A stretch of 56,588 nt of DNA from positions 1 through 56,588 of the forward strand of contig WJMN01000054.1 of the NCBI GenBank assembly GCA_014727925.1, written 5' to 3'. The position numbers and the translations under genes are program-made. Below are positions 1 through 56,588 of the stretch, one piece after another; position 1 is the stretch's first letter; each line of letters begins with the position of its first letter. The notes under the pieces were generated by a model. That model was not told the origin of the DNA, did no database searches, and was given only the letters and a program-made list of their open reading frames with translations. This DNA is from Candidatus Micrarchaeota archaeon (GTDB lineage Archaea > Micrarchaeota > Micrarchaeia > Anstonellales > Bilamarchaeaceae).

Positions 1-231
1 ATATGTCCGGTAAACAAAGAGGATGTAAAAGAGATGGTGGGGGAGCTAAAGTCACACCCCATCATAACCGGGACGCGGGGAAAGAAACCCATAAACATGA
101 AACGGCTTTACTCGCTTATGCAAAAAACCTCCAGGATGATGGTGAAGGAGGACATGAAGGAGCTGGACCTCAACCCCGTTGTTTTCAATGAAAGGGGGTA
201 TGATATCGTGGATGTGAGGTACAAAAAATGA
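1..231 (+). CDS. acdB: ADP-forming acetyl-CoA synthetase beta subunit (ATP-grasp), C-terminal part; truncated by window edge
   Basis: Frame open from base 1 (ICPVNKEDVKEMVGELKSHPIITGTRG...ELDLNPVVF...IVDVR), typical ACD-beta C-terminus; stop overlaps the acdA start. Confidence 0.85.
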   Translation: MCPVNKEDVKEMVGELKSHPIITGTRGKKPINMKRLYSLMQKTSRMMVKEDMKELDLNPVVFNERGYDIVDVRYKK

Positions 232-1613
232 GAAAGGACCTCAGGAACCTCAAGTATGTTTTCAACCCTAAATCAATTGCAGTAATAGGAGCATCAGAAA
301 ACCCGGACAAGCTGGGCAATGTAATCCTGAAAAATCTGGTTGACGGGGGGTATGAAGGGAAAATATACCCTGTGAACCCGAAATACGAGGAATTGCTGGG
401 GCATAAGTGCTACCCAAAAGTGGGAAGCATAAAAAAACATGTGGACCTGGCGATATTTGCTGTCCCTGCGCCAATAATCCCAAAACTTGCAGAAGAATGC
501 GGAAAGAACGGGGTAAAGGGGATAGTAGTCCTCTCCGCCGGATTTGGGGAAACGGGAAAAACAAAGCTGGAGGAAAAGCTGGGAAAAATCGTATTAAAGC
601 ATGGGATGGCGATGATAGGCCCAAACTGCCTGGGCGTCATGAACCCGGAAAAAAGGGTTGACAGCATCTTCTTCCCATTTTACAAATCCGGTAGGCCCAG
701 GGTTGGAGAAATCTCCCTGATAACCCAGAGCGGGGCGGTCGGGACCTGCATCGCTGACCTTGCTTCTTATTACAATGTGGGATTTTCCAAGTTTGTATCC
801 TATGGAAATGCAACAACAATATCTGAATCGGATTTGCTAGAACATCTTGGAAAAGACAGCAAGACAAAACAGATACTGCTTTACCTGGAAGGGACAAAGG
901 ACGGGAAAAAGCTGCTTGGGGCCCTTGAAAAAGTAAATCCTAAAAAGCCGGTCATTGCGCTGAAAGCAGGCAAGAGCAGGGCCGCAGGCGAGGCGGCAAA
1001 ATCCCACACCGGGAACCTGGCCGGAAATTACCTCGCCTATCAGGCGGCATTCCGGGAAAGCAAGGTAATCGAAGTAGACTCTGTTGTTGAGCTGTTTTAT
1101 GTTGCAAACATGTTCAGCCAGGCCAGGCCAAAGGGGAAACGGGTGGGGGTACTGACAGATGGAGGGGGGCTTGGTGTGCTTACTGCAGACGCAATTGAAG
1201 AGTGTGGGATGGAACTTGCTGAATTCAGTAAAAAAACCAGCAAAAAACTCAGAAAATCCTTGCCTCATTATGTGAACATAACCAATCCGCTAGACATCGT
1301 GGCGGATTCGGGCACAGATGCATACAGGAAAGCCATTAGGGCAATGATGGAAGACAGTAGCATCGATTCCATTGTCGTAATAGTATTATTCCAGGCGCCT
1401 GCTGTGGATTCTAGGATAATAGATGTCCTGGTAAAAGAATCAGACCGCAGGAAAAAGCCGGTTGTGGTGGTTGCAGTAGGGGGAGAATATACTAAGGAGA
1501 ATAGGAGGGTACTAGATAGCTATGGGGTGCCAACATATGGCTCGCCTGATGCTGCAATAAAGACACTAAAAAAATTCACAGAATATTCCCTTTTCCATAA
1601 AAAGAAAAAATAG
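228..1613 (+). CDS. acdA: ADP-forming acetyl-CoA synthetase alpha subunit
   Basis: CoA-binding IAVIGAS...YPVNP, IGPNCLG, SFVSYGN-like region, phospho-His motif AKSHTG, NPLDI. Confidence 0.92.
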   Translation: MRKDLRNLKYVFNPKSIAVIGASENPDKLGNVILKNLVDGGYEGKIYPVNPKYEELLGHKCYPKVGSIKKHVDLAIFAVPAPIIPKLAEECGKNGVKGIVVLSAGFGETGKTKLEEKLGKIVLKHGMAMIGPNCLGVMNPEKRVDSIFFPFYKSGRPRVGEISLITQSGAVGTCIADLASYYNVGFSKFVSYGNATTISESDLLEHLGKDSKTKQILLYLEGTKDGKKLLGALEKVNPKKPVIALKAGKSRAAGEAAKSHTGNLAGNYLAYQAAFRESKVIEVDSVVELFYVANMFSQARPKGKRVGVLTDGGGLGVLTADAIEECGMELAEFSKKTSKKLRKSLPHYVNITNPLDIVADSGTDAYRKAIRAMMEDSSIDSIVVIVLFQAPAVDSRIIDVLVKESDRRKKPVVVVAVGGEYTKENRRVLDSYGVPTYGSPDAAIKTLKKFTEYSLFHKKKK

Positions 1614-1615
1614 GG

Positions 1616-2266
1616 TTATTTTTTCCTGAGCACAAGAAACAGGTGGCTTTTCTCATAGGGTTCCAGGGCCACCTCCTCAATCAGCTCAAGCTCTGAAGAA
1701 ATCTCTTCTTTTACCTGGGCATATGTCTCTTCGGGGCTCTGGGTAACATCAATGCTCTGGGACTTGATTGCAATCATCGCATATCCCCCTTTTCTCAGGA
1801 ACATCCTGCTGTTTTTTAGGAGAATGTCTGCCTGTTCCGGAGAGGCAACATCCTCATATATTACATCCACCTTCCCGATCTCCTGGTAATTTTTTGGCTG
1901 GCGGGCATCTGCAAGAATGGGAATAACATTCTCTCTTTTTTCGCAGAAGCGCAGGAGAAACTTCATAGAATGGGCAGATATCTCCACTGCATATATCCCT
2001 CCGTCCGTAAGTACATCAGAGATGTGGGAAGGGGTTGTTCCGGTGGAAGCCCCGAGGTATAGGATTTCTGAATCATGTTTTATCGGATTGTTCTTCAGGC
2101 CGTTTTTTATGGCTGCGCAGAGTTTGCTGCGGCGGGGGTTCCATGCCCGGTATTCTTTTCCATTGATGTTGAGCAGGCGTTCCCCATAAACCTGCTTTCC
2201 TGGCACCCTGTTTCTGGTCAAGATTCTGCCTTCGTGCTCAAAGACATTTTCAAAAATTTCTTTCAT
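1616..2266 (-). CDS. flpA: Fibrillarin-like rRNA/tRNA 2'-O-methyltransferase
   Basis: YGERL, YRAWNPRRSKL, ILYLGASTGTTPSHISD, DARQP motifs. Confidence 0.95.
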   Translation of the reverse strand: MKEIFENVFEHEGRILTRNRVPGKQVYGERLLNINGKEYRAWNPRRSKLCAAIKNGLKNNPIKHDSEILYLGASTGTTPSHISDVLTDGGIYAVEISAHSMKFLLRFCEKRENVIPILADARQPKNYQEIGKVDVIYEDVASPEQADILLKNSRMFLRKGGYAMIAIKSQSIDVTQSPEETYAQVKEEISSELELIEEVALEPYEKSHLFLVLRKK

Positions 2267-2281
2267 CTGTCTACCTTTTGC

Positions 2282-3535
2282 TCAGAGCCGCGGCTTCCTC
2301 AGTGTCATTGTGGGGAAAAGGGTCTGTGCCTTTTCTTCAGAAAGAAAGTCCAGTGCAGAGCTGCAGGCCGGGCATCTAAACCCATAATCCGAAGCAGAAA
2401 CAAACTCATGGATACTGGCGCCTCCGCAGCTGGGGCAGAAGTAATATTCTCCGTTGCTGAAATCAAAATTCCTGAGCTCTTCCTCAACCCTTCCATTTAC
2501 CCAGGTCTTCATCCGCCCAACATTCAGGCACCAGAAATATGAAAACCAGCCGGTCTCTGAATCCTTATGGCGGGAATAATCAACAATTCCAAGGGAGTGG
2601 AGCTTGTTGAGGGTAGCACGCACATCGCTTATCTTTATCTTGAGTTTCTTGGAGATTTCCTCATCACTTATGTTGTTGGAGAACCCGCGGACTATCTCCA
2701 GGGCATGTTCTCCCCCTGCTTCTATAAGCACGTGGCGGGCATAAGCATCAGAGAGAAGGCGGGAGATCTCCCCCTTGTTAAGCGGCTTTCTTTCAGGCAT
2801 GCCCGGTTTCTTTGCTTTCATTTCAGGGGCTGTTTGTTTCTTTGCTATTGACTTTGTTTGCTTTTTTGGAGTTTTCTTCTTGCCGCCCCGCTTGGCAACT
2901 GCCTTCCTTACTGCAGACTTTGCAGCAGAACGATTTACCTTGGCTTTTTTGGAAGATTTGTTAGTTGATTTTTTACCGGGTTTTTTTGTTGTTTTCTTCC
3001 GGCCAGGTTTCATGGCAGACATTTTGGCAGATTTCGCCTTTGGTGTTTTCTTAGCTGTTTTTCCTTTAGTGGTCTTTTTCTTTGGGCTTCCTGCAGCGGA
3101 TTTTTTGGTTTTTATTTTTCTCTTGATCGTGCCCTTCCCCGTCTTGATTTTTTTCCTTGGTGCTTTTTTTGCTGTTTTCTTTTTGGCAGGTGCCCTCACT
3201 GGCTTTTTTGGAGTTTTCTTTTTTGCCCTGTTGGTTGGGGATTTTTTTATTTTTTTATTTTGCGGTTTTCTGAGGGAAAGTTTTTTTTCCTCTGTTTTTC
3301 TGGGTGTTTTGTTCTTTGGGGCTTTTTTGCCGGTTATCTTTTTTGTAGGTGTTTTTCCTTTGGCAGATTTTTTCCTGCAGGGCTTTTTTCGCTTGGCCCC
3401 GGCTGCGGAGGTGTTTGTGCGTGCTGTTTTTTTCTTGGTTTTTGCCTTGCCCTTTACGGGCTTTTTCTTGACCACCTTACGGCGGGGAGAACTCGCCTTT
3501 TTCCGGGATTTAGAAATACTACCTTTTTTATTCAT
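2282..3535 (-). CDS. tfe: Transcription factor E (TFE alpha) with ~250-aa Lys/Ala-rich N-terminal extension
   Basis: C-terminal ~165 aa have the winged helix (SDEEISKKLKIKISDVRATLNKLH...GWFSYFW) and Zn ribbon (CPSC...CPAC); GGTGGT SD-like motif before the ATG at 3535. Confidence 0.88.
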   Translation of the reverse strand: MNKKGSISKSRKKASSPRRKVVKKKPVKGKAKTKKKTARTNTSAAGAKRKKPCRKKSAKGKTPTKKITGKKAPKNKTPRKTEEKKLSLRKPQNKKIKKSPTNRAKKKTPKKPVRAPAKKKTAKKAPRKKIKTGKGTIKRKIKTKKSAAGSPKKKTTKGKTAKKTPKAKSAKMSAMKPGRKKTTKKPGKKSTNKSSKKAKVNRSAAKSAVRKAVAKRGGKKKTPKKQTKSIAKKQTAPEMKAKKPGMPERKPLNKGEISRLLSDAYARHVLIEAGGEHALEIVRGFSNNISDEEISKKLKIKISDVRATLNKLHSLGIVDYSRHKDSETGWFSYFWCLNVGRMKTWVNGRVEEELRNFDFSNGEYYFCPSCGGASIHEFVSASDYGFRCPACSSALDFLSEEKAQTLFPTMTLRKPRL

Positions 3536-3682
3536 CAGACCACCACAAACCAGCAGATTATTTTAGGGGGTTTCAGCTATTTAAATGTTTGCGGGAGCCG
3601 CAGAAGCAAAAGGGTTTTATTCAGTTTGGTGCAGGGCGATTTCCTTTTTTAAAATATTGAAGAGAAAGAACAGTGGGAAAAA

Positions 3683-4867
3683 ATGAAACCGGATAATTAC
3701 TGTGTTGCGTGCAAGGGAACAAAAAACCTTTGCGGCCTAGGATACTGCCCTATACTCAAAAGGATACGTGCACAGCACAAGCTGGACCAGGACATAAAGC
3801 AGGACCTTTTCGGCCCTTCCAACGAGGTGTTCGTTGGCTCAGCAAATTATCCTGATGTTTCCTGGGGTCCGGTGGTTTCGCTTTCTGATTACAGGGGAGT
3901 AAGGGAACTCTATGAACAGGGATACGGGAGGGTGGTTGAGGCTCGCGCGGCAATGGTCAAGGGAAAGCGCTTTGGGGGAATAAAGCCCCACAGGCGGAGT
4001 GTCAGAGAAACTGCTGAAGCGGCAATCTCCACCCGGGCTGTGGACCTGGAAGTGAATTTTTCAAGGAAGCCCAGCTATGACATGCGGTTTTCTTCCCTTG
4101 TCCAGCCTACCGGGGCATCTGCGCCGATGAAGAGGCTGCGTGTATGCGATAATCCAAAAGTTCCCAGGAAGGTTGACAGCATACTGGAAGAAAAAATGAA
4201 GGCAGGGGCCGCGGCAATAGAGCTTTACCAGAAAGGGATGGACAACTATTACATCTCAAGCGTGCTTTCAGTGGGCAAGCTGGGGCTTGAGGAAAACAGG
4301 ATAATGGTGCCAACAAGGTGGAGCATAACTGCAACTGATGACATGCTTGGAAAGCACCTGATACAAAGAGTTCGGGAATTTAAACAAATGAACAGAGTAT
4401 GGCTTTTTAGCCACACCTCTTTTTCAAACCATTACGAAATAATGCTGATTCCGGGGAAATGGGAATTTGAAAATTTTGAAGCGTGGTGCCCCAATACACT
4501 GTGGAACCCACAGGGAAGCAGGGCAAGGATAAGCGAAGAATACGAGCCATTTGGGGGAAGGGGCAAATATGCAAAATCCCAGGCCGGGGCTTACTACTCA
4601 GTGCGGCTTGCGGTACTTGAGTTCCTAGAGAGAATATGCAGGCAGGCAAGGGTGGTTGCGTTCAGGGAAGTATATGAGGGCTACCAGGTCCCTGTAGGGG
4701 TATTCCAGGTAAGGGAAAATGCAAGGGACGCTATGGAGAATCCGGAGAGATTTTCCAGTGTTGAGGAAGCACTCGGGGTTGCTGCAGAGAGGATGAGGAT
4801 TCCTGTGGGAGAATACCTGAAAAAGAGCAGGGTTTTGGGGCAGAAGAACCTGCTGGAGTTTATGTAA
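3683..4867 (+). CDS. nreA: Nre family DNA repair protein
   Basis: N-terminal CxxCKG..LCG...CP, VPTRWSITATDD, GKWEFENFEAW, VPVGVFQVRE, C-terminal PIP box QKNLLEF. Confidence 0.92.
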   Translation: MKPDNYCVACKGTKNLCGLGYCPILKRIRAQHKLDQDIKQDLFGPSNEVFVGSANYPDVSWGPVVSLSDYRGVRELYEQGYGRVVEARAAMVKGKRFGGIKPHRRSVRETAEAAISTRAVDLEVNFSRKPSYDMRFSSLVQPTGASAPMKRLRVCDNPKVPRKVDSILEEKMKAGAAAIELYQKGMDNYYISSVLSVGKLGLEENRIMVPTRWSITATDDMLGKHLIQRVREFKQMNRVWLFSHTSFSNHYEIMLIPGKWEFENFEAWCPNTLWNPQGSRARISEEYEPFGGRGKYAKSQAGAYYSVRLAVLEFLERICRQARVVAFREVYEGYQVPVGVFQVRENARDAMENPERFSSVEEALGVAAERMRIPVGEYLKKSRVLGQKNLLEFM

Positions 4868-4878
4868 CCATGGTTACA
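4863..4878. promoter_or_regulatory. Perfect 16-bp palindrome TGTAACCATGGTTACA, copy 1 (overlaps nreA stop, upstream of purF TATA)
   Basis: Read directly; identical copies at 8138-8153 and 20332-20347. Regulatory role is inferred. Confidence 0.7.
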
Positions 4879-4891
4879 AAACCTATAATGC

Positions 4892-4899
4892 TTATAAAA
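4892..4899 (+). promoter_or_regulatory. TATA box for purF-pheT
   Basis: TTATAAAA about 45 nt before the purF ATG in an intergenic gap. Confidence 0.55.
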
Positions 4900-4943
4900 C
4901 TCCCATACCCTAAGAAGAATATTCTTGCTTATCTGGTGAATAA

Positions 4944-6323
4944 ATGGATGAAGTAAAGGAAGAATGTGGAATAGTGGCAGTCATCTCAAAAAACAAAAGC
5001 CCTGTTGCCCCGGCTGTTTACAGGGCAATGATTGGCGTCCAGCACAGGGGCCAGGATGCTGCAGGCATGGTATTGTACAATGGCTCTTTCTACAAGAAGA
5101 GGGGGACGGGGCTGGTTGCGGAAGTCATCCAGAAAGAAGACCTTGGCCAGCCCCACTGGGCAGGGATTGGCCATACCCGCTATCCCACAACAGAAACAGC
5201 AACACTCAAGGACGTCCAGCCATCCACTTCAGGAAGCCTCTCTGTTGCACATAACGGGCACATCACAAATTACCAGGAGATACGAAATGGGCTGGAAGAG
5301 AAGAAGTATGTTTTTGAGGGAACTGTGGACTCAGAAGCCATCCTCTACCTGATAACAGACAAACTCCGCGAGGGGGCCGCCCTCAAGGGGGCAGTACTTC
5401 ATGCAATGGAGAAGCTTGATGGCGCATACTCGGTTGTCGGAATATATGACAGGAAAATATTTGTGTTTAGGGACCCCCACGGTATAAGGCCCCTCACCTA
5501 CGGAGAAGATGAAAACAGCATAATCTTCTGCTCCGAGTCCACCGGCCTGGATATGAACCTGGTTCCTTACTCTGGCTCAATCCAGCCGGGAGAGCTGGCA
5601 ATAATTGATGAGAATGGAAAAATGGAAAAAGAAACCCTTTTGGACAGGGGGGCCAGGCACTGCATGTTTGAGTATGTTTATTTTTCCCGCCCTGATTCAA
5701 TAATAAATGGGAAGCTTGTGGAGCAGGTAAGAAAAGAACTCGGAAAGCAGCTTGCAGAAGAAGCACCTGTTGAAGCAGACCTTATAATCCCTGTCCCAGA
5801 CACCTCAAGGAGCGCCGCGCTTGGCTTTGCAAGGGAAACAGGTGTGGAGTACACAGAAGGGATAATAAAAAACAGGTACATAGGCAGGACTTTCATAATG
5901 CCTGACCAGGAGAGCAGGAAAAAGGCAGTGAGGATGAAGGTGAATCCAATTAAACAGTTAATCCAGGGAAAACGGATTGTCCTGTTTGATGACAGCATTG
6001 TGCGGGGCACCACAATGAAGGAAATCGTCCGCATGCTGAGAAACTGCGGGCCAAAAGAAATACATCTGCGCATAACCTGCCCCCCCATAATTTCTCCCTG
6101 TTTTTACGGAATAGACATGCCCACATATGATGAGCTGATAGCAAATAACAAGACAATAGAAGAGATAAGGGATTTCTTTGGGGTAGACAGCCTCCATTAC
6201 ATCAGCTTAGAGGGGCTGAAAAAGGCAGTTGGAAAAAACAGTTGCTTCGGATGTGTAACCGGGAGATACGTTACTCCCGCAGCTGAAAAGAAAGCAAAGG
6301 AGAAGAGGGACCCGCATGGCTAA
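4944..6323 (+). CDS. purF: Amidophosphoribosyltransferase
   Basis: Propeptide + catalytic Cys (EECGI), QHRGQDAAG, IGHTRYPT, AHNG, CMFEYVYFSRPDS, DDSIVRGTT, Fe-S Cys. Confidence 0.97.
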   Translation: MDEVKEECGIVAVISKNKSPVAPAVYRAMIGVQHRGQDAAGMVLYNGSFYKKRGTGLVAEVIQKEDLGQPHWAGIGHTRYPTTETATLKDVQPSTSGSLSVAHNGHITNYQEIRNGLEEKKYVFEGTVDSEAILYLITDKLREGAALKGAVLHAMEKLDGAYSVVGIYDRKIFVFRDPHGIRPLTYGEDENSIIFCSESTGLDMNLVPYSGSIQPGELAIIDENGKMEKETLLDRGARHCMFEYVYFSRPDSIINGKLVEQVRKELGKQLAEEAPVEADLIIPVPDTSRSAALGFARETGVEYTEGIIKNRYIGRTFIMPDQESRKKAVRMKVNPIKQLIQGKRIVLFDDSIVRGTTMKEIVRMLRNCGPKEIHLRITCPPIISPCFYGIDMPTYDELIANNKTIEEIRDFFGVDSLHYISLEGLKKAVGKNSCFGCVTGRYVTPAAEKKAKEKRDPHG

Positions 6324-7878
6324 CATAAATGCTGATTTCAAAAAACTGGAAAAAATGACCGGGCGGCGCGAGGAAGAAATCATCGATTGCCTCACAAAGA
6401 TAGGCATGCCGGTGGAGGAGGAGGAAGGGGAGGTTGTCGTTGAGATAACCCCAAACCGGCCAGACCTTTTTTGCATAGAAGGAATTGCCAGAGCAGTTAT
6501 TGCATATTACGACAAAAAAATTCCAGAGTACACTTCTGAAAAATCCGAATATTCCATGGAAGTTTCCAAAGAAACACGAAAAGTAAGGCCAGAGGTTTCG
6601 GCAGCTGTAGTCAAGGACCTTGAAATTGATGAGGGGCTGCTAGAAGACCTGATGCAGATGCAGGAAAAGCTGCATCAGACCATAGGCCGGAAAAGAAAGA
6701 AGGTTGCAGTGGGGATACATAACCTAGACAACATATCCGGGAAGCTAGAATATGTTATTGCAACGGGGGAGAAAATGGTTCCGCTGGAAACAGAAGAAGA
6801 GATGGGCATCCGGGAGGTGCTTAAAAAACACCCCAAGGGAAGGGCCTATTCCCATCTTGTCCCGGAAGGGAAGGCAGTGCTGATTAAAGATGAGAAAGGT
6901 GTGGTTTCCTTTCCCCCTGTGATAAACAGCGAAAGGACCAGGGTGACGGAAAAAACAAGGAACCTGCTTATAGAGGCCACAGGAACTTCAAGGGAAACTG
7001 TGAGGAAAACAGTAAACATAATAGCCACCGCGCTTGCGGAGAGGGGAGGAAAACTCTTCCAGGTTAAAATTGACGGGGAAACACACCCGGATTTCACAGA
7101 AAAAAAAATACCGGTGAATATGGAAAAGGCAGGAGCGGTGCTTGGAATTGGGCTGGATATGGAAAGTGGAAAGGCCTGCCTGCAGAAGATGGGGGTTGTT
7201 GTTGAAGAGGAACACGCACTTGTTCCCCCATACCGAGCAGACATAATCTCCTTTACAGATATAATAGAAGACATTGCAATCGGGTATGGTTATGAAAATC
7301 TGGAGCCAACCCTTCCCCAACTTACAACCACGGGGAAGGAGAACAGAAAGCTGGAGCCCCTGCACGATGCAATGACAGGCATGGAATTCCTTGAAGTTAA
7401 AAATTACTTCCTCACAAACCCTAAAAAGCTCTGGAAAGTGGGGAAAGATAAGGGGGCAGTGGCAATAGAAAATTCTGCTTCTGAAGAGTTTACCCACCTT
7501 AGGACAACACTCATCTCCGGAGTAATGGAATGTTTTGCAACAAATAAGATGAAAGGCCTCCCACAAAAGATCTATGAGTGTGGCAAGATATATAAGGAAG
7601 GTGAAAAGGAAAGCCTTTGTTTTGCCATTATAGAAGATGGGGCTTCATTAACAACCCTCCAGCCCTTCCTGCAAACTCTGGCCCGGTGGATAGGCAAAAA
7701 ACTAGAACTGAAGGCAGGAGAGGGTACTTGCTTTATAGAGGGAAGGTGCGCCGAGGTTTTTCTGGATGGAAAACGGGCAGGAATCATTGGCTCGGTACAT
7801 CCTGAAATACTGAAAAGATATGGGCTCGAATATCCTGTTGCTGTTTGTGAACTTGATGTAAGAAAGTTAGTGGAATAG
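6316..7878 (+). CDS. pheT: Phenylalanyl-tRNA synthetase beta subunit (archaeal type)
   Basis: EITPNRPDL, QEKLHQTIGRKRKKVAVGIH, FPPVINS, VPPYRADI...DIIEDIAIGYGY. Confidence 0.95.
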   Translation: MANINADFKKLEKMTGRREEEIIDCLTKIGMPVEEEEGEVVVEITPNRPDLFCIEGIARAVIAYYDKKIPEYTSEKSEYSMEVSKETRKVRPEVSAAVVKDLEIDEGLLEDLMQMQEKLHQTIGRKRKKVAVGIHNLDNISGKLEYVIATGEKMVPLETEEEMGIREVLKKHPKGRAYSHLVPEGKAVLIKDEKGVVSFPPVINSERTRVTEKTRNLLIEATGTSRETVRKTVNIIATALAERGGKLFQVKIDGETHPDFTEKKIPVNMEKAGAVLGIGLDMESGKACLQKMGVVVEEEHALVPPYRADIISFTDIIEDIAIGYGYENLEPTLPQLTTTGKENRKLEPLHDAMTGMEFLEVKNYFLTNPKKLWKVGKDKGAVAIENSASEEFTHLRTTLISGVMECFATNKMKGLPQKIYECGKIYKEGEKESLCFAIIEDGASLTTLQPFLQTLARWIGKKLELKAGEGTCFIEGRCAEVFLDGKRAGIIGSVHPEILKRYGLEYPVAVCELDVRKLVE

Positions 7879-7899
7879 GTAGGAGACCCCTTATTTCCA

Positions 7900-8133
7900 C
7901 TATTCCAACTCTTCAATTGAATCGGTCAGTATTTTATAAACTATGATGGAACTGGAGAAAGAATGGAAAAATCCATCAATAACCTGCTCCATTTCCTCAG
8001 GCACAACCAGCACTGATTTTGTTTTCCAAAAATACTTGTTATAGCCATTTTTATTTAAGTGGTAGTAAAAATTACGTTTTATTCTGTTGTAATCTCTAAC
8101 AGATGACTTGATATCATATATGTATACTAACAT
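7900..8133 (-). CDS. Solo Cas2/VapD-like small protein (77 aa)
   Basis: N-terminal strand with YD (MLVYIYDI), basic helix, SV+ strand (KSVLVV); visibly AT-rich; no cas genes or array nearby. Confidence 0.55.
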   Translation of the reverse strand: MLVYIYDIKSSVRDYNRIKRNFYYHLNKNGYNKYFWKTKSVLVVPEEMEQVIDGFFHSFSSSIIVYKILTDSIEELE

Positions 8134-8135
8134 TG

Positions 8136-8155
8136 TATGTAACCATGGTTACATA
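8136..8155. promoter_or_regulatory. 20-bp perfect palindrome TATGTAACCATGGTTACATA, copy 2, just upstream of the Cas2-like start codon
   Basis: Read directly; on the minus strand it lies between TATA-like TTAAAAAT (~8163-8156) and the ATG at 8133. Confidence 0.7.
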
Positions 8156-8250
8156 TATTTTTAATCATTACTTTACTGGAAAAACAGACCGTGAATAGTG
8201 GAAACACAGCCCCTCATTGTTTTTAAAGCAGAAGAAGAATAATTATCTCA

Positions 8251-9729
8251 ATGAAGCTCCAGCCCAGAGAATATCAGGAAAAGATAATTCAATCCATAAA
8301 AGAGAATGGCAATACTCTTGTCGTGCTCCCTACTGGGCTTGGCAAGACCCTAATAGCCCTGGCGATGATGGAAAAAACACCTGGAAAATGCCTCTTCCTT
8401 ACTCCCACAAAGCCACTTGCCCGCCAGCATAGCAACACAGTAAAAGAGGTTCTTGGTGCTATAGATGGGGGCTCTGCCCTGGTTACTGGTGAAAACACAC
8501 CAAAAAAGCGCGCTGCTCTTTACAAAAACCACATAATTTCCTCAACCCCCCAAACTATACGAAATGACATGAAAAAAGGCATTTTTCCTTCTGATGAAAC
8601 TTCCCTGGTGGTTTTTGATGAGGCCCACCGTGCGGTAGGCGATTATGCATATGTCAGGATAGCCGATGGGCTTTCTGAAACAACAAAGATAATCGGTCTT
8701 ACTGCCTCCCCCGGAGGGGACCGCGCAAAAATAAAAAAAGTCCTTGATAACCTCAGGATAACAAATATAGAAGTAAGAACTAATTCAGACCCAGATGTCA
8801 CTCCATATATAAAAAAGATGAAGCAGGAATGGATCCCGGTCAGCCTTACAGGCCCGTATCTTGAGGCAAAGGATATACTGGCATCTTATGCAAAAAAGCA
8901 GGCAACGCTCCTGAAAAATATGGGGATCCGCCCCTGTCTCTCCTCTAAAAAGGCATTTCTTGAGCTCCGCTCCCGCATTATGAGGATAAAACACCCCATG
9001 AAGTACCGGGTCATCTACCTATACAGCTGTCTGCTACACATCCTGCATTTGCAGGAACTCCTTGAAACCCAGGGAAAAATTCCCGTGGTAAAATATCTAG
9101 AGAAGCTCCGTACTTCGGATTCAAAATCAGCAACTGCGGTTTCCAAAAGTACTGAAATATCAAGAGTGCTTTCCCTGCTTGAGAAGGCAAGTGAACACCC
9201 CAAGATGGGCAAATTGTTTTCAATAATGGATAAGCTCAGGGGGAAGAAGCTCATAATATTTGTCCAGTATAGAGACCAGATAGAAGAGATAACTGCAGAG
9301 ATGGACCGGCAAGGATTCAGCGCCAGGCCCTTTATGGGCAAGAGAAAGAACTTCAATAAGAGGATGCAGGAAGAAACCATGGATTCCTTCCGAAAAGGCG
9401 AATTTGACACCCTTGTTGCAAGCTCAATAGGTGAGGAAGGCCTGGATATTCCCGAAGTGGATGCAGTAGTTTTCTATGAACCCATACCCAGCGAAATACG
9501 CTCTATACAACGAAGGGGAAGGGCAGGGAGAATGAAGGAAGGGGCAGTTTATGTCCTTATGACCCGCAAAACAAGGGACGAATACTATTACTGGGCATCA
9601 AGGAAAAGAGAGAAAAAAATGAACGAAGTTCTTCTCTCTTTCAGGGATAAATTCAGAATGCAAAGCACGAAGCCCCCCAATCCGCAAAAAAAGGAAACGG
9701 GGCAGAATACCCTCAACAAATTCCTTTAG
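8251..9729 (+). CDS. Hef/FANCM-like SF2 helicase lacking the ERCC4 nuclease domain
   Basis: LPTGLGKT, DEAH, GLTASPGG, EEGLDIP, IQRRGRAGR; ends at 492 aa with PIP-like QNTLNKFL. Confidence 0.88.
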   Translation: MKLQPREYQEKIIQSIKENGNTLVVLPTGLGKTLIALAMMEKTPGKCLFLTPTKPLARQHSNTVKEVLGAIDGGSALVTGENTPKKRAALYKNHIISSTPQTIRNDMKKGIFPSDETSLVVFDEAHRAVGDYAYVRIADGLSETTKIIGLTASPGGDRAKIKKVLDNLRITNIEVRTNSDPDVTPYIKKMKQEWIPVSLTGPYLEAKDILASYAKKQATLLKNMGIRPCLSSKKAFLELRSRIMRIKHPMKYRVIYLYSCLLHILHLQELLETQGKIPVVKYLEKLRTSDSKSATAVSKSTEISRVLSLLEKASEHPKMGKLFSIMDKLRGKKLIIFVQYRDQIEEITAEMDRQGFSARPFMGKRKNFNKRMQEETMDSFRKGEFDTLVASSIGEEGLDIPEVDAVVFYEPIPSEIRSIQRRGRAGRMKEGAVYVLMTRKTRDEYYYWASRKREKKMNEVLLSFRDKFRMQSTKPPNPQKKETGQNTLNKFL

Positions 9730-10337
9730 ATGTAGTCTTCTTCCCATTCCCCGCCGGCATCTCCACTGTGCTGGAACACGAACTCCTCCTTTCTTTTTCT
9801 TTCATAATACATCCCATACGCCAGACCGAGTATAAGGCCTCCAAGATGCGCGGCATTTGCTATTCCCGAGCCAGGATTGAATGAGCCCATAAGCTCAAGC
9901 ACAAACCAGAGGGCTGCAGCAGCCTGTATGGGCATGGGGATGAAGAAAACAAAAACGCGCATGTCCGGCCTGAGCATTGCAAGCGCACCGAGTATTCCAA
10001 ATATCCCACCACTTGCCCCCAGGGCCGGCACCACAGGGATTATTGCGGTTATGATTGTAAGATAATAAGTAAGGTTTCCGGCTATCCCTGCAGCAAGAAA
10101 CAGCAGCAGGAAGTTTTTTGTTCCGATTTCCCTCTCCAGATAAGGGCCGAAAATAAGCAGGGAAAATGAATTGAAGAAGAGGTGCATAAGCCCCCCATGG
10201 AGGAAACAACTGCTAACGAACATCCAGGGCATCAGGTTTGAGGGGTCAAAATACAGCCCTTCGGTGAAGCCTGGCACCGCAAGCTGCACTACAAATGCAA
10301 TTACAAAAATTCCCAGAAGGGTTTGCCATCCCTGCAT
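9726..10337 (-). CDS. Rhomboid intramembrane serine protease
   Basis: HGGLMHLFFN, GASG catalytic Ser, AHLGG catalytic His, multiple TM segments. Confidence 0.93.
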   Translation of the reverse strand: MQGWQTLLGIFVIAFVVQLAVPGFTEGLYFDPSNLMPWMFVSSCFLHGGLMHLFFNSFSLLIFGPYLEREIGTKNFLLLFLAAGIAGNLTYYLTIITAIIPVVPALGASGGIFGILGALAMLRPDMRVFVFFIPMPIQAAAALWFVLELMGSFNPGSGIANAAHLGGLILGLAYGMYYERKRKEEFVFQHSGDAGGEWEEDYI

Positions 10338-10349
10338 CCCACCACCTCC

Positions 10350-13300
10350 TCACTGCTCCCTCTTAAGCTTTCTGTATGTTTTCTCTTTTTTGCCCTGGTC
10401 TAGGATATGCGGGGGAATCCTGTCCCGCATAAGATACAGCCCGATTATTCCTAGCACCAACAGCCCGGTAATCGCGAGTATGAGCAGCCCATCCTGCTTC
10501 CTTTCAAAGTTATCCATTCTCTCCAGGCCCGCCTCCAGGCTTTTTATTGCCCGTACATATTCTCCGTTTCCGGCATAGTTTTCTGCAGTGGCCATCGCAC
10601 TTTCCACAAATTTCCGGTCCTCTTCTGCCATGCTTTCTTTTTGATCTTCGTAGAGCGCCTCCAGGTTTTCTCCAAGCCTCTCTTTTTCATTTTTAAGAAG
10701 CTCCAGCGTCCCCTCCATCTTGCCAACCATCCCCTCAATTTCTCCAACTGTTTCCCCAAAATCCCCTGTTTCATCTGCCTTTTTCAGGTACCTGCTCACA
10801 TCATACGGCTTAAGCAGGAAGTTGCCTTCAAGATGGGTTTCATCTGCTTCCTCATACTCCCGCGTATAATCCTCCAGCACATCATATGCTTCACTGACTG
10901 TTTCCCCAAGCACACCCTCCATTGCCGCATCTTCTTCAGATTTGCTTTCTTCTGCTGTATCCAGTACTTCTTCTGCCCGGAGAGCAGCATCAAATGCCTC
11001 CATAGCATCATCAAGGTTGAGGCTCCCTGAAAACTGGCTGTTTTTCTCTTCTACTTCAGTAATTGCCTCTTCTGTCCCTTCCCCATAATACCCAGACTCT
11101 GCCCATCTTTCTTTTATTTCCTCCTCCCTATCCAGCAGAGCCCGGGATATTTTGGTTATCTCTTTTTTCTCCCATCCCATGTCTATGCTTTCAAGCGGGC
11201 TTATCAGGGCCCCATCAGGTACATCTTCTTCAATTGCGCTGCCCAGCTCAGCAACCCTTGCTTCCATTTCCTGGGTATATGTGTTGTTTACTCCAAGGCC
11301 TTCAGCAACCCGCAGGGCACTCTCCAGCCGGGCCATCTTTTCTTCAATCTCTTCCTTTAGCTTTTCATGCTTCTTCAGTACTTTACTCTCTTTCTTTTCC
11401 CTGTCTTCAAAAACATCACGCAGTTCCTCTATCTTTTCATAAGCACTTTCCTCATCTCCCTGCTGCAGGTAGGTCTGGGTTTCCTCAAGGATTGCAGTTT
11501 CCCCACTGCTAAGGTTCATTTCCTGGTAAAGAAGCACCTGCCCGGTAACATACTCTTCAAGGTTGTTCATCTCATAGCTTAGCCTGACTTTTGTAGGCTT
11601 TCCTGCCTCAAGCTCATGCACCTTGAAGAACACAGTGCTTTCTCCGATTATGTTTTTCTCGGTAATCCTTTCTCCTGTGTACCCGAAAATATCAATCTCC
11701 TCCATTCCCTTGCCTTCTTCAGTGCTTGAGTAGGCAATGTAGTCTAGGTCCCTCTTTGGATGGAAGGTGAAGAAAAGCTCTACATTGGTTGTCTGCCCAA
11801 AGGTGGTTATGAAAGAAACCTCCCTCTCAACTTCATATGCATCATAATCATGGCTGCGGAGCTCCAGGGTATGGGTCCCTTTTGCAAGGGGCCTACCTAT
11901 TCCTTCTCCAGTATATGGGACGGTTATTCCATCAACTGTTACGCTTTCTATGCCCGAATATCCACCTATCATCAGCCCCCCGACATCTTCTTCACAGGAA
12001 AATTTTATTTCGTGCTTCACTTCTGCGCCGCCAGCATCATCCCCTTCTGCTTCTTCTTCGTGCTTTTTTGTCCTGCAGACAATTCCCTGTTTTTTGAAGG
12101 CAAGAGAAATGGTCTCGCTTGCATTTATACCTACAAGCTCTATTGCAATCCTCCCGCTTTTTGGGGTCACCAGCCTTACTTCTCCCTTACCCCGGACCAG
12201 GTCAATCTTACGGTATTCAATATCAGTATACGCTTCAACTGTTAGCCCCTCTCCGGAATAGCGGGTTGGGTTTTTTATGTCAACATAAAGGTACTGGCTG
12301 GCGTTTCCGTCCAGCACAGGTATCCCCACTTGTTCATATGCATCAACAACAAGGGAATCCTGTACAAGGGAGTCCTTGTTTGCTGCAAATTCTGCTTCTA
12401 TTTCATCATATGATTCTTCAATTTCAGAAAGCATCCCAAGCGCGCAGCGGTAATCAAGCTCGTTTCCGCTGTAGCATTCTTCCCCGGTTAACCAGGTTTC
12501 AAGGAAACTCGGCTTGGATCCATCCATGCTTATCTGGCTAAGGATGTATTCCCTCCTCCCAGGCAGGCCCCCATACCTGTTTTCCGCCTTTTCCAGAATT
12601 CCTTCTTCTATATTTTCAATTATTTCCTGGTAGTTGGAAGGCATTGTCTGCTCCAGAATCGCATACTGCACCTCTTCTGTATGCGTATCTATCCCATCCG
12701 TATTCGCCTTTTCTATGAATTCCTCAAGCCAGGCCAGCTCTTCATTTATTATAGCCTCTTCTGCCCCCTCTCCCTGCTCTGCAGAGTTGAGGGCCATATT
12801 GGCGTATTTTTTGCATTTTCCGTAACTCTTAAAGCGCCCTCCCAGGCTTCCAGCTTCTCCGCTACGGCAATGCCCCTCTGCATCATCCAGCCAGGCCTTT
12901 CCCATTTCCCCCATCTTGTTTTCCTTTTCTTTTGCGTCTTCTAGGGTTTCCTCTGCCTCTTCTCCATATTCCCAGACAACTTCCTCAGCTTCTTCTATTA
13001 TCCTGCTCTGGGCAATCACCGTATAGCCCGAAACCGCGGTTCCGCTTCCCATTATGCAGTCCTTTATCCACTTCCCATCTCCCTCTTCTGCATTTTTTGC
13101 TTCACGAAGGGCCCCGTCTGCAACCTCCTTTATTCCCATAAGTTCCTCATATTCTCCTTTGATTCCCTGGGCCCGGCTGTTGCCTTCCCCATAGCTGCTA
13201 CGGTATATTCTGCTTACCTCCTCCCGGGCCATCTCAGAAACAACATCTTCTGCAAGTTCTCCTTTTTCTTCCGCAAGCACTTTGCCTTCTTCACAGGAGT

Positions 13301-14036
13301 CTCCCAGTTCCCTGTATGTCTGGTTTATGCTGGTTATTTTTTCATCGAGCGCATCCACTGTGACCCAGTGATCTTCTATGCACCCATAATACCAAGAGAA
13401 CACCGGCACCTCATCCCATAGCCCTGAAAACTCACACTGGACATCTTCTAGGGGCATTTCACAATATTCAATTCCCCCTCCGGTATAATTGTCATCGCAC
13501 ACCCCGCCATTAACCAGCTTCCCTCTCCAGGACTCAAACTCCGCCCTTTTTTCATTCACCATTTCTCCATATTCTTCTAGGCCCAGCAGTGAGTATTCTG
13601 TACAGTCTGTCCAGTCCCAGGGGTAGGTGAACAGGTCCCATCCGTACTTTCCCGGAACCAGGTCCTCAACTTCAAGCTCTATTTCTGAAGCATCCTCTTT
13701 TGCTCCTATTGCATTTTCAATATATGAAGAGTTTTCCCCGCGCCTTGAAATGCCTGATTCTACTTTTTCCAGCTGCATCTCCTCCAGGCTGTTCTGGAAA
13801 TCGGGCACGGTTATCTGCAGGAATTCTTCAAGATCTTCTCTGTCCTCTTCTTCCAGCATTGATCCTGAAGAAGCAAGAGAGGGCATCCCAAAGAAGCTTG
13901 CCGCATAAGGGTTCTCCTCCAGCCAGGTATCGTTTTCCCAGGGCCGCGGGTAATCTTCAGAAGCAGAAAAACCCACGCAAACCAATCCCACCAGTAAAAT
14001 AAACAAGAATTTAGTGTTCATAGCATTATATCTCAC
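10350..14036 (-). CDS. Large acidic secreted/surface protein with C-terminal membrane anchor (unknown function; start may be 14021)
   Basis: Signal-peptide-like N-terminus, very Glu-rich helical regions around a beta-rich core, C-terminal TM helix + basic tail. Confidence 0.8.
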   Translation of the reverse strand: MRYNAMNTKFLFILLVGLVCVGFSASEDYPRPWENDTWLEENPYAASFFGMPSLASSGSMLEEEDREDLEEFLQITVPDFQNSLEEMQLEKVESGISRRGENSSYIENAIGAKEDASEIELEVEDLVPGKYGWDLFTYPWDWTDCTEYSLLGLEEYGEMVNEKRAEFESWRGKLVNGGVCDDNYTGGGIEYCEMPLEDVQCEFSGLWDEVPVFSWYYGCIEDHWVTVDALDEKITSINQTYRELGDSCEEGKVLAEEKGELAEDVVSEMAREEVSRIYRSSYGEGNSRAQGIKGEYEELMGIKEVADGALREAKNAEEGDGKWIKDCIMGSGTAVSGYTVIAQSRIIEEAEEVVWEYGEEAEETLEDAKEKENKMGEMGKAWLDDAEGHCRSGEAGSLGGRFKSYGKCKKYANMALNSAEQGEGAEEAIINEELAWLEEFIEKANTDGIDTHTEEVQYAILEQTMPSNYQEIIENIEEGILEKAENRYGGLPGRREYILSQISMDGSKPSFLETWLTGEECYSGNELDYRCALGMLSEIEESYDEIEAEFAANKDSLVQDSLVVDAYEQVGIPVLDGNASQYLYVDIKNPTRYSGEGLTVEAYTDIEYRKIDLVRGKGEVRLVTPKSGRIAIELVGINASETISLAFKKQGIVCRTKKHEEEAEGDDAGGAEVKHEIKFSCEEDVGGLMIGGYSGIESVTVDGITVPYTGEGIGRPLAKGTHTLELRSHDYDAYEVEREVSFITTFGQTTNVELFFTFHPKRDLDYIAYSSTEEGKGMEEIDIFGYTGERITEKNIIGESTVFFKVHELEAGKPTKVRLSYEMNNLEEYVTGQVLLYQEMNLSSGETAILEETQTYLQQGDEESAYEKIEELRDVFEDREKKESKVLKKHEKLKEEIEEKMARLESALRVAEGLGVNNTYTQEMEARVAELGSAIEEDVPDGALISPLESIDMGWEKKEITKISRALLDREEEIKERWAESGYYGEGTEEAITEVEEKNSQFSGSLNLDDAMEAFDAALRAEEVLDTAEESKSEEDAAMEGVLGETVSEAYDVLEDYTREYEEADETHLEGNFLLKPYDVSRYLKKADETGDFGETVGEIEGMVGKMEGTLELLKNEKERLGENLEALYEDQKESMAEEDRKFVESAMATAENYAGNGEYVRAIKSLEAGLERMDNFERKQDGLLILAITGLLVLGIIGLYLMRDRIPPHILDQGKKEKTYRKLKREQ

Positions 14037-14054
14037 TAGTCATTTAATTATTTG

Positions 14055-15521
14055 TCATTGCTTCTGCTGCACCCATTTTCTGATAAATGAGGTAACCAGC
14101 CTTACCCCCCTTGCGCTTGGGCCCTTGGGCAGATAGGCATTAGGGTGCTCGATTAGGTCAACGCTCGCGATGTCCAGGTGTATCCAGGGTGTTTTTCCCA
14201 CAAATTCTTTTATGAAAATCCCTGCGGTTATGGTCCCTGCTTCTCCCTGCTCGCTTCCCAGGTTTTTAACATCTGCAATGTCGCTTTTTATCATTTCTGA
14301 ATATTCTTCCCACACAGGAAGGGGCCACACTCTTTCATATGTCTCTTTTCCCGCTTCTTCAAGCAGTCCCATGGCATTTGCTTCAGTTCCCATCATGCAT
14401 ATTCCGTGGCGCCCTAGCACCACATTGGCCGCTCCGGTAAGAGTGGCAGCATCAAGTATAAGCTCCGGCTTCATTTCAGCAGCATAGGCAACAGAGTCTG
14501 CAAGGCACACCCTTCCTTCCGCATCTGTATTGAGTATCTCTATTGTTTTCCCATTGTATGATTTTATTATGTCACCTGGGTTTACAGCCTTTCCGTCAGG
14601 CATGTTCTCTGCCGCCCCAAAGATGAGAGTTGCCTTTACCGGCACCTTCAGCTCAGCAAGCGCCTTTATTACCCCAAGCAGGACAAGCGCCCCGCTTTTG
14701 TCGTATTTCATGCTGGCCATTCCTTTTCCCGGCTTTATGGAAATCCCCCCGCTGTCAAAGGTGATTGCTTTTCCCACAAGTGCAATATGGGGCAGGTTTT
14801 TCCCTTTGTTGTATACTACTCTTACAAGGGTTGGATGCTTTGCGCTTCCCTTTCCAACGGCGAGTATTCCACCCATTCCCTTTTTTTCCAGCTCACCCCG
14901 GCTGTAAACTCTGCAGTCCATCCCATACTTTTTCGCCAGCACCAGCGCTTCATCTGCCATCCGCTGGGGGTCCATCATATTTGAGGGGTCCATATCCAGC
15001 CTCCGGGCATAGTTTTGCGCGGTTGAGAGTATTTCTGCCTCCCGTGTTTTCCTAGAATAATCCTCTTCAGAAAAAACAACCAGCTCTTCCACTTCCTTCT
15101 TCTTTTTCTCTTCTTTTTCAGTCTTATAAACATCTGTTCGCTGGCTCTTTAGGGCAAACCCCTCAGCAAATGCCTGAAGTGCATCCCCCCTCCCAAGCTC
15201 CATTTCTCCGCTTATCCAGACACCACATTTTTTTATCTTTTTTCCGGATGCAAGTGAATATGCCTTTCCTCCTGCTTCTCTGAAGCTTTCTATTTTTGCC
15301 TTTTCTTCTTTTCCGATTCCGATAAATAGCAGCCGCTTGTAACCCTTGTCCGGTGCAGGAACAAAAAGGGATTTTTCCTTTTCACCTCCAAAATTATTTT
15401 CAACTCCGTTTTTTTTCAGGATCTCCGAAGCCCAGGAGGGCATTCTTCCCTTGATGCATGGCACAAAAAGCAATTCAGTCCCAATTTCGCCAATCTCTTT
15501 TTTCTCAAACTTGATTTTCAT
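14055..15521 (-). CDS. pepA: Leucyl aminopeptidase (M17)
   Basis: VGKAITFDSGG, MKYDKSGA, AENMP, NTDAEGR, DAATLTGA; start moved to MKIKF at 15521. Confidence 0.95.
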   Translation of the reverse strand: MKIKFEKKEIGEIGTELLFVPCIKGRMPSWASEILKKNGVENNFGGEKEKSLFVPAPDKGYKRLLFIGIGKEEKAKIESFREAGGKAYSLASGKKIKKCGVWISGEMELGRGDALQAFAEGFALKSQRTDVYKTEKEEKKKKEVEELVVFSEEDYSRKTREAEILSTAQNYARRLDMDPSNMMDPQRMADEALVLAKKYGMDCRVYSRGELEKKGMGGILAVGKGSAKHPTLVRVVYNKGKNLPHIALVGKAITFDSGGISIKPGKGMASMKYDKSGALVLLGVIKALAELKVPVKATLIFGAAENMPDGKAVNPGDIIKSYNGKTIEILNTDAEGRVCLADSVAYAAEMKPELILDAATLTGAANVVLGRHGICMMGTEANAMGLLEEAGKETYERVWPLPVWEEYSEMIKSDIADVKNLGSEQGEAGTITAGIFIKEFVGKTPWIHLDIASVDLIEHPNAYLPKGPSARGVRLVTSFIRKWVQQKQ

Positions 15522-16095
15522 CCTTAACACCCAATGCAGAACGCATTGCCCGGAAAACCGGGCTCTGCCCAATTCCTCTAGACAGATAAAGCACAAACAC
15601 AGAAACAAAACTTAAACCTATCGAAGCCACCATGACAAGTTCATCTTTTCCTCCAGGAAAAACTGGCTTTGTCCCCCCCCAGTAATCCAGGATGTCATTT
15701 AGGAGGAACCAACCAAGCGCCAGCATCAAATACCAATTCCCCAGTTTTTTCGGAACGAGTACCCAGGCGGCAAGTATCATCAGCAGGTGGCCCACAATCA
15801 GTATGCTGGTTGTATTGAAATAAAGCGGGGAAAAATATCTTTCAGGAAAAAGGCCGAAAATCATCAGTGTCCAGAACCCGTATTTTACCAGCCCCGCGCC
15901 CGCAACAAACCTAAAGAGCGGGTTTTTTATCCCGAAGATCACGGCCAGCATCAAAAGCCCGACATATAGCGGGCAGTCCGGAACAAACATCCACAGCCAT
16001 GGGGGAAATTCCGGAATTTGTGTATAATATGTACGGAACCCAAAAAAGAAAGAAAGCCCGCAGAGCAGAAAAAAGATGAATTTCCAGATGTTCAT
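15505..16095 (-). CDS. DUF1405 (YpjA-like) membrane protein
   Basis: PPWLWMFVPDCP, VKYGFWT, WFLLNDILDY patterns; hydrophobic. Confidence 0.75.
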   Translation of the reverse strand: MNIWKFIFFLLCGLSFFFGFRTYYTQIPEFPPWLWMFVPDCPLYVGLLMLAVIFGIKNPLFRFVAGAGLVKYGFWTLMIFGLFPERYFSPLYFNTTSILIVGHLLMILAAWVLVPKKLGNWYLMLALGWFLLNDILDYWGGTKPVFPGGKDELVMVASIGLSFVSVFVLYLSRGIGQSPVFRAMRSALGVKDENQV

Positions 16096-16577
16096 TTTTT
16101 CTTCACTACCTTCATTGGATTGCCTTTTGCAAAGCTGTTTTTTGGCACTGTTCTATCCACAAGGGCAGCTGCAGAAACGATGGCCCCATCTCCTATGCAC
16201 ACTCCTGCAAGGACCGTGGAGTTTGCCCCAAGCATCACGTTTTTCCCGATTTTTACCCTGCCCACGCGCATCTCCTTTATCAGGTACTCATGGGCAATGA
16301 TTGTTGCATTATACCCAATTATTGAATTATCCCCTATCTCTATAAGCTCAGGGTAAAAAATATCAAACATTGCCGCCAGCCCGATGGAAACCCCATCTCC
16401 TATTTTCATCCCCGTCAGCCTCAACAGGTCGTTTTTCAGCTCCAGGAAGGGGGCATATTTTGCAGTGTAAATGACCAGAAAATTGAAAACAACCCGCAGG
16501 GGGTCTCTGCTTTCCCAGATGTGCCGCAGGGAGTTTTTCCCCCCGGTTGCCCTTGATTCTAGGTTCCTCCTTCCCAT
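16092..16577 (-). CDS. Hexapeptide-repeat O-acetyltransferase, YvoF-like
   Basis: NSL..W, KN.L, IIGYNATIIAHEYLI, IG..VMLGANSTVL, GNPM; matches my recollection of B. subtilis YvoF along its length. Confidence 0.8.
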   Translation of the reverse strand: MGRRNLESRATGGKNSLRHIWESRDPLRVVFNFLVIYTAKYAPFLELKNDLLRLTGMKIGDGVSIGLAAMFDIFYPELIEIGDNSIIGYNATIIAHEYLIKEMRVGRVKIGKNVMLGANSTVLAGVCIGDGAIVSAAALVDRTVPKNSFAKGNPMKVVKKK

Positions 16578-16580
16578 TGC

Positions 16581-17360
16581 TCACCACTCCTGCTCAAGAT
16601 AGGAAACCGCATTTCGGAATAGTGAGATCCCCCTTCCTGTGGAGCCCCTTCCCCCAGCCCAGCAGGGATGGTTTGTGCGGTGGTTGTAAGCCTCAGGATG
16701 GGGCATCATTCCCAGCGTCTGCCCGCTCTTGTCGCAGATTCCTGCAATCCCCCTTACAGAGCCATTGGGGTTCCAGGGATACCTGCCCTGTCCCCCATCC
16801 GGTCCTGTATACTGCATCACATTGAGATTGTCTTTCATAATCTCTTCTAGCATTTCCCCGGTTCCCGGTATGAACCTGCCTTCCCCGTGCCTCACCGGAA
16901 GCTCTATTTCCCCGAGTTCCCTTGTGAATATGCAGGGGGAGCGCTCGTTTATCTTCAGCCTTACCCAGCGGTCTTCAAACTTGCCTGATTCATTGTAAGT
17001 TATAGTTACCCGCTGCCTGAAATCCGGTTCCGGAAGCAGCCCCATCTTCACGAGCACCTGGAATCCATTGCATATTCCGAGCACGAGCTTTCCGCTGTTT
17101 ATAAATTCCTGGAGCTCTTTGCCTGCCTTGTGCCTCAGCCTGTTTGCAAGCACCTTTCCCGAGCCGATATCATCTCCAAAAGAAAATCCCCCCGGTATGA
17201 CCAGGAAATTGTATTTTTCCAGAATAGGAGGGGATTCCAGAATCCTGCTTACGTGCATTATCTCTGCATTCCCCCCTGCTTCCTTTACAGCATAAGCAGT
17301 TTCCACCGGGCAGTTTATCCCATACCCATTCAGCACAAGCGCATTTGTTTTCCCTACCAT
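16581..17360 (-). CDS. purQ: FGAM synthase glutaminase subunit
   Basis: PGGFSFGDD, LGICNGFQ (catalytic Cys), HGEGRF, WNPNGS, MPHPE; start moved to the ATG overlapping the purL stop. Confidence 0.95.
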   Translation of the reverse strand: MVGKTNALVLNGYGINCPVETAYAVKEAGGNAEIMHVSRILESPPILEKYNFLVIPGGFSFGDDIGSGKVLANRLRHKAGKELQEFINSGKLVLGICNGFQVLVKMGLLPEPDFRQRVTITYNESGKFEDRWVRLKINERSPCIFTRELGEIELPVRHGEGRFIPGTGEMLEEIMKDNLNVMQYTGPDGGQGRYPWNPNGSVRGIAGICDKSGQTLGMMPHPEAYNHRTNHPCWAGGRGSTGRGISLFRNAVSYLEQEW

Positions 17361-20269
17361 CTCAATGCCCCCCTCCAAAGCGCTTTCATTTCTGTGATGT
17401 CCTGGTTTACAATCATCTTCCCATCCTTCCGTATTACCATTCTTTTGTCCCCGCGTACCCTGCCTACTTTTGCCGCAGGGAGCCCGGAGAAAAGCTGCCT
17501 GAACTGATGCTCATTTTCCGGTGAGACGCTTACAATAAAGCGCCCCGGGTCCTCTGAAAATAGAAACGCCCTCTCGTCTTCTGTCTCACGTTCCGCCTCC
17601 CCCATTTCAAAGTCTGCACCCCGCAGACTTCCCATCGTGCATTCTGCTAGGGCAACAGCAACCCCCCCATCAGAAACATCGTGGGCGGAGTTGAGGAGCC
17701 CCCCGGCCGCTGCCTTTGAAACTGCATTGTAAAGTGAGACATTGGCCTCTAGGTCCACCTTTGGCATCCCGTTTCCAATGCCCCCATATGCTTTATAGTA
17801 TTCGCTGCCTCCCAGCGCCCCCCTGGTTTTGCCAAGAAGATATATGGAGTCACCGGGATTCTTGAAATTGCAGGTGACCGCTTCTTCAATGTCCTGTATT
17901 TTGCCGACCACTGTCACAAGCAAGGTGGGGTTTATGGAATATTTTTCCCCCTCAGAATAATAATCATTTTTCATGCTGTCCTTTCCTGAAATCAGGGGAA
18001 TCCTGTAGGCAACCGCTGCATCGTGCAGCCCCTTTGTGCATCTCACCAGCTGGGCAAGCTTGTAGTCCCCATCAGGGTTCTTTTCTGATTTTATGGGGTC
18101 AGGCCAGGAGAAGTTATCCAGCGCTGCAAGATAGCCGAACATCGCTCCAGAGGCAACTGCATTCCTTACTGCTTCATCCACTGCTAGTTGGGCCATATGG
18201 TAAGAGTCTTCAACCTGTCTAGGGCATATTCCATGGCTTATTACCAGGCCTTCCTGGCAGTCTAGGAGTGGCCTTATTACCCCTCCATCCGAAGTCCCGT
18301 TCCCGCACATTATCGGTTTTACCACACTTCCCCCCTGCACCTCATGGTCATACTGCCGTATCACCCATTCCTTTGAGGCGATGTTCGGGGCGGCAAGAAG
18401 CCGTAGGAGTATTTCGTTGGGGTCTGTTTCTGTAAGGTGGGGCTCCGGCTGGAGCTTTTCCTCCCAGCTTGCCTTGAGTCTCATCTTTCCCATCCCTTCA
18501 TGCAGGAATTCCATGCGCAGGTATCCCACTGTTTCTTCATTGTAGAGGATGTGGAAGTATCCACTGTCTGTAAAAGTGCCCACAACCGTTGCCTCAACAT
18601 CGTGCTTTTCCGCAAGCTCCTGGAGCTCCCCCCACTTTTCCCTGGGGACAGCAAGGGTCATTCTTTCCTGGGATTCTGAGAGCAGTATCTCCCAAGGATC
18701 CAGCCCCCTGTATTTCAGGGGGCACTTGTCAAGGTAAATCTCGCATCCTCCCGAGAACTGGGCCATCTCCCCTATGCTAGAGGATAGCCCCCCTGCCCCA
18801 TTATCAGTTATTGCATCAAATAGCCCCATGTCTCTTGCTTCCAGCACCAGGTCAATCACTTTTTTCTGGGTTATTGCGTCACCTATCTGGACAACGCTTG
18901 AGCTTACCTCTGTGGTAAGCTGCTGGGATGAAAATGTCGCCCCGTGTATCCCGTCTTTTCCGATTCTCCCTCCAACCATTACCGCCAGGCTTCCTGGCTC
19001 AACCTCTTTTTCTGATGAGGGCTTCCCGTTGACCTGGTTGGGCATTACCCCGACAGTTCCTGCATACACAAGCGGGCGTGCAGTATAGCATTTTTCAAAG
19101 GTTATGGAGCCATTTACAGTGGGTATTCCTACAGGGTTTCCTCCCCCCTCTATACCTTTTATAACTCCTTTTGCTATGCGCTTTGGGTGCATAGCCCCTT
19201 CCGGAACCTCTTTTTCATCTAGATAGCCAAAGCAGAGCATATTCATATTTGCCACCGGCTTTGCTCCCATTCCTGTTCCCAGCACATCCCGATTTACCCC
19301 GAGTATTCCGGTTATAGCCCCCCCATATGGGTCCAGTGCAGAAGGCGCATTGTGGGTCTCCACCTTTACTGCAACATCATGCTCAAGGTTGAATTTTATT
19401 ATCCCCCCATTGTCCTTGAAGACAGAAACCACATATGGCTTCATCGCCTTTTCTGTTGCCCCCTTTATATAGGTCCTGAAAATTGAGTTTATCTCTTCAA
19501 TTTTTTCTCCATTCTCATAATACTCTATTTCCGAATTGAATATCTTGTGCTTGCAGTGCTCGCTCCAGGACTGGGCCAGTGCTTCAAGCTCAACATCTGT
19601 TACCCTGCTGTCTAGCCCCACTTTCTCCCTTTCTTCTATAGTTTCCTTTCTCTTATAATACTCCTTTACCCCCCTCATCTCTTCAGGGGAAAGGGCAAGC
19701 AGCCTTTCCCGGCTCATTTCCTCCAGTGCAGCCGGGCTGATGTCCATGTTTATTTTTTCCACTTCAGGAGTATGCTCCAGCTCCACCTTTGCAGGAAAAG
19801 GGCTGAATTCCTGGTTTTCAGGTGAAAATATTCTCCACCGCTCTATTACTTTGTTTGCAAGCAGCTTTTCTGCAATCTCATCAAGGGTTGCTTCGTCTTC
19901 AAATTCTCCATCTATGTAATAGACCTTTGAAAAATAAACATCTGGCTTTTTCCCAATCACATCCTGGACAGCCGTGCCAGCAGTTTTTCCCACATTGTCA
20001 GTCATTCCCGGGAGCAGCCCCACCTCTATCCTCCAGGTATGAAGGTATGCCGGCTTCCCATACATGTATTCTTCAGAAACGCGGTCGGCAAAAAGCTCTT
20101 TCCCCAGTTTCTCCATTTCCTCATCAGGCAGCTGGGCATCTATAGTATATGATTTGGTTATCATTAGATCAGCAATGTCCTTTCCTGTCATTGCTTCAAT
20201 CTCTTTTTTCAGCTTGGCAGAGGCAGGGTCCCTAAGGCTGCCCCGTGGTTTAACTTCAATTCGCCGCAT
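17354..20269 (-). CDS. purL: FGAM synthase synthetase subunit with N-terminal tandem PurS-like domains
   Basis: WSEHCKHKIF, ETHNAPSALDPYGGAITG, DNGAGG, SESQERM, QYDHEVQG, ISGKDSM, HDVSDGG; extra ~150-aa N-terminus with two PurS-like units. Confidence 0.93.
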   Translation of the reverse strand: MRRIEVKPRGSLRDPASAKLKKEIEAMTGKDIADLMITKSYTIDAQLPDEEMEKLGKELFADRVSEEYMYGKPAYLHTWRIEVGLLPGMTDNVGKTAGTAVQDVIGKKPDVYFSKVYYIDGEFEDEATLDEIAEKLLANKVIERWRIFSPENQEFSPFPAKVELEHTPEVEKINMDISPAALEEMSRERLLALSPEEMRGVKEYYKRKETIEEREKVGLDSRVTDVELEALAQSWSEHCKHKIFNSEIEYYENGEKIEEINSIFRTYIKGATEKAMKPYVVSVFKDNGGIIKFNLEHDVAVKVETHNAPSALDPYGGAITGILGVNRDVLGTGMGAKPVANMNMLCFGYLDEKEVPEGAMHPKRIAKGVIKGIEGGGNPVGIPTVNGSITFEKCYTARPLVYAGTVGVMPNQVNGKPSSEKEVEPGSLAVMVGGRIGKDGIHGATFSSQQLTTEVSSSVVQIGDAITQKKVIDLVLEARDMGLFDAITDNGAGGLSSSIGEMAQFSGGCEIYLDKCPLKYRGLDPWEILLSESQERMTLAVPREKWGELQELAEKHDVEATVVGTFTDSGYFHILYNEETVGYLRMEFLHEGMGKMRLKASWEEKLQPEPHLTETDPNEILLRLLAAPNIASKEWVIRQYDHEVQGGSVVKPIMCGNGTSDGGVIRPLLDCQEGLVISHGICPRQVEDSYHMAQLAVDEAVRNAVASGAMFGYLAALDNFSWPDPIKSEKNPDGDYKLAQLVRCTKGLHDAAVAYRIPLISGKDSMKNDYYSEGEKYSINPTLLVTVVGKIQDIEEAVTCNFKNPGDSIYLLGKTRGALGGSEYYKAYGGIGNGMPKVDLEANVSLYNAVSKAAAGGLLNSAHDVSDGGVAVALAECTMGSLRGADFEMGEAERETEDERAFLFSEDPGRFIVSVSPENEHQFRQLFSGLPAAKVGRVRGDKRMVIRKDGKMIVNQDITEMKALWRGALRW

Positions 20270-20330
20270 GCATTCCCACCAGTACCCGCATTTCTGCTGA
20301 CAAATTTATAATGTTAGGGGCGCGAGTTCT

Positions 20331-20348
20331 TTGTAACCATGGTTACAA
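20331..20348. promoter_or_regulatory. 18-bp perfect palindrome TTGTAACCATGGTTACAA, copy 3 (overlaps NFACT-R gene stop, upstream of purL TATA)
   Basis: Read directly; minus-strand TTATAAAT at 20311-20304 lies between it and the purL start. Confidence 0.7.
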
Positions 20349-21122
20349 GCCCCTCCTCCCCTCTCCCAATATCCTAAAATTTCCCGAAGGCAGAACCCGC
20401 ACAAACTCATTCTCATCTATCTGGAAAAGCCTGCCCAGGGCTTTTGCGGTTTTCCCCTTTCCCCGCTTCCCGGGGACAACCTCAACCCCCGTGGTTATCC
20501 AGCCGGCTCCGGGCGCCCCCACAGCCGCCCTTCCTTCTTCATCAATTCCCACCTTCAGCTTGAGCGGTGTGTTCCTGAACCATTTCCTTTCTCCTTCAAG
20601 CGCAAACCCCCCTGCAGCTATTGCCCCTCCTTGCACATGCTTGCTTACCTGTCCTGCTTCAACTCCATAAGCATCCACCTGGCTAAAGCCCTTATCCCAT
20701 GCTTTTGAAAAGCTTGCAGCAATTGCCGCAGCTTCTTCCAGCTCACCCCCCTCCGCTATTTTCCCCCCCTTGAGTATGGTTGCCGAGCCACCTCTTATAT
20801 CAGCATGGAAGAAGAGGTCTCCTTTCTCCAGGTGGGCCGACACAAGCGCATCATTCTGTTTTGCATTCCTCCCAAAGAGAATCATTTTGCCGGATGTTGT
20901 GAAGCTCCACCCGAATTTCTCATACCATTTCTTTTCCCTTAAAATACGCACCGGCTCTTCCCCCTCCTTCACCCCCCTCTCTTCAGTTTCCCTGATTTTT
21001 TTCTTGGTTTTCTTTATTGCATTCACTACTCCCTCCTTCTTTTTCCTGGCTTTTTTGGAATCCTGGTAGTATTCTGCAGCATTTTCCTGTGCGCTTTTTT
21101 CCAGGCTTATCTTTATTTTCAA
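20343..21122 (-). CDS. NFACT RNA-binding-domain (DUF814) protein; C-terminal half of Rqc2/NEMF
   Basis: SAQENAAEYY..SKK coiled coil, KKWYEKF.W, GRNAKQND, FFHADIRGGS; probable TTG start at 21122 after GAGGTG. Confidence 0.82.
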   Translation of the reverse strand: MKIKISLEKSAQENAAEYYQDSKKARKKKEGVVNAIKKTKKKIRETEERGVKEGEEPVRILREKKWYEKFGWSFTTSGKMILFGRNAKQNDALVSAHLEKGDLFFHADIRGGSATILKGGKIAEGGELEEAAAIAASFSKAWDKGFSQVDAYGVEAGQVSKHVQGGAIAAGGFALEGERKWFRNTPLKLKVGIDEEGRAAVGAPGAGWITTGVEVVPGKRGKGKTAKALGRLFQIDENEFVRVLPSGNFRILGEGRRGL

Positions 21123-21207
21123 TTCCTGCACCTCTATTCGGCAACCTGGAAGAACATCCGCTAAAGGTTTATTAATATTATCCTCTTTATCTACTCGGGT
21201 TTGTTCA

Positions 21208-21453
21208 ATGGCATACATAGAAACACTTCTCTCAAGCTGGCTTGAAACGCTCAAATCAGCGGGCACGATGATTTCCATGCTCCTGATAATTCTGGGGGGA
21301 CTGATTTATGGGATTTCCCAGGTCCAGCCCGGAGAAACCAGGGGGAAGTGGCAGACCACAGGGATAGCCATTGTTGTTGGCGGCGTGCTGATAGCCGCAA
21401 TACTCGGTGCCGCTGACCTGATACAGGAGGTTTCCTCCAACTTATTTAAGTGA
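21208..21453 (+). CDS. Small two-TM protein, VirB2/TrbC/CedA1-like pilin candidate
   Basis: 81 aa; two hydrophobic helices joined by a short polar loop (SQVQPGETRGKWQ); first gene of a VirB4-like cluster. Confidence 0.6.
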   Translation: MAYIETLLSSWLETLKSAGTMISMLLIILGGLIYGISQVQPGETRGKWQTTGIAIVVGGVLIAAILGAADLIQEVSSNLFK

Positions 21454-21457
21454 AAAC

Positions 21458-22399
21458 ATGGCACTTGACCTTACGATTGCAGGGACGATTGTTGCACTTT
21501 CCATAGTTCTTTCCGGAATACTTATTGGTCTCGGAAGGGCTTTGGGTTCCCACAAAGTGGAATATTTCGGCAGGGAGGAGCTCATCCAGGCAATCATAAA
21601 TGCTGCCCTTGTGGGCGCCTATGCAACAATTACTCTTACCGCAACCCAGATAAGCGCAGAGATATCCGGTGACGGCCTCTGCACAGGCGGAAGCGCAATT
21701 GAAAATCTCCTCTGCACCTACGAGGGTGTTTCCGGAAGCACGTATTCCCTCCTTACTGCAGCAGTGGACCTCCACAGCATGGCCGCATATTACCAGTCAA
21801 TAGTCCTGGATTTCTCAACCTTCAGCATCCAGCCCCTTGCACATCTTTCTTCTGTTTCAATGATGCTTGAGGCCCAGGTGCTCACCCTCCAGCAGCTCCT
21901 GTTGTTTTCCGAGATTCATGTACAGCTGCTTTCCTTCTTCGGCCCCCAGCTCCTCACCTTTTTCTTCCCCCTTGGCCTGGTTTTCCGGGCATTCTTCTCC
22001 ACCCGCCGCCTGGGCGGTTTTCTCATTGCCCTCTCTTTTGGGCTTTACCTGCTTTACCCCTCCATGGTAATGGTTTTTCCCCAGCCGGACCTAAATGAAA
22101 CAGAGGTTTCCCTTGCCCAGATGAACAACAACACAAACTACACTACCACCCCCATCCTTGACCTAAATGACAATTATGCAATAGCAGGGAAAATGGACAA
22201 CATGACCAACCTGACCGCAGGAAACGATTTCACAGGAGACCTTACCAATTCTGTCCAGCACCTCACTTATGCAACATCTTCCCTTGCCATTTTCATTATC
22301 CTAGCCCCATTGTTTTCTTTCATCGTTACCCTGATATTTATAAAGGAGGTAACTGATATATTCGGTGGAGAATTCTTTTACTCGGTGGGTATGTTATGA
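21458..22399 (+). CDS. Polytopic membrane protein, VirB6/CedA-like candidate
   Basis: About 5 TM segments with two external loops; G..LG......GREELIQAIINA motif; position next to pilin-like and ATPase genes. Confidence 0.5.
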   Translation: MALDLTIAGTIVALSIVLSGILIGLGRALGSHKVEYFGREELIQAIINAALVGAYATITLTATQISAEISGDGLCTGGSAIENLLCTYEGVSGSTYSLLTAAVDLHSMAAYYQSIVLDFSTFSIQPLAHLSSVSMMLEAQVLTLQQLLLFSEIHVQLLSFFGPQLLTFFFPLGLVFRAFFSTRRLGGFLIALSFGLYLLYPSMVMVFPQPDLNETEVSLAQMNNNTNYTTTPILDLNDNYAIAGKMDNMTNLTAGNDFTGDLTNSVQHLTYATSSLAIFIILAPLFSFIVTLIFIKEVTDIFGGEFFYSVGML

Positions 22400-23175
22400 T
22401 TGCAAACAGAGCAGTTACATTTGCCGCGCTTGGCGGAGGGGTGCTTGCACTCCTTTTCTCCTTTGTCAGTGGACAGGTTATATTTGCCCTATTGGCATCT
22501 TTCTTTTTCGCCATTTCCATCCTTCTCTGGAAATATGGCTACATATTCATTCCCTTCCTCACCTCAGCAGCAAACATAGTTGAGGTAAGAGGCGGGTACA
22601 CAATCCCCCCTACCAGGGACTGCATAACCAAGAGGGTGGCAGGCGGTTATTATGCCTCCAAGTTCCTTGAAGTAAAGTTCTATGAAAGCATGATAGACAG
22701 CGAGGATGCGGACAAGGCCAACATGATTGAGGCATTTGAAAAGTCCCTTGCCTCGCTCAAGAATGTGCTCAAGATTTCCCTTATGGTTTCTGCAGTTGAC
22801 CTTACAAAGCACATAGATAAGATAAAGGCAAAGCGGAGCGCGGCAGAGAGCAAGAGGCGCCGCCTTCCCCCCAACAGCGAGGAGCTGGTGCGCATTGACC
22901 GTGAGATAGCCATGTGGAACCGGCTGCTTGAGCGCCTCACACATGGGGACCGCTCGCTTGAGCTGACCGCCTTTGCCCAGACTACTGCATTTGGAGTCAC
23001 AAGGGAAGAAGCAATTTCCAAGGCAAGAAGGCAGGCCAAGGAGGCCCGCACCATAATCTCTTCCACCCTCGGAGCAGATGTCACTGAACTCCTGGACACG
23101 GACATGATAAAATGTTTTGAGTGGAGCTACTTCATTCCCGCTGATTCCGAGCAGCTGCGGGATGAGGTGTTCTAA
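22396..23175 (+). CDS. Two-TM protein with cytoplasmic domain resembling VirB3/PrgI plus the N-terminal domain of VirB4/TraC
   Basis: N-terminal TM hairpin, then FEKSLASL..VLKISLMVSAVDLTKHI, coiled coil, EEAISKARRQAKEARTIISSTLGADVTEL; stop abuts the ATPase start. Confidence 0.5.
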   Translation: MIANRAVTFAALGGGVLALLFSFVSGQVIFALLASFFFAISILLWKYGYIFIPFLTSAANIVEVRGGYTIPPTRDCITKRVAGGYYASKFLEVKFYESMIDSEDADKANMIEAFEKSLASLKNVLKISLMVSAVDLTKHIDKIKAKRSAAESKRRRLPPNSEELVRIDREIAMWNRLLERLTHGDRSLELTAFAQTTAFGVTREEAISKARRQAKEARTIISSTLGADVTELLDTDMIKCFEWSYFIPADSEQLRDEVF

Positions 23176-24614
23176 TGGACCTGAAAGAGCATCTTACGAG
23201 CCAGATGGCCCAGCGTCTTTTCCTTGTCCACCCGCCGGAGCCCCCGCCCCATCTCCTTCTTTCAACCCCGGACCAGGGCATTTACGTTGGCAAGACCCGC
23301 TGGCTGAATGTTCCTGTTTTCTGGGACTACAACAAACTGATCAATTCTCATATCGCAATTGTTGGGATAACCGGTGCAGGAAAATCTTACCTGGTCAAAA
23401 CCTTCCTTACCCGGGCAGCCCTTACCTGGAACTCCAATGCAATAATCCTGGACTGGACAGGAGAATACAACCGTTGGGTGCGCCAGGCAGGAGGCCGGGT
23501 AATTACCCTTGGCAGGGAAAGCCTCAATCTCCTGGAACTGGCAGGCCTAAGCGTTTCCGAGAGGATAAAGCAGATAATGTCTGCATTTGATATTCTTCTG
23601 ACTCTCCACGAGCACGTTGAGGAGCGCTATGATATAGAAGAGGCGCTTGAGGAGATTTATGATAAGGTAAAAGACCCTACCCTAGTTGACCTTGTTTCCC
23701 TCATGGAGAAGAAGGGAAAGAAGCACGCTGCAAGGCTGGTCAAGACCTTCCTTGTGGAAGGAAGCGATTTTTTCTCCCGCAAGTCCACCCTGGAGCTTGA
23801 GAAGCTTGCAAATTCCGGGCTTGTCTGCATAGACCTCCATTCCCTCCCAACTGAAGAGATGCGCTCCCTTACCGGCCTCACCATCCTACAGTTTCTCAAG
23901 GAGAAGATGCGCAGAGAGGAGCTAAAAGAGAAGAAAGGAGTAAACCTTTTTGTAGTGGTTGATGAGGCCTGGAAGATAGCAAACGACGACCGCAGCGATG
24001 TAATAACCATTGTCCGCGAGGGAAGGAAATACAATTTCAGCCTGATAGTTGCTTCCCAGAATCCAACGGACATGCATAAAACAATCATATCAAATGTGGG
24101 AACGATGTTTGTGCTCCGCCTGGTTCTGCGGGAGTACAAGAATTACATACGCAATTCCCTAAATTATTCAGATTATATAGACAATGAGATTTCAGGGTTC
24201 GGTGTGGGGGATGCCGCAGTGAACATGATTTTTTCACAGCGCTCAGAAAAGGCCCACACCTTCCTTCTTGACAAGATAGACGGCGAGGAGCCCCTCTTTG
24301 TCTATACAATTAAGGTGGGAAAGATGACTATTGAAGTTGAAAGGGAGCAGTTTTCAAGAATGCTTTATGAGCTTGGGCTTACAGATGAGCAGATAAACCT
24401 GGTAAAGGTTGATTTTGAGAGGGGAGACGGGACCCTGGAGGCCTCGCGCCTGGTTTCTCTTCTTGAGAAATTCGGGTATTCCCACACTTCCATAATGACT
24501 TTCCTCCGCCAGCTGGGAGTTGAGGAAAAGTTCATTGTTGAGGTGTTTTCCCTGACTAGGAGGAGAAAGGCCACAAAGGGCGTTGTGGACATGCGCCTTA
24601 AGGAGGAGGAGTGA
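23175..24614 (+). CDS. VirB4/HerA-FtsK-clade ATPase (DUF87/AAA_10-like)
   Basis: GIYVG...VFWD...NSHIAIVGITGAGKS (Walker A), VVVDEAW (Walker B), REGRKY..SLIVASQNPTD; ~110-aa extra C-terminal domain. Confidence 0.88.
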   Translation: MDLKEHLTSQMAQRLFLVHPPEPPPHLLLSTPDQGIYVGKTRWLNVPVFWDYNKLINSHIAIVGITGAGKSYLVKTFLTRAALTWNSNAIILDWTGEYNRWVRQAGGRVITLGRESLNLLELAGLSVSERIKQIMSAFDILLTLHEHVEERYDIEEALEEIYDKVKDPTLVDLVSLMEKKGKKHAARLVKTFLVEGSDFFSRKSTLELEKLANSGLVCIDLHSLPTEEMRSLTGLTILQFLKEKMRREELKEKKGVNLFVVVDEAWKIANDDRSDVITIVREGRKYNFSLIVASQNPTDMHKTIISNVGTMFVLRLVLREYKNYIRNSLNYSDYIDNEISGFGVGDAAVNMIFSQRSEKAHTFLLDKIDGEEPLFVYTIKVGKMTIEVEREQFSRMLYELGLTDEQINLVKVDFERGDGTLEASRLVSLLEKFGYSHTSIMTFLRQLGVEEKFIVEVFSLTRRRKATKGVVDMRLKEEE

Positions 24615-24615
24615 A

Positions 24616-25314
24616 ATGGAAGAGATAATAAAAATAAAGGCAACACGGACAAAGCCCCTCAAGGAGCTTACCCCTCTCCTCGGCTCCCTCGGCTTCACAA
24701 AAGTTAACTACACCAAGGAGAAGCTTATCGTTGAGAAGGTAGAATCTGAAGACCTCTCGGGCAAGCCCTATCTTTTTTACCGCATTGAGCTCGCCCCCCG
24801 CTCCATACTCATAAGATATCTTCTCCCTTCCCCGGAACGGCGGCTTTCCCGCAGCCTTGAAATGGGTCTGCTTTCCCTCAACCTCTTCCGCATAATTTCC
24901 AAGCATTACGATGTCAGCGTTTCCTCGGTTTACCCGTTCTATTATGCCCTGCTCACATCCCTCTCTGAGTCTCTGGAAAAGGAAAAACTTCAGACAATTT
25001 CCGAGCTAAATACTCTGAAATCAAGGCATGTTTCTCTTGAGAAAAAATACAAGGACCTTGTGCGCTCCAGCGAGCAGAATGCCCGCATCCTTGTGGAAAC
25101 CGAGCGCAAGAACGAGGAGCTTGAGAACAAGATAAAGAAGATGGAGGGGATGGACGACGAGGTTCTCCAGGAGCGCCTCTTTGAATGGATAAAGACACAC
25201 GATGGAGAGATAAACATCTATGATTTCGGAAAGATAAATTCCCTGCCCATCGGAAGGGTGGAGGAAGGGCTGAATATGCTCATAAAGAACGGATACATAA
25301 AGCGGAGGTCCTGA
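24616..25314 (+). CDS. Coiled-coil protein with C-terminal winged-helix-like domain
   Basis: GGAGG SD before ATG 24616; heptad region; ERLFEWIKTHDGEINIYDF...RVEEGLNMLIKNGYIK wHTH pattern. Confidence 0.7.
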   Translation: MEEIIKIKATRTKPLKELTPLLGSLGFTKVNYTKEKLIVEKVESEDLSGKPYLFYRIELAPRSILIRYLLPSPERRLSRSLEMGLLSLNLFRIISKHYDVSVSSVYPFYYALLTSLSESLEKEKLQTISELNTLKSRHVSLEKKYKDLVRSSEQNARILVETERKNEELENKIKKMEGMDDEVLQERLFEWIKTHDGEINIYDFGKINSLPIGRVEEGLNMLIKNGYIKRRS

Positions 25315-25317
25315 TGA

Positions 25318-25470
25318 ATGCCCGGAAAAAGAAGGAGGCCTGATACTTTCCATTTTATGGTTGCCAAGAACTTCCCCAAGCACAAATCGTTTGAGGTTCT
25401 CAAGCAGCCTGACTCAGATTTCTTTTCTGCATTCGTGAAGACACTTTCCCAGCTTTTCAAAGGTGAATAA
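25318..25470 (+). CDS. Unannotated 50-aa ORF (MPGKRRRPDTFHFMVAKNFPKHKSFEVLKQPDSDFFSAFVKTLSQLFKGE)
   Basis: Translated by hand; GGAGGT 8 nt upstream; fills the gap and stops 1 nt before the purD ATG; below the ORF-track cutoff. Confidence 0.5.
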   Translation: MPGKRRRPDTFHFMVAKNFPKHKSFEVLKQPDSDFFSAFVKTLSQLFKGE

Positions 25471-25471
25471 G

Positions 25472-26767
25472 ATGAAGGTTTTGCTTGTAGGTTCAGGAGC
25501 AAGGGAGCACATAATTGCGGAGCAGCTTTCCAAGAGCTCAGAGCTGTATTCCATAATGCCCAAAAAGCACCCGGGCATCGCTTCCCTTTCTGAGGAGACA
25601 CTTGTCCATGACCCCACAGATTCTGCGGTGGTCGGCCAGTGGGCAAAGGAGAAGGGAGTGGCCCTTGTGTTTGTGAGCCCGGACGGGCTTCTGGAGAAAG
25701 GGGTTACTGACACATTTTCAGATTTGGGGATACCTGTTGCTTCCCCGAGCAAGAGCGCAGCAAGGATAGAGTGGGACAAGAGCTATGCTAGGAACCTTAT
25801 GAAGGCAAAGGAAATTCCCGGATGCCCAAGGCTGAAAGTGGTTTCTTCCCTTGAAGAGGCCAGGGAGTTCGTTTCAGAGTTGGGAGAAGTCGCAGTAAAG
25901 CCCATTGGACTGACAGGGGGAAAAGGGGTAAAAATTTCCGGAGAGCACCTAAATTCAGAAGAGGAAATTCTCGGATACTGCTCAAAGCTTATAGAACAAG
26001 ACGGCTCTGTGTTGATTGAGGAGCGCCTGGAAGGTGAGGAATTCACCCTGCAGGCTTTCTGCGACGGAAACGGCCTTGCCCTGATGCCCCCTGTGCAGGA
26101 CCACAAGAGGGCATTTGAAGGAGATGAAGGCCCCAACACCGGGGGGATGGGAAGCTATTCAACCGGAAAGCTTCTCCCGTTCATGGAGCAGAAGGACCTT
26201 GATGATGCAAAGGGGATAATGCAGCGCACCCTCATGGAGATGAAGAATGAGGGAAACCCCTTCACCGGAATCCTTTATGGGCAGTTCATGCTCACCCGGG
26301 ACGGTGTAAAGGTCATAGAGTTCAATGCCCGCTTCGGGGACCCCGAGGCAATGAACGTCCTCATCCTTCTTGGCACAGAGCTTTCGGAAGTTTTTCTTTC
26401 CATGGCCAACGGCAAGCTCTGCCCGGTGAGCTTCAGCAATGAGTGCACTGTTGTGAAGTATCTGGTTCCCGAAGGATACCCTTTAGAAGGCAAAGCAGAC
26501 CAGCCAGTCACTGTTGATGAGGAGGGGCTTTGGAACAAAGGGGTTAAGCTTTATCTTGGTTCAGTATATGAAAAGGAAGGAGTCACATATACAACAACTT
26601 CCCGCACTGCAGCCCTGGTTTCCAAGGCAGAAACCCGCCAGGAAGCAGAAAATGCCGTAGAGTCTGCAATCTCCCTGGTCAGCGGCCCGCTCTGGCACCG
26701 CAAGGACATCGGAACAGATGAATTGATAAGCCGCCGCATGGAGCATGCGAGGAGACTCAAGCAATGA
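25472..26767 (+). CDS. purD: Phosphoribosylamine-glycine ligase
   Basis: VGSGAREH, ARIEWDK, VKPIGLTGGKGV, QDHKRAFEGDEGPNTGGMG, EFNARFGDPE; AGGTGA SD before ATG 25472. Confidence 0.96.
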   Translation: MKVLLVGSGAREHIIAEQLSKSSELYSIMPKKHPGIASLSEETLVHDPTDSAVVGQWAKEKGVALVFVSPDGLLEKGVTDTFSDLGIPVASPSKSAARIEWDKSYARNLMKAKEIPGCPRLKVVSSLEEAREFVSELGEVAVKPIGLTGGKGVKISGEHLNSEEEILGYCSKLIEQDGSVLIEERLEGEEFTLQAFCDGNGLALMPPVQDHKRAFEGDEGPNTGGMGSYSTGKLLPFMEQKDLDDAKGIMQRTLMEMKNEGNPFTGILYGQFMLTRDGVKVIEFNARFGDPEAMNVLILLGTELSEVFLSMANGKLCPVSFSNECTVVKYLVPEGYPLEGKADQPVTVDEEGLWNKGVKLYLGSVYEKEGVTYTTTSRTAALVSKAETRQEAENAVESAISLVSGPLWHRKDIGTDELISRRMEHARRLKQ

Positions 26768-27990
26768 AATGCCTCTTGCTTTTCTTCCTTTTGCTCTCTC
26801 CCCTTTTCTCATTTCCTGCAGGGGAGGCCCTCGTCTATGTCCAGAAGAACTGGACAATAACTTCAGAAGACACTGCCAGGGACCTCTTCCTAAACGGCTC
26901 ATTCCTGCTTGAAAACACATACCAGGAAATTATCTGGATGGAAACTGCAGGGGGCGCTGAGCTGGTAAGCTCCAATGGTTCTGTCCGGCTTTTTTATTCA
27001 GAAGAGGAGTTTTCCGGGAAAAAAACAGTCTCAGCATCTGCACTTGTAAAGTCCATTTACCCCATCACAACCCCGTCCAGTCCCCCTCTCAACCCCTCTC
27101 CTGCACCTGCCCACGGCCTAATTGCATATGATTCCCAGATGCAGGAGTTTGCCCATTCCTTTACCGAAGAAATGGAAACAGAGCTGGAGGCCGCTTCCTC
27201 CCTTGCGGACTGGACATATGAATATGTGAATTACAATCACAGCCACTGGGGAAGCCCTTCCCCTGCAAAAGAGGTTTTCCACAATCCTGAGGCGATGTGT
27301 GTAGGGTACACCCACCTATATATCTCCCTGCTCCGCTCCCTGGGATTTGAAACACGGTTTGTTTCAGGCTATGCATATTCAGAGAAGTGGCAGCCCCACA
27401 CATGGGCAGAGGCAAGGATAGGCAACAGGTGGATTCCATTTGACCCCACATTCCGCGAATCCCTTTCCCTAGATGCAAGGCACATCGCAACCCGCTACAC
27501 AGATGACCAGGAAGGGAGCATGGAAACTCTTAGCGCCCGTGGGGCAAAGATTAATTTTTCCAGTTCTACACGGCTCACAACTTCCGAAGAGCTTTCTTTT
27601 TCTGAAACCCTGTTTATCCATTCTGTTTTCTCCAACGATTCCCTTAGAATAACAGTGTATAATCCTACAGATGCCTACTCAACCCCAACATACTCCTTCA
27701 CGATGCCCGGAGAGCTCATCCAGCAGGACACTCGCATATTGTTCATTCCCCCCAAGAGTTCGGTAAACCTAGAATACAATGTAGACACGTCTGCTCTCCA
27801 GCCCGGTTATACCCATTCTATTCCCTACGAGGTAACTGTCCAGGGAACACACCTTTCTGAACAACGCTCGGTTGTTGTTCCTGATGAAGAAAAAACAGCG
27901 GAAGCACCAATCCCCGTTTCCCTTGACCAGGGCTCCTGCTTCATTGCCTTTGCCCTTCTTCTACCTTTTCTGTTCTCAAAAAGAAAATAG
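26764..27990 (+). CDS. Secreted transglutaminase-like (Cys-His-Asp) protein with C-terminal anchor
   Basis: Signal peptide; MCVGYT (Cys), HTWAE (His), FDPT (Asp); C-terminal CFIAFALLLPFLFSKRK. Confidence 0.85.
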   Translation: MKCLLLFFLLLSPLFSFPAGEALVYVQKNWTITSEDTARDLFLNGSFLLENTYQEIIWMETAGGAELVSSNGSVRLFYSEEEFSGKKTVSASALVKSIYPITTPSSPPLNPSPAPAHGLIAYDSQMQEFAHSFTEEMETELEAASSLADWTYEYVNYNHSHWGSPSPAKEVFHNPEAMCVGYTHLYISLLRSLGFETRFVSGYAYSEKWQPHTWAEARIGNRWIPFDPTFRESLSLDARHIATRYTDDQEGSMETLSARGAKINFSSSTRLTTSEELSFSETLFIHSVFSNDSLRITVYNPTDAYSTPTYSFTMPGELIQQDTRILFIPPKSSVNLEYNVDTSALQPGYTHSIPYEVTVQGTHLSEQRSVVVPDEEKTAEAPIPVSLDQGSCFIAFALLLPFLFSKRK

Positions 27991-27991
27991 C

Positions 27992-28741
27992 CTATACGCT
28001 CTCTATCCTTGGCGCAAGGTAATACCTGGCAGTTGCCCCCACTATACTGTATTCGATCTTCAGGGGCCGGTCATTCTCAAGGTAAATGCTGATGTCTGTG
28101 TCTGCCTTGCTCCCCTTTATGATGTCTTCAAGGTAGCTCAATGGGTATGTGGCCTTCGCTTCTTTTTCAACTTCCAGCTCTTTCAGGCTTTCTCCTGCCT
28201 TTTCAAATTCTTCTCTTATCTCTCCCTCATCCCCCTTTATTTCAACCTTGAATTTTTCCGGCGATGCAACCAGGCCTATGTGGCTGCTTATCAGCTTTGC
28301 GTCCCGTATCACATCCCGCAGGGAGTCTGCCCGCATCTTTATCTTGTTTCTGTATTCAATTTTTGGCTCCCTTTCAAGGCCTTCACCAAGGTCTAGGAGC
28401 GGCAGCCTGAATACTCTTTTTCTTTTTTCCCCTTTGAATGTAACCTGGAGCTTCCCCTCATCCACTGCAAGCTCAACGCTTTCCCCTGAGTTTCCCCTTG
28501 CCAGCACCTTAGATAGTTTGCTAATGTCCAGCCCTACTCTTTTGTTTTCTCCTGCCTCATATTCGCTGAACATCTCCTTTGGCATCCTGAAGCATACCAT
28601 CGATATCTGTGAGGGGTCCATTGCCTTAAGGCCAATACCCTCCTCATTTACTTCAAAAACTCCTTCTTCTACGAGACTGACTACTGTTTCTATGGCGTCC
28701 TTTAGTGCTGGAGCTTCCTCCATGGTTATCTTCATCTCCAC
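27992..28741 (-). CDS. pcn: PCNA sliding clamp
   Basis: AMDPSQISMV, YPLSYL.DIIK, PLKIEY, YYLAPRIE; 249 aa. Confidence 0.95.
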   Translation of the reverse strand: MEMKITMEEAPALKDAIETVVSLVEEGVFEVNEEGIGLKAMDPSQISMVCFRMPKEMFSEYEAGENKRVGLDISKLSKVLARGNSGESVELAVDEGKLQVTFKGEKRKRVFRLPLLDLGEGLEREPKIEYRNKIKMRADSLRDVIRDAKLISSHIGLVASPEKFKVEIKGDEGEIREEFEKAGESLKELEVEKEAKATYPLSYLEDIIKGSKADTDISIYLENDRPLKIEYSIVGATARYYLAPRIESV

Positions 28742-28860
28742 ACCTCAACCCTTTATTCTCACCAATAATTTATAAAGCACACCTTGCATATTTACTCCTG
28801 TGGTTTATTCACAATTTTTACAATAGGTTTATAAACATAATCTGACACATATACTAAACC

Positions 28861-31800
28861 ATGTCTAATCCAACTAAAAATACCTATCCGTCTGAATCCC
28901 GCAAATTTGAAGAGGATTATAGTTCTGTTAATAAGGCATGGTCCTCAGGCCAAACCGTACCGAAAGAAGTTGAAAGGCGGCTGCGTAAATCAGTTCTCTC
29001 TGTTGATTCTGCAGAAGAAAGCATTGAAAAGATTGCTTCCATCCCCCCAGTAAAAGCAGCAGCAGCAAGGAATCCTGCCGCGAGGCAGCAGCATCGGATA
29101 CTTGACCCTGCCCAGGAGTTTGCTGCAAACAAAGCAAAGGAAATGCTCAAGTACCTCTCTGTTCCCAACCAGCCAAGGAGGACAGTTAAGAGGACTGCCC
29201 TCAAGAAACTCTCATTTTTTGAAGCCCTCATCGGGTTTTTCCCTGACAAGGAAGCAAACAAAGCAATTTCTGCGGCATACCGTGCAATCAATCTTCAGAC
29301 CAGCATGCCCTCCCGCCCAAACAAGCGGGCGAAGAAGATAGTTTCCCTCCTCAGAGAGGCGGAAATCCCCGAAGTCCTCCAGACAATCCGTCCCTCCCCC
29401 TCCCTGCTTTCCGGAAGAAAGGCATTTGAAAGAAGTGCAGGGATATTGATGGCAGCATCCGGGGATCAGGCAGAGTGGGCAGTTTCTTATCTTGATTCTT
29501 GCCTTGACCTCCTCTCTGATTATGACAAGGCAAAGGCAGCAGCGGCCTTGCTTGGGGCAACCTACACAAGCAATAAGATACCTGGAGGCATCCCCAAATC
29601 CACTGCTTCTCTTGTATGGGAAAAGGTAGGCAAGTTTGTTTCCGGGAGTTCCCATGCATTCCAGGCCGAAGTCCGCGAGCAGGCCAGGAAGGTTTCTTCT
29701 TCCAAAGGCCCCGGAAAGATAAAATACCTCTATAAAGAATTTTCAGAATACCTCCAGAGTGCGCCCTCCCCCCCCAAAGCGGAGAAGGCCCCCCCAGAAA
29801 AAGAGCAACTTACTCCTGAAAAAACACCCATTGACATCACCACAGTTTTGCAGGGCCTTAAAAGCAAGGCAGAGTTTGATGCCAGCTCCTTAGACCTTTC
29901 CCCCATAGATTCATGGCCTGTGCACAAACTTGTGGATTCAGCACTCCAGCTTGCAGAGGCAGATGTTTCCCCAACCAACCTAGCTGCCCGCAACATCCTC
30001 TGCTGCAAAGTTATCCGCCCGCTTGCAGAAGACCATCTTGTAAGGGAGAAGGACGGAAAAAAGATACTTCTTGTTCCTGAACCCGGTGAGGGTTCCCAGG
30101 TAAAACTCCTAGAATTGCTTGTAAATGTTTCACAAAAACCCGAAGTAGAAGAGGAGATCCAGGCATACCTTGCCAGCCCAGGAGAAAAAGACGAAGCCCG
30201 TTCAAGGCTGAGCCGGCTTTACCCGGAAGACGAAGCTCCGGAAACACAAGATGCAACCAGAGAAAGCGGCGTGGTTGAAGAGCCAACTGAAAAAATAAGG
30301 ACAGGCCCGCAAGAAACTGAAGAAGAGGAGCCGGGCTCCGAGAAGGAACCTGGGGAAGAAGAGGCCGAAAAAAACTTTTTCCATAACATCCCCCAGGCAC
30401 CCGGTTCCAACCCAGAAGAAGAAAAAGGAATTCAGGAAGAGGCCCCGGAAGAACCAGAACCCCTGCCTGAGCCAGAAGAAGAAAAGCAGGGGGAGCCAGC
30501 CGGGCTGCCTCCCCATTTCAATTCTATAACACCTGCACTTTCAGTTCTTGCCAATCCCGATTCTGCCTTTGAAGACAGGGAGGATGCCTACCAGGAAATT
30601 CTCCATTCCTTTGCAGGCAAACCCAGAAAGTATGAGGAGCTGGTTATGGGTCTCTCAGACATTGCACTAAACGGAGAAAAGGAATCTGCATCCATAGCCG
30701 CAGGTGCCCTGCTTACGCTTGGTTTCCAGGGAGCGTATATCCCCTCTCACCTGATAACCTCAAACCTTGCTGCAGTCAGCCCAGAAATTTCAAATCCCCT
30801 GTTGTACCAGCACACTGTTTTAGGAACTGTAAACAGAATTCTTTCTGTGGCCGAAGTCCTTGCCCACAGAAGGGAGATATCCGGCCAGGGAAGGGATGAG
30901 CGCGGAAGGGTAAAGCCGCGCAGGGAGCGCGCCCTAGAAGAGGTATTCGCTTCGTTTTCAGAAAAGGAGGCTTCAAGGATGTTTCTCCATTTTGCACCCC
31001 ACGACTATGAGTATACTCAGTCCCTGCTTCTCCAATATCTTGAGAAAACCGACCCCGAAGGCCGCGAGTCCCTCAACACACTTTTGAATAAACAGGCCAG
31101 CTCAAGCTCCCTTTCCCTAAAGCTTGCAAAAGTCCACCTGGATAACCTGGGGGGGCTTCCTGAGTCTTCCCGCTCAATAGCACTTGCCGCCCTAAAGACC
31201 ATAGAGCAAGATGACCTTGAATTCTGCATAAATAATTTCCAGGGTTCTGCTTCAGCTGAAGATTTGGCAATATGGCAAACAGTGCTCGCCAATTTCCCTG
31301 GAAAGAAAGCAGATTCGCTTCTAAGGGAGAGTTTCTCTGAGTTTTCCCAGGAAATCCAGGTTTATGCACTGGAAGTTCTTTCAAAAAGAAAACCCTCAAT
31401 TGAAAATATAGCATTCATACTTGAAAAGGCGGGCTCGGCTGAGCTTGGCCCCCATGCAACAAATGCCCTTGTTTCCATGGAGTTCAGCGGTTCTCACCCT
31501 GATGCCGAGTTTCTTCTGCTATACGAGATGCGCACCGGCCAGAATGAAAAGCTCCGTGAGTTTGCAGGTGAGGTTCTTCCGGCTCTTCTTGAAGAAGGCA
31601 AAGGAATCCTTTCCAAGGACTCTGCCATAAAGCTTTATTCCCTGTTTGAAATAGAACAGAACAACATTATTTCCCATGCCGCCCGCAATATCCTTTTTGC
31701 TGATTCCGAAGACCTGCTTGCAGGCATGGGCGCAAAAAAAACAAAATCGCTTGTTTCCGCATTTGCTTCTTCTGATGAAACAGTAAGAGTGCTTTCCCAG

Positions 31801-33732
31801 TTTGCCCTTGCAAGGAGGATGCAGCGCTCAGGGGAAGAAGAATTCACCGAAATTTCCAATGAGATAGGAAAACAGTCCCTAGACTGGTCCGGAAAAACGG
31901 CCACAAGAGCAAGAAAAGCATCGCTTTTCTCTGCCTTTATTGCAGGAACAGAAGACACAATCACCAGGCTGCTTGTGCCTGCCCTTGGCCATAAGACAGA
32001 GGAGATATCTTCCTATGCATGCACCCTGCTTTCTAGGATGGGAGAAAAAGGCCTGGTTGCGGCAGAGGAAGCTGCAAAAGGACAGAACCTGCTTGGGGAT
32101 TTCACACCGGCACAGAAAAGGCGCTTTGGCCTGAGGGCACTTGAGGTGCTAGCTGATGCAGGGGCATACCGCAGGATGGTTTCCCTTCTTTCCCACGGTT
32201 CCGAAACCCTGCGGGAAGATACCTACAATGTTTTGGATTCCCTTCCCCACAGCCCTGAAAAGAAACAGACTCTTCTTGAAGCCCTCTCAAGCAGGAATGA
32301 GAAGATAGTGCTCGCTACACTCGAACTCCTTCATGATGAGCGCATACCCAGAGAACTGCTCTCCAAGCTGGCAGCATCCGGTTCCGACATGGTTTCTTCA
32401 AAGGCAGCAGGGCTTCTTGCTTCAGATATGGTTGCAGAAGAGCTGGCCGAATTCCTCTCTTCAGATTCCAACAATGAATCTTCTAAACAAAATGTTGCTG
32501 ATGCAGCCCTAAGGAAAAACCCCTCACTGCCCAGGTCATTGGCCAGGCAGGGCACTACAAGCATAAACGCCCTTGGGTATTTCCCTACAAACAAATCACT
32601 GCAGGAACTCTATAATCTGCAAAATGAAACAATTGGCTCTTCAGAGGAAATTGATGCGGCTGTTTCAAGAATCTGCAATCTGGTTGCAGAAAGATGCATA
32701 GAAGGCAGAGAAGACAAGGCAGAGCTGATGCTCCATGCATACCACCTTTTCAACAATCCCGGGACCAGGGAAACATGCGAGTCTGCTGCAAAAGGGCCGG
32801 TTGCAGACAACCTGCGCCAGGCAGCTCTCCACAGTCGTAGCCCCTACCTTCTCTTTTCTGCAACAGAGCTTTTCCTGGCAACCTCAAATGGTGGATATGC
32901 AGCGGATACTGCAATTGCGCTCAGGAAACTTGAAGACAAGCCACCCCTCCCGCTGGAACTCCCCCACCAGACTATACTTTTTGGGGAAAACGGAAAGATG
33001 GGGTCCCTCCCCTCTCCCATTGAAGAACCCGGTGCAGAGGAAGCACCCTATCAATTAGTGAAGGAAGTCGCTTTCCGCGAGCTTAGTAGTAGTGGGGGAA
33101 ACAGCAATGCAGCAAGCCTGCTTTTTGATTTCCTTTCCCATTTTGATGACAGCGCAGGGATGTTCAGCAGGAATTTACGAGCATCATATGAAATGCTATG
33201 GATGCACAGGGCCCACCCCAATGCAGAAAAGCTTGCCAGCAAACTGTATATTCAGGCTGACGATGATTTCCAAGACCAGGTTTCTCTGCTTAGCCGCATA
33301 GTGCTGGAAAATGATTTTTCCCTCCTTAATAAAACCCTTTCATATGAAGAATTGCCCCTGCTTGTTGCAGAGCACGCTTTCAGGAATGCAGCTGAAGCCA
33401 TTTCAGATATTGACTCTGCAAGTGAAGCAGAGTCAGCAGAAAAGCTTGGCCTTCTTGCTCGTATCCTTGCCCAGGATCAGGAGTCATCTAAAACATCTGA
33501 GATTGTTTCACATCTAAAATCTGTTGCAGAACCGATTACCGGCCCTCTCCCCGATAAGGGCCTTTCCCGCGGACTTAAGCTTCTGCAGAATCTCCGGGCC
33601 AGGGTTTCCCCTGTTTCAGAAGAGGTTTGTCCGAAGGAAGCCCGCAAAGATGCAGGAAAGCTTGCCAGAAGCCACCCAAGAGGCCGGTTACCCCACATGG
33701 CACCCCCTCCCAAGCACAGGAACAAGCAATAG
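28861..33732 (+). CDS. Giant 1623-aa cytoplasmic protein with HEAT/ARM-like repeats and an acidic Pro/Glu linker
   Basis: Long ORF with TTTATAAA promoter at ~28828; repeated L..AL.S.(D/N)E.VR..A...L units; no signal peptide or TM. Confidence 0.75.
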   Translation: MSNPTKNTYPSESRKFEEDYSSVNKAWSSGQTVPKEVERRLRKSVLSVDSAEESIEKIASIPPVKAAAARNPAARQQHRILDPAQEFAANKAKEMLKYLSVPNQPRRTVKRTALKKLSFFEALIGFFPDKEANKAISAAYRAINLQTSMPSRPNKRAKKIVSLLREAEIPEVLQTIRPSPSLLSGRKAFERSAGILMAASGDQAEWAVSYLDSCLDLLSDYDKAKAAAALLGATYTSNKIPGGIPKSTASLVWEKVGKFVSGSSHAFQAEVREQARKVSSSKGPGKIKYLYKEFSEYLQSAPSPPKAEKAPPEKEQLTPEKTPIDITTVLQGLKSKAEFDASSLDLSPIDSWPVHKLVDSALQLAEADVSPTNLAARNILCCKVIRPLAEDHLVREKDGKKILLVPEPGEGSQVKLLELLVNVSQKPEVEEEIQAYLASPGEKDEARSRLSRLYPEDEAPETQDATRESGVVEEPTEKIRTGPQETEEEEPGSEKEPGEEEAEKNFFHNIPQAPGSNPEEEKGIQEEAPEEPEPLPEPEEEKQGEPAGLPPHFNSITPALSVLANPDSAFEDREDAYQEILHSFAGKPRKYEELVMGLSDIALNGEKESASIAAGALLTLGFQGAYIPSHLITSNLAAVSPEISNPLLYQHTVLGTVNRILSVAEVLAHRREISGQGRDERGRVKPRRERALEEVFASFSEKEASRMFLHFAPHDYEYTQSLLLQYLEKTDPEGRESLNTLLNKQASSSSLSLKLAKVHLDNLGGLPESSRSIALAALKTIEQDDLEFCINNFQGSASAEDLAIWQTVLANFPGKKADSLLRESFSEFSQEIQVYALEVLSKRKPSIENIAFILEKAGSAELGPHATNALVSMEFSGSHPDAEFLLLYEMRTGQNEKLREFAGEVLPALLEEGKGILSKDSAIKLYSLFEIEQNNIISHAARNILFADSEDLLAGMGAKKTKSLVSAFASSDETVRVLSQFALARRMQRSGEEEFTEISNEIGKQSLDWSGKTATRARKASLFSAFIAGTEDTITRLLVPALGHKTEEISSYACTLLSRMGEKGLVAAEEAAKGQNLLGDFTPAQKRRFGLRALEVLADAGAYRRMVSLLSHGSETLREDTYNVLDSLPHSPEKKQTLLEALSSRNEKIVLATLELLHDERIPRELLSKLAASGSDMVSSKAAGLLASDMVAEELAEFLSSDSNNESSKQNVADAALRKNPSLPRSLARQGTTSINALGYFPTNKSLQELYNLQNETIGSSEEIDAAVSRICNLVAERCIEGREDKAELMLHAYHLFNNPGTRETCESAAKGPVADNLRQAALHSRSPYLLFSATELFLATSNGGYAADTAIALRKLEDKPPLPLELPHQTILFGENGKMGSLPSPIEEPGAEEAPYQLVKEVAFRELSSSGGNSNAASLLFDFLSHFDDSAGMFSRNLRASYEMLWMHRAHPNAEKLASKLYIQADDDFQDQVSLLSRIVLENDFSLLNKTLSYEELPLLVAEHAFRNAAEAISDIDSASEAESAEKLGLLARILAQDQESSKTSEIVSHLKSVAEPITGPLPDKGLSRGLKLLQNLRARVSPVSEEVCPKEARKDAGKLARSHPRGRLPHMAPPPKHRNKQ

Positions 33733-33906
33733 CCCGCTTTTTATTATTTTAACTCCTCCAGATGTCCCCAGCTCCTCTTTAGAGGGGGTTTATCCAGAAG
33801 CAAAAAGCGCATCATGAGCACGTTTATGAGGAGAAATCGCCAGAATTCCAAGGACCAAAACATAATATGTTCTCCCACCCGTTTTTCCCTCTAGCAGAAA
33901 TATTTG

Positions 33907-33972
33907 CTCCATCAGACGCTGTTGGCATCATCATCGATTTCTCTCAGCGGTTGTACATGTCATCATCTGGAG
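33907..33972 (-). ncRNA. Box C/D guide sRNA (66 nt)
   Basis: Minus strand: CUCCA stem, box C AUGAUGA (33966-33960), 12-nt guide, D' CUGA (33947-33944), C' AUGAUGA (33934-33928), 12-nt guide, D CUGA (33915-33912), UGGAG closing stem. Confidence 0.9.
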
Positions 33973-34005
33973 AATTAATTCCCTCAACCCGGGTATAAAA
34001 GGATG

Positions 34006-34077
34006 TGCCTCAGGGCGGATTTGAACCACCGACACCTCGGTCTTCAGCCGAGTGCTCTCCCCCTGAGCTACTGAGGC
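34006..34077 (-). tRNA. tRNA-Phe (GAA), intronless, CCA not encoded
   Basis: Full cloverleaf: GCCUCAG/CUGAGGC acceptor, GCUC/GAGC D stem, CUCGG-CUGAAGA-CCGAG anticodon arm, GGUUCAAAUCC T arm. Confidence 0.97.
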
Positions 34078-34118
34078 AGAATACACTGTAGACTAGTTTT
34101 CTGTATGGAAATGTTTAT

Positions 34119-34691
34119 TTATTTATTCAATTTTAGAAAGTGTTCGTGGAATGCAGTTGAGCCGGACAGTTCCGGATGAAAGGTTGTTGCAAGATAATTT
34201 CCCTGCTGTACTCCCACCGGCATTCCCAGATGTTCTGCAAGCACCGTTAGCCCACCGGAAACAGACTCAATTACCGGCGCCCTTATGAAAATCCCCTCAA
34301 TTGCCCCAAGAGAAGTTTCCAGAGGTGCACAAAATGATTCTAGCTGCCCCCCATATCCATTCCGCACCAGTCCAATGTCCATCAGCCCAAGCGTTTCCTG
34401 GCCCGCAACCCCTCCGGAAATGTTTTTGGAAAGAAGCACTGCGCCTGCACAGGTCCCCATTATGGCCCCAACTCCTCGTACATCTTCAAAAATTCCATTC
34501 TTCCTCAAGAGCAGGGAAAGAGCGGTACTCTCTCCTCCGGGCAACACTATTCCGTCAAGTTCCCTAACCTCTCCCCTGCGTCTTACTTCCAAAATTTCTC
34601 CTTCAAGCCCCAGTTTCTCCATCGCCTTCTTCAGATATTCGATATGCTCTGATACTGCGCCCTGAAGGGCAAGAACCCCGACCTTCATCAT
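34119..34691 (-). CDS. pdxT: PLP synthase glutaminase subunit
   Basis: [41 protein letters not shown]. Confidence 0.95.
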
Positions 34692-35563
34692 ACTCCCCTT
34701 TCTGAAAGCCTCTGCCCCTCCGGTATGTCAGAAATCTCAAGGCCCTCCATCGCCCTGCCCAGACCGCTTGATACGCTGGCAAGCTTGCCCGCATCCCTGT
34801 AATTGGCAACTGCTTCAACTATTGCCCCTGCCATTTTTTCAGGGGCAGAGGATTTGAATATCCCTGAACCGACAAACACCCCATCACAGCCCATCTGCAT
34901 GCATAATGAAGCATCTGCAGGTGTGGCAATTCCCCCGGCTGCAAAGTTCACTACCGGCAGCCTCCCTGCGGCCCTGGCCTCAGCCACCAGTTCCTCAGGC
35001 ACTCCGGCCTCTTCTGCATATTCTCTTGTGTCCATCTTCACCAGTTCCTCTATCCCTTTTTTAATTTCACGGATATGCCTCACCGCCTCAACAATGTTAC
35101 CTGTTCCTGCTTCCCCCTTTGTCCTTATCATGGCAGCCCCCTCATTTATTCTCCGGAGGGCCTCCCCCAGATTCCTTGCCCCGCACACAAACGGAATCCT
35201 AAACTCCCTTTTGTCAACATGGAATTCCGGGTCTGCAGGGGTAAGCACTTCGCTTTCATCAATATAATCAACCCCTAGCGCCTCCAGTATCTGGGCTTCG
35301 GCAAAATGCCCTATTCTAACCTTGGCCATGACCGGTATGCTTACTGCATCCATTATTCCCTTTATTGTTTCAGGATCAGACATCCTTGCAACTCCCCCAC
35401 TTGAGCGTATGTCTGCAGGCACCCTCTCAAGTGCCATCACCGCGACCGCCCCCGCCTTTTCAGCAATCCTTGCCTGGTCAGGGCTTACAACATCCATTAT
35501 CACACCGCCCTTGAGCATCCTGGCAAGGCCGCTTTTAAGCTTAAATTCAGGTTCCATGCCCAT
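34688..35563 (-). CDS. pdxS: PLP synthase lyase subunit
   Basis: [53 protein letters not shown]. Confidence 0.97.
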
Positions 35564-35647
35564 ATTTTGCAGCTATCTGTTAAAAAGTTGCCTAACACTC
35601 CGTAATGTTTATTTAGCTATTCATGTTAATATCTTCGGTGGATACTT

Positions 35648-37036
35648 ATGCCCGGAACTGATGATGTTTTTGAATATATCACATCAAACAACATAAGGTG
35701 GGTGGACCTCCAGTTTTTTGATGTGGAAGGAAGGCTCAATAAGACAACCCTGAACGCAAGGGAGCTCAATACCTCCTCATTTTCCCGTGGAATATACTGC
35801 GGAGACTTGAAGGAAGTTTTTGGATGGTCTGAAGAAGGGGAGCTGGTTTTGATGCCCGATGCCAACACTTTTGGTAGGGTCCCCTGGGAGCCAAGCACAA
35901 TGAGGATGATTTGCGATGTAATGGTTAGCCCGGGCAAGGAGCGTTTTCTTAAGGACCCCCGCTACGTAACCGAGCGGGCCTCAGTAAATGCAGGGGCGAT
36001 GGGATTTACAGACATTACGTCTTCCTCAGAACTTGATTTTTATGTTTTTGACAACGTAACTGTTGACAAGATGACGCCCCAGAGGGGCCCCAACTGCCTT
36101 ATAGAGTCGAGGGAAGCGCCCTGGTCTCCCTCCCCGCTCTGGAACACAAAGAACGGCGCATACTTCTCCCAGCCATTTGATACACTTTACAGCGCAAGGA
36201 CCCAGGTTTCAGAAGTTGTTGAAGACAATTTCCGCTACATAGTGACCAAGCATTACCATGGAAGGTCCACGAGCGGCCAGCAGACTATTTCCGTTGCCCC
36301 GCTTCCCCTGGGGGTCTGCTCCGATGCAATCCAGACAGTTAAATTTGCAGTAAAGAACCTTGCATTCATTGCCAACTCCCTGGCTACCTTCATGCCCTTT
36401 CCAGTTCTTGGAGAGAGGGGAAACCAGCTGCTCTCAGGATTTACCTTCTGGAAAAAAGATGAAAACGTGTTCTATGATTCAACTGATGATTATGCCCAGA
36501 TAAGCCAGACTGCCCGCTATTTTGTAGGTGGCCTCCTTGACCATGCAGAAGCCCTGACCATTTTCACCTGCCCCAACCCGAATTCATACAAGCGCCTTGC
36601 TGCAGACCCCCGCCACATCTCCTGGGGGAAGCGCAACTCCTCAGCACTTATCCGCGTTGAGAACGAAATCCGTAATGACCGCAAGGGAAAGAAGGTGGTC
36701 TTCAACCTTTCTGACCCCTCTACAAACCCACACATAGCCCTTGGGGTGGTGGTTGCTGCAGGCCTTGATGGGATAAAGAACAAAACAGAACCAGGCGACC
36801 CGATAGACTCAAACATGGGAGACATGGACACCGATGAGCTGAAGAAAGCTGGGGCAAGCCAGGTCCCTTCAACTATTCTAGAAGCAATCTCTGCACTGGA
36901 AAGCGACAACAAGTTCCTAAAGGGAACCCTCTCATCTGATATTCTGGAGAGTTACCTAGAAGACAAGATTGAGGAGCACCGGGAGCAGAGCACCCGCCCG
37001 ACTTCCTACGAGTTTGAGAAGTACTTTAACTTATAG
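35648..37036 (+). CDS. Glutamine synthetase type I homolog with degenerate active site (probable pseudoenzyme)
   Basis: GS scaffold present (VDLQFFD, L.PD..T, VPW, KDPR, FMP, NSYKRL, DPS.NP, C-terminal helix) but most metal and substrate ligands are substituted; intact frame. Confidence 0.85.
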   Translation: MPGTDDVFEYITSNNIRWVDLQFFDVEGRLNKTTLNARELNTSSFSRGIYCGDLKEVFGWSEEGELVLMPDANTFGRVPWEPSTMRMICDVMVSPGKERFLKDPRYVTERASVNAGAMGFTDITSSSELDFYVFDNVTVDKMTPQRGPNCLIESREAPWSPSPLWNTKNGAYFSQPFDTLYSARTQVSEVVEDNFRYIVTKHYHGRSTSGQQTISVAPLPLGVCSDAIQTVKFAVKNLAFIANSLATFMPFPVLGERGNQLLSGFTFWKKDENVFYDSTDDYAQISQTARYFVGGLLDHAEALTIFTCPNPNSYKRLAADPRHISWGKRNSSALIRVENEIRNDRKGKKVVFNLSDPSTNPHIALGVVVAAGLDGIKNKTEPGDPIDSNMGDMDTDELKKAGASQVPSTILEAISALESDNKFLKGTLSSDILESYLEDKIEEHREQSTRPTSYEFEKYFNL

Positions 37037-37044
37037 AGATTTCC

Positions 37045-37551
37045 ATGAGCACGAAGATAGTGGCAGCAGCCGCATTATTGGTGCTTTTTTCCTTAGGCCT
37101 TGCCTTCCAGGGTGCGCCTGAGCCCACCCTCCTTCTCTGTGCAGCCAGCATAGTGCTCGGCTTTGCCCTTCCGGATTTGGACCGCCTCCTCTTCCCGCTC
37201 TGGAAGCATTTGAGAATAGTAATGCTGCTCATAGCCGGGTTGGTTTTCGCCTACGTTTTCCTGATGGCCCCAACCGCATGCTATTATTTCAATTTCCCAC
37301 ACTGTGTGGTGTTTCTCAGGATTCTCCTGGGGCTCCTCGTTGCCCTTATCTTTGCATTTGATTTCCTCAACCCCTCCCGCGCCCCGTTCCACACGATGGT
37401 TGCCCTCCTGTTCTCTGTTCTTGCCTATTCAATCCTTCTCACCTACCTGGGCCAGGCAGAAAATGTTCTTGTGGCCACTGGGGCATTTGCTGCAGCCTAT
37501 GCCCTTCACTATTTCCTAGAATCAGCGAATGTGGACCGCTCCCGCCTATGA
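37045..37551 (+). CDS. Membrane protein, YdjM/metal-dependent hydrolase-like
   Basis: Hydrophobic; LPDLD motif and a partial (S)RAPFHT motif. Confidence 0.45.
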   Translation: MSTKIVAAAALLVLFSLGLAFQGAPEPTLLLCAASIVLGFALPDLDRLLFPLWKHLRIVMLLIAGLVFAYVFLMAPTACYYFNFPHCVVFLRILLGLLVALIFAFDFLNPSRAPFHTMVALLFSVLAYSILLTYLGQAENVLVATGAFAAAYALHYFLESANVDRSRL

Positions 37552-37651
37552 CAAAACCCGGCAAAAACACCATTAAAGAACTTTTATAAATATTACTAAT
37601 CACTATTCATTCCACAAATTTTGCAAACTCTAAAAACGGAGTGTGAAAACT

Positions 37652-39295
37652 ATGGGAAAAGTAAGTAGTGGAGAAGTAATGCCCGAAGGTTCAAACCGGG
37701 TAATTGGAAGAGATGCGATGCGCATAAACATCGCAATTGGATATGCGGTTGCAAACATCATAAAGACCACCCTCGGTCCAAAGGGCATGGACAAGATGCT
37801 CGTTTCCGAGCTTGGTGATATCGTAATTACAAATGATGGCGCAACCATCCTTGAAGAGATGAACGTTGACCACCCTGCAGCAAAGCTGATGGTGGAAATC
37901 GCAAAAACTCAGGACAAGGAAGTGGGCGATGGTACCACAACCTCTGTTGTTGTTGCAGGTAACCTCCTAAAGAAGGCAGGCGATCTCCTAGACCAGTCCA
38001 TCCACCCCACGACTATAATCAAGGGATACGAGCTTGCAGCCACAAAGGCCGAGGAACTACTTGCAAAGCTTGGCAAGGACGTAACTCCTGAAAACAAGGA
38101 AATCCTTAACAAGATTGCTCTTGTTTCCATGGGCTCAAAAGGAATCGGCAGCGATGCTGAGAAGAAGATGATTTCCGAGCTTGTAGTTGATTCCATCGGC
38201 AAGGTTGCCGAGGACCACAGTGGGGAGTATTACGTGGATACCGACCTGATAAAGATTGAAAAGAAGGCCGGAGGAGACGTGATGGACACCGAGCTCATCA
38301 ATGGAGTCCTTATAGACAAGGAAATCGTGAATGCGGGCATGCCCAAGGAGATCAAGGATGCAAGAATTGCCCTTGTGGATGCAGCCCTTGAAATTGAGAA
38401 AACCGAAACCGATGCAAAAATTGAGATTAATTCCCCCGACCAGCTCGAAGCCTACCTCAAGCAGGAGGAAAAGATGCTCAAAGAAATGGTTTCCAAGATA
38501 AAGGAATCCGGCGCAACAATCCTCTTTTGCCAGAAGGGAATTGACGATGTTGCCCAGCACTTCCTTGCAAAGGAAGGCATCTCTGCAGTGCGCAGGGTAA
38601 AGAAATCCGACATGGAGAAGCTGGCCCGTGCAACAGGCGCAAAGGTTACCTCAAGCATCTCAGAGCTTTCCGAATCAGACCTTGGCTCTGCAGGAATTGT
38701 TGCAGAGAAAAAGGTTTCCGGCGAGGCAATGGTTTTTGTGCGTGAGTGCGCACACCCCAAGTCCGTTACCATACTCGTGCGCGGAGGCACCGACCATGTA
38801 GTTTCTGAGGTTGAGCGTGCAATAAAGGACTCTCTTGGTGCAGTTTCAAGCACGGTTGAAGTAGGGAAGTATGTAACAGGGGGCGGAAGCATCGAGATGG
38901 CTCTCTCCACATCCCTTAATGACTATGCAGTTGAGATAGGCGGAAGAGAGCAGCTTGCAATCCAGTCCTTTGCAGAGTCTCTGGAGTCAATCCCAAAAAC
39001 TCTTGCAGAGAATGCAGGAATGGATTCCATAGATGCCCTTGTTTCACTCAGAAACAAGCACAAGGATGGCCAGGGTGAAGGCTTTGGGGTAAATGTGCTC
39101 AAGGGAGAGATCTCTGACATGGCTGAGCTTGGGATACTCGAGCCCGCAAAGGTGAAAACCCAGGCACTTTCTTCTGCCACCGAAACCACCCGCCTCGTCC
39201 TCAGGATTGACGATATTATCGCATCCAAGGGAGGAAAAGGCGGTGGTGAGGGCATGCCCCCCGGTGGAATGCCCCCCGGTGGAATGCCAATGTAA
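37652..39295 (+). CDS. Thermosome (group II chaperonin) subunit
   Basis: [36 protein letters not shown]; C-terminal GMPPG repeats; TTTTATAAAT promoter upstream. Confidence 0.98.
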
Positions 39296-39299
39296 TAAC

Positions 39300-39330
39300 T
39301 TCCTTTTTTTTCTTTTTTTACATTTTCTTT
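39300..39330 (+). terminator. Oligo-T archaeal terminator after thermosome
   Basis: TCCTTTTTTTTCTTTTTTTACATTTTCTTT immediately after the stop. Confidence 0.65.
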
Positions 39331-39388
39331 CTGAATTCCGACATCGGATATCACAACTGTAATAAATCTTGGCCTGGATTTTTTGGTT

Positions 39389-39498
39389 ATGTGCCTTTCC
39401 TGTTTTCCGGATGCAGATGAATGCAGGTCCAGTTTCCTGGTTTTTTCCCAGGCCGAGCCCCATCTGCAATCGCATCCTTTTTTTGCAGCAGGGCACAT
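39389..39498 (+). other. ~110-nt long imperfect hairpin (structured leader or ncRNA candidate)
   Basis: Nested stems ATGTGCCTT/AGGGCACAT, GGATGC/GCATCC, AGATG/CATCT, CCTGG/CCAGG; TATA-like TAATAAAT at 39360-39367. Confidence 0.45.
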
Positions 39499-39507
39499 TA
39501 ATCGGAG

Positions 39508-42500
39508 ATGTGCATTATGAATGAAAAGACAATAACCTATGCCAGGGCATTTTTGTTTCTTTTTGTGTTTTCCTCGCTGTTTCTTTGTCCTGTTTATGGA
39601 GCAGATGTTGATGTTAGCAAGCCAGTACAGCTGACTTTCAACGACAGCTACGAAAGGAACCCGACTGCATTCATGGATGATTCGGGAAGATACTGGGTTT
39701 TCTATGCCAGGGGAGATACATGCACACAGCGGAACGGTTGCGACCCTGACAACGATGCCTACATGATATATTACAAATATTCAGATGACGGAGGAACAAC
39801 TTGGTCTCCCCCGGTTCTCCTAAACAAGGCCCGCCCAACAAACTTTAACCAAAGAGACCTTTCCGCCTTTGAAGATGAGAGCGGCACAATCTGGGTTTTT
39901 GCAAGCTCTGGAGACAGCGGAACCTGCAGGGCACTTTTCTATTACACCACTGATGATGGTGGCGCTACTTGGTCTGATGCTGCAGGGGTAGCCCTTGAGG
40001 GAATTGCCAACGACAGCAATTGCGCCCCTGTTTCCGGAACCAGGATGGGCCATTCCCACCTCTTTTATTCAAATGGCCTTATCCACCTTGTCTACCAGAG
40101 CTCAGGAGGCTCAAAAATATACTACAGCTCAAGCAACGATTCTGGGGCAAACTGGTCTGCCCCCATTGAGGTCTATTCCTCCGGGCATTATGTCCCAAAA
40201 ATACTTGAAAGCTCTGGCCAGCTATACATCGTAACCGCAAAAGGAGCAGACGGCCAGATATGGCTTGCCAACTCTTCTGATGATGGGGCCACATGGAGCA
40301 CAAAGCAGATTGCAGGCAGCAACAGCGCCTGGGGGGACTGGGACCCAACAATTTCAAGACTTCCCGACTCAAAACTTCTGGTTGTCTGGGCCCCGAATAT
40401 AGGCTCTGACGGCCAGCAGCTAAAGCAGGTATACTCTTCTGATGATGGGGCCACCTGGTCTGATGCCCGTGACATTACCGCAGGAAGGTATGGAAGCGCT
40501 GAATGGTGGGACTACTGGCCGGACATTCTCCCCGGAACCAACAACTATTTCTTCTTCAGTTCAGAGCACGACAGTACCGGAACCGCATACGGAAGCGGAA
40601 ACATATGGATGTATGATTTTGACTGGGATATGGATCATAGCCACTACGATACCATAACCGGTGCAATTGGAAATGCCACAGATGGCTCAACAATAGAAGT
40701 TGCCGCGGGCAATTACAGCGAGGCGCTTCTCATCAATGGATTCAATGGCCTCACAATAAACGGCTCCCCAGGAACCATTGTCACTGGAGGGGCAAGCATG
40801 GATACAAGCTTCGGGGCAAGGGACTGCGTGGTCCTTGTAAACAGCTCTTTCGATGTACTCCTTGGCCAGCTGGATATTGAAGGTAGGAACCTAGGAAGCA
40901 TGCAGGGTGGCACAAACGAAAAAAGCTATGCTGTGGTTTATGATGCTTCCAGCGGGGAAATAAGTGATTCAATAGTGTCCCCAAATAATCTTGGGGACCC
41001 AGATGCAACCGGAATCGCATTGTGGTTGGATTCAAACCTTACAGTAAATAATTCAGTTATAAAAAAGTACGGGAGGGTAGGCATTTTCGGCTACTCCTGG
41101 GACATCAACTGCTCTGCAAAAATATACGACAGTATACTTGAAGGCCCTGCATACCCGGGCACAAACGACAGCCTACTCTCATATGGAATAGAAAGCGAGA
41201 GCCTGCTTGCTACCTGCTCCTTTGAAATAATTGGAAATGATATATACAACCACTACAATGGCCCAGGGGGCTATGGCCAGTGGGGCTCCGCAGGCATTGC
41301 AATAGATGGTTATGATGAATCATATGCAATGGACCTTGAGGATTCTATTGTTGTTATTGAGCAAAACAACATCTACGATAATGAAGAGGGAATCGCCGTT
41401 GCCACCAACAATCTTTCTTATGCCCGCAATAACAATATCTATGATAACCTTCTGCACGGGGCAATAAGCATAAACATCTCTGCCGCCCCCTATGTGAAGG
41501 TTTTCAATGCCACCGGTAACTATTGGGGGGCCCCGGATGGCCCAAATGGAACTACAAATACCGGTTTAGGAGACAGGTTTACGGATGCAGTTGATGTCTG
41601 CCCGTTTCTGGATGCAAACTATCCAGGCGGAAATCCCTCCACCTGCCATATAGATGCTGCCTGCCGGGTTGTGAAAACAGTTTCGGACTATTTCCCTGAG
41701 ACCGGAGACAACATTACATTTATCCTAAACATTTCCAATACCGGAAGGGCCAACCTTACAATTTATGCAAACGACACTCTCCCTGCCGCTCTGCAGTTCC
41801 TGCAGGCTTCCCCTGCAAACACATCTTCCCAGAACAATACTGTATTCTGGGATGCAATATTCACCAGTCTCTCCCCCGGAGAGTCCCGCCTTATAGAATA
41901 CAATGCCACAGTGCTCTCGACAGAGAAAATGAGGAACACTGCAGAGATAACAGGAGTTCCGGATTCAGGGGATAATGCCACCGCAATGGATTCTGTGCTG
42001 CTCTGGAACACACCCTCATCAGGTGGAAGCGAGCCGGATGAAGAGCTTAGTGCAGAATGGAACCTCCTCTGCCCTGAGAACATTATTGAATTTTCCCTAG
42101 AAAGTGCAGGAGAAGAGATCCCTAATGCAGAGGTACATTTCCAGCACAAAGTTAGCACAGCATACCTGACCATAGAGACAAAGGACACTGATTCCGAAGG
42201 AAAAGCACAGTTTAGTATTTTCAAAGCAGGAACCTACAGGATTCTCGCCTCCAAATCAGGATATGAGGATTTGCGTGAAACCTTCAGCACCAGTATGTGC
42301 CCTGGATGTTCTGCGGATTCCGACTGCCCGGAAGGGCATATTTGCGAGCAAAGCGCCTGCATCCCCCCTGAATGCACTGATGATGCAGATTGCCCGGAAG
42401 TGCAGGTATGCAAAAACTGGACATGTATTGAAGCACCCCAATGCATATCCGATGCAGATTGCGGCGACCTCTGCCTTGTCTGCTCGAATTCAGGAACCTG

Positions 42501-42876
42501 CATCTTCAAGAACGAATGCACCAGCGATTCCGACTGCCCAGAAGGAGACTCCTGCATAGATTGCATTTGCACTGCATCCGCCCAGGCTGATGAGGAGTAT
42601 GGGGATGAAGATCAGGGCACTCAGGAAACATCCGGACAGGCAGCCACAACCGGAGAAGAAAAAGAAGTTCCGCAGGATCAGGAAGCAGGTCTACAAGAAG
42701 AATTCAAGGAAACCCTACAGCCCAATGCAGGGGCAGAGGGGAGTGAGCAGGAGCCTTTCCTTTCAATTTTATCAAGGCCCCTAGAATGCCTGCCCTGGGC
42801 GATTTTGCTATTGCTCTTTGCAGCAGCTGTTTATTATTTTCTGCAAAAGTCCAGGCAAAGCAATAAGAGAGAGTAG
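39508..42876 (+). CDS. Multidomain surface protein: BNR/Asp-box propeller, beta-helix, DUF11-like Ig domain, Cys-rich repeats, C-terminal anchor
   Basis: Signal peptide; five SxDxGxTWS-type repeats; IEQNNIYDN/ARNNNIYDN beta-helix; VVKTV...GDNITF.L...NTG; C..D.DCP.G..C repeats; TM + basic tail. Confidence 0.85.
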   Translation: MCIMNEKTITYARAFLFLFVFSSLFLCPVYGADVDVSKPVQLTFNDSYERNPTAFMDDSGRYWVFYARGDTCTQRNGCDPDNDAYMIYYKYSDDGGTTWSPPVLLNKARPTNFNQRDLSAFEDESGTIWVFASSGDSGTCRALFYYTTDDGGATWSDAAGVALEGIANDSNCAPVSGTRMGHSHLFYSNGLIHLVYQSSGGSKIYYSSSNDSGANWSAPIEVYSSGHYVPKILESSGQLYIVTAKGADGQIWLANSSDDGATWSTKQIAGSNSAWGDWDPTISRLPDSKLLVVWAPNIGSDGQQLKQVYSSDDGATWSDARDITAGRYGSAEWWDYWPDILPGTNNYFFFSSEHDSTGTAYGSGNIWMYDFDWDMDHSHYDTITGAIGNATDGSTIEVAAGNYSEALLINGFNGLTINGSPGTIVTGGASMDTSFGARDCVVLVNSSFDVLLGQLDIEGRNLGSMQGGTNEKSYAVVYDASSGEISDSIVSPNNLGDPDATGIALWLDSNLTVNNSVIKKYGRVGIFGYSWDINCSAKIYDSILEGPAYPGTNDSLLSYGIESESLLATCSFEIIGNDIYNHYNGPGGYGQWGSAGIAIDGYDESYAMDLEDSIVVIEQNNIYDNEEGIAVATNNLSYARNNNIYDNLLHGAISINISAAPYVKVFNATGNYWGAPDGPNGTTNTGLGDRFTDAVDVCPFLDANYPGGNPSTCHIDAACRVVKTVSDYFPETGDNITFILNISNTGRANLTIYANDTLPAALQFLQASPANTSSQNNTVFWDAIFTSLSPGESRLIEYNATVLSTEKMRNTAEITGVPDSGDNATAMDSVLLWNTPSSGGSEPDEELSAEWNLLCPENIIEFSLESAGEEIPNAEVHFQHKVSTAYLTIETKDTDSEGKAQFSIFKAGTYRILASKSGYEDLRETFSTSMCPGCSADSDCPEGHICEQSACIPPECTDDADCPEVQVCKNWTCIEAPQCISDADCGDLCLVCSNSGTCIFKNECTSDSDCPEGDSCIDCICTASAQADEEYGDEDQGTQETSGQAATTGEEKEVPQDQEAGLQEEFKETLQPNAGAEGSEQEPFLSILSRPLECLPWAILLLLFAAAVYYFLQKSRQSNKRE

Positions 42877-42929
42877 GGGAGTTCTCCTTCCAAACCCCTT
42901 TAAATTATTCACCTCCACTAACTACTCTG

Positions 42930-43844
42930 ATGCTTTCTACTGAACTGGCAGGAATAAAGCTGCCGAACCCCACGGTGCTTGCTTCCGGGATTCTTGGGGT
43001 TACAGGTTCCTCTCTTACCCGCGTTTCAAAAGCAGGCGCAGGCGCAGTAACCACCAAGTCCATTTCCCTTAAAGAACGCAAGGGCCACCCAACCCCTGTA
43101 ATTGCTACCTATGCCCATGGCATGGCAAATGCGGTCGGCCTGTCTAATGCAGGGGCAGAAGAAACCCTTTTGGAAATAGGATATGCAGTTAAGAATTCCC
43201 CCTCCCCGGTCATCGCCTCAATTTTTGCCTCCACCATAACGGAGTTCGGAAAGGTTGCAGAAGCAGTTTCAAAAGCCAAGCCACACCTAATTGAAGTGAA
43301 CATCTCTTGCCCTAATGTGGATGATGAGTTCGGACGCCCCTTTGCATGCGATCCGGGCATAGCAGCCGTAGTAACAAAAAAAGTAAAGAAATCCACTTCA
43401 ATTCCGATACTTGTAAAGCTCTCCCCCAATGTTCCCAGCATCGCTCCAATCGCCGAAGCGGTGGCCAAGGAAGGCGCAGATGGCATAACCGCGATAAATA
43501 CAGTTGGTCCGGGCATGCTGATAAATGTTGAGGCCGCCCGCCCGGTGCTTTCAAACAGGGTTGGGGGGATTTCCGGGCCTGCAATCAAGCCTCTCGCTCT
43601 GAAATGCATATACGATATTTACAAGTCCACAAAACTCCCGATAATAGGCACAGGAGGGGTGACTACCGGAAGGGATGCAGTTGAGATGATTATGGCTGGT
43701 GCCAGCGCAACCGGAATCGGCACAGGAGTCTATTACCGTGGCATTGAAATTTTCTCAAAAGTTTCAGAAGAAATCCAGGGCCTGATGGACAAGGAAGGAT
43801 ATAATTCCATAGAGGAAATGCGGGGTGTTGCCCATGAAGAATGA
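42930..43844 (+). CDS. pyrD: Dihydroorotate dehydrogenase 1B catalytic subunit
   Basis: NPTVLASG, TTKS, NAVGLSN, EVNISCPN, VKLSPN, TAINT, GGISG.AIKP. Confidence 0.95.
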   Translation: MLSTELAGIKLPNPTVLASGILGVTGSSLTRVSKAGAGAVTTKSISLKERKGHPTPVIATYAHGMANAVGLSNAGAEETLLEIGYAVKNSPSPVIASIFASTITEFGKVAEAVSKAKPHLIEVNISCPNVDDEFGRPFACDPGIAAVVTKKVKKSTSIPILVKLSPNVPSIAPIAEAVAKEGADGITAINTVGPGMLINVEAARPVLSNRVGGISGPAIKPLALKCIYDIYKSTKLPIIGTGGVTTGRDAVEMIMAGASATGIGTGVYYRGIEIFSKVSEEIQGLMDKEGYNSIEEMRGVAHEE

Positions 43845-44634
43845 TGAGTTCATAGTAGTAAGGCTAGAAGGGGTGCATAAGGAATCTGAAGACACCACCA
43901 CCCTCACTATTCCATACGACCTAAACTCCAAGCCAGGGCAGTTCGTAATGCTCTGGCTCCCAGGAAAGGGCGAAAAGCCCATCTCAATTTCTGGAGAGAA
44001 AGACGGAAAGTTCCAGATAACTATTTGTGCCATTGGCTCATTTTCAGAAGCGGTTTCCAAGCTCAGGAAAGGAGACAAAATTGGTTTCCGGGGGCCTTTT
44101 GGAACCCACTACACAATTCCAAAGGAGTCCACTTCCCTTGCAATGGTCGGGGGAGGATACGGCTCAGCCCCCCTTGCCTATCTTGCAGAGCAGGCGGCCC
44201 TTGGGGGAAAAAAAGTTTATTTCATAGAAGGCGCCCGCACAAAGTCCCGCCTGCTATTCTCAGAGCGCATGAAAATTTCAGGTGCAGTACTGCTTACTTG
44301 CACTGATGATGGAAGCGAGGGGCCAAAATGCTATTCTCCGGATGTGCTAAAAGACCTGCTGGAAAATCACAAAATCGACAAGGTTTTTAGCTGCGGCCCG
44401 GAAATAATGATGAAGAGAGTAGTTGAGATTTCCCAGAATGCCGGAATCCCCAGCGAGATAAGCATGGAAAGATACATGAAATGTGGCATAGGCGTCTGCG
44501 GCCAGTGCTGTGTTGATGAGCTTGGCCTGTGCATGTGCAAAGAAGGTCCAATAATCTCCGGGGAACTCGCCCTGAAGATAAGGGAATTCGGCAGCTATAC
44601 CCGGGGTTCCACAGGAAAGAAATCAGAATTGTGA
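43834..44634 (+). CDS. pyrK: Dihydroorotate dehydrogenase electron transfer subunit
   Basis: PGQFVMLW, RGPFG, GGGYGSAP, TDDGS, CGPE.MM, SMERYMKCGIGVCGQC. Confidence 0.93.
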   Translation: MKNDEFIVVRLEGVHKESEDTTTLTIPYDLNSKPGQFVMLWLPGKGEKPISISGEKDGKFQITICAIGSFSEAVSKLRKGDKIGFRGPFGTHYTIPKESTSLAMVGGGYGSAPLAYLAEQAALGGKKVYFIEGARTKSRLLFSERMKISGAVLLTCTDDGSEGPKCYSPDVLKDLLENHKIDKVFSCGPEIMMKRVVEISQNAGIPSEISMERYMKCGIGVCGQCCVDELGLCMCKEGPIISGELALKIREFGSYTRGSTGKKSEL

Positions 44635-44639
44635 TTAGC

Positions 44640-45542
44640 ATGGAAGAATACAATACTGTAATAATAGGTGCAGGCCCTGCAGGGCTTTCTGCAGCAATTT
44701 ATGCCTCAAGGGCAGGAAGAAAGACCCTGCTTCTGGACAAAGCCACTCCCGGGGGGCAGATTTACCTTAGCTCCATGGTGGAGAATTATCCTGGTGTAAA
44801 ATCCACCAGCGGGCAGGAACTAATCAAGACAATGGTTGCCCAGGCAGAGTCTTTTGGCACCGAAGTTAAGCCCTTTTCAGAAGTCATTGAATCAGACCTC
44901 AAGCAAAAGCAGGTAAAAACAAAGGATTCCCAGTACCATGCAGAAAACATAATAATAGCAACAGGCAACCGCTGGAGGAAGCTGGGGGTGCCGGGCGAGG
45001 ACGATTTGGTCGGCAGGGGGGTAAGCTACTGCGCAACTTGCGACGGCCCATTTTTCAAGGGAAAAAATGTGGCAGTTGTAGGAGGGGGGGATTCCGCAGT
45101 TGAGGAAACTCTCCATCTCACAAATTTTGCTGAAAAGGTCACATTGATACACAGGAGGGACGAACTCCGCGCAGAAAAATACATGCAGGAAAAGGCTTTT
45201 GAAAACGAGAGGATTGAATTCCTCTGGAACAGCGAAGTGCAGAGCATAAACGGCGAGTCGGGGGTTGAGTCCCTTTCCCTGAAAAACAACAAAACAGGAG
45301 AGGAAAGCAGGCTTCCGGTTGCCGGGGTGTTCATTTACATAGGCATGCTCCCAAACACCGAGCTTTTCAGGGACCAACTTGAAACAGATGAGCGCGGTTA
45401 TATCAAAACAACCGAGAAGATGGAAACTGCGCTTTCAGGGGTTTTTGCAGCAGGAGATGCCCGCCATTCCCCAGTCAAGCAGATTACAACTGCAACTGCA
45501 GACGGAACAATCGCCGCAATAGTCTCATCAGGTGGCCACTAA
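44640..45542 (+). CDS. trxB: Thioredoxin reductase
   Basis: IIGAGPAGLSAAIY, ENYPG, GVSYCATCDG, GGGDSA, IHRRDELRA, FAAGD; start moved to ATG 44640. Confidence 0.95.
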   Translation: MEEYNTVIIGAGPAGLSAAIYASRAGRKTLLLDKATPGGQIYLSSMVENYPGVKSTSGQELIKTMVAQAESFGTEVKPFSEVIESDLKQKQVKTKDSQYHAENIIIATGNRWRKLGVPGEDDLVGRGVSYCATCDGPFFKGKNVAVVGGGDSAVEETLHLTNFAEKVTLIHRRDELRAEKYMQEKAFENERIEFLWNSEVQSINGESGVESLSLKNNKTGEESRLPVAGVFIYIGMLPNTELFRDQLETDERGYIKTTEKMETALSGVFAAGDARHSPVKQITTATADGTIAAIVSSGGH

Positions 45543-46294
45543 TAGGGCGAATAGCTCTTTTTTTCAAAGAACTTTATGAGCGAGCTCATCGCAATCGGGT
45601 AGAATACAAGGTATATTATTATGTTCAGCAGAGGTACAAGTGTGCTCAGCACTATAACTGAGTAGAGCACATATACAAGCAATGCCTTGATGTTCGTATC
45701 CTTTATGAAATTAAGCGATATCAGTATTGCGCTCAATGGCCTGACCTTTTTTTCGATATATGCGATGTAGGTGAAAGCAAACAGGAACTCTATTAGGAAC
45801 AATATGAAAAGCCCCACCGCTCCGAATATGTATGCCAGGGCCATGTGTATTGTCCAGACTTCTAGGAAGTAGAAGAGCAATGCAAGCGGGCTCAGGAAGA
45901 ATCCTATTACCACCAGCTTCACTATGCTTATTACGAAGAAGGAAAGGGCATTACCAAACGCATAATGCATAAATGAAACAACCCCTACCTTCTCCTTGTG
46001 CAATGCCCGGTAATACTCATTTATCAAGGCCCCTTTGTAGCCTGCGTAAAATATGATGTTTATAAACAGCAGAATCGCCCCCAGCACCCCCAGGACAATC
46101 AGGTTTATCTGTGCATCTAGCCCTATCCCGGTAAGCGCCAGGAAAAGAAGGAGCAATACACCTACGGAAGCCCCCATGGTCACAATCATGAAAATGGGGT
46201 AAAGGATAGTTGGAAGCATAAACGAAACCGGGTCCCTGGAAAAACTCTCAAGGGAGGTTTTCATGGATTCAAGCAGCAGATCACCGTTTTGCAT
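45539..46294 (-). CDS. Polytopic membrane protein of unknown function
   Basis: About 6 hydrophobic segments; fills the gap without conflict. Confidence 0.65.
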   Translation of the reverse strand: MQNGDLLLESMKTSLESFSRDPVSFMLPTILYPIFMIVTMGASVGVLLLLFLALTGIGLDAQINLIVLGVLGAILLFINIIFYAGYKGALINEYYRALHKEKVGVVSFMHYAFGNALSFFVISIVKLVVIGFFLSPLALLFYFLEVWTIHMALAYIFGAVGLFILFLIEFLFAFTYIAYIEKKVRPLSAILISLNFIKDTNIKALLVYVLYSVIVLSTLVPLLNIIIYLVFYPIAMSSLIKFFEKKSYSPY

Positions 46295-46336
46295 TATGCT
46301 CCAGCATTTAAAAACTTTTTCCAGCCTTTTTCATTT

Positions 46337-46972
46337 ATGGATGAACTAATTCTTCTGTTGGCCGAGAAAGGGGCTCTTGATGAACCTGTGCGCCTTACCA
46401 CCTGGAATATCGGCAAATCCCTTTCCATGAGCCAGCAGAATGCATCCATAAGGCTAAGGAAACTTGCCCAGGATGGTTTTATCGTATCTGGAGAAAGAGG
46501 CATAAAGGTAACTGACAAAGGGAGGAAGGAACTGGCTATTCTCTATTCCCGCCTTTCCTCAATTTTCCAGAAGAACAAATTTATTTTCACCGGCCGGATA
46601 GTCCGCGGTTCGGATGAAGGGAAGTATTACGTTTCCATTCCAACCTACAAAAACCGCATGAAGCAAGCCCTTGGATTTACTCCTTTTCCTGGCACTCTGA
46701 ACATAGAGCTTGAAGAAACCCAAATTGAGCACCGCATAGCCCTGCGCGAGCATCGTCCTATTATGATAAAAGGATTCAGGCAGGGAGGGCGCAGCTTTGG
46801 TCCGGTAGAGCTTTACTCCTGCCGCGTAGAAGGTTATGAAGGTGCACTTATTTTTCCCTTCCGATCCCATCACGGACTGAGGGTTCTTGAAATTATTTCT
46901 CCCTATGATCTTTCAAAAAAGCTGGATGTTTCAAAAGGCTCGAAAATAAAGGTGGAAGTTTCCTTTAAGTGA
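46337..46972 (+). CDS. ribK: CTP-dependent riboflavin kinase with N-terminal winged helix (RbkR-type)
   Basis: SLSMSQQNASIRLRKLAQDG wHTH; G.IVRGSDEGKYY, FPGTLNI, HGLRVLEIISP; TATA at ~46306 supports a leaderless start. Confidence 0.9.
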   Translation: MDELILLLAEKGALDEPVRLTTWNIGKSLSMSQQNASIRLRKLAQDGFIVSGERGIKVTDKGRKELAILYSRLSSIFQKNKFIFTGRIVRGSDEGKYYVSIPTYKNRMKQALGFTPFPGTLNIELEETQIEHRIALREHRPIMIKGFRQGGRSFGPVELYSCRVEGYEGALIFPFRSHHGLRVLEIISPYDLSKKLDVSKGSKIKVEVSFK

Positions 46973-46974
46973 AT

Positions 46975-47412
46975 CTATTCTCCCCTGCCGAATTTTCGCT
47001 TTATTCCCAGGTCTATTCCAGGATCCAGTTCTATTTTTTTGAACATAACGTGATAGAATACCCGATAAGCGGCAGTCATTACTAGGGCAAGTCCGACAAG
47101 CCCAAGCTCAACAGTTGCATTTACCAGGGGTGCAACCACTATGCTTATTCTGTCGTGTATAACGGTGAATACAAGGGCAATCAGTATCAGTATTATGAAT
47201 GCAAGCACAGTGGAGAGTATGGGCCTCTCCAGCCGCATCTCCTGTATTACTTTTTCACTGGATATTCCCAATTTTTCTTCTACTATAAGTATTACCAAAA
47301 GTATCACAAAAAACGAAGTCAGTGAAGTGAGCGTATAGAGTGATATGCCAAAAAAGTTCAGCAGCAGCAGAGCTATTATAGCCGAAACAAAGGCTTCCAG
47401 AAATAAACGCAT
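46975..47412 (-). CDS. Small membrane protein of unknown function
   Basis: About 4 TM segments; start moved to MRLFL because the longer ORF overlaps the RNase P RNA. Confidence 0.6.
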   Translation of the reverse strand: MRLFLEAFVSAIIALLLLNFFGISLYTLTSLTSFFVILLVILIVEEKLGISSEKVIQEMRLERPILSTVLAFIILILIALVFTVIHDRISIVVAPLVNATVELGLVGLALVMTAAYRVFYHVMFKKIELDPGIDLGIKRKFGRGE

Positions 47413-47447
47413 GCTGTTTATTTGGTTGTATAACTTAAAAATGTTAT

Positions 47448-47756
47448 TGAACGGGAAACATAGTCTGCCTTCTGTGTCTGTTACCATGAAGCATTTCGCC
47501 CACGGTCTCCCGTTGGCCACTTCAAGGCACCCAACGCCGAAGCGTTGCGCGGCATTATACTAAGCGCCGAAACCGGCTTGCACCATCACCCGGCCTTCGC
47601 GGGCCGTTTCATCCCACTCATAGACATCTCGTTTCCTCATAGTTAGCCTACCTGGGTATCGTTTCTGTTCCCGCTAAGAGCCCCCTTAAGGGGCCTTTGC
47701 CTCTGGTGGGCAGAACTTCCTCCGGAGTACCCGGTGAGCCGCCTGCTCCCCGTTCA
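47448..47756 (-). ncRNA. rnpB: RNase P RNA
   Basis: P1 UGAACGGGGAGCA/UGUUUCCCGUUCA; CR-I GAGGAAGUUCUGCC pairs with CR-V ACAGAAGGCAGAC (P4); AACAGAAAC, UGAAAC and GGUGCAAG motifs; P2 GCGGC/GCCGC; upstream AATAAATA. Confidence 0.95.
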
Positions 47757-47925
47757 CTATAATATCCCATAAATAGTATTTATTTGTTTCCCATTCATTG
47801 CGCACCGGAAACACCGGAAACCCACCCCTCCGCTTCTTTTAAAACAATAACCTGACAATATCTTCTACAGAGCACCTTTTGGTGCGGAAATATTGAGCAT
47901 CCATCTGGATGCGGAAGGTGAAAAA

Positions 47926-48219
47926 ATGGAAGAAAAACTTGAAGAATTTGAGGAAATAGAGGAATCTCCGTCCAAGGAGCAGAATTTCGAGCAGTCCAAG
48001 TCTGAAGGATTCGGCTCCGGAGGAAGCGGAAGTGGTGAAAGGCCCGATTTCCGCGTAATGCAGCCGGACCGGGACAAGGATGGAAACTCAATTCTGAAAA
48101 ATGTGGGCGGGATGTGGAAAAAAACCAGCAAGAACGGAAACGAGTTCTATGTTCTTAATATCGGGAGGATGACTCTTCTGGTATTCAAAAACGACAAACA
48201 AGGTGGATTCAATGACTGA
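47926..48219 (+). CDS. Small protein with acidic N-terminus and DUF736-like C-terminal domain
   Basis: RPDFRV...VGGMWKKTSKNGNEFY.L.I...LLVFKN pattern; AGGTGA SD; stop overlaps the radA start. Confidence 0.6.
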   Translation: MEEKLEEFEEIEESPSKEQNFEQSKSEGFGSGGSGSGERPDFRVMQPDRDKDGNSILKNVGGMWKKTSKNGNEFYVLNIGRMTLLVFKNDKQGGFND

Positions 48220-49171
48220 GGAAAAATACACCTTGATAAAAGAGCTGGAGGATCTCCCCGGAATCGGGGGGGTTACTGCAGACAAACTGCGCAAGGCAGG
48301 CTACAACGAGATTCCCCAGATAGCTGCTTCAAACCCACACGAACTTGCAGAAGCCGGAGAATTTGGGGTGGAAGCCGCAAAGAAGGCAATTTCCGCGGCA
48401 AAGGACGCAATTGAAACCGGTTTTGAGAGGGCCGACCAGATACTTGAGCGGAGAAAAACCGTGAAGAGGATTGCCACCGGCTCCTCCCGCCTAGACGAGC
48501 TTCTTGGGGGAGGAATAGAAACCCAGGCAATAACCGAGTGCTTCGGGAAATTCTCTTCAGGCAAATCCCAGGTTGGATTCCAGCTTGCGGTAAACCTCCA
48601 GAACGCCTTGACGAATGAGGGGGAAACCCCGCCCCGAACCCTGTTCATAGACACAGAAAGCACCTTCAGGCCCGAGAGAGTTGTCCAGCTTGCAGAATCA
48701 AATGGGATGGACCCTGAGCAAACCCTGCAGAATATTCTGGTTGCACGGGCGGAAAATTCCGACCACCAGATAATTCTCCTGGAAAAGGCAGAGCAGATAA
48801 TAAAGAAGGAGAATATTCGCTTAATCATAGTGGATTCCCTTACCTCCCAGTTCCGCGCAGATTATGTGGGGAGGGGGGCCCTGGGCGAGAGGCAGCAGAA
48901 ACTAAATAAGCATGTACACACCCTCCAAAAGTTTGCAGACAGATACAATCTTGCAATCTATGTTACCAACCAGGTGATGGACAACCCGGCTATTCTTTTT
49001 GGAGACCCGACTACCCCGATAGGGGGGCATGTGCTTGCACATGCAGCCACCTACCGCGTTTACCTGAGAAAGAGCAAGGAGTCAAAAAGAATTGCCAGGC
49101 TGATCGACAGCCCCAGCCTCCCTGAAGGGGAAGCGGTGTTTAGGGTTACTGAAAAAGGAATAGGGGATTAA
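48212..49171 (+). CDS. radA: DNA repair and recombination protein RadA
   Basis: LEDLPGIG HhH, GGIETQAITE, GKFSSGKSQ Walker A, IDTESTFRPER, DSLTSQFRADYVGRG, IGGHVLAHA. Confidence 0.97.
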   Translation: MTEEKYTLIKELEDLPGIGGVTADKLRKAGYNEIPQIAASNPHELAEAGEFGVEAAKKAISAAKDAIETGFERADQILERRKTVKRIATGSSRLDELLGGGIETQAITECFGKFSSGKSQVGFQLAVNLQNALTNEGETPPRTLFIDTESTFRPERVVQLAESNGMDPEQTLQNILVARAENSDHQIILLEKAEQIIKKENIRLIIVDSLTSQFRADYVGRGALGERQQKLNKHVHTLQKFADRYNLAIYVTNQVMDNPAILFGDPTTPIGGHVLAHAATYRVYLRKSKESKRIARLIDSPSLPEGEAVFRVTEKGIGD

Positions 49172-49183
49172 TCCCCTTTTTTT
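49162..49183 (+). terminator. Hairpin plus T-tract at the radA stop
   Basis: Perfect palindrome AGGGGATTAATCCCCT (49162-49177) followed by a T run. Confidence 0.55.
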
Positions 49184-49190
49184 GATTTTT

Positions 49191-50510
49191 ATGGAGCTCT
49201 CTTCAAATCAGCTGGAATTCTTGGAAAAGTGCAGAGAAGCGAAAAAAGTTGCCCTCTCATTCAAAGACCCTCTGATTGTTTCACATTATGATGCCGATGG
49301 AATCACGAGTGGTGCAATCACAACATCTGCCTTCATCAAGCAAAACAAGAAGCACAGAAGTTTTCCAACAAAAAAACTGGACGATTCGGTAATAGAACAA
49401 GTTCAGCATGAAAAAGAAATAATCTTCGTGGACCTGGGAGGGGGCAACAAACGGGTAAACGAACTCAAGGATGTAGTAATAATTGACCACCACCAAACCG
49501 AAGGCATAAAAAAACTGCAGGCAAATCCCCTACTTTTTGAGATAGATGGGGGAACAGAGCTTTCTGCCTCTGCTGCCTGCTCCCTTGTTTTTGACCACCA
49601 TTTTGACCTGGGCGTAACCGGGGCAGTTGGTGATATGCAGTACCCCCTCCACGGTTTGAACCGTTTCGTACTCCAGAAAGGCGAGGAGCTCGGGGAAATT
49701 GAGGCAAAAACAGAGCTTACCCTTTATGGCAGGTATTCCCGCCCTCTTGTTGATTTTCTTGCATATTCTGATGAGCCTTTTATCCCCTCACTTGCACACA
49801 ATCCGGAAAACTGCGAAAAGTTTCTTTTTGATTGTGGAATAAAACCAAAGGAAGGAGAAACATGGAGGAGATATTCTGATTTATCATTCCAGGAAAAAAA
49901 GAGCCTGGTTTCCGCAGTTTCAAATCTTCTTGTGGACAAGGGTATGCAGTGGGCGGCTTCAAGTCTTGTGGGAGAAACATATCTGCTCAAAAAACGGGCT
50001 GCCCAGCCAAGCACCTATGATGCAGCAGAGTTTTCAACTGTCCTTAATGCCTGCGGAAGGCATTCAAAGCCAGAAGTGGGCATTTCTCTCTGCCTCAAAG
50101 AGCCAGGCTCCTACGAGAAGGCCCTTGGCCTCCTGCGCCAGCACAAGCTTGCCATAAGGAGTGGAGTTTCCTTTGCCAAGAGCAACATAAATGATTTTGG
50201 TCCCTTTTTCTTTATTGATGCAAGGGGCTTCGTGGAAGATTCCATAATAGGGATTGTTTGTGGCATGGTTTCGGGAGGCAGGAAAAAACCCATAATAGGT
50301 GCCGCCATTTCCGAATCAGGAATAAAGATTTCTTCCCGCGGAACAAAAAGCCTTGTTGATTCGGGCCTGAACTTGGGCAAAGCCCTTTCTAAGGCTGCAG
50401 GGAGAGTAGGGGGGATAGGGGGAGGCCACAGGATAGCTGCAGGTGCAAACATACCCGAAGATTCCTTCAATGAGTTCCTTGTGTGTTTTTCAGAATTACT
50501 ACGGCAATAA
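49191..50510 (+). CDS. DHH-family RecJ/Cdc45-like (GAN-type) protein
   Basis: SHYDADG, FVDLG, IIDHH, GAVGDMQ, TVLNACGR, DHHA1 GGGHRIAAGA. Confidence 0.9.
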   Translation: MELSSNQLEFLEKCREAKKVALSFKDPLIVSHYDADGITSGAITTSAFIKQNKKHRSFPTKKLDDSVIEQVQHEKEIIFVDLGGGNKRVNELKDVVIIDHHQTEGIKKLQANPLLFEIDGGTELSASAACSLVFDHHFDLGVTGAVGDMQYPLHGLNRFVLQKGEELGEIEAKTELTLYGRYSRPLVDFLAYSDEPFIPSLAHNPENCEKFLFDCGIKPKEGETWRRYSDLSFQEKKSLVSAVSNLLVDKGMQWAASSLVGETYLLKKRAAQPSTYDAAEFSTVLNACGRHSKPEVGISLCLKEPGSYEKALGLLRQHKLAIRSGVSFAKSNINDFGPFFFIDARGFVEDSIIGIVCGMVSGGRKKPIIGAAISESGIKISSRGTKSLVDSGLNLGKALSKAAGRVGGIGGGHRIAAGANIPEDSFNEFLVCFSELLRQ

Positions 50511-50561
50511 TCGGAAAAAATTCAACTAATATTTATATATTTTCTGTTGGGAGATTTTCCC

Positions 50562-51095
50562 ATGGCAAATCCAGCCCTGGTTTTTCAGCGGACAAAGCAA
50601 CCCACATTGGGCATTACATTCAGTGCTTTCCAGGGGGGCGGTCCCCGCGGCCCACGCAACCGTTCCCACTTTTCCCTGATAAAGGGGGGAGCAGACTTTC
50701 CACCACTCAAAATAAAACAGAGCCCCAAAATCCGCAGGGAAGGCAATGTCATTTTTGCTGATTTTGGTAAAAAGTATCCTCTGGCAGAACCCCCTCAGGA
50801 AGGAGAAAAAGAAAAAAATACAGAAAACGGGGAAAAATCCGAAAAGCACAGAGCCTCCAAAAACTCAGGAGGGGAACACAAGCCACTTTTTGAATTGGTA
50901 AAACAGGCTTCAAGGTCAAAGGGTCTCCGTAATATGAGGAGAGGAAAATTTGATCCGCTATGGATGGTCAAGTGGCACATGTGGTACCAGTACGTTATCG
51001 CAATGAACAAAAAGCCATGGAATTCTTCCCTTCCCACCGGCCGTTTGCTTACTCAGAGTGCCCGTGCGGAAACTGCAAAGATAGCATGGGCTTAA
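50562..51095 (+). CDS. Orphan basic, low-complexity protein
   Basis: ATTTATATAT TATA at 50531-50540 places the TSS at the ATG 50562 (leaderless); fills an otherwise empty gap. Confidence 0.55.
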   Translation: MANPALVFQRTKQPTLGITFSAFQGGGPRGPRNRSHFSLIKGGADFPPLKIKQSPKIRREGNVIFADFGKKYPLAEPPQEGEKEKNTENGEKSEKHRASKNSGGEHKPLFELVKQASRSKGLRNMRRGKFDPLWMVKWHMWYQYVIAMNKKPWNSSLPTGRLLTQSARAETAKIAWA

Positions 51096-51174
51096 CTCAC
51101 CAGCTTCTAGGTTTATGACGAAAATCTGCGCAACTTTTTTATTGTTTGCGTTTGTATTAGCAACGTGAAGTAAA

Positions 51175-51579
51175 ATGGGATTCGTTGATAAATTAAAGCG
51201 GTGGCTCTTTGGCTCAGAGGAAAAAAAAGAAACAAAGGCCACTCCCGAGCCTCCGATACAGGAAAGGGAAACAATAGTTTATGAAGAAGATGAGGAAGAG
51301 CCCAAACCACCGGAAATAGATGAATATGCAGACGTGGAGTTCACTACAGCATCCAAAAAATCTTACAGTAGTATTCCCATGGAGGGTACCACTATGGTGA
51401 AGAAAAAACCAACAAAGAAGAAAACGGCCGGAAAGAAAAAGACAGCAACAAAGAAGAAAACAACCAAGAGAAAACCAGTGACAAAGAAAAAGACAGCAGC
51501 AAAGAAGAAAACAACCAAGAGAAGAACAACCACTAAAAAGAAAACAACCAAGAAAAAGTCTTCAACAAAGAAGAAATAA
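51175..51579 (+). CDS. Protein with N-terminal amphipathic helix, acidic linker and histone-H1-like KKKT repeat tail
   Basis: MGFVDKLKRWLFG; E/D/P-rich middle; KKKTx repeats; possible internal start at 51394 after GGAGGG. Confidence 0.75.
   Translation: MGFVDKLKRWLFGSEEKKETKATPEPPIQERETIVYEEDEEEPKPPEIDEYADVEFTTASKKSYSSIPMEGTTMVKKKPTKKKTAGKKKTATKKKTTKRKPVTKKKTAAKKKTTKRRTTTKKKTTKKKSSTKKK
51433..51560 (+). repeat. Degenerate 51-nt coding tandem repeat (about 2.5 units of KKKTAxKKKTTKRxxxT)
   Basis: AAGAAAAAGACAGCA(A/G)CAAAGAAGAAAACAACCAAGAGAA starts at 51433 and 51484; partial third unit at 51535. Confidence 0.75.
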
Positions 51580-51588
51580 TCAAAATAA

Positions 51589-51630
51589 GTAAGTAGGCGG
51601 CCGTCCTAACTTACCTTCTTTTATTTTTTA
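51589..51630. terminator. Hairpin and T-rich tract between convergent genes
   Basis: GTAAGTAGG...CCT(A)ACTTAC stem followed by CTTCTTTTATTTTTT. Confidence 0.5.
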
Positions 51631-51650
51631 ATACTCTACTGACTTTCAAT

Positions 51651-52208
51651 TCATGGAATTAAAACTGCAGCAGCAACCGTGGTTGCCCAGTGCCCGCTTT
51701 TTCCTACTTCTGTAGTTGCAGTTATGTTCTTTGTTTTGACTATTTTGCCGCTCATCTTGAAATGCTCTTCCTTTGCATTCCAGGCCGCATCCGGGTCAAA
51801 GTCTATGCCCATCGTAGATGCAAGCATGCTTGCGGCAAGGTCTTCTGCATATTCTCCGGCCTTTTGCTTATTCTGGCCATAAGAATGGTGCTCGCTGAGG
51901 TAGCCGTGCCAGCTCTTTTCTTTTGGCAGGGCTATTCCTACAGAAGCGGAAATCCTCCGGCTCGGTTCGCATGAGCTTAGCCTTGACATAACTGTAAAAA
52001 CAATCTGCCCGGGCTTTAGTTTTTTTCTGCCCTCAGCCCTGCTTATGAGTTTTGCGCCCGGCGGGAATATGCTTGAAACATAAACTAAATTACAGTAGGC
52101 TACTCCAGCATCTCTGAGGGCTTCTTCAAATGAGCCCAGTTGTGTGTTGGACCTGCCAACGCCTTTGGTAAGGAAAACCTTACTCGGAACAAAATTCAAT
52201 GGGTTCAT
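51651..52208 (-). CDS. pdaD: Pyruvoyl-dependent arginine decarboxylase
   Basis: VPSKVFLTKGVG, SFEEALRDAG..CNLVYVSSIFPP (self-cleavage S-S), GYLSEHH, AAAVL. Confidence 0.93.
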   Translation of the reverse strand: MNPLNFVPSKVFLTKGVGRSNTQLGSFEEALRDAGVAYCNLVYVSSIFPPGAKLISRAEGRKKLKPGQIVFTVMSRLSSCEPSRRISASVGIALPKEKSWHGYLSEHHSYGQNKQKAGEYAEDLAASMLASTMGIDFDPDAAWNAKEEHFKMSGKIVKTKNITATTEVGKSGHWATTVAAAVLIP

Positions 52209-52262
52209 GGACTGCTTTTTTGGCGGCAATTATTTAATAACATGCCCCAACAAAATCTTTCC

Positions 52263-53414
52263 ATGGCTCTTAGCATAGGGGTAGTGGGAAAGCCCAATGC
52301 AGGCAAAAGCACTTTTTTTTCAGCCCTTACAATGGCAGAGGCAAAAATAGCTTCCTTTCCCTTCACTACCTTAGACCCCAATATAGGAGTCGGATATGTG
52401 CGTAAACAGTGCCCCCACAATGAAAAGGGAAAAGCCTGCAATCCCAGGGATTCCTACTGCCGGAATGGAATAAGGTTCGTCCCTGTCCGCATGCTGGATG
52501 TGGCAGGGCTTGTTCCGGATGCACATAAGGGAAAAGGCCTGGGTTTCAAGTTCCTCGATGATCTTGCCAGCGCAGATGCCCTTATCCATGTGGTGGATGC
52601 TAGCGGAAAAACAGATCTTCAGGGCAACCCTACAGAAAACCACAACCCGATAGAGGAAGTAAAGTTTCTCCAGAAGGAGTTGCTCCATTGGGTATTGAGC
52701 ATAATGGAGCGAAACTGGAAAAAGGTCAGGACACGGAATATAAACACACTATCTTCAATGCTGAGCGGACTGAAAATTCCTCCTTCCAAGATTGAGGATG
52801 CTGCCCGCAGGCTTTCTCTGGAAACAGAGAGGATAGACTGGTCCACAGAGGAGAAGCTTGCTTTTTCAGGTGAAATACTCAAGGCCAAACCAATCCTTGT
52901 GGTCTTGAATAAATTTGACCAGGCACAAAACCGGGAAGGACTTTTGAAGGAGTTTTCCGCCCTTGAGGCAGTGCCTGCCTCCTCCTTGTTTGAGCTTACC
53001 TTGAAGAAAGCAGATTTTTCAGGGGCTATTGAGTATATTCCTGGCTCTTCTTCGTTCAAAACAAAGGATGTTTCAAAACAGCAGGGTAAAGCCCTAGAAA
53101 AAATATCTGCATATCTGGAAAAACAGGGAAACACAGGGGTACAGCAGGCTCTTGAAAGGCTTATTTATGACCGGATCTCTAGGATTGTGGCCTTCCCGGT
53201 GGAAGACGAGAATGAGTGGGCTGACCAGAAGGGAAATATCCTCCCCAACGCATTTCTTATGCCCAGGGGAAGCACTCCCCTTGACCTAGCTGAAAGGATA
53301 CACACCGATATTGCAGGGAACTTCGTGGCCGCCCTGGATGCCCGGAAAAAGACTCGCCTTGCAAAAGATTACCAATTAAAAGATTGTGATATCATAAAGG
53401 TATTCTCTAAATAA
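52263..53414 (+). CDS. OBG-family YchF/Ola1-like GTPase with TGS domain
   Basis: GKPNAGKST, FPFTTLDPN, DVAGLVPDAH.GKGLG..FLDDL, NKFD, IHTD (TGS). Confidence 0.92.
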   Translation: MALSIGVVGKPNAGKSTFFSALTMAEAKIASFPFTTLDPNIGVGYVRKQCPHNEKGKACNPRDSYCRNGIRFVPVRMLDVAGLVPDAHKGKGLGFKFLDDLASADALIHVVDASGKTDLQGNPTENHNPIEEVKFLQKELLHWVLSIMERNWKKVRTRNINTLSSMLSGLKIPPSKIEDAARRLSLETERIDWSTEEKLAFSGEILKAKPILVVLNKFDQAQNREGLLKEFSALEAVPASSLFELTLKKADFSGAIEYIPGSSSFKTKDVSKQQGKALEKISAYLEKQGNTGVQQALERLIYDRISRIVAFPVEDENEWADQKGNILPNAFLMPRGSTPLDLAERIHTDIAGNFVAALDARKKTRLAKDYQLKDCDIIKVFSK

Positions 53415-53424
53415 GGTGTATTAC

Positions 53425-54885
53425 ATGGATAAGAATTTCCTATATCCGATTTTGTCTATAGTGCTTGTGATCCTCCTTGCAGGGGCAATCTATTACCTTG
53501 CCGATGTTTTTGGAGGAACAGGGACCCACGAGGGAGAGCACCATGGTGAAGAAGGGGAAGAGCATGGCGAAGAGGGACAAGAGGACCCCCCAGAAGAGAT
53601 AGAAGCTCTTTTCTTCGGCTCCATGGAGAAGCCCCTCCAGCACGACACTTACACATATGCATATGAGGAAACCGCTTCCAATGGCTACACAAACACAGTG
53701 TTTCTTACAGAAGGCGATAATTACTCATACGTGAAAAAGAGGGACGCCATATTCACCCGCGAGCTTTTTATCAGAGGAGAGGAAAAAATCCTCTGCCTTG
53801 AAACAGTGAACCGCAGAGTATGCACAAACGTAGGGCAGAACTCCACATTCAATCCCTATACATATGCCCTCTCCAGCTTGTTGTTTGATGAGGGCAAGAT
53901 AAACGCGAACATGGAGAAGAATGAGATGTTCATAGAGTATGGGGCAATAACCTTTGACCCCAATATACACGAGAAAATCTATGACGGTAGAAACTGCACA
54001 GAGATAAAATACACTCTTGATTATTCCAAGCTTACCCTAGAGCAGCTCCATTCAGTAGGCATAGATCCCGAATCTCCCCAGGTGCTGCTCTCCAAGGAAT
54101 ACAACTTTACTGTGTGCGCGAAACCGGATAATTACGAAGTGGTCCGCCGCTCCCTGGATTATATGAACTTTGGGGAGCCTGCTTCAACTGTTTCACTTAC
54201 TACCCAGATTGCCTGGGACGAACCCACCCAGGTGGAGTTCCCTGAGGGACTTGACGAAGAGATGGAAATGGAGGATTTCTATTTCATGCTCAAGAAGAGC
54301 CAGGAACATTATGCAGAATGCCTTGTTTCCGATGACTTTGATTCTTGCATCAGGGCCGAGGCAATCTGGTCCCAGAATGAGCGCCTCTGCGAGCTGATAA
54401 GCAACCAGACGGTTAAGGACACCTGCTACCTGAATGTGGCCCTTGAGAAAGGGACTCCGGGCCTGTGCACTGAAGTTTCTGCTGAGCTTCTTTCCACTTG
54501 TTATATGGAGTTTGCCTGGAAATACATGGACACTACGTATTGTATGCAGATTGAAGACCAGGATGAGATGCAGGAGTGCATAGACCTGGTGACCCAGGCC
54601 AACCAGACAGCGGCAAACCAGACTGCTGAAGAAGATGAGGGAGAAACAGGGGAGGAAGAGCCGCCCCCGGAAGAAGAAACAGAGTGCCAGTATGATTCCG
54701 ACTGCATAGTTGCAGGATGCTCCTCTCAACTCTGCGTTCCGCTTTCAATGGCAGATGTTGTTACTACCTGCGAGTATTTGCCAGAATATGATTGCCTCCA
54801 ATATACAATCTGCGGATGCCACGAGGGCGCTTGCGGCTGGGAAGAAAACCAAGAATACTTAAATTGTATGGAAGAAAAAGGTTAA
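53425..54885 (+). CDS. Membrane-anchored Cys-rich surface protein with C-terminal eight-cysteine-cluster-like domain
   Basis: N-terminal TM; His/Glu-rich linker; C....D.C...A repeats; CQYDSDCIVAGCSSQLC...TTCEY....CLQ...CGCHEGACGW. Confidence 0.75.
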   Translation: MDKNFLYPILSIVLVILLAGAIYYLADVFGGTGTHEGEHHGEEGEEHGEEGQEDPPEEIEALFFGSMEKPLQHDTYTYAYEETASNGYTNTVFLTEGDNYSYVKKRDAIFTRELFIRGEEKILCLETVNRRVCTNVGQNSTFNPYTYALSSLLFDEGKINANMEKNEMFIEYGAITFDPNIHEKIYDGRNCTEIKYTLDYSKLTLEQLHSVGIDPESPQVLLSKEYNFTVCAKPDNYEVVRRSLDYMNFGEPASTVSLTTQIAWDEPTQVEFPEGLDEEMEMEDFYFMLKKSQEHYAECLVSDDFDSCIRAEAIWSQNERLCELISNQTVKDTCYLNVALEKGTPGLCTEVSAELLSTCYMEFAWKYMDTTYCMQIEDQDEMQECIDLVTQANQTAANQTAEEDEGETGEEEPPPEEETECQYDSDCIVAGCSSQLCVPLSMADVVTTCEYLPEYDCLQYTICGCHEGACGWEENQEYLNCMEEKG

Positions 54886-54896
54886 ACGGTGGTTTT

Positions 54897-55283
54897 TTGA
54901 TTGTTGGAAACAGAGTAACTAAGATAGAAGCTGCAAGAGAGAAGCAGGAGCCCCGCAAGGGACTGAACTTCAAGATAAACGTAAAGGACGCAAATGTAAA
55001 GGCAAAGAAAGTGGAAATCTCTTATGAATATACTGCTGACTACACTGAGGACGTTGGCCACATAAAGATGGAAGGGACAATAATTGCAGAAGAGGAAGAA
55101 GAGCTCCTTGGGAAGATAAAGAAGGAGTGGGCAGACAAGCAGAGGCTTCCGGAGGGGTATGCAGAAGTAATCCTGAATGCAATAAATTATTTCTGTGGGG
55201 TAAACGGAGTCCTTGCTGCAAGGATTGTCAATCTTTCCCCGCCAATTGTCCCCCCAAGGTTCAGCCTTTCTAAGAAAGAGTAG
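54897..55283 (+). CDS. Conserved archaeal protein with SecB-like fold (inferred)
   Basis: TTG start after GGTGG; MIVGNRVTKIEA, YEYTADY, GHIKMEGTI, ILNAI...C, NLSPPI.PP pattern. Confidence 0.6.
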   Translation: MIVGNRVTKIEAAREKQEPRKGLNFKINVKDANVKAKKVEISYEYTADYTEDVGHIKMEGTIIAEEEEELLGKIKKEWADKQRLPEGYAEVILNAINYFCGVNGVLAARIVNLSPPIVPPRFSLSKKE

Positions 55284-56346
55284 CTGCTTCCTTAAGTATT
55301 AAATAAATCCCATAGCTTTTTGGGACATTCCCTTTTTCTCCTTTTTTCATTTTCTCCATGGTTTCCCCTGCAAATTCCTGGTCCGGCAGATCCTGTGCCG
55401 CAATTATCTCCAATTCCCCTTTTGGGAATGCCAGTGCATCATGATAGGGATGGAATTTTTCAGGGTTCTCTAGTTTTTTTGCAGCCAGCCCGGTAGAGCC
55501 GTGAATCGTATTCGGCACACGTATAAGCCGTTTTGTGTCTATTGTAACCCCGGTATCCACATCCACTGTTTTTAGCTTCATTCTGCCAGCAACCCTCCCG
55601 ATTCGCTCCACAATGTCCTTTATCGGTGTTTTGCTCCAGTTTCCATCTTCCATGCAGGAAAGCAGTTTTGCCTTTTCTTCCTCTTTTTTCAACCCCCTGT
55701 GTATAAGCGAGGGCTCCTCTTCAACCACCTTTTCCACAATCCTGCAGAGCCTGCCTTTGTATCCCCAGTCTCTTTTTTTGGGCCCGCCCAGCCTGTACCT
55801 GTCAATCTTGCTGAAGAACTTCCTGTAATCCAATCCTGCCCCTGCAACGTAATCTGCTATTTCCCTCCTTTCCTTCCCACCCATATCCATGAATTTTTTT
55901 GCATTTGCATGGATGTGGAATCCCCTGCTTCCTGAAAAGACCAGCAACATATCCTTCCTGCTCACTCCAAAATCCTTTTCAAGGAACTCCTCCTGCAGGG
56001 CAATTGCATCATTTTTTACGCCTTCTATCTCCTCGTTGCTCAGGAATAGGCCCCCATGCACATCAAGGTCAAAGATGAGGTCTCCCCCCATCCATTCTTT
56101 TCGTTCCATGGGTGTAGATTCCGGAAACTTATAGTATGCAACAGAGTGGGAGATGAACAGCGGAACCTCCTGCTCAAGGTAATTGTTAAGTGCCTGGTTG
56201 CTGCCAAATCCCATGTGCCTGGATTCTATCTTCTTCCTGAATCCCCCAACCCCGAATTCTCTCCGCTCAACCCAGGGAACATCTATATCAGTATTCCTGT
56301 AATATTCCCTGAAACTCCTGAGTATTACTTCTTTTTCTTTTTCCAT
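55270..56346 (-). CDS. priS: DNA primase small (catalytic) subunit
   Basis: RREFG, DLIFDLD, FSGSRGFHIH, DTKRLIRVPNTIHGSTG; GAGGTG SD before ATG 56346. Confidence 0.95.
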   Translation of the reverse strand: MEKEKEVILRSFREYYRNTDIDVPWVERREFGVGGFRKKIESRHMGFGSNQALNNYLEQEVPLFISHSVAYYKFPESTPMERKEWMGGDLIFDLDVHGGLFLSNEEIEGVKNDAIALQEEFLEKDFGVSRKDMLLVFSGSRGFHIHANAKKFMDMGGKERREIADYVAGAGLDYRKFFSKIDRYRLGGPKKRDWGYKGRLCRIVEKVVEEEPSLIHRGLKKEEEKAKLLSCMEDGNWSKTPIKDIVERIGRVAGRMKLKTVDVDTGVTIDTKRLIRVPNTIHGSTGLAAKKLENPEKFHPYHDALAFPKGELEIIAAQDLPDQEFAGETMEKMKKGEKGNVPKSYGIYLILKEAATLS

Positions 56347-56588
56347 TGTTTCCACCTCAGGGGGTTTCCTATTTTGCAGTCCGCAACACACAGCCCATAG
56401 CTCAGCAACATGCCGCATGAGGGGACAGTATATCCCCTCTCCACCGCATGCTTTATCTGGTAGCTGGCAACCCGTTCATCATAATCAGGGAAATTTGAGA
56501 ATATCTGCAGTATTTTTTCATACGCCACCCCCTTGTTTATCAGGTAAACAGCCAAGGTCCATCTGCCCTGATGGCCAAGGTTCTCATG
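56325..56588 (-). CDS. priL: DNA primase large subunit, C-terminal Fe-S domain; truncated by window edge
   Basis: NLGHQGRWTLAVYL, FSNFPDYDER...YQIKH, YTVPSC..LLSYGLC..C...NPL. Confidence 0.9.
   Translation of the reverse strand, partial: HENLGHQGRWTLAVYLINKGVAYEKILQIFSNFPDYDERVASYQIKHAVERGYTVPSCGMLLSYGLCVADCKIGNPLRWKQWKKKKK

Follow-up and report, generated by a model that had tools for sequence, protein, structure and literature searches.

A 254-residue lysine-rich N-terminal tail on the single TFE-alpha of a Micrarchaeota genome as a candidate nucleic-acid anchor

Results

The TFE locus and its conserved core

The window (the whole 56,588-nt stretch of DNA that was analysed) carries near its start an ORF for a 417-aa TFE-alpha with a polycationic N-terminal tail. 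It lies between a fibrillarin gene on the same strand and a divergently transcribed Nre gene (Table 1). Archaea have only three general initiation factors, of which TFE, homologous to eukaryotic TFIIE, is one. TFE-alpha links the clamp of RNA polymerase to its stalk and assists in opening promoter DNA. A genome-wide search found this ORF to be the sole TFE-like gene, present in a single copy. The arrangement of TFE followed by fibrillarin (Pfam PF01269) is also found in the relatives L020 and L021.

The C-terminal part of the protein was compared with domain models and known structures. Residues 271-355 matched PF02002 (E=1.4e-13; 51.1 bits vs the cut-off of 22.9), residues 255-399 matched the NCBIfam model NF004910 (E=2.4e-26), and the PDB profile search matched T. 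kodakarensis TFE, 6kf4_G (E=7.6e-26). Foldseek matched the core to 6kf4_G, 6xjf, and TFIIE-alpha, with target-normalised TM scores of 0.68-0.75 against 6xjf and 6pln, and AlphaFold pLDDT was ~90 or more across residues 254-337. All 40 sequences compared share the four cysteines C367, C370, C388, and C391, which align to the ribbon of 6kf4_G. G329-W330 is also invariant in the alignment and matches the ETGW motif of T. kodakarensis TFE; the wing Trp of canonical TFE touches the non-template strand at the upstream edge of the bubble, at -9 (PMC7704642). The equivalog cut-offs were missed (NF004910, 92.1 vs 180 bits; TIGR00373, 84.2 vs 149.5 bits). Since the NCBIfam equivalog cut-off was reached by none of the 151 Micrarchaeota genomes sampled, the shortfall reflects divergence of the phylum and not membership in another family. 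We concluded that residues 255-417, as judged by profile matches and predicted fold, are a genuine TFE-alpha core with a winged helix and a four-Cys zinc ribbon. An earlier sequence-only reading of this DNA had proposed a core of canonical size behind ~250 in-frame K/A/T/P/S/R residues, and the ORF and the Pfam, NCBIfam, and PDB matches all agree with it.

Canonical TFE-alpha proteins (T. kodakarensis 6KF4/6KF9, P. furiosus 6PLN/6XJF, S. solfataricus 1Q1H) share with this one the winged helix, the four-Cys ribbon, the wing Trp, and the single gene copy. They differ in being about 170-195 aa long, with a winged helix that begins ~5 residues from the N-terminus and is located at -9 of the bubble (PMC7704642), whereas here 254 disordered residues with a net charge of +105 stand ahead of it.

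Table 1. Coordinates of the TFE gene, its parts, and neighboring features in the window
Feature	Position	Strand	Evidence or remark
Fibrillarin gene, 15 nt 3' of the TFE stop codon	1616..2266	-	Probably co-transcribed
Full ORF, 417-aa TFE-alpha with polycationic N-tail	2282..3535	-	ATG start, stop codon 2282-2284
Zinc ribbon, residues about 364-398	2342..2446	-	Invariant Cys367, Cys370, Cys388, Cys391
Extended winged-helix domain, residues about 254-337	2525..2776	-	Pfam, PDB profile, Foldseek, AlphaFold
Invariant wing Trp330, within the winged helix	2546-2548	-	Alignment of TFE sequences
Tail, residues 1-254, disordered, Lys-rich	2774..3535	-	Net +105, pI 12.0
Internal Met246 (GMPERKP)	2798..2800	-	Would yield a bare 172-aa TFE; sole conserved alternative start
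Conserved island SAAKSAVRKAVAKR, residues 203-216, inside the tail	2888..2929	-	Motif kept in relatives
Internal Met172 and Met175 (KMSAMKPG)	3011..3022	-	Not conserved
SD-like GGTGGT; GGTG begins at -9 from ATG	3539..3544	-	Sequence, kept in relatives
TATA-box-like TTTAAATA, 42 nt upstream of ATG	3578..3585	-	Identical in L020
Divergent-promoter intergenic region, 147 nt, Nre to TFE	3536..3682	.	L020 comparison
Nre gene, divergent neighbor of TFE	3683-4867	+

Translation start and reading frame of the tail

Next, we examined where translation of the gene is likely to begin. The SD-like GGTGGT that the sequence-only reading had noted ahead of the first ATG is present, with its GGTG at the position that is modal for GGTG (SD) genome-wide. 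It is kept in the closest relative L020 and also in P0011 and P0016, where over-called ORFs read through it. Within the TATA-like box, AAACATTTAAATA is also present in P0011 and P0016. The intergenic region is 95% identical between the window and L020, vs only 78% for the adjoining tail DNA. Translation from the first ATG as a 417-aa protein is strongly supported by these signals and by the comparisons given below.

A competing possibility for the start is synthesis of the short TFE alone, from Met246 or Met172, with 735 (or 513) nt of untranslated leader upstream. A public gene caller did pick Met172 (P0002, 246-aa product), and Met246 is kept in L020 and would give a product of the canonical 172 aa. 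However, no SD was found upstream of Met172, Met175, or Met246, and both the GGTG at the modal distance and the conserved TATA-like box belong to codon 1. The codons for Met172 and Met175 are AAA (Lys) and AGG (Arg) in the closest relative, in which the possible starts are codons 1 and 230 only, and Met246 is absent from all relatives other than L020. An internal start would imply an untranslated leader of 510-735 nt in a genome in which selected ORFs cover about 96% of the DNA. A tail of at least 40 aa is unremovable by any choice of start in 12 of the 51 loci of tailed families, and the upstream frame carries in-frame indels and a coding-type constraint. We therefore consider exclusive synthesis of the short TFE quite improbable. 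A tail-less isoform initiated at Met246, conserved in the closest relative, could be produced.

The coding constraint was estimated from comparison of the tail DNA with relatives. In-frame omega values of the tail were 0.42 and 0.31, vs 0.69-1.29 when the frame was shifted; the synonymous rate differs from the non-synonymous one (p=1.7e-4), and the differences at the three codon positions number 43/40/68. The indels relative to the closest relative measure 4, 9, and 3 codons, every one of them in frame. The other two sense frames of the tail contain 11 and 12 stops, and codons 1-171 stay open in only 22 of 20,000 composition-preserving shuffles, which together place the open frame beyond chance. 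Stop codons in the upstream region of close relatives, named by the sequence-only reading as evidence against a fusion, were also searched for, and the upstream frame stays open in these relatives. We concluded from these comparisons that the tail, with an omega of ~0.4, ten times the core value, is under weak but real purifying selection. The same DNA contains an antisense ORF at 2775-3566 (+) for a 263-aa, Phe/Leu-rich product, which might be taken as the real gene with the Lys-rich frame as its shadow: both the window and the closest relative have it open, and NG-type omega is unable to separate the sense frame from the antisense shadow frame (0.38 vs 0.39). Yet stops interrupt the antisense frame in 22 of 43 tailed relatives, G082 of the same genus among them, while the sense frame in tailed relatives is open in every case and runs on into the TFE core. 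A sense strand that is T-poor (9%) and AAR-rich is expected to leave its antisense frame open, and the promoter and SD are oriented to the sense gene. The antisense ORF was rejected, despite its equal omega, as a frame not conserved among relatives, and it can for practical purposes be dismissed as the real gene.

Composition of the tail and a conserved island

The tail contains 92 K, 17 R, 4 E, and no D (K 36%, Ala 11%, Thr 10%, P 8%, and Arg 7%), and five [ST]P[KR][KR] motifs are found within it. AlphaFold gave pLDDT values of 41-56 with no predicted secondary structure, and no Pfam family matched the tail alone. With its 254 aa it is the longest basic segment encoded in the 1.0-Mb genome, the next being 78 aa. 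K-rich tails are also present on other proteins of this genome. Tandem or segmental duplication as a source of recent growth is unsupported: TRF found trivial repeats only, self-alignment of the tail was no better than that of shuffles, and neither the DNA nor the protein showed tandem or segmental repeats.

The island within the tail conforms to the motif S[AIV]AR[KS]A[VIL]RKAVAKR, which is kept in all relatives with at least 67% core identity, although the distance from island to core among the relatives ranges from 38 to about 170 aa. AlphaFold did not predict the island as a helix. In this proteome the motif was found in TFE only, and the idea of a module common to several proteins was rejected for that reason.

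Basic TFE tails across Micrarchaeota

The source of the window, a member of the Micrarchaeota, is a tiny symbiotic archaeon. We found basic N-tails on TFE in 47 of the 71 sampled genomes (90 of 136 unfiltered cluster representatives) and basic C-tails in 4 of the 71 (11 of 136). The N-tail has a median of about 80 aa and occurs on about two thirds of Micrarchaeota TFEs; the 254-aa tail described here is the longest found among the Micrarchaeota sampled. Tail length ranges from 7 to 254 aa inside one family and from 112 to 254 aa inside one genus. K and R swap among the tails while D+E remains a few per cent. The C-tails arose separately at least three times, and at least five changes in the N-tails are required by well-supported branches. 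Thus, within the sequences compared, most Micrarchaeota TFEs have a basic tail, and such tails have repeatedly appeared, disappeared, and changed in size at one terminus or the other. The view of the fusion as a singular oddity, taken in the sequence-only reading, does not survive this comparison, in which a basic tail is the norm of the phylum. No published description of Lys-rich TFE tails was found in the searchable literature. One Micrarchaeota clade has no TFE tail at all and also no detected TFE-beta; the existence of this clade indicates that the tail is not indispensable. The weak constraint on the tail (omega about 0.4) and its fast length change are also compatible with near-neutral drift.

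Tail length in relation to histones and TFE-beta

Histone genes were surveyed with PF00808 only, in 151 genomes of the phylum. A histone-fold gene (PF00808) is absent from the present genome, which is 88% complete, and from 27 of 28 genomes of its family. Histones have been lost in this family and in families f4-f8, while families f9 and f10 keep 2-3 histone genes. The TFE tails of f9 and f10 are 70-143 aa long and equally common despite these genes. The median N-tail is 79 aa in histone-bearing and 87 aa in histone-less genomes (Mann-Whitney p=0.81). Histone replacement as a general explanation was rejected, the tails being just as long in f9 and f10.

TFE-beta (PF05158) was found in none of the 151 Micrarchaeota genomes, tailed or tail-less, with a model of limited sensitivity that detects the Sulfolobus control but not Haloferax. 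DPANN have been reported to be without TFE-beta (PMC7289017). Replacement of TFE-beta by the tail is a non-discriminating idea: tail-less Micrarchaeota also have no PF05158 match, so a one-for-one replacement is unsupported. TFE-beta/TFIIE-beta, the second subunit of TFE, makes extra contacts in the open complex, as the tail may do; neither a winged helix nor an Fe-S domain is present in the tail. The negative results count: the tail follows neither the loss of histones nor the absence of TFE-beta.

Discussion

We propose, with a probability of roughly 0.6, that the tail is a non-specific anchor for nucleic acid, mainly DNA, on the single TFE-alpha, with the first ATG as the start of a 417-aa product. 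Such an anchor could keep TFE on the nucleoid and speed its delivery to pre-initiation complexes, and it may stabilise open complexes by contacting and charge-neutralising the flanking promoter DNA. Selection seems to act on bulk charge and length rather than on sequence. The 14-aa Ala/Val/Lys/Arg island probably forms a short induced helix, carried on a flexible tether, for docking on DNA or on a partner. More tentatively, the polycationic tail on a monomeric TFE-alpha might be a selected trait that evolved repeatedly in ultra-small DPANN, at the N- or the C-terminus, in which it would make the basal factor a nucleoid resident with a DNA anchor of its own. The island would then be a helical, specific docking element at the end of a tether free to vary in length, and tail length, at its extreme here, would adjust promoter opening to ionic or chromatin conditions in each lineage; we offer this wider scheme as a possibility rather than an expectation.

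Other roles for a translated tail have to be weighed against the anchor. It might turn TFE into a nucleoid-compacting or condensate-forming protein of the H1/Hc2 kind in a histone-less cell. The composition similar to the H1 C-terminal domain, the S/TPKK-type motifs, and the missing histone-fold genes would fit, as would the finding that all six tails longer than 150 aa among the sampled genomes fall in the histone-less family. But tails are as common in f9 and f10, N-tail length shows no difference by histone status, Alba is present in this genome, no linker-histone GH1/GH5 domain was found in the full protein (Pfam, E<=1) or in the tail (E<=0.01), and TFE is a single-copy basal factor. NAP-like abundance is not expected of a basal initiation factor. 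Since the presence and length of the tail follow neither histone loss nor TFE-beta absence, H1-like compaction is unsupported, and we regard it as unlikely; the suggestion in the sequence-only reading of compaction in a small cell found no comparative support. The likeness to an H1 tail noted in that reading is compositional (36% K, S/TPKK-type motifs, disorder), and the tail, with no Pfam domain and 11% Ala, is no homologue of H1 or Hc2.

A near-neutral origin was also considered, in which A-rich slippage or mutation bias expanded a low-complexity segment that is translated without specific function and tolerated on a flexible terminus. The fast turnover of length inside the family and the genus, an omega ten times that of the core, and the K-rich tails elsewhere in the proteome are what drift would leave. 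Drift accounts less well for a charge kept phylum-wide despite sequence turnover and K/R swaps, with few acidic residues, for basic tails that arose independently at the C-terminus, for the conserved island, for an omega below 1 with a frame-specific signature, for the absence of the tandem or segmental repeats expected after recent slippage, and for a TFE tail more than three times as long as any other basic segment of the proteome. This explanation, too, is rather unlikely. That the tail binds RNA instead of DNA, in the context of the nascent transcript, rRNA, or snoRNPs, seems highly improbable to us. The conserved TFE-fibrillarin pair, only 15 nt apart, hints in that direction; polycations are indifferent to DNA vs RNA, and Lys-rich IDRs of eukaryotic snoRNPs are reported to act on RNA and in nucleolar compaction (PMC11528048). 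TFE, however, has the DNA bubble as its site of action, and Spt4/5 displaces it during promoter escape (PMC7289017), and the tails are found across the phylum.

The proposed DNA anchor has several counterparts. Like the H1 C-terminal domain and chlamydial Hc1/Hc2, the tail is a long, disordered, Lys-rich polycation, here with S/TPKK-type motifs, and by analogy it would be expected to bind DNA non-specifically and neutralise its charge. Unlike them, it lacks a GH1/GH5 domain and Hc1/Hc2 repeats, matches no Pfam family, and resides on an initiation factor in a genome without nucleosomal histones (PF00808). H1 tails have a higher Ala content than the 11% of this one. On sequence grounds the tail is an analogue, not a homologue, of H1 and Hc1/Hc2. 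In actinobacteria, the lysine-repeat CTD of Streptomyces TopA stabilises the enzyme-DNA complex (PMC5714199), and HupS and MDP1 are NAPs with a polycationic IDR (PMC10810275). These tails are likewise lineage-specific, length-variable, Lys-rich, and disordered, and are carried by conserved DNA-transaction proteins; they differ in being bacterial and C-terminal and in belonging to other host proteins, none of them a transcription initiation factor. Rpo13 of Sulfolobus RNA polymerase, another component of an archaeal transcription machinery, has a disordered Lys-rich tail that binds dsDNA non-specifically (PMC3479171). It is a small RNAP subunit with a short tail near downstream DNA, in contrast to the 254 aa near upstream DNA here.

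If the anchor is real, it would show how a minimal transcription apparatus gets retuned in reduced symbiotic genomes, and it would be a natural case of a disordered region that tunes the DNA affinity of a basal factor. The tail exceeds the factor itself in length, as part of a lineage-wide trait gained more than once. The annotation of DPANN TFE genes needs care in view of truncated and over-extended calls. Public gene calls mis-size these genes: 246 aa were called here vs the 417 aa that are likely, and in two relatives (over-called ORFs P0011 and P0016) the promoter has been read as protein.

The TFE gene consists of a conserved core and a polycationic tail

As the sequence-only reading had it, the TFE unit of this gene is preceded in frame by a basic stretch of about 250 residues within one open reading frame (see the table). 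The core exceeded the gathering score of Pfam TFIIE_alpha PF02002 (E = 1.4e-13) and matched the NCBIfam TFE equivalogs at E = 2.4e-26, yet under their strict cut-offs. A core profile of 40 sequences matched Thermococcus kodakarensis TFE (6kf4_G, E = 7.6e-26) as well as P. furiosus and S. solfataricus TFE-alpha. Residues 254-412 are confident in the AlphaFold model, with which Foldseek retrieved TFE-alpha and TFIIE-alpha chains of polymerase complexes. No variation was seen among the aligned TFE sequences at the four zinc-ribbon cysteines (C367, C370, C388, and C391) or at the wing Gly-Trp (G329-W330). Only one TFE-like gene was found in this 1.0-Mb genome (88% complete).

The tail contains 92 Lys, 17 Arg, 4 Glu, and no Asp (net charge +105, pI 12.0); hydrophobic residues make up only 9% of it, and five [ST]P[KR][KR] motifs are present. 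No other basic low-complexity segment of the genome is as long, the tail exceeding the next three-fold. A Pfam search with the tail gave no match, no secondary structure was predicted (AlphaFold pLDDT 41-56), and no tandem or segmental repeats were found in it.

Coordinates of the TFE gene, its parts, its upstream signals and related features
Feature	Location	Strand	Basis or remark
TFE ORF	2282-3535	-	one ATG-started frame, 417 codons; ORF reading of sequence
TFE tail	residues 1-254	-	Lys-rich composition, predicted disorder
TFE core	residues 255-417	-	Pfam, NCBIfam, PDB-profile, and Foldseek matches
Nre/TFE divergent intergenic region	3536-3682	.	95% identity, window vs closest relative
SD-like GGTGGT	3544-3539	-	inside conserved intergenic region
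TFE TATA TTTAAATA	3585-3578	-	42 nt 5' of ATG, inside conserved intergenic region
Antisense ORF	2775-3566	+	open frame, apparent omega 0.39
Alba	L022, G000:C13:16090-16278		present in window genome

The tail is very probably translated from the first ATG

[quoted passage not shown] The pseudo-omega in shifted frames of the tail DNA ranged from 0.69 to 1.29. Synonymous and non-synonymous rates differ in the tail (p = 1.7e-4), differences by codon position (43/40/68) are highest at the third position, and the indels comprise 4, 9, and 3 codons. The two other sense frames carry 11 and 12 stops, and only 0.1% of composition-matched shuffles stayed open. An open frame on the opposite strand was considered as a gene and ruled out, since stops break it in 22 of the 43 tailed relatives, one of them from the window's own genus. 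It mimics coding statistics because the two frames share their wobble positions, and a sense strand containing 9% T would be expected to leave it open; it is a shadow of the sense frame.

Both contigs share the gene order Nre, oppositely directed TFE, fibrillarin, and in both the Nre-TFE intergenic region is 147 nt long. The adjoining tail-coding DNA is 78% identical, and the synonymous divergence of the flanking genes is ~0.5 despite the intergenic identity (see the table). A conserved CAATATTTTAAAAAAGG block in the same region is presumably the Nre promoter. The SD-like motif noticed earlier before the first ATG was confirmed: GGTG is about four-fold enriched 5' of ORFs genome-wide, with sharp peaks at -9 and -11, and that of TFE begins at -9. 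No SD-type motif was found before any of six internal candidate starts.

In public gene calls of this group the TFE start is misplaced. The record of the window's gene (P0002) gives a 246-aa product starting at Met172; Met172 and Met175 are replaced by Lys and Arg in the closest relative, whose possible starts are limited to codon 1 and codon 230, the latter equivalent to window Met246. The records of two more distant relatives (P0011 and P0016) are over-called, the promoter and SD (AAACATTTAAATA ... TTTGTGGTGGT) being read as 41 extra N-terminal residues before MPRKQPKKK. Among 51 loci of tailed families, 12 offer no ATG, GTG, or TTG start that would remove 40 aa or more of the tail. Several independent lines of sequence evidence thus indicate that the tail is translated from the first ATG. 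An additional tail-less isoform from Met246 is possible; this Met is not kept in other relatives.

Basic TFE tails are widespread in Micrarchaeota and vary in length and position

Source labels of homologues assign the lineage to Micrarchaeota, one close relative carrying the label Bilamarchaeaceae (order Anstonellales). All 120 listed homologues of 229-421 aa carry K/R-rich N-extensions. A sample without length filter (the 136 nearest representatives of 50%-identity clusters, from 1.84 billion proteins) contained 90 with basic N-tails (median 80 aa; longest ~189 aa once an over-called start was corrected), 11 with a basic C-tail, and 35 with neither. When 151 species-level genomes of the phylum were scanned in six frames, TFE was detected in 147, the window's open frame being the longest. 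The tail is common and shorter elsewhere, so the 254 aa found here represent the extreme of a common trait; lengths within the window's genus are 112, 155, 171, 238, and 254 aa.

Tails were measured at 75 loci in 74 genomes, which represent all 20 GTDB families of the sample (f1-f20), plus L020. Families f1-f11 have basic N-tails of ~40-254 aa with 25-58% K+R. Families f12, f13, f16, f18, f19, and f20 form one clade (support 100/100) that is almost wholly tail-less, the exception being one of 14 members with a 52-aa basic N-tail; primary f15 copies and one f14 genome (G030) are tail-less as well. Family f6 is mixed, with some members N-tailed, one C-tailed, and one without tail. In f17 (L009 of G051 and L072 of G093) a basic C-tail of ~105-125 aa follows a coiled-coil-like acidic/basic helix, and the f6 locus L039 (G061) has a basic C-tail of ~44-50 aa; the N-terminus is canonical in all three. 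On the maximum-likelihood tree of cores, well-supported branches force at least five changes of N-tail state, and C-tails have at least three separate origins. One f15 genome (G116) has two TFE genes (L069 and L070), one tail-less and one long-branch copy with a 101-aa basic N-tail starting at GTG; the latter copy may be paralogous, transferred, or a contaminant.

A 14-residue island, S[AIV]AR[KS]A[VIL]RKAVAKR, is kept in all relatives with core identity of at least 67% and does not occur elsewhere in the window genome's proteome. Most relatives have it 32-55 aa from the N-terminus, followed by a variable poly-Lys stretch of 58-172 aa. In the window TFE, its closest relative, and a truncated sequence (G129) it lies only ~38-40 aa ahead of the core, and in the first two ~190-200 aa of Lys-rich sequence are N-terminal to it. 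This shift argues that the side of the island on which expansion took place differs between lineages, and that the island-to-core distance is unconstrained. The island therefore fits a tethered element and not one packed against the core.

Histone status, TFE-beta and the possible role of the tail

The tail had been likened to histone H1 and proposed to compact DNA. No PF00808 histone gene was found in the window genome (the search was positive in three control genomes), in 27 of 28 genomes of its family, or in sister families f4-f8. Reviews list Micrarchaeota simply as histone-bearing (PMC6136690); we found histones in 111 of 151 genomes, f9 and f10 included, with 1-4 copies in the rest of the phylum. 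All six sampled tails over 150 aa belong to the histone-less family. Median N-tail length was 79 aa in histone-bearing and 87 aa in histone-less lineages (p = 0.81), and f9 and f10 tails are as long. Since histone-bearing families have equally long tails, and Alba is present, H1-like compaction finds no comparative support. TFE-beta was reported missing from DPANN (PMC7289017), and PF05158 was found in none of the 151 genomes (Sulfolobus control positive). The tail-less clade gave no PF05158 match either, so the tail is not accounted for by TFE-beta absence alone.

The winged helix starts ~5 residues from the N-terminus in the T. kodakarensis RNAP-TFE-alpha-DNA structure and model, where it is located at the upstream bubble edge with its wing Trp stacking on non-template base -9 (PMC7704642). 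A polycationic chain leaving the TFE N-terminus would be placed to bind flanking promoter DNA non-specifically; it could raise the local TFE concentration on the nucleoid and stabilise the open complex. Rpo13 of Sulfolobus RNAP (PMC3479171) and the lysine repeats of actinobacterial topoisomerase I (PMC5714199) show that disordered Lys-rich regions can serve as DNA anchors. Tails gained repeatedly at one terminus or the other, charge kept with free sequence and length, and few acidic residues point to selection on bulk electrostatics. The weak constraint on the tail and its fast turnover in length would also fit a near-neutral reading. We concluded that a well-known factor occurs here in a genuine variant form that is typical of the lineage and probably functional. 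The searchable literature gave no description of Lys-rich tails on TFE; new here are the extreme tail length, the start-site evidence, the island with its shifting position, and the negative outcome of the comparisons with histone and TFE-beta status.

Neighbouring genes and other Lys-rich proteins

Fibrillarin (1616-2266, minus strand) starts 15 nt past the TFE stop codon and is not beside nop5; this arrangement is also found in L020 and a further locus, L021. A 134-aa ORF in the window (51175-51579, plus strand) combines an amphipathic N-terminal segment, MGFVDKLKRWLFG, with an acidic middle part and a 75-aa C-tail of KKKT repeats. It had no match in Pfam, and its product may be a small protein associated with the nucleoid or a membrane. 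Lys-rich tails that are shorter (41-66 aa) occur on four proteins outside the window (C32:53432-54592, C4:14536-16227, C1:8413-9261, and C48:36999-38765): at the N-terminus of a Pab1020-type RNA ligase, close to the C-terminus in the RFC large subunit, and at the C-terminus of both an SdpI-like membrane protein and a coiled-coil protein of 588 aa.

Follow-up and report, generated by a model that had tools for sequence, protein, structure and literature searches.

The first uridine of the ribosomal A-loop carries a universally conserved 2′-O-methyl group, which is made in yeast by snR52 together with Spb1 (Um2921) and in bacteria by RlmE/FtsJ (Um2552). The yeast snR52 acts as a C/D guide RNA (PMC7994747), and sRNA-guided methylation of the U2552 equivalent has been predicted in five of six hyperthermophilic archaea (PMC4644070). 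In the additional file of the latter study (Dennis et al. 2015, BMC Genomics 16:632, PMC4644070), S. acidocaldarius sR7 is predicted to target both U2552 and a position at about G2509, and sR204 of one species is predicted to target the U2504 equivalent; the same study gives M. kandleri sR17 as a predicted U2552-equivalent guide (alignment position U2826). We converted the alignment numbers U2826, G2783 and U2778 to E. coli U2552, G2509 and U2504 by using the paper's own pair U2826/C2830 = U2552/C2556, on the assumption that no indels lie between them. According to a published rule, the two guides of a dual-guide sRNA act on sites less than 100 nt apart (PMC7994747).

A second group of described relatives comprises dicistronic genes in which a tRNA is followed directly by a C/D s(no)RNA of the same strand. 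The plant tRNA-Gly-snoR43 gene is reportedly of this kind, as described by Kruszka et al. in 2003. Among archaea, fusions of sRNAs with tRNA-Ser, tRNA-Pro and tRNA-Val are recorded for I. hospitalis, T. tenax and N. equitans (Tripp et al. 2017, cited in PMC7994747).

The locus examined here shares features with both groups. It lies on the minus strand of the window, that is, of the whole 56,588-nt stretch of DNA that was analyzed, which belongs to a 1.0-Mb Micrarchaeota MAG (59 contigs, 88% complete). A tRNA-Phe(GAA) gene (ARAGORN, 34005-34077; Rfam RF00005, 34006-34077, 65.2 bits), which has its discriminator A at 34006 and does not encode CCA, is followed after 32 nt (ARAGORN end) or 33 nt (Rfam end) by a 66-nt box C/D sRNA at 33907-33972 (-), as identified by its sequence, by Rfam alignment, by regular expression and by homologs. 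Read along the minus strand, this RNA begins with CUCCA-G (33972-33967), of which CUCCA is the 5′ strand of a 5-bp terminal stem, and continues with box C (AUGAUGA, 33960-33966), the 12-nt D′ guide CAUGUACAACCG (33948-33959), box D′ (CUGA, 33944-33947), a D′-C′ linker of the short type (GAGAAAUCG, 9 nt, between box D′ at 33944 and box C′ at 33934), box C′ (AUGAUGA, 33928-33934), the 12-nt D guide UGCCAACAGCGU (33916-33927), box D (CUGA, 33912-33915) and the 3′ stem strand UGGAG (33907-33911). Box C, box D and the terminal stem correspond to the K-turn of archaeal box C/D sRNAs, and the internal D′ and C′ boxes come with guides of about 12 nt. The preliminary description had already recognized a C/D sRNA with two 12-nt guides and a 5-bp stem some 33 nt 3′ of tRNA-Phe on the same strand, and ARAGORN, Rfam and the minus-strand reading all agree with it.

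A regular expression for the full C/D′/C′/D series matches four sites in the 1.0-Mb genome, whereas five shuffled genomes have no match; when the terminal stem is also required, 33907-33972 is the sole site left, and the shuffled genomes again yield none. The layout of boxes, guides and stem is not a chance occurrence. The terminal stem also shows compensatory changes in relatives, with CUUCA/UGAAG in one congener (G003) and UUGCA/UGCAA in another (G002). Minimum free energy folding of the sRNA gave z = -0.5; the structure of K-turn RNAs depends on bound protein, so that an uninformative folding energy is to be expected. The Rfam model of Pyrococcus C/D sRNAs (RF00095, snoPyro_CD) aligns with the RNA from end to end with all four boxes in register (28.5 bits, E=7e-4), a score that lies below the gathering score of 45 and does not make it a member of that curated family; the sRNA stays under the gathering threshold of every Rfam family. 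Judged from sequence, the locus is a genuine dual-guide archaeal box C/D sRNA, a known class of RNA, whose expression is predicted.

The proteins that such an RNA would need are all encoded. The gene for fibrillarin, the catalytic subunit of the C/D RNP, lies in the window itself (1616-2266, minus strand; PF01269, 276-277 bits), as the preliminary description had stated, and Nop5 (PF01798, 185 bits, contig C19) and L7Ae (PF01248, 100 bits, contig C12) are found elsewhere in the genome. Homologs of the sRNA occur in all seven other genomes of the genus and across the order, and the D′-guide pattern is present in more than 119 GTDB species, nearly all of them labelled Micrarchaeota, with a few Altiarchaeota and Iainarchaeota. 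Contigs of relatives with this sRNA have been deposited under the names Candidatus Micrarchaeota, Micrarchaeia or Anstonellales. Linkage of the sRNA to tRNA-Phe is confined to the window's genus.

No 23S rRNA gene is assembled in the window's MAG, and the rRNA targets of both guides were read in genomes of the same genus. There, positions 2-11 of the D′ guide pair with the 23S sequence GGGU[U]GUACAU (site GGUUGUACAU) in an uninterrupted run of 10 Watson-Crick pairs, and in the 23S rRNA of each of three congeners (G002, G004 and G005) no site other than the A-loop is as good. Counted from box D′, the fifth nucleotide comes to lie on the first uridine of the A-loop, the equivalent of E. coli U2552. 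With same-genus 23S rRNA, the D′ guide therefore has the pairing expected of a guide: at least 9-10 bp are formed with a stable RNA, and the target is the nucleotide fifth from the D or D′ box.

The strongest evidence for this target comes from variation in the rRNA itself. Whereas the archaeal Rfam consensus of helix 92 is GGc-UGUUC-gCC, with UGUUC invariant, all 13 23S rRNAs of the order read GGGU-UGU(U/A)C-AUCC rather than GGC-UGUUC-GCC. The form in the order is UGGGU-UGUUC-AUCCA, and that in the window's genus (G002, G004, G005 and G007) is UGGGU-UGUAC-AUCCA. Position 8 of the D′ guide co-varies with rRNA position 2555, and the two are concordant in 24 of 25 genomes. A UGUAC loop is accompanied by a guide with GUAC (..UGUACAACC.) in G002, G004, G005, G007, G031, G033, G035, G037 and G038, the last two of which form a separate lineage with helix 92 reading AGGGU-UGUAC-ACCC. 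A UGUUC loop is accompanied by a guide with GAAC (..UGAACAACC.) in 15 genomes, three of them Altiarchaeota. The lone discordant genome (G032) combines a guide of the GUAC type (L102) with a UGUUC loop (L225, G032:C97), and its 23S rRNA is located on a 2-kb contig that may have been mis-binned. The assignment of the D′ guide to the A-loop, with methylation predicted at the U2552 equivalent, is thus well supported, the decisive evidence being this covariation in trans. The 23S rRNA of the window's own species would be expected to contain GGGUUGUACAUC.

The proposal that this sRNA is aimed at U2552 of the 23S A-loop was made in the preliminary description, and both the 10-bp pairing, which exceeds the nine complementary nucleotides demanded there, and the covariation bear it out. 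However, the guide had been misidentified. Under the +5 rule two Um targets had been predicted, of which that of the D′ guide (CGGU[U]GUACAUG) proves to be the lineage's own A-loop, whereas that of the D guide (ACGC[U]GUUGGCA) does not hold at the A-loop and has its best site elsewhere. The earlier assignment made the D guide UGCCAACAGCGU responsible for U2552, allowing for a mismatch at C2556, and left the D′ guide to some other target. It drew on a core, GCUGUU, which the D-guide target has in common with the Rfam consensus GGCUGUUCGCC, the A-loop that is canonical for archaea and bacteria. Yet no helix 92 resembling the canonical GGCUGUUGGC exists in any of the 13 23S rRNAs of the order. 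Because helix 92 is GGGU-UGUAC-AUCC and not GGC-UGUUC-GCC, the D guide lacks a good match there; the A-loop is not among its top 23S sites, and is instead the unique 10-bp site of the D′ guide, with which it co-varies. We reject the assignment from these helix 92 sequences and regard it as extremely improbable.

For the D guide, the best 23S site in the three same-genus rRNAs is 5′-UCGC[U]GUCGGCU-3′ (E. coli 2500-2511), located 48 nt 5′ of the A-loop site. Nine of the 12 positions form Watson-Crick pairs: positions 2-7 and 9-11 are paired, and position 8 opposes C2507 in an A:C mismatch, giving 6 bp, a mismatch and 3 bp. Methylation would be predicted at the U2504 equivalent. This strand is the best fit that we find for the D guide, and the assignment is tentative. 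We consider it roughly an even chance that the guide directs methylation of the U2504 equivalent, a rating that is no higher because the duplex is weak and the mismatch is conserved. Alternatively, the guide might bring about no methylation of U2504 at all, being an orphan or decaying guide or a weak antisense tether with a chaperone role on the 2501-2510 strand. Such orphan guides and chaperone roles are discussed in PMC7994747, and the mismatch at position 8 is retained in 30 of 33 unique family guides. Moreover, pairing is limited to nine of 12 positions, a second mismatch (position 11) is found in one clade, sites with equal scores exist in some genomes, and no better target was found in the window genome's partial 16S rRNA, in the 16S rRNAs of 24 relatives, in the 37 tRNAs or genome-wide. 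Against this stands the constraint on the paired positions over the same 33 guides. Positions 2-7 form Watson-Crick pairs with 23S rRNA in about 97-100% of them, positions 9 and 10, which lie opposite G2508 and G2509, are pyrimidines in all with only C-U exchanges, and 88% of the guides have G at position 11, whereas drift is seen at positions 1 and 12. In the remaining three guides, from three lineages, position 8 is G, which restores the pair with C2507. The D guide also follows its rRNA in that a G at position 4 pairs with a lineage-specific C2503, where the archaeal consensus has A2503; the lineage with the canonical CCGAUGUCGG (A2503 at its center; G037 and G038) carries a different D guide, placed 13 nt upstream at U2491 (10 bp). 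Taking both sides together, we put the reading as an orphan or tether at somewhat less than an even chance.

Other targets for the D guide fare worse. Of the comparison of both 12-mers with the genome's own rRNAs and tRNAs that the preliminary description had proposed, little came: no 23S rRNA is assembled, and neither the partial 16S rRNA nor the 37 tRNAs offers a target. Candidate sites in the tRNA-Asn(GUU) anticodon loop and in D-arms fit poorly, and the best tRNA match, to tRNA-His, has 8 Watson-Crick and 3 G:U pairs with a mismatch at position +5. A transcript other than rRNA could in principle be the true target, as the genome's only 11/12 match to the D guide, which includes a perfect complement of positions 2-11, is found at C48:12184-12195, 49 nt downstream of tRNA-Glu. 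About two 10/10 matches are expected by chance in 2 Mb, though, and the site falls after a T5 run and before a gene's promoter and is not conserved in the homologous region of a congener (G007). We have discarded it as a chance match, and a role as target has hardly any probability.

[quoted passage not shown] The other guide of sR7 is predicted to act on the adjacent peptidyl-transferase strand (alignment position G2783, about G2509), 5 nt from the U2504 site proposed here. In the Altiarchaeota (23S loci L210, L212 and L213; sRNA loci L115, L093 and L124), both guides of the homologous sRNA cover helix 92: the D′ guide is directed at U2552, and the D guide UUGAUGGGCGAG pairs with UUCGCCCAUUAA on the 3′ strand of the helix, with a predicted target at about C2558, so that the two duplexes overlap. 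The second guide of the family always lies within about 60 nt of the A-loop, which fits the dual-guide rule of less than 100 nt and the arrangement of sR7. Nevertheless, there is no detectable sequence homology outside the boxes with sR7 or with other archaeal U2552 guides, and both helix 92 (GGGU-UGUAC-AUCC) and the register of the second guide differ from the sR7 case. The hosts also differ, one being a small-genome DPANN archaeon with very few sRNAs and the other a hyperthermophile with dozens.

The linkage to tRNA-Phe raises the question of how the sRNA is transcribed. The spacer reads GGCA-CAUCC-UUUUAUAC-CCGGGUUGAGGGAAUUAAUU-CUCCAG and contains a TATA-like element, TTTTATAC (33993-34000, minus strand), made up of a T4 run (34000-33997) and of TTTTATA at -34 to -28 from box C, as well as an A/T element, AATTAATT (AAUUAAUU; 33973-33980, minus strand), at -14 to -7 from box C, in a promoter-proximal position beside the predicted start site. 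To learn what precedes this sRNA elsewhere, we aligned 72 non-redundant homologs without tRNA linkage on box C. They share an A/T-only block at -33 to -27 (86-99% A/T, TTTWWAW), purines at -43 and -42, and an A/T patch (76-83%) at -12 to -8, a pattern that is the BRE, TATA and proximal-element geometry of archaeal promoters as far as sequence can tell. TTTTATA in the spacer is therefore predicted to be the TATA box of the sRNA. The element is kept in all members of the genus while the remaining spacer diverges. The spacers of G001, G005 and G007 have T5-T6 followed by ATAC. G003 and G004, whose spacers are longer (59-61 nt between the end of the tRNA and box C), have a T6-T8 run right after the tRNA that is separate from a consensus TTTATATA 23-25 nt before the stem. 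In G002 and G006, tRNA-Phe and the sRNA are 460-700 nt apart, and the sRNA has a TATA of its own. Upstream of tRNA-Phe, a further A/T-rich TATA-like element, AATAAATAAATAAAC (34113-34127, minus strand), is a putative tRNA promoter, and an equivalent ATAAATAAAG precedes tRNA-Phe by about 25 nt in relatives from the genus.

A run of T4 or longer occurs within 20 nt downstream of 18 of the genome's 37 tRNAs, where chance would give, by a rough estimate made without a computed control, well under 10%; these runs are consistent with oligo-T termination, and the T4 run at 34000-33997 is likely to be the terminator of tRNA-Phe. The most likely and most economical reading thus has two transcription units, with one T-rich element serving both as tRNA terminator and as TATA of the sRNA. 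The preliminary description had seen no obvious TATA between the genes, which overlooked TTTTATAC at 34000-33993 with its TTTTATA at the position of the family's TATA, and had proposed a tRNA-Phe/sRNA dicistron, which we now disfavor. Spelled out as a model, the dicistron would have tRNA and sRNA form one obligate precursor that starts at the tRNA promoter, with RNase Z cleavage at the tRNA 3′ end freeing the sRNA. The two genes are indeed on the same strand only 32-33 nt apart, their linkage is kept in six genomes of the genus, and the T run is only T4 here, which makes read-through plausible and some RNase Z processing possible. The predicted start, at about -5 to -3 from box C, counts against our own reading, since the 5-bp stem would be cut short if transcription did not begin a little upstream of the usual place. 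For a dicistron, there are precedents both in those recorded for the three archaea named above and within the family itself, in which a homologous sRNA follows tRNA-Leu(GAG) with box C only 13-15 nt away (L127 and L132), leaving no room for a promoter. However, a dicistron in the sense of two genes with neither promoter nor terminator between them is not what the spacer of the window presents: TTTTATA stands at -34 to -28, at the family's standard distance and together with the proximal A/T element, a T4 run follows the tRNA, and congeners have T5-T8 there. That relatives with longer spacers show terminator and TTTATATA as distinct elements, that the unlinked copies in G002 and G006 retain a TATA, and that half of the genome's tRNAs are followed by T4+ runs likewise argue for separate units, and we judge an obligate dicistron to be unlikely. 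Like the known dicistronic genes, the locus has its sRNA immediately behind a tRNA of the same strand, and it differs from them by the promoter-like TATA and the oligo-T run in its spacer; it is the arrangement behind tRNA-Leu(GAG) that is close-packed.

Whether another enzyme could make Um2552 in this lineage was addressed with the RlmE/FtsJ profile (PF01728), which gave matches in all four archaeal control genomes and only partial matches, of 29.6 bits at most, in 31 genomes of the order. Two matches in the window's own genome (22.8 and 18.5 bits) do not count as RlmE, as they resolve to a generic Methyltransf_25 protein and an RsmB/F protein, and no full-length FtsJ-domain protein exceeded the Pfam cut-off. 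The rlmE homolog that the preliminary description had suggested looking for was thus found neither in this genome, which is represented by a MAG that is 88% complete, nor across the order, where the absence is general. Since no RlmE/FtsJ was found in the order, the sRNA is presumably the only recognizable route to Um2552 in this lineage. Yeast has an enzyme as back-up (Spb1) and bacteria have a stand-alone enzyme; here, with no FtsJ-family enzyme detectable, the guide RNA appears to act alone in making the predicted Um2552.

Our explanation of the locus as a whole, for which we have good though not full confidence, is that of a dual-guide sRNA with its own TATA promoter, whose D′ guide is directed at U2552 and whose D guide is probably directed at the 2501-2510 strand, with expression, methylation, start site and termination all being predictions. 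[quoted passage not shown] The D guide would probably pair with peptidyl-transferase strand 2501-2510, where it would methylate the U2504 equivalent or else, given the one conserved A:C mismatch, merely hold the strand. With both guides paired, the sRNA would tether two domain V segments, 48 nt from each other, while the 50S subunit is assembled. Transcription would most likely start from the TATA promoter in the 32-nt spacer, and the T-rich element there would probably also end transcription of tRNA-Phe. Some transcripts might occasionally read through and then be cut by RNase Z and trimmed, but this would not be required.

Both sRNA-guided Um2552 and tRNA-sRNA linkage are already published, and there is no new mechanism here. 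What is added is an annotated sRNA gene with its predicted target and promoter in a phylum whose non-coding RNAs are essentially unannotated. New aspects are the reassignment of the target to the D′ guide, backed by natural covariation, the evidence that Micrarchaeota lack RlmE and retain this guide among very few C/D sRNAs, and the unusual U2555A and A2503C variants, which may interest ribosome specialists. The covariation of guide and target amounts to a natural experiment that validates the target without wet-lab data. Furthermore, that a DPANN genome of about 1 Mb with only a handful of recognizable C/D sRNAs and without RlmE retains a Um2552 guide underlines the indispensability of this methyl group. 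A more far-reaching idea, which is possible but which we hold to be doubtful, is that in Micrarchaeota and allied DPANN this sRNA is the sole Um2552 machinery and co-evolves with the ribosomal A-site, with the D guide kept not for methylation but as a deliberately weak tether that times the folding of the 2500-2555 region. The sRNA has tracked a change at an otherwise near-invariant A-loop position (U2555A, probably at least two or three times independently) and also matches the lineage-wide A2503C; if the idea were true, it would be a readable "fossil record" of a remodelled catalytic center in DPANN ribosomes.

The rRNAs of this group have several unusual features in their own right. The nucleotide A2503 is normally invariant. 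Throughout the order, the peptidyl-transferase strand reads UACAUCGCUGUCGG in place of the archaeal consensus uACcUCGAUGUCgG (L008:4020-4040, all 23S loci of the order, L006-L016, and Altiarchaeota L210), with A2503 changed to C and C2499 to A; C2503 also occurs in Altiarchaeota. The A-loop sequence UGUAC in place of the near-universal UGUUC (E. coli U2555 to A) is seen at L008:4072-4083 (G002), L010, L011, L050, L215, L218, L219, L211 and L224. Its carriers are the window's genus, a second Micrarchaeota clade (G031, G033 and G035) and a distinct lineage (G037 and G038), and U2555A probably arose at least two or three times independently. A preprint on variation in the archaeal peptidyl-transferase center (bioRxiv 2024.11.12.623245) covers U2554C/U2555C in Thermoprotei and does not mention U2555A. 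The 16S rRNA gene of the window's genome is split over two contig ends (C13:25599-26319 and C46:5298-6169), and its Rfam match has short unaligned gaps at model positions 497-516 and 825-828. No 23S rRNA follows the 16S rRNA on C46, and the rRNA genes therefore appear to be unlinked. In several relatives, the 23S rRNA genes are 3.6-6 kb long, which implies large insertions or introns.

Some further observations concern tRNA genes and their downstream regions. A T run fused to a TATA-like motif also follows tRNA-Pro(CGG) (C22:11173, cttttatat), tRNA-Met (C43:19188, atttttataa) and tRNA-Ser(GGA) (C8:33397, cttttatg), which suggests that elements used both as terminator and as promoter may be widespread in so compact a genome. 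The A-loop sRNA behind tRNA-Leu(GAG), with a spacer of 7-9 nt (L127:~1595-1680 and L132, minus strand), is a real candidate for a dicistronic gene, and in another relative (L123) a tRNA-like 3′ remnant is located upstream of the homologous A-loop sRNA.

The sRNA repertoire of the window's genome is very small compared with that of hyperthermophiles. Only two other strict box C/D candidates were found, both outside the window, at C40:20758-20828 (+) and C6:9860-9916 (+). In the former, all 12 positions of the D guide, GAAACUGGAGCU, are paired (10 Watson-Crick, 2 G:U) at a site somewhere within a 3.9-kb locus of a congener (L066), which comprises the full-length 16S rRNA of G007 and its flanks. 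Among homologs of the A-loop sRNA, the D′-C′ linker ranges from 3 nt to about 40 nt (L021-L024 in the genus, and L095, L099, L101, L106, L112, L129 and L145). Long linkers form a conserved hairpin, by which the internal K-loop would become a K-turn with a helix, an arrangement that is unusual for archaeal sRNAs.

Follow-up and report, generated by a model that had tools for sequence, protein, structure and literature searches.

The window analysed here, a 56,588-nt contig (WJMN01000054.1) of a Candidatus Micrarchaeota archaeon, carries a gene for a glutamine synthetase (GS)-like protein that appears to have lost most of the GS active site. The locus raises the question whether such a protein is an enzyme in decay, an enzyme with another chemistry, or a protein kept by selection for a job other than catalysis. 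The original prediction of a full-length GS homologue in an intact frame holds: the open reading frame (ORF) runs unbroken from ATG to stop, the Pfam domains Gln-synt_N and Gln-synt_C together span the entire 462-aa protein (Table 1), and HMMER aligns it end to end with Salmonella GS (PDB 1f1h; E=2e-63). Among solved structures, its best matches are dodecameric GS enzymes of type I-beta (Salmonella 1f1h/2gls, E. coli, Azotobacter, Synechocystis, and M. tuberculosis; E ~1e-63), and alpha-type GS enzymes align to it in two pieces because the query has the beta-type insertion. The protein scores below the cut-offs of the GlnA equivalog model TIGR00653 (323 vs. 429 bits), the PuuA-type ligase model NF045547 (186 vs. 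650 bits), and the type III GS model TIGR03105 (165.6 vs. 469.6 bits).

Table 1. Positions in the window of the GS-like gene, its domains and former active-site segments, and neighbouring elements (Salmonella GS numbering for substitutions)
Feature	Position	Strand	Evidence or remark
Gene for GS-like protein (very probable pseudoenzyme), 462 aa (P0001)	35648..37036	+	ORF; Pfam Gln-synt_N and Gln-synt_C; GSI structure match; AF2
N-terminal beta-grasp domain, residues 15-92	35690..35923	+	PF03951, E=3.6e-10
C-terminal former catalytic domain, residues 102-459	35951..37024	+	PF00120, E=3.8e-72, profile 2-344 of 344
Remodelled Asp50 loop, D-L-K-E-V-F-G	35804..35824	+	D50 kept; G51L, S53E, G55F; strongly conserved in clade
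ELDFY strand	36029..36043	+	E129 kept, E131D (alignment)
HYHGRSTSGQQT hairpin	36251..36286	+	E212G, E220T, H210Y; clade motif HxHG[R]..xxQQ
GERGNQLLSG loop	36410..36439	+	N264R, G265 kept, H269L, H271G
NSYKRLAAD-PRH	36581..36616	+	R321 kept; 3-residue deletion removing Glu327 flap
NSSALIR	36635..36655	+	R339S; R344 kept
KKVVFN	36689..36706	+	R355K (conservative), E357V, R359N
pdxT-pdxS, divergent neighbours	34119..35563	-	ORFs, neighbour clustering, Pfam; own genus only
168-aa polytopic membrane ORF, 8 nt past GS-like stop	37045..37551	+	At +1 in 6 loci, two genera only
TATA-like box TTTATTTA, ~35 nt before ATG	35608..35615	+	Conserved in four species of genus; function inferred
Shine-Dalgarno-like GGTGGA, 6-11 nt before ATG	35637..35642	+	GGTG conserved in genus; function inferred

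Residues were assigned against a Salmonella GS sequence rebuilt from HMMER output, with the classic residue numbering checked, and HMMER and MAFFT alignments give the same assignments for the GS-like protein. Among the six metal ligands (E129, E131, E212, E220, H269, and E357), E129 alone is identical, E131 is replaced by Asp, and the other four are gone. Metal site n1 is left with position 131 (as Asp) and has lost 212 and 220; metal site n2 is left with E129 and has lost 269 and 357. The phosphate/ATP residues H271, R339, and R359 are gone as well (H271G, R339S, R359N), and a deletion has taken out the catalytic Glu327 flap and, with it, the general base. The HMMER alignment to 1f1h reproduces every substitution of the original prediction (E131D, E212G, E220T, H269L, R339S, E357V, and R359N), together with the retention of E129, R321, and R344, and adds to the losses the flap deletion, H271G, N264R, Y179A, E207T, and H210Y. 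The statement that only those three residues are kept was too narrow, since D50, G265, and K352 are kept too, and the DGSS/D50 loop, which had been called absent, is present at normal length (D53-L-K-E-V-F-G59), with D50 kept and G51, S52, and S53 replaced. The alignments show that both metal sites have been dismantled, and ATP-dependent glutamate-ammonia or gamma-glutamyl-amine ligation would be impossible for a protein of this sequence.

Comparison with GS proteins of the same phylum does not restore the ligands. A PF00120 scan of 151 Micrarchaeota species genomes returns two score classes, ~380-466 bits and ~160-305 bits, and 70 PF00120 genes extracted from Micrarchaeota species genomes were placed with the window protein in one MAFFT alignment. 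All six metal ligands and the flap are present in 34 of 34 proteins of the high-scoring class; at most two metal ligands are present in 34 of 34 proteins of the low-scoring, GS-like class. The best 120 homologues are 46-98% identical to the window protein, and the named ones are from Candidatus Micrarchaeota, Micrarchaeia, or Bilamarchaeum. Position 212 is Gly and the flap is deleted in all 120 (with the query, the flap gap is seen in 121 of 121 rows), and at positions 220, 269, and 357 none of their common residues is the catalytic one. Among the best 150 members of a 50%-identity representative library, the ligand-less group accounts for ~25-30 clusters.

Phylogenetic analysis groups these copies together. 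In a FastTree tree of 145 rows, the 56 ligand-less rows fall on one side of a supported branch, and in an IQ-TREE tree of 81 rows (LG+C20+F+G4, with 32 active-site columns taken out), the 31 ligand-less rows form a clade (SH-aLRT 99) that is nested in a group of 35 (SH-aLRT 96). Across the branch lie an intact Micrarchaeota type I GS (GSI), L071 of genome G039, which is the nearest catalytically intact relative in both trees, and a few half-degenerate forms (L067, P0130, P0138). L071 keeps every catalytic residue and is a true GlnA by NCBIfam, scoring 580 bits on TIGR00653 compared with the 323 bits of the window protein. Branching inside the ligand-less clade tracks genus groupings in both the FastTree and the IQ-TREE tree. 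The clade is found in two families of one order, the window's own (f1) and another (f6), and Micrarchaeota families other than these two have, in the species-genome scan, real GS only or none. We conclude from these alignments and trees that the ligand-less copies have one origin and were passed on by vertical descent in two or more Micrarchaeota families. The clade probably arose by duplication from a Micrarchaeota-type GSI, with an L071-like GS as the parental type.

The dead copy is present, by a count of rows, in ~58 of the 61 genomes of the window's family, whose members are very small symbiotic archaea, and the reading frame is unbroken in nearly all of the ~90 GS-like copies. Pairwise Nei-Gojobori dN/dS for the GS-like gene is 0.03-0.19 wherever dS is unsaturated. 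In the comparison with the closest congener, at dS 0.74 and 95% aa identity, the GS-like gene has an omega of 0.032, lower than the values of its neighbours in the same genome pair, 0.087 (pdxS), 0.072 (thermosome), 0.143 (pdxT), and 0.104 (downstream membrane ORF). Across the genus, the GS-like protein is as conserved as PdxS (72-79% vs. 76%); across genera, it evolves somewhat faster than real GS in the same genome pairs (45-60% vs. 60-71%). AlphaFold2, run with the clade alignment, returns a monomer model with mean pLDDT 90.6 and pTM 0.91, in which pLDDT falls below 80 only at residues ~141-180 (the beta-type insertion and the Tyr179 loop), and in Foldseek searches the predicted monomer matches GSI dodecamer subunits with TM 0.90-0.92, rmsd 2-3 Å, and 28-29% identity. 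The substitutions thus mark a conserved, single-origin Micrarchaeota clade under purifying selection, and dN/dS is not near 1, as it would be in recent decay. A gene recently inactivated and heading for loss might be suspected from the one family member (G152) with an in-frame TAG, but such a gene is extremely improbable given the intact frames, the low omega, a distribution across two or more families and ~25-30 of the 50%-identity clusters, and the confidently predicted fold.

The pattern of constraint shows what has been preserved. In 119 clade members, 49 columns are invariant, most of them identical in Salmonella GS; the invariant columns shared with that enzyme are D103/R105, D186, R192, H211, D233, K239, N280, H304, N317/S318, D362, N366, AGLDG, and D424. 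A further 35 sites are invariant in the nearest intact GS but less than 60% conserved in the clade, and most of these are catalytic or substrate residues, including 207, 210, 220, 264, 267, 269, 271, 338-340, 344, 355, 357, 359, and, in the Asp50 loop, 52. Because the invariant sites are mostly residues of Salmonella GS while the catalytic sites are relaxed, the GSI scaffold has been preserved and the catalytic centre abandoned. We conclude, from these columns and the predicted monomer, that strong purifying selection has maintained the whole two-domain GS fold, along with the residues in common with dodecameric GSI.

The relaxation of the cleft has exceptions. Gly212 is invariant and the HxHG..QQ hairpin is conserved across the clade, a constraint that a pure scaffold leaves unexplained. 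A basic residue occupies position 264 in 105 of 121 clade members and position 213 in ~60%. E129 is retained in ~80% of the clade, D/E131 in 119 of 121 members, G265 in 120 of 121, and R/K321 in all 121, and S/T273 and R/K355 are kept in most. Constraint has been gained at 15 positions, and a new residue has become conserved at only seven positions (G51L, F133Y, E194Q, E212G, and L311F among them).

These exceptions bear on the possibility that the protein is still an enzyme, its GS fold now serving a novel reaction or a different substrate. Reactions other than that of GS do occur on the GS and guanidino-kinase fold, and very strong purifying selection, the invariant Gly212 and HxHG..QQ hairpin, and the conserved remodelling of the Asp50 loop could all be expected of an active protein. 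We nevertheless regard continued catalysis as improbable: with seven conserved switches and most cleft positions variable, no new conserved catalytic set is seen, and the protein has lost the two metal sites together with the flap and the arginines that bind phosphate. To our knowledge, these elements, and the ATP ligands too, are kept in all characterised GS-like ligases (PuuA, GlnA2-4, and Haloferax GlnA-2).

A different possibility is that the dead protein works through a live one, forming mixed assemblies with real GS or regulating it as a non-catalytic subunit, in the manner of the dead GdhA subunit of Thermus glutamate dehydrogenase (GDH). A derivation from Micrarchaeota-type GSI by duplication would suit such a subunit, as would the ~35 of 61 family genomes that have both genes. 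However, ~23 of 61 family genomes have the dead copy alone, and real GS is present in one of the seven genomes of the window's genus, leaving six of seven without. In the window's assembly (1.0 Mb, 88% complete), the GS-like gene is the single PF00120 match, so that the search for a second, intact glnA came back empty. The genus member that has a real GS (G070) carries an alpha-type glnA inside a segment of ~5.4 kb; in the window's genome, the genes that flank this segment lie ~1.1 kb apart on one contiguous contig, with one unrelated ORF between them. The syntenic site being contiguous, the absence of glnA is real and not an assembly gap. Moreover, the type of real GS, alpha or beta, differs among genomes of the family, whereas the dead copy follows the species tree, and in the species-genome scan and the neighbour clustering real GS and GS-like genes are never adjacent. 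The many genomes with a dead copy and no real GS, together with the empty syntenic site, indicate that the protein is not an obligate subunit or regulator of real GS. The originally proposed regulatory subunit is thus unsupported for this genome, and a role of this kind in the clade is very improbable.

The genome context of the gene points to consumption of glutamine. As predicted, the window encodes three glutamine amidotransferases, PurF, PurQ, and PdxT, and it encodes PurS-PurL too. Since these glutamine users occur without a working GS, the organism consumes glutamine that it apparently does not make, which implies that members of the window's genus depend on glutamine from a host or from the environment. 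A GDH-family enzyme is present in 38 of 41 family genomes, the window's genome included, and PII (PF00543) is absent from all 41 family genomes searched.

The TATA-like box and the Shine-Dalgarno-like element, which has the consensus GGTG(G/A)A in four species of the genus, are consistent with expression, and a search for a regulatory inverted repeat upstream of the gene found none. The 168-aa membrane ORF, which has no match in family searches, is probably co-transcribed with the GS-like gene. Upstream, pdxS and pdxT lie divergently, as had been noted. Elsewhere, a PGM/PMM-family mutase gene is divergent from the GS-like gene in six loci of other genera, purF lies upstream in two loci, and eight loci have a thermosome gene no more than four genes away. 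Neighbour clustering of 33 loci and a Pfam tally of 114 neighbours reveal no conserved operon partner beyond the genus level, and hence no conserved gene neighbour that points to a partner or a pathway. A defence system was considered, and PADLOC gave no match.

Nearly every genome of the family retains this protein under strong selection, and many have no other GS copy; as it lacks most catalytic residues, it must have a different job. It is a clear homologue of an enzyme, it lacks the catalytic residues, and it is under purifying selection across its lineage; very probably, therefore, judging from its sequence, it is a GS-derived pseudoenzyme that performs no ligation and that selection maintains in a different role. 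The single-origin clade, dN/dS of 0.03-0.19, the predicted fold, and near-universal presence in the family support the original prediction of a selected non-enzymatic role as opposed to decay. What that role is can be stated less firmly. We favour, as probable, a pseudoenzyme derived from type I (beta-like) GS and kept as an oligomeric scaffold or as a ligand-binding regulator. Such a protein would still build a GSI-like ring or dodecamer, to judge from its sequence and the monomer model, and selection would act on what this assembly does, be it scaffolding or non-catalytic binding and regulation. In the old cleft, the newly gained basic residues R213 and K/R264 probably pair with acidic E129 and D/E131 in salt bridges that replace the metals, and the space is probably filled by the remodelled Asp50 loop (D-L-x-E-V-F-G) from the adjacent subunit. 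The pocket may still accommodate an amino acid (glutamine or glutamate, for example) without turnover, since E129, D/E131, G265, and R/K321 are the only substrate contacts kept clade-wide. In Salmonella GS complexes, these positions bind the alpha-amino and alpha-carboxylate groups of glutamate and of amino-acid inhibitors. Most former active-site positions vary in the clade, which argues against one conserved small molecule filling the whole old pocket.

A metabolite sensor is a specific version of the scaffold or regulator explanation and is its most interesting sub-case: with glutamine, glutamate, or a different anionic metabolite bound in the dead cleft, the oligomer would signal to glutamine-using pathways (purine, PLP, and amino-sugar synthesis) of an organism unable to make glutamine. 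The retained amino-acid backbone subsite (E129, D/E131, G265, R/K321, with S/T273 and R/K355 in most members), the enrichment of the pocket in basic residues, and the glutamine auxotrophy suggested by PurF, PurQ, PurSL, and PdxT in a genome with no GS all fit a sensor, as do neighbours such as pdxST in the window's own genus, purF in two loci, and the PGM/PMM-family mutase in six. Against it, the neighbour links are weak and vary by genus, most pocket residues are variable, and neither PII nor another known signalling partner is found in the family (0 of 41 genomes). Nor is the 2-oxoglutarate site of archaeal MtGS (Arg20', Arg88', Arg174, Arg175, Ser191, and Phe18') retained: in a mapping via B. 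subtilis and Salmonella alignments, which covers the N-terminal part of the site only, the equivalent of Arg20' is Asp20, conserved in at least 90% of the clade, so that the MtGS mode of 2-oxoglutarate binding, and MtGS-type sensing with it, is not kept (PMC10799026). On this balance we hold a sensor to be a tentative possibility. A stronger form, in which the dead GS is an essential sensor of glutamine or amino-acid status or a supply hub, a GSI-type dodecamer whose disarmed cleft binds the amino acid and which, by contacts with other proteins, controls the amidotransferase pathways that use glutamine for purines, PLP, and amino sugars in glutamine-auxotrophic Micrarchaeota, is more doubtful again; if true, it would explain why symbionts keep a dead GS more faithfully than the real enzyme.

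Whichever role is correct, a dead enzyme of 462 residues that is kept in 1-Mb genomes more faithfully than the live one probably has an important function, and the protein is a tractable target. Public annotation labels members of the clade 'glutamine synthetase', and metabolic reconstructions that rely on this label would credit many Micrarchaeota with an assimilation of ammonia into glutamine that they very probably lack.

Dead or repurposed GS proteins are already known, lengsin being a dead one and PuuA, GlnA2-4, and GlnA-2 being active ligases; the Micrarchaeota clade is new to the literature searched. Our literature search found no description of a dead Micrarchaeota GS clade, and one Micrarchaeota paper mentions GS for Parvarchaeota only. 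With type I-beta GlnA (1f1h, 8v1y, 3ng0, 1hto), the GS-like protein shares the two-domain fold over its full length, the beta-type insertion, the scaffold motifs NSYKR, DPR, and AGLDGI, and the helices at the C-terminus; it differs in the absence of four metal ligands, the Glu327 flap, H271, R339, R359, Y179, and the Tyr397 loop. PuuA, Streptomyces GlnA2/3/4, and Haloferax GlnA-2 are GS paralogues without GS activity (PMC5403932, PMC8998196, PMC8394153), as the window protein very probably is too. They differ from it as active ATP-dependent ligases, whereas the window protein lacks the ligands and stays well below the PuuA cut-off. The GS of Bacillus subtilis regulates TnrA and GlnR, a GSI dodecamer acting by protein contacts under control of the ligand state of its cleft, and so provides a model for a sensor role; the Bacillus protein, however, is a working enzyme too, and a TnrA/GlnR-type partner was not found for the GS-like protein. 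The closest parallel in evolutionary outcome is lengsin, which is reportedly derived from GSI, has lost GS activity, and forms a dodecameric non-enzymatic protein of the vertebrate lens. Lengsin is not of the same family and has an independent origin: its structure (PDB 2j9i) matches the window protein only in part (residues 205-459, E=8.5e-6), and it is eukaryotic and tissue-specific, with another N-terminal region. The outcome is of the same kind, and the GS-like protein of Micrarchaeota would be a prokaryotic counterpart of lengsin.

In both trees (FastTree and IQ-TREE), the Micrarchaeota clade of glutamine synthetase (GS)-like pseudoenzymes lacking most catalytic residues, which includes the window's GS-like protein, adjoins the L067 GS of genome G116. 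The L067 GS is a half-disarmed form: it scores above the cut-off of the GlnA equivalog (466 bits vs. 429 bits) and carries the substitutions E212A, E220T, and H269C, together with the flap substitution E327N (Salmonella GS numbering). G116 holds a second GS (L013), which is alpha-type and intact. The long-branched sister group of the pseudoenzyme clade comprises the GS-like proteins of loci L065 and L066, which retain the metal ligands, have R321D, and lack the Glu flap; L065 has an N-terminal extension of ~147 aa. The L065 and L066 proteins may represent a divergent ligase.

Coordinates of GS genes, GS-like genes, and associated features
Feature	Location	Strand	Remark
L067 GS	295-1725	+	G116, contig 21
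L065 GS-like protein	7029-8735	-	family f14
L066 GS-like protein	1520-2812	+	family f14
G152 GS-like copy	C69:2875-3936	-	in-frame TAG; genome of the window's family
Segment with real glnA in G070	contig 14, L072:5362-10532		~5.4 kb
Corresponding site in window's genome	contig C8:3036-4187		one unrelated ORF, ~320 aa
168-aa polytopic membrane ORF	window 37045-37551	+	start 8 nt past GS-like stop
1122-aa ORF	window 39508-42876	+	features read by eye

The segment that contains real, alpha-type glnA in G070, together with a 1052-aa ORF and a 153-aa ORF, is a presence/absence polymorphism between G070 and the window's genome. In G014, GS-like copies on contigs C1 and C40 have identical Pfam scores (256.6 bits) and are likely an assembly duplicate.

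At six loci, in two genera, the position immediately following the GS-like gene is occupied by the 168-aa membrane ORF, which contains an LPDLD motif; searches against Pfam, NCBIfam, and PADLOC assign it to no family. Farther downstream in the window, the product of the 1122-aa ORF is probably a surface protein. Read by eye, it has a signal-like segment at its N-terminus, numerous SxDxGxTW (Asp-box/BNR) repeats, a region rich in Cys, and a membrane anchor at its C-terminus.

The 50%-identity representative library includes three giant proteins, P0125 (4424 aa), P0149 (2757 aa), and P0222 (1356 aa), that are built of whole GS units in tandem (6-7, 3, and 3 catalytic-domain matches, respectively), two of which carry a left-handed beta-helix (Hexapep/LbH) domain at the C-terminus. 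The library also includes GS homologues that have only one to three of the six metal ligands (P0183, P0197, P0170, P0150, P0174, P0193, P0218, and others). In the trees, these ligand-poor proteins fall among intact beta-type GS, outside the Micrarchaeota clade, which suggests that disarming of GS arose independently elsewhere.
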